DNA of 64,000 nucleotides from Escherichia coli. Lineage in GTDB: Bacteria > Pseudomonadota > Gammaproteobacteria > Enterobacterales > Enterobacteriaceae. This document shows positions 1 through 64,000 of this stretch, piece by piece. Below the pieces are notes generated by a model. It saw nothing but the letters and a program-made list of their open reading frames with translations. It had not been told where the DNA came from and did not search any database. A program made the translations under genes and the position numbers. Positions within the stretch are counted from its first letter, which is position 1. Each line of letters starts with the position of its first letter. The stretch lies in NCBI RefSeq assembly GCF_044647545.1, contig NZ_CP172818.1. One strand, written 5' to 3'.

Positions 1-26
1 AGCAGTACCGTAAAACCGCTAAGTAA
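1..26 (+). CDS. carA: carbamoyl-phosphate synthase small subunit, 3' end only (partial)
   Basis: Frame 2 reads ...QYRKTAK then TAA at 24-26, directly upstream of carB as in the carAB operon; too short to verify independently. Confidence 0.6.
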
Positions 27-43
27 TCAGGAGTAAAAGAGCC

Positions 44-3265
<3,222 letters not shown>

Positions 3266-3318
3266 TAGCGTGTCATGGCGGATATTTTTCATCCGCTAAT
3301 TTGATCGAATAACTAATA

Positions 3319-3347
3319 CGGTTCTCTGATGAGGACCGTTTTTTTTG
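3319..3347 (+). terminator. rho-independent terminator downstream of carB
   Basis: Hairpin cggttctc-tgat-gaggaccg followed by T8 run (3339-3346). Confidence 0.7.
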
Positions 3348-3525
3348 CCCATTAAGTAAATCTTTTGGGGAATCGATATTTTTGATGACATAAGCAGGAT
3401 TTAGCTCACACTTATCGACGGTGAAGTTGCATACTATCGATATATCCACAATTTTAATATGGCCTTGTTTAATTGCTGCAAAACGAGTCATAGCCAGTCT
3501 TTTAATTTGTGAAACTGGAGTTCGT

Positions 3526-3921
3526 ATGTGTGAAGGATATGTTGAAAAACCACTCTACTTGTTAATCGCCGAATGGATGATGGCTGAAAATCGGTGGGTG
3601 ATAGCAAGAGAGATCTCTATTCATTTCGATATTGAACACAGCAAGGCGGTTAATACCCTGACTTATATTCTGTCGGAAGTCACAGAAATAAGCTGCGAAG
3701 TTAAGATGATCCCTAATAAGCTGGAAGGGCGGGGATGCCAGTGTCAGCGACTGGTTAAAGTGGTTGATATCGATGAGCAAATTTACGCGCGCCTGCGCAA
3801 TAACAGTCGGGAAAAATTAGTCGGCGTAAGAAAGACGCCGCGTATTCCTGCCGTTCCGCTCACGGAACTTAACCGCGAGCAGAAGTGGCAGATGATGTTG
3901 TCAAAGAGTATGCGTCGTTAA
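3526..3921 (+). CDS. caiF: carnitine-operon transcriptional activator CaiF
   Basis: 131 aa from ATG 3526 (MCEGYVEKPLYLL...), GGAG RBS upstream; ORF track gives a longer 166 aa upstream extension that I do not favour. Confidence 0.9.
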   Translation: MCEGYVEKPLYLLIAEWMMAENRWVIAREISIHFDIEHSKAVNTLTYILSEVTEISCEVKMIPNKLEGRGCQCQRLVKVVDIDEQIYARLRNNSREKLVGVRKTPRIPAVPLTELNREQKWQMMLSKSMRR

Positions 3922-3944
3922 TGTCATTTCGTTGATACCGTGCG

Positions 3945-4038
3945 ACCTGGTCGCCGGATGCGATGCTGGCGCATCTTATCCGGCCTACGGTTGCTTTACA
4001 GCCAGGTCGGATAAGGCGTTTATGCCGCATCCGACGAT
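3945..4038. repeat. REP/BIME palindromic unit cluster
   Basis: Two inverted gccggatgcg...cttatccggcctac-type REP units between caiF and caiE. Confidence 0.8.
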
Positions 4039-4039
4039 G

Positions 4040-4630
4040 TTACCGTTTCGGCGTCACATCCGTCGTCCCCTGCAAACGGGGACGATTTTCCTCCATTTGC
4101 CTTAGTGGTTGTGTTTCATGTAACGATGCATGACAGCGCCCGACAAGATCCTGATACTCTTTGGTATTCAACCGTTTCCAGTGTAACTCGTCGTCACTAA
4201 CACTGCGTACAGCGCGGGCTGGCGTACCCATCAACAACTGGCGTTTCTCGCCGCGAAAGCCCGCTTTGACAAAGCTCATAGCGGCAACAATGCTCTCTTC
4301 GCCAATGACCGCGCCATCCATAATCACGCTGTTCATCCCGACCAGTGCATCGCGACCAATCACACAACCATGCAGGATCGCTCCGTGCCCGATATGACCG
4401 TTTTCCCCAACGATGGTGTCAGTGTCGCAGTAGCCATGCATAATGCAGCCATCCTGAATATTGGCTCCCGCTTGCACGATCAACCGCCCGTAGTCACCAC
4501 GCAGTGAGGCGAGTGGGCCGATGTAAACACCGGCTCCCACAATCACATCGCCAATCAAGACCGCACTGGGATGGACAAACGCCGTCGGGTGAACCACCGG
4601 AATTAATCCCTCAAAGGCGTAATAGCTCAC
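4040..4630 (-). CDS. caiE: carnitine operon protein CaiE (hexapeptide-repeat transferase family)
   Basis: ORF 4040-4651; preferred start is GTG at 4630 ([15 protein letters not shown]...), giving 196 aa and no overlap with caiD; ATG at 4651 is the alternative. Confidence 0.9.
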
Positions 4631-4635
4631 GGTTG

Positions 4636-5421
4636 TTAACGTCCTTTCCACACCGGATCGCGCTTCTCGGCAAACGCCAGCGGCCCTTCAATGGCATCTT
4701 CCGAATGCAGAACCGATGGATAGTGTTTCAACACGCCGCTGCGAATATAGCGATACGCTTCTTCTACCGGCATTTCGCTGGTGGTGCGGTAGATCTCTTT
4801 CAGCGCCGCAATCGCCAGCGGAGCGCTGTTAACCAGCTGCTGCGCCAGTTCGCGGGCGTTATCCATCAGTTCCGCCTGGCTAACCACGCGGTTGACTATC
4901 CCCCAACGCAGCGCCTCTTCTGCGCCCATTCGTCTGCCGGTCATCACCATTTCATTGACGATGGCAGGCGGCAGGATCTTCGGCAGACGCAGCACGCCGC
5001 CGCTGTCAGGAACGATGCCCAGTTTGGCTTCCGGCAGGGCGAAGCTGGCGTTATCGGCACAGACAATAAAATCTGCCGCCAGTGCCAGTTCAAAGCCGCC
5101 GCCAAAGGCATAGCCGTTCACAGCGGCGATAACTGGTTTGTCGAGATTGAAAATTTCGGTTAATCCCGCAAAACCACCCGGGCCAAAGTCAGCATCCGGT
5201 GCTTCGCCTTCTGCTGCCGCTTTTAAATCCCAGCCCGCGGAAAAGAATTTCTCTCCGGCACCGGTAATAATGGCGACACGTAATTGCGGATCGTCTCGGA
5301 AATTTAGAAATACTTCGCCCATTTCAAAGCTGGTTTTTGCATCAATAGCATTCGCTTTTGGACGATCAAGGGTAATTTCCAGAATTGATCCATTGCGGGT
5401 CAGATGTAATGATTCACTCAT
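4636..5421 (-). CDS. caiD: crotonobetainyl-CoA hydratase (enoyl-CoA hydratase family) CaiD
   Basis: 261 aa from ATG 5421 ([12 protein letters not shown]...), AAAGGA RBS; ORF track's 297 aa version is an upstream extension. Confidence 0.93.
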
Positions 5422-5529
5422 TCCTTTTCTCCATTTTTGCTTTTTCAGGGACGACAACATCTCTGCAAAAAATGCATATTGTTTTATAGCGTGATTATTA
5501 GCTGGCAGGGTAGTTCCCTGCCGTTTCAT

Positions 5530-7083
5530 TTATTTAAGATTCTTTCTAATTATTTTCCCCGAGCAATTACGTGGCAGATCTTTTCTGATCTCCAGATAAG
5601 AGGGCACTTTAAATTTCGCCATATTTTGTTCGCAGAAGCGGAAAAATTCCTCTTCGCTCAATGTTTCACCTTCATTCAGCACCACAAATGCTTTGATGGC
5701 TTCATCGCGTATCGAATCTTTAATACCCACAACCACGATGTCCTGAATTTTCGGGTGCGCGGCGATAATATTTTCCAGCTCCACGCAGGAGACATTCTCG
5801 CCACCGCGTTTGATCATATTGCAGCGGCGATCGACGAAATAAAAAAAGCCCTCTTCGTCGCGGTATCCGGTATCGCCGGTATGTAGCCAGCCATCGGCTT
5901 CCAGCACTTTCGCAGTGGCTTTCGGGTTGAGAAAATACTCTTTGAAGATGGTTTTCCCTGGTACGCCTTTAATACAGATTTCACCGAGCTCACCAGCCGG
6001 GAGGGGACGATTGTGATCGTCGCGGATCTCCGCTTCGTAGCAAAAGCCCGCCCGACCAATCGACGGCCAGCGCCGTTTATCGCCAGGGCGATCGCCGATA
6101 ATGCCAACAATGGTTTCCGTCATCCCATAAGACGTCAGCAAGCGAACGCCGAAGCGTTCACAAAACGCGTCTTTTTCCTGCTCCGACAAGTTGAGATAAA
6201 ACATCACTTCCCGCAGGCGGTGTTGCCGATCGTTCGCTGAAGGCGGCTGCACCATCAACGTACGAATCATCATCGGAATACATTCGGTAATGGTGGCGCG
6301 GTACTTCTGCACCTGTCCCCAGAAGGCGCGGGCGCTGTATTTCTCGACCAGCACAAAGGTGGCCCCGGCAGAAAACGCCGCCATCGCCGCAGTACACTGG
6401 CAATCGATATGAAACGCAGGCATTACCGTCAGGTAGACGTCATCGTCACGCAGTGCACACTGCCAGGCGGAGTAATATCCAGCGAAGCGCAGGTTGTAAT
6501 GGGTAATCACCACACCCTTCGGTCGGGAGGTAGTGCCGGAGGTGAAGAGAATTTCCGCCGTATCGTCAGTCGATAGCGGCGGTGCATAGCACAAGGTGGC
6601 AGGTTGTTGATTTTTCAGTTGAGTAAACGAACTCACGCCATCATCAGCGGGAAGTGCCACATCTGTCAGGCAAATGTGCCGCAACTGCGTGGCATCTTCC
6701 TGCTGAATCTGTTGATACATGGGATAGAATTGCGCACTGGTCACCAGCAGGCACGCCTGGCTATTTTGCAGGATCCACGCGCTTTCCTCGCGTAACAGGC
6801 GGGCGTTAATCGGCACCATAATCGCACCAATTTTTGCCAGCCCGAACCAGCAAAAGATAAATTCCGGGCAGTTGTCGAGATGTAGAGCAACCTTGTCGCC
6901 TTTGCGAATCCCCAGCGTATAAAACAGGTTTGCCGTGCGGTTAATCTCCTGATTTAACTCAAGATAACTATACCGGTTAACGACTCCGCCGCTGGATTCA
7001 CAAATCAGCGCCGTTTTATGACCGTAAACGTCCGCCAGATCGTCCCACATTTGACGTAGATGTTGTCCGCCAATGATATCCAT
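5530..7083 (-). CDS. caiC: carnitine/crotonobetaine-CoA ligase CaiC (acyl-CoA synthetase family)
   Basis: AMP-binding enzyme motifs ([10 protein letters not shown]); 517 aa from MDIIGG; alternative start 5 codons upstream at 7098. Confidence 0.93.
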
Positions 7084-7155
7084 TGCACCTCTATCCATTT
7101 TGTTCGTTTGTTATTGGGCGGGCGCTAGTCAGGCAAGCCGACTGACGCCACGCGT

Positions 7156-8391
<1,236 letters not shown>

Positions 8392-8407
8392 TTATGTAGC
8401 GCATGAC

Positions 8408-8495
8408 TGCCGGATGCGGCGTAAACGCTTTATCCGGCCTACATTCGTGCTCCCGTAGGCCTGATAAGACGCATCAGCGTCGCATCAGGCAGCGC
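8408..8495. repeat. REP/BIME palindromic units
   Basis: gccggatgcggcgtaaacgctttatccggcctac plus inverted partner between caiB and caiA. Confidence 0.8.
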
Positions 8496-8501
8496 ACGGA
8501 C

Positions 8502-9644
8502 TTAGCGGTATTGCTTCAGCACCGCACGACCCAGCGTCAGGATCTGCATTTCGTCAGATCCCCCGGAAACGCGGTCTACACGCAGGTCACGCCAGAAGCG
8601 GCTGATGCGGTGGTTGCCCGCAATCCCGACACCGCCCAGCACCTGCATTGCGCTATCCACCACTTCAAATGCCGCATTGGCGCAGAAGTATTTGCACATC
8701 GCTGCATCGCCAGAGGTGATGGTGCCGTTGTCTGCTTTCCACGCTGCTTCATACAGCATGTTTTTCATGGAGTTTAATTTGATCGCCATGTGGGCGAATT
8801 TTTCCTGAATCAACTGGAAACGACCAATAGCCTCGCCAAACTGCACACGCTGGTTGGCGTAGCGCGCCGCATCTTCAAAGGCGCACATCGCCGTACCGTA
8901 GTTGGTCAGGGCTACCAGGAAACGTTCATGGTCGAACTCTTCTTTGACGCGGTTAAAGCCGTTACCTTCCCGACCGAACATGTCTTTCTCGTCCAGTTCC
9001 ACGTCGTCAAAAGTGATTTCACAGCAGCTATCCATACGCAGACCGAGCTTTTCAAGTTTGGTCACTTTGATGCCCGGTTTGCTCATATCAACAAACCATT
9101 CGGTGTAGACAGGTTTGTCCGGAGAAGCCCCGTCGCGCGCCATCACCACGATGTACGGGGTGTAGGCGCTACTGGTAATAAAACACTTACTACCATTAAG
9201 ATAAATCTTACCATTTCTACGGGTATAAGTCGTTTTCAGGCTACCCACGTCGGAGCCCGCGCCCGGTTCGGTAATCGCTGAGTTCCACATCTGCTTACCG
9301 GTGCCGCGGAAAGCCATAATCTTGTCGATCTGCTCTTGTGTGCCTTCGCGCAGGAAGGTATTGAACCCGCCCGGCAACTGGTACAGCACATAGGTTGGTG
9401 CCCCCAGACGTCCCAGCTCCATCCACACGGCGGCGAGAGTAACAAACCCCGCGTCCAGACCACCGTGCTCTTCAGGGATCAGCAGACTGTCGATCCCCAT
9501 ATCCGCCAGTGCTTTGACAAAACGTTCCGGGTAGACGCTGTCACGGTCGCACTCGGCAAAATAGGCCTCCCAGTTTTCGCTGGCCATCAGTTCGCGGATA
9601 CCGGCGACAAACAGTTCCTGCTCATCATTTAAATTAAAACCCAT
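8502..9644 (-). CDS. caiA: crotonobetainyl-CoA reductase CaiA (acyl-CoA dehydrogenase family)
   Basis: 380 aa ORF recognised as CaiA. Confidence 0.95.
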
Positions 9645-9674
9645 CTTTCAACCTCTTGATATTTTGGGGGTTAA

Positions 9675-11192
<1,518 letters not shown>

Positions 11193-11429
11193 TTAATTCC
11201 ACTGTGAAAACGAATATTTATTTTGCGTTCCCGTTTGTTTTATTTTTGTTAACATTTAATATAATTATTATTAACCTCGTGGACGCGTTAATGGCTAACT
11301 CATAATGGGTATTCAATTGGCTGCGTTCTGTGATGTTAGTCACAGTTTTTTATCGGGTAAAAACAGGGCATCTCTGTGTAAATATTCATTGTTTATCAAT
11401 GTGATGAGTTTGATTGTGAGTAAAAAAAT

Positions 11430-11585
11430 AGCATCTGACTTTCAATATTGGTGATCCATAAAACAATATTGAAAATTTCTTTTTGCTACGCCATGTTTTC
11501 AATATTGGTGAGGAGCTTAACAATATTGAAAGTTGGATTTATCTGCGTGTGACATTTTCAATATTGGTGATTAAAGTTTTATTTC
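11430..11585. promoter_or_regulatory. cai/fix divergent control region with repeated CaiF-type inverted-repeat sites
   Basis: TTTCAATATTGGTGA at about 11441, 11497 and 11556, each but the last paired with AACAATATTGAAA (11462, 11519); each pair is an 11-bp inverted repeat (TTTCAATATTG / CAATATTGAAA) with about 13 bp spacing. Confidence 0.75.
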
Positions 11586-11661
11586 CAAATTAAAGGGCGT
11601 GATATCTGTAATTAACACCACTGATATGAACGACGTTTCCTTCATGATTTCTGGAGATGCA

Positions 11662-12432
11662 ATGAAGATTATTACTTGCTATAAGTGCGTGCCTGATGAA
11701 CAGGATATTGCGGTCAATAATGCTGATGGTTCGTTAGACTTCAGTAAAGCCGATGCCAAAATAAGCCAATACGATCTCAACGCTATTGAAGCGGCTTGCC
11801 AGCTAAAGCAACAGGCAGCAGAGGGGCAGGTGACGGCCTTAAGTGTGGGCGGTAAAGCCCTGACCAACGCCAAAGGGCGTAAAGATGTGCTATCGCGCGG
11901 TCCGGATGAACTGATTGTGGTGATTGATGACCAGTTCGAGCAGGCACTGCCGCAACAAACGGCGAGCGCACTGGCTGCCGCCGCCCAGAAAGCAGGCTTT
12001 GATTTGATCCTCTGTGGCGATGGTTCTTCCGACCTTTATGCCCAGCAGGTTGGTTTGCTGGTAGGCGAAATCCTCAATATTCCGGCAGTTAACGGCGTCA
12101 GCAAAATTATCTCCCTGACGGCAGATACCCTCACCGTTGAGCGCGAACTGGAAGATGAAACCGAAACCTTAAGCATTCCGCTGCCTGCGGTTGTTGCTGT
12201 TTCCACTGATATCAACTCCCCACAAATTCCTTCGATGAAAGCCATTCTCGGCGCGGCGAAAAAGCCAGTCCAGGTATGGTCGGCGGCGGATATCGGTTTT
12301 AACGCAGAGGCAGCCTGGTCAGAACAACAGGTTGCCGCGCCGAAACAGCGCGAGCGTCAGCGCATCGTGATTGAAGGCGACGGCGAAGAACAGATCGCCG
12401 CATTTGCTGAAAATCTTCGCAAAGTCATTTAA
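11662..12432 (+). CDS. fixA: electron transfer flavoprotein beta-subunit-like FixA
   Basis: 256 aa from ATG 11662 ([14 protein letters not shown]...), GGAG RBS; ORF track's upstream extension rejected. Confidence 0.93.
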
Positions 12433-12446
12433 TTACAGGGGATGCT

Positions 12447-13388
12447 ATGAACACGTTTTCTCAAGTCTGGGTATTCAGCGATACCCCTTCTCGTCTGCCG
12501 GAACTGATGAACGGTGCGCAGGCTTTAGCTAATCAAATCAACACGTTCGTCCTCAATGATGCCGACGGCGCACAGGCAATCCAGCTCGGCGCTAATCATG
12601 TCTGGAAATTAAGCGGCAAACCGGACGAGCGGATGATCGAAGATTACGCCGGTGTCATGGCTGACACTATTCGCCAGCACGGCGCAGACGGTCTGGTGCT
12701 GTTGCCAAACACCCGTCGCGGCAAATTACTGGCGGCAAAACTGGGTTATCGCCTTAAAGCGGCGGTGTCTAACGATGCCAGCACCGTCAGCGTACAGGAC
12801 GGTAAAGCGACAGTGAAACACATGGTTTACGGCGGTCTGGCGATTGGCGAAGAACGCATTGCCACGCCGTATGCGGTACTGACCATCAGCAGCGGCACGT
12901 TCGATGTGGCTCAGCCAGACGCGTCACGCACTGGCGAAACGCACACCGTGGAGTGGCAGGCTCCGGCTGTGGCGATTACCCGCACGGCAACCCAGGCGCG
13001 CCAGAGCAACAGCGTCGATCTCGACAAAGCCCGTCTGGTGGTCAGCGTCGGTCGCGGCATTGGCAGCAAAGAGAACATTGCGCTGGCAGAACAGCTTTGC
13101 AAGGCGATAGGTGCGGAGTTGGCCTGTTCTCGTCCGGTGGCGGAAAACGAAAAATGGATGGAGCACGAACGCTATGTCGGTATCTCCAACCTGATGCTGA
13201 AACCTGAACTGTACCTGGCGGTGGGGATCTCCGGGCAGATCCAGCACATGGTTGGCGCTAATGCGTCGCAAACCATTTTCGCCATCAACAAAGATAAAAA
13301 TGCGCCGATCTTCCAGTACGCGGATTACGGCATTGTTGGCGACGCCGTGAAGATCCTTCCGGCACTGACCGCAGCTTTAGCGCGTTGA
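12447..13388 (+). CDS. fixB: electron transfer flavoprotein alpha-subunit-like FixB
   Basis: 313 aa ORF recognised as FixB. Confidence 0.95.
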
Positions 13389-13438
13389 TCCACTCTGGCA
13401 GGGCTGCATTTTGGCCCTGCCGCTGACAGGGAGCTCTT

Positions 13439-14725
13439 ATGTCCGAAGATATCTTTGACGCCATCATCGTCGGTGCAGGGCTTGCCGGTTCGGTTGCCGC
13501 ACTGGTGCTCGCCCGCGAAGGTGCGCAAGTGTTAGTTATCGAGCGAGGCAATTCCGCAGGTGCCAAGAACGTCACCGGCGGGCGTCTCTATGCCCACAGT
13601 CTGGAACACATTATTCCTGGTTTCGCTGACTCCGCCCCCGTAGAACGCCTGATCACCCATGAAAAACTCGCGTTTATGACGGAAAAGTCAGCGATGACTA
13701 TGGACTACTGCAATGGCGACGAAACCTCGCCATCCCAGCGTTCTTACTCCGTTTTGCGTAGTAAATTTGATGCCTGGCTGATGGAGCAGGCCGAAGAAGC
13801 GGGCGCGCAGTTAATTACCGGGATCCGCGTCGATAACCTCGTACAGCGCGATGGCAAAGTTGTCGGCGTAGAAGCTGATGGCGATGTGATTGAAGCGAAA
13901 ACGGTGATCCTTGCTGATGGGGTGAATTCCATCCTTGCCGAAAAGCTGGGGATGGCAAAACGCGTTAAACCGACGGATGTGGCGGTTGGCGTGAAGGAAC
14001 TGATCGAGTTACCGAAGTCGGTTATCGAAGACCGTTTTCAGTTGCAGGGTAATCAGGGCGCGGCTTGCCTGTTTGCGGGTTCCCCCACCGATGGCCTGAT
14101 GGGCGGCGGCTTCCTTTATACCAATGAAAATACCCTGTCTCTGGGGCTGGTTTGTGGTCTCCATCATCTGCATGACGCAAAAAAATCGGTGCCGCAAATG
14201 CTGGAAGATTTCAAACAACATCCGGCCGTTGCACCGCTGATCGCAGGCGGCAAGCTGGTGGAATATTCCGCTCACGTAGTGCCGGAAGCAGGCATCAACA
14301 TGCTGCCGGAGTTGGTTGGTGACGGCGTACTGATTGCCGGTGATGCCGCCGGAATGTGTATGAACCTCGGTTTTACCATTCGCGGTATGGATCTGGCGAT
14401 TGCCGCCGGGGAAGCAGCAGCAAAAACCGTGCTTTCAGCGATGAAAAGCGACGATTTCAGTAAGCAAAAACTGGCGGAATATCGTCAGTATCTTGAGAGT
14501 GGCCCGCTGCGCGATATGCGCATGTACCAGAAACTACCGGCGTTCCTTGATAACCCACGCATGTTTAACGGCTACCCGGAACTGGCGGTGGGCGTGGCGC
14601 GTGACCTGTTCACCATTGACGGCAGTGCGCCGGAACTGATGCGCAAGAAAATCCTCCGCCACGGCAAGAAAGTGGGCTTCATCAATCTGATCAAGGATGG
14701 CATGAAAGGAGTGACCGTTTTATGA
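13439..14725 (+). CDS. fixC: FAD-dependent oxidoreductase FixC (ETF-quinone oxidoreductase-like)
   Basis: 428 aa with N-terminal GxGxxG (IVGAGLAGSVAA). Confidence 0.95.
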   Translation: MSEDIFDAIIVGAGLAGSVAALVLAREGAQVLVIERGNSAGAKNVTGGRLYAHSLEHIIPGFADSAPVERLITHEKLAFMTEKSAMTMDYCNGDETSPSQRSYSVLRSKFDAWLMEQAEEAGAQLITGIRVDNLVQRDGKVVGVEADGDVIEAKTVILADGVNSILAEKLGMAKRVKPTDVAVGVKELIELPKSVIEDRFQLQGNQGAACLFAGSPTDGLMGGGFLYTNENTLSLGLVCGLHHLHDAKKSVPQMLEDFKQHPAVAPLIAGGKLVEYSAHVVPEAGINMLPELVGDGVLIAGDAAGMCMNLGFTIRGMDLAIAAGEAAAKTVLSAMKSDDFSKQKLAEYRQYLESGPLRDMRMYQKLPAFLDNPRMFNGYPELAVGVARDLFTIDGSAPELMRKKILRHGKKVGFINLIKDGMKGVTVL

Positions 14726-15009
14726 CTTCTCCCGTCAATGTGGACGTCAAACTGGGCGTCAATAAATTCAATGTCGATGAAGAGCATCCGCACATTGTTG
14801 TGAAGGCCGATGCCGATAAACAGGCCCTGGAGCTGCTGGTGAAAGCGTGCCCCGCAGGTCTGTACAAGAAGCAGGATGACGGCAGTGTGCGCTTCGATTA
14901 CGCCGGATGTCTGGAGTGCGGCACCTGTCGCATTCTGGGGCTGGGGTCGGCGCTGGAACAGTGGGAATACCCGCGCGGCACCTTTGGTGTGGAGTTCCGT
15001 TACGGCTGA
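14722..15009 (+). CDS. fixX: ferredoxin-like protein FixX
   Basis: 95 aa with Cys cluster (CLECGTC); ATGA overlap with fixC stop. Confidence 0.93.
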   Translation: MTSPVNVDVKLGVNKFNVDEEHPHIVVKADADKQALELLVKACPAGLYKKQDDGSVRFDYAGCLECGTCRILGLGSALEQWEYPRGTFGVEFRYG

Positions 15010-15066
15010 TGTTGGTTTGATACGTAACGCCGCACTGACTCTCATTGCAAAAAACAGGAATAACCC

Positions 15067-16398
15067 ATGCAACCGTCCAGAAACTTTGACGATCTCAAAT
15101 TCTCCTCTATTCACCGCCGCATTTTGCTGTGGGGAAGCGGTGGTCCGTTTCTGGATGGTTATGTACTGGTAATGATTGGCGTGGCGCTGGAGCAACTGAC
15201 TCCGGCGCTGAAACTGGACGCTGACTGGATTGGCTTGCTGGGCGCGGGAACGCTCGCCGGGCTGTTCGTTGGCACATCGCTGTTTGGCTATATCTCCGAT
15301 AAAGTCGGACGGCGCAAAATGTTCCTCATTGATATCATCGCCATCGGCGTGATATCTGTGGCGACGATGTTTGTCTCATCCCCCGTCGAACTGTTGGTGA
15401 TGCGGGTACTTATCGGCATTGTCATCGGTGCGGATTATCCCATCGCCACCTCAATGATCACCGAGTTCTCCAGTACCCGTCAGCGGGCGTTTTCCATCAG
15501 CTTTATCGCCGCGATGTGGTATGTCGGCGCGACCTGCGCCGATTTGGTCGGCTATTGGCTTTATGATGTGGAAGGTGGTTGGCGCTGGATGCTGGGTAGC
15601 GCAGCGATCCCCTGTTTGTTGATTTTGATTGGTCGATTCGAACTGCCTGAATCTCCCCGCTGGTTGTTACGCAAAGGGCGAGTAAAAGAGTGCGAAGAGA
15701 TGATGATCAAACTGTTTGGCGAACCGGTGGCTTTCGATGAAGAGCAGCCGCAGCAAACCCGTTTTCGCGATCTGTTTAATCGCCGCCATTTTCCTTTTGT
15801 TCTGTTTGTTGCCGCCATCTGGACCTGCCAGGTGATCCCCATGTTCGCCATTTACACCTTTGGCCCGCAAATCGTTGGTTTGTTGGGATTGGGAGTTGGC
15901 AAAAACGCGGCGTTGGGGAATGTGGTGATTAGCCTGTTCTTTATGCTTGGCTGTATTCCGCCGATGCTGTGGTTAAACACCGCCGGACGGCGTCCATTGT
16001 TGATTGGCAGTTTTGCCATGATGACGCTGGCGCTGGCGGTTTTGGGGCTGATCCCGGATATGGGGATCTGGCTGGTAGTGATGGCATTTGCGGTGTATGC
16101 CTTTTTCTCTGGCGGGCCGGGTAATTTGCAGTGGCTCTATCCTAATGAACTCTTCCCGACGGATATCCGCGCCTCTGCCGTGGGCGTGATTATGTCCTTA
16201 AGCCGTATTGGCACCATTGTTTCGACCTGGGCACTGCCAATCTTTATCAATAATTACGGCATCAGTAGCACCATGCTGATGGGGGCGGGTATCTCGCTAT
16301 TTGGCTTGTTGATTTCCGTAGCGTTTGCTCCGGAGACTCGAGGGATGTCACTGGCGCAGACCAGCAATATGACGATCCGCGGGCAGAGAATGGGGTAA
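15067..16398 (+). CDS. yaaU: MFS-family transporter YaaU
   Basis: 443 aa polytopic membrane ORF at the conserved position after fixX. Confidence 0.9.
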   Translation: MQPSRNFDDLKFSSIHRRILLWGSGGPFLDGYVLVMIGVALEQLTPALKLDADWIGLLGAGTLAGLFVGTSLFGYISDKVGRRKMFLIDIIAIGVISVATMFVSSPVELLVMRVLIGIVIGADYPIATSMITEFSSTRQRAFSISFIAAMWYVGATCADLVGYWLYDVEGGWRWMLGSAAIPCLLILIGRFELPESPRWLLRKGRVKECEEMMIKLFGEPVAFDEEQPQQTRFRDLFNRRHFPFVLFVAAIWTCQVIPMFAIYTFGPQIVGLLGLGVGKNAALGNVVISLFFMLGCIPPMLWLNTAGRRPLLIGSFAMMTLALAVLGLIPDMGIWLVVMAFAVYAFFSGGPGNLQWLYPNELFPTDIRASAVGVIMSLSRIGTIVSTWALPIFINNYGISSTMLMGAGISLFGLLISVAFAPETRGMSLAQTSNMTIRGQRMG

Positions 16399-16505
16399 TT
16401 TGTTCAGATTTCTCTCTTTTCTGAATCAATATTATTGACTATAAGCCGCGTGAATATATGACTACACTTTGTGGGAAAACAAAGGCGTAATCACGCGGGC
16501 TACCT

Positions 16506-17036
16506 ATGATTCTTATAATTTATGCGCATCCGTATCCGCATCATTCCCATGCGAATAAACGGATGCTTGAACAGGCAAGGACGCTGGAAGGCGTCGAAAT
16601 TCGCTCTCTTTATCAACTCTATCCTGACTTCAATATCGATATTGCCGCCGAGCAGGAGGCGCTGTCTCGCGCCGATCTGATCGTCTGGCAGCACCCGATG
16701 CAGTGGTACAGCATTCCTCCGCTCCTCAAACTTTGGATCGATAAAGTCTTCTCGCACGGCTGGGCTTACGGTCACGGCGGCACGGCGCTGCATGGCAAAC
16801 ATTTACTGTGGGCGGTGACGACCGGCGGTGGGGAAAGCCATTTTGAGATTGGCACGCATCCGGGGTTTGATGTGCTGTCGCAGCCGCTACAGGCGACGGC
16901 AATCTACTGCGGGCTGAACTGGCTGCCGCCGTTTGCCATGCACTGCACCTTTATTTGTGACGACGAAACCCTCGAAGGGCAGGCGCGGCACTATAAGCAA
17001 CGTCTGCTGGAATGGCAGGAGGCACATCATGGATAG
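16506..17036 (+). CDS. kefF: flavodoxin-like quinone oxidoreductase, KefC ancillary protein KefF
   Basis: 176 aa ORF ([20 protein letters not shown]...) recognised as KefF. Confidence 0.95.

Positions 17037-64000: not shown

Follow-up and report, generated by a model that had tools for sequence, protein, structure and literature searches.

The region between the divergent genes caiT and fixA of Escherichia coli carries, in the 64-kb window analysed here (the whole stretch of DNA under study), two complete palindromes and an unpaired third copy of their left arm. This raises the question of whether the array is an operator that was partly duplicated in one strain or the standard control region of the cai and fix operons, and of what role the lone third copy may have. 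An earlier note, made from the sequence alone, had read the array as two and a half copies of a ~57-bp unit carrying CaiF-type sites, and had suggested a partly duplicated operator.

The repeats themselves are sharply defined. In a repeat search of the window, TTTCAATATTGGTGA(T/G) begins at 11440, 11497 and 11556; the 16-mer TTTCAATATTGGTGAT occupies 11440–11455 and 11556–11571, and the middle copy, TTTCAATATTGGTGAG at 11497–11512, has one mismatch to it (final T>G), with a pitch between the three 16-mer copies of 57 and then 59 bp. The same search found perfect 11-bp inverted repeats separated by a 13-bp gap at 11440–11450/11464–11474 and at 11497–11507/11521–11531, so that the first two copies both have the perfect form TTTCAATATTG-N13-CAATATTGAAA, just as the earlier note had described. 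At the third copy the right-arm position (11580–11590, TATTTCCAAAT) is identical to CAATATTGAAA at 4 of 11 positions, and the half-site near 11556 is indeed without a partner. Exact copies of the 11-mer number five in the 64-kb window, every one of them inside a 127-bp stretch (11440–11566); at one mismatch or fewer there are seven, against 1.47 expected, a number reached by none of 100 shuffles. Each left arm is extended by GTGA, which in the palindromes is the left half of a CRP-like site at the centre, and the repeated word is therefore 15–16 nt long rather than 11, since it comprises a CaiF arm together with a CRP left half. Within each palindrome the 8-bp arm cores, CAATATTG, lie 21 bp apart, which corresponds to two helical turns and to one helix face, and the core is a perfect 8-bp palindrome by itself.

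These short binding motifs recur at a regular pitch, and there is no repeated 57-bp segment. Tandem Repeats Finder gave no report for the array even at score 30, and the inter-unit spacers (11475–11496 and 11532–11555) resemble each other at the level of shuffled sequence (p = 0.35). The similarity of units 1 and 2 after the left arm (p = 0.0002) is wholly due to the right arm. A tandem repeat of a 57-bp unit was rejected on the grounds of the missing tandem-repeat call and the unrelated spacers; the three motif copies and their 57/59-bp pitch stand, whereas the ~57-bp unit to which they had been attributed does not.

The genes that flank the array place it in the cai/fix region. On one side is caiT, the first gene of caiTABCDE, on the minus strand at 9675–11189 with its ATG at 11189 (open reading frame; RefSeq annotation of identical or near-identical DNA), and on the other is fixA, the first gene of fixABCX, on the plus strand at 11662–12432 with its ATG at 11662 (RefSeq annotation; NCBIfam PRK03359 FixA, 531 bits). 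The 472-bp region between them contains all the repeats, and the synteny of this divergent pair is the same in all enterobacterial loci. An intact cognate regulator of the repeats is encoded nearby, on the plus strand at 3526–3921: the 131-aa product of this caiF gene is 100% identical to K-12 CaiF and scores 220 bits with the NCBIfam equivalog NF008549 (cutoff 140). In the literature, F1 and F2, the CaiF sites in the cai-fix region, are given as 5'-TTTCAATATTG-N13-CAATATTGAAA-3', and binding of CaiF to the K-12 palindromes is cited as published (PMC12083890, PMC3680233, citing Buchet et al. 1999). CaiF bound to the two palindromes, jointly with cAMP-CRP, activates both divergent promoters, as has been published.

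Both complete palindromes of the window have exactly this sequence. The one farther from fixA (11440–11474) is identical in K-12-like strains, and the one nearer fixA (11497–11531) has arms that are invariant in all aligned strains, among which its sole SNP lies in the N13 centre, at 11515; each corresponds to one of F1 and F2, and the third copy at 11556–11571 does not conform to that sequence. Flanking genes and exact published site sequence agree, which bears out the earlier reading of the repeats as CaiF sites at the divergent caiT and fixA promoters. The F1 and F2 sites of K-12 (Buchet, Nasser, Eichler, Mandrand-Berthelot 1999, Mol Microbiol 34:562, as cited in PMC12083890 and PMC3680233) share locus and sequence with the window, whose spacing is that of K-12-like genomes and whose CaiF protein is identical; the sites themselves show no difference, and the unpaired third arm is present in K-12 too. 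Thus, we are confident that 11440–11571 is the standard CaiF/CRP operator array common to the caiTABCDE and fixABCX promoters, arranged as in K-12.

The intergenic region of the window was aligned with those of a K-12-like genome, O157:H7, strain B, R10 and RMDEC465. All of these carry three copies with the spacing seen in the window, and not one substitution falls in the five arms; against the K-12-like genome, the stretch 11430–11600 has four differences (11431, 11493, 11515 and 11586), all in spacers or in an N13 centre. K-12-like strains thus match the window in copy number and spacing, and what is seen here is the established operator layout, not a partial duplication peculiar to one strain. 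The comparison with K-12 that the earlier note had proposed as a check thus came out in the way that it had named as speaking against its own suggestion, and a duplication as a strain-specific event is refuted.

Beyond the aligned strains, 551 bp around the repeats were matched in 5,394 of the 5,426 complete E. coli genomes searched, and every match lies between caiT and fixA. The 171-bp segment 11430–11600 has at least 95% identity in 5,370 of 5,390 genomes, with at most 11 genomes below 80% coverage, and a 40-mer around the third copy is found exactly in 5,115 E. coli genomes and with 1–2 mismatches in 230 more. Megablast counts for exact 41-mers of F1/F2 were set aside as estimates of conservation, because SNPs in the N13 centre and the requirement for a 28-nt word make them too low. 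The operator segment also occurs on three plasmid records of the E. coli genome collection.

The only clear case of an array deletion found in E. coli is strain C6 (NZ_CP195945.1; locus L006, 1250–1606), in which, by alignment, the intergenic region is 357 bp long and a clean 116-bp deletion runs from the first to the third 16-mer, removing both palindromes and leaving a single arm. This deletion is predicted to abolish carnitine induction. That such deletions are rare in E. coli speaks for purifying selection acting on the array. The deletion shows that the direct repeats do recombine, and events of this kind presumably underlie the differences in unit number among genera. A separate loss is seen in strain GmM062 (L008, NZ_CM183653.1), in which an IS1X4 insertion, together with an adjoining deletion that reaches almost to fixA, has eliminated caiT, caiA, part of caiB and the complete operator.

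The DNA next to the array is far more variable. A spacer of conserved length and hypervariable sequence (11317–11422) lies between the CRP site on the cai side and the first CaiF palindrome: the window and K-12 have 38 differences in 11300–11499, whereas caiT and fixA on either side differ at about 1 position per 100 bp. Between the half-sites of the cai-side CRP site, K-12 has the six bases TGGTAT and the window GTTAGT, and the ~100 bp beyond represent a different allele. The allele of the window is present in 652 of 5,426 genomes, including ST38, ST405 and MS 69-1, and there are at least three alleles, RMDEC465 having a third. Their length is constant within 1–2 bp, and they share the conserved islands TCGGGT and AATCA(A/G)T as well as an A-tract. 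The consensus for IHF is WATCARNNNNTTR; the K-12 allele contains AATCAGTTTGTTA, which fits it, and the allele of the window has no such fit. Among the sister species compared, there was no obvious donor of a spacer allele.

Two other intergenic regions of the window also diverge. A second hotspot of divergence from K-12 lies in the convergent caiF/caiE intergenic region (3900–4100), with 27 and 26 differences per 100 bp, and is flanked by ~1% divergent coding sequence. The folA-apaH intergenic region (19562–19833) is ~270 bp long in the window and 77 bp in the K-12-like genome. Many E. coli, including O157:H7 and FDAARGOS_497, have a ccdA/ccdB toxin-antitoxin pair between folA and apaH; because the gap in the window contains no open reading frame of ccdA/ccdB size, it holds a remnant or a different filler. 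FDAARGOS_497 has a cai-fix region identical to that of the window and a different folA-apaH gap.

The CRP sites anchor the array to its promoters. Two CRP-like sites lie 57 bp apart in the centres of the palindromes: GGTGA-N6-AAACA at 11450–11465 (centre 11457.5), which agrees at 7 of 10 dyad positions, and GGTGA-N6-TAACA at 11507–11522 (centre 11514.5), which agrees at 8 of 10. The cai-side site, TGTGATGTTAGTCACA at 11329–11344 (centre 11336.5), has perfect TGTGA-N6-TCACA half-sites (10 of 10), and a CRP-like site is found at this cai-side position in all enterobacterial loci. After the third copy, the place of the CRP right half is taken by TTTTA, which agrees at 2 of 5 positions, and no CRP dyad exists there. 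A constant helical phase linking the cai-side CRP site with the distal palindrome was rejected, as the distance is 120.5 bp in the Escherichia/Citrobacter clade and 96.5–135.5 bp elsewhere. An Rfam scan for structured RNA in the region gave a spurious snoRNA only (E = 0.36, 15.7 bits against a gathering score of 75), and this candidate was also dropped.

RegulonDB v8 lists CRP at -69.5 of fixAp and describes this promoter as having a pair of CRP sites (PMC3531196). When the palindrome centre at 11514.5 is taken as -69.5, the fix transcription start falls at about 11584, and a consensus scan independently predicts a matching start: a sigma-70-like fixA promoter on the plus strand at 11549–11577, with a -35 hexamer GTGACA (11549–11554), a 17-bp spacer and a -10 hexamer TAAAGT (11572–11577), would initiate at ~11584. 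The start sites of cai and fix are reportedly 289 bp apart, and the positions reported for CRP are -41.5 at cai and -69.5 together with -126.5 at fix; in addition, a 50-bp segment overlapping the fix start is reportedly required for cai transcription. We take 11450–11465 to be the fix -126.5 site, and 11329–11344 is presumably the cai -41.5 site, which would place the cai start near 11295. The arithmetic fits, in that 11336.5 is 41.5 from 11295 and that 11295 plus 289 gives 11584. Because the CRP centres at 11336.5, 11457.5 and 11514.5 and the two hexamers fit them jointly, these numbers, which Buchet and colleagues reportedly gave in 1998, gain support, and the promoter/CRP geometry is well supported.

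This arrangement resembles the paired CRP sites of acsP2, with which RegulonDB compares fixAp, in having two upstream activator positions ~55 bp apart at one promoter. Unlike those of acsP2, the CRP sites of the window are nested in the palindromes of a second, pathway-specific activator, and the cai-fix arrays comprise from one to three nested units, depending on the genus, together with a constant promoter-proximal arm.

The predicted hexamers are less constant than the array. At the positions of GTGACA and TAAAGT, distant genera have sequences that are not promoter-like (e.g., TCAGGT, GCAGGT), and in O157:H7 (L002, Z852) a G for A at the equivalent of 11573 turns the putative -10, TAAAGT, into TGAAGT, which means that this lineage has a weaker promoter or that TAAAGT is not the -10 that functions. 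On the plus strand, the block GTTTTATTT (11576–11584), which begins ~5 nt after the unpaired copy, has near-maximal information content among 15 genus representatives, and a motif TGnTAnnT (11600–11608) follows it at 15–16 nt in all enterobacterial genera examined. TGnTAnnT is possibly an extended -10 or a 5'-UTR element, and the two together may mark an ancestral fixA promoter or 5'-UTR element. If TGnTAnnT is an extended -10, the start would lie near 11615 and the third arm would be centred at about -53, a conventional position for an activator. Since the E. coli hexamers are not conserved and TGnTAnnT offers an alternative, the place of the third copy relative to RNA polymerase is uncertain.

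The third copy, that is, the left arm with GTGA on the plus strand at 11556–11571, lies in the spacer of the predicted fixA promoter, at about -28 to -13, and was followed across the family by mapping the motif upstream of fixA in one genome per species. Divergent caiT-fixA synteny holds throughout the Enterobacterales loci, and in 41 of the 47 enterobacterial loci the fixA ATG is preceded, at a distance of 103–109 bp, by a plus-strand arm with two mismatches or fewer. At least 13 genera have this fixA-proximal arm, including Escherichia, Citrobacter, Salmonella, Pseudocitrobacter, Phytobacter and Pluralibacter, as well as Atlantibacter, Trabulsiella, Cedecea, Providencia and Proteus. When 15 genus representatives are anchored on the third copy, TTCAATATTGGTGA has near-maximal information content and the flanking bases are free to vary. 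The complete palindromes differ in number: Atlantibacter, Cedecea, Trabulsiella, Pluralibacter and two other enterobacteria have a single one, Escherichia, Citrobacter, Salmonella and relatives have two, and Proteus has three, which follow a strict 59-bp period. In every genus the terminal copy lies 58–61 bp from the nearest palindrome. The half copy is thus the constant element and the full sites are the variable ones, which is the opposite of what a partial duplication predicts. This comparative evidence makes the third copy an ancient component of the control region that selection has retained, and not a relic of a recent partial duplication. Outside the enterobacteria, Shewanella loci (L048–L059, L062, L066) keep divergent caiT and fixA, ~940–1,150 bp apart, and motif mapping upstream of fixA found no CaiF-type motif in this gap, which suggests a different regulator or an extra gene there.

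A hidden partner for the third copy was considered, but the signal is not strong enough to support one. A right arm at +24 agrees at 4 of 11 positions in E. coli, although a few genera reach 8–9 of 11. A direct or core partner at +21 agrees at 2 of 8 in E. coli; across genera it averages 3.6 of 8, where the background is 2.35 (sd 1.36).

What, then, could maintain an arm without a partner? In the published mechanism, CaiF that is active under anaerobiosis and with a carnitine-derived CoA ester co-activates both promoters together with cAMP-CRP. Each complete palindrome constitutes a CaiF site with a CRP-like dyad (GGTGA-N6-A/TAACA) nested in its 13-bp centre, and the third arm would serve as a promoter-proximal docking point for CaiF. 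It would be recognisable without a partner because its core, CAATATTG, is self-symmetric. Through docking at the third copy, the CaiF/CRP complexes upstream would be connected with RNA polymerase at fix, and the copy would also contribute to the promoter-overlapping segment that is reportedly necessary for cai expression, 289 bp away. The chance that the third copy is a genuine CaiF contact ('F3') in the fixA core promoter, and the invariant anchor of an array of one to three palindromes, falls somewhat short of even. Against CaiF docking there, about -22 would be an unusual place for an activator to make contact. As an example of a change confined to the core, CAATATTG at 11559–11566 can be replaced by CAGTCTTG with GTGACA and TAAAGT retained.

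The explanation that survives best beside a CaiF contact, although we consider it rather unlikely, is that the third copy is kept solely as core-promoter DNA for RNA polymerase, as spacer, -35-like TTG or UP-like AT-rich sequence, that CaiF does not touch it, and that its likeness to a CaiF arm merely reflects shared ancestry of the units. The copy does lie exactly between the predicted -35 and -10, it has no convincing partner arm, and the block GTTTTATTT just downstream is equally conserved without being CaiF-like; moreover, the CaiF sites named in the accessible literature number two, which counts against a contact at a third. Promoter spacers are normally without sequence constraint, however, and here 14 consecutive bases are near-invariant in genera whose -35 and -10 hexamers differ. 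The third copy also tolerates the same substitutions as the true, palindromic left arms, with any base allowed at position 0, A>G accepted at position 5 and no change elsewhere (positions 12–13 of the substitution table were fixed by the filter and are uninformative). In addition, the core CAATATTG, as an 8-bp palindrome, could be a self-sufficient binding unit.

A much less probable explanation is that the GTGA-bearing third copy is a CRP half-site or a site of another regulator, rather than a CaiF element. FNR, H-NS or NarL has been reported to influence cai/fix, the region is AT-rich like targets of H-NS, and in the unpaired copy the GTGA following the arm shows the same conservation as in the palindromes, in which it makes up the left half of the CRP site. 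Yet the sequence six bases past GGTGA, TTTTA, is without the C residues of a TCACA half, the conserved part extends beyond GTGA over the full CaiF arm, and the sequence contains no FNR-like TTGAT-N4-ATCAA. Finally, that the array is a partly duplicated operator whose third half-site was left by a recent or strain-specific 57-bp tandem duplication is very improbable: the regular spacing of 57 and 59 bp, the varying number of palindromes among genera and the recombination of copies in C6, which implies gain and loss of units over evolutionary time, would suit it, but K-12 and every other E. coli examined are arranged alike, the spacers retain no homology and no tandem repeat is called, and the half copy is constant in at least 13 genera while the full copies vary.

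The array is therefore the known K-12 CaiF/CRP operator, already characterised, and finding it here is ordinary. In the accessible literature that was searched, the third arm, its conservation across genera and the variation from one to three palindromes are undescribed, and no priority is claimed for the third arm, for its conservation or for the variation in palindrome number. CaiF and the fix promoter serve as an L-carnitine biosensor, in which the operator is treated as two sites (PMC12083890, PMC8085414). The conserved third arm and the natural arrays of one to three palindromes would offer variants for tuning the sensitivity and dynamic range of such a sensor, and the conservation suggests which bases to leave intact in promoter re-engineering. 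If the third arm is a real CaiF contact, this would refine a well-studied system modestly and be of some help in biosensor design. For the enteric bacteria as a group, the modest addition is that an unpaired third copy of the CaiF arm is ancient and conserved among them.
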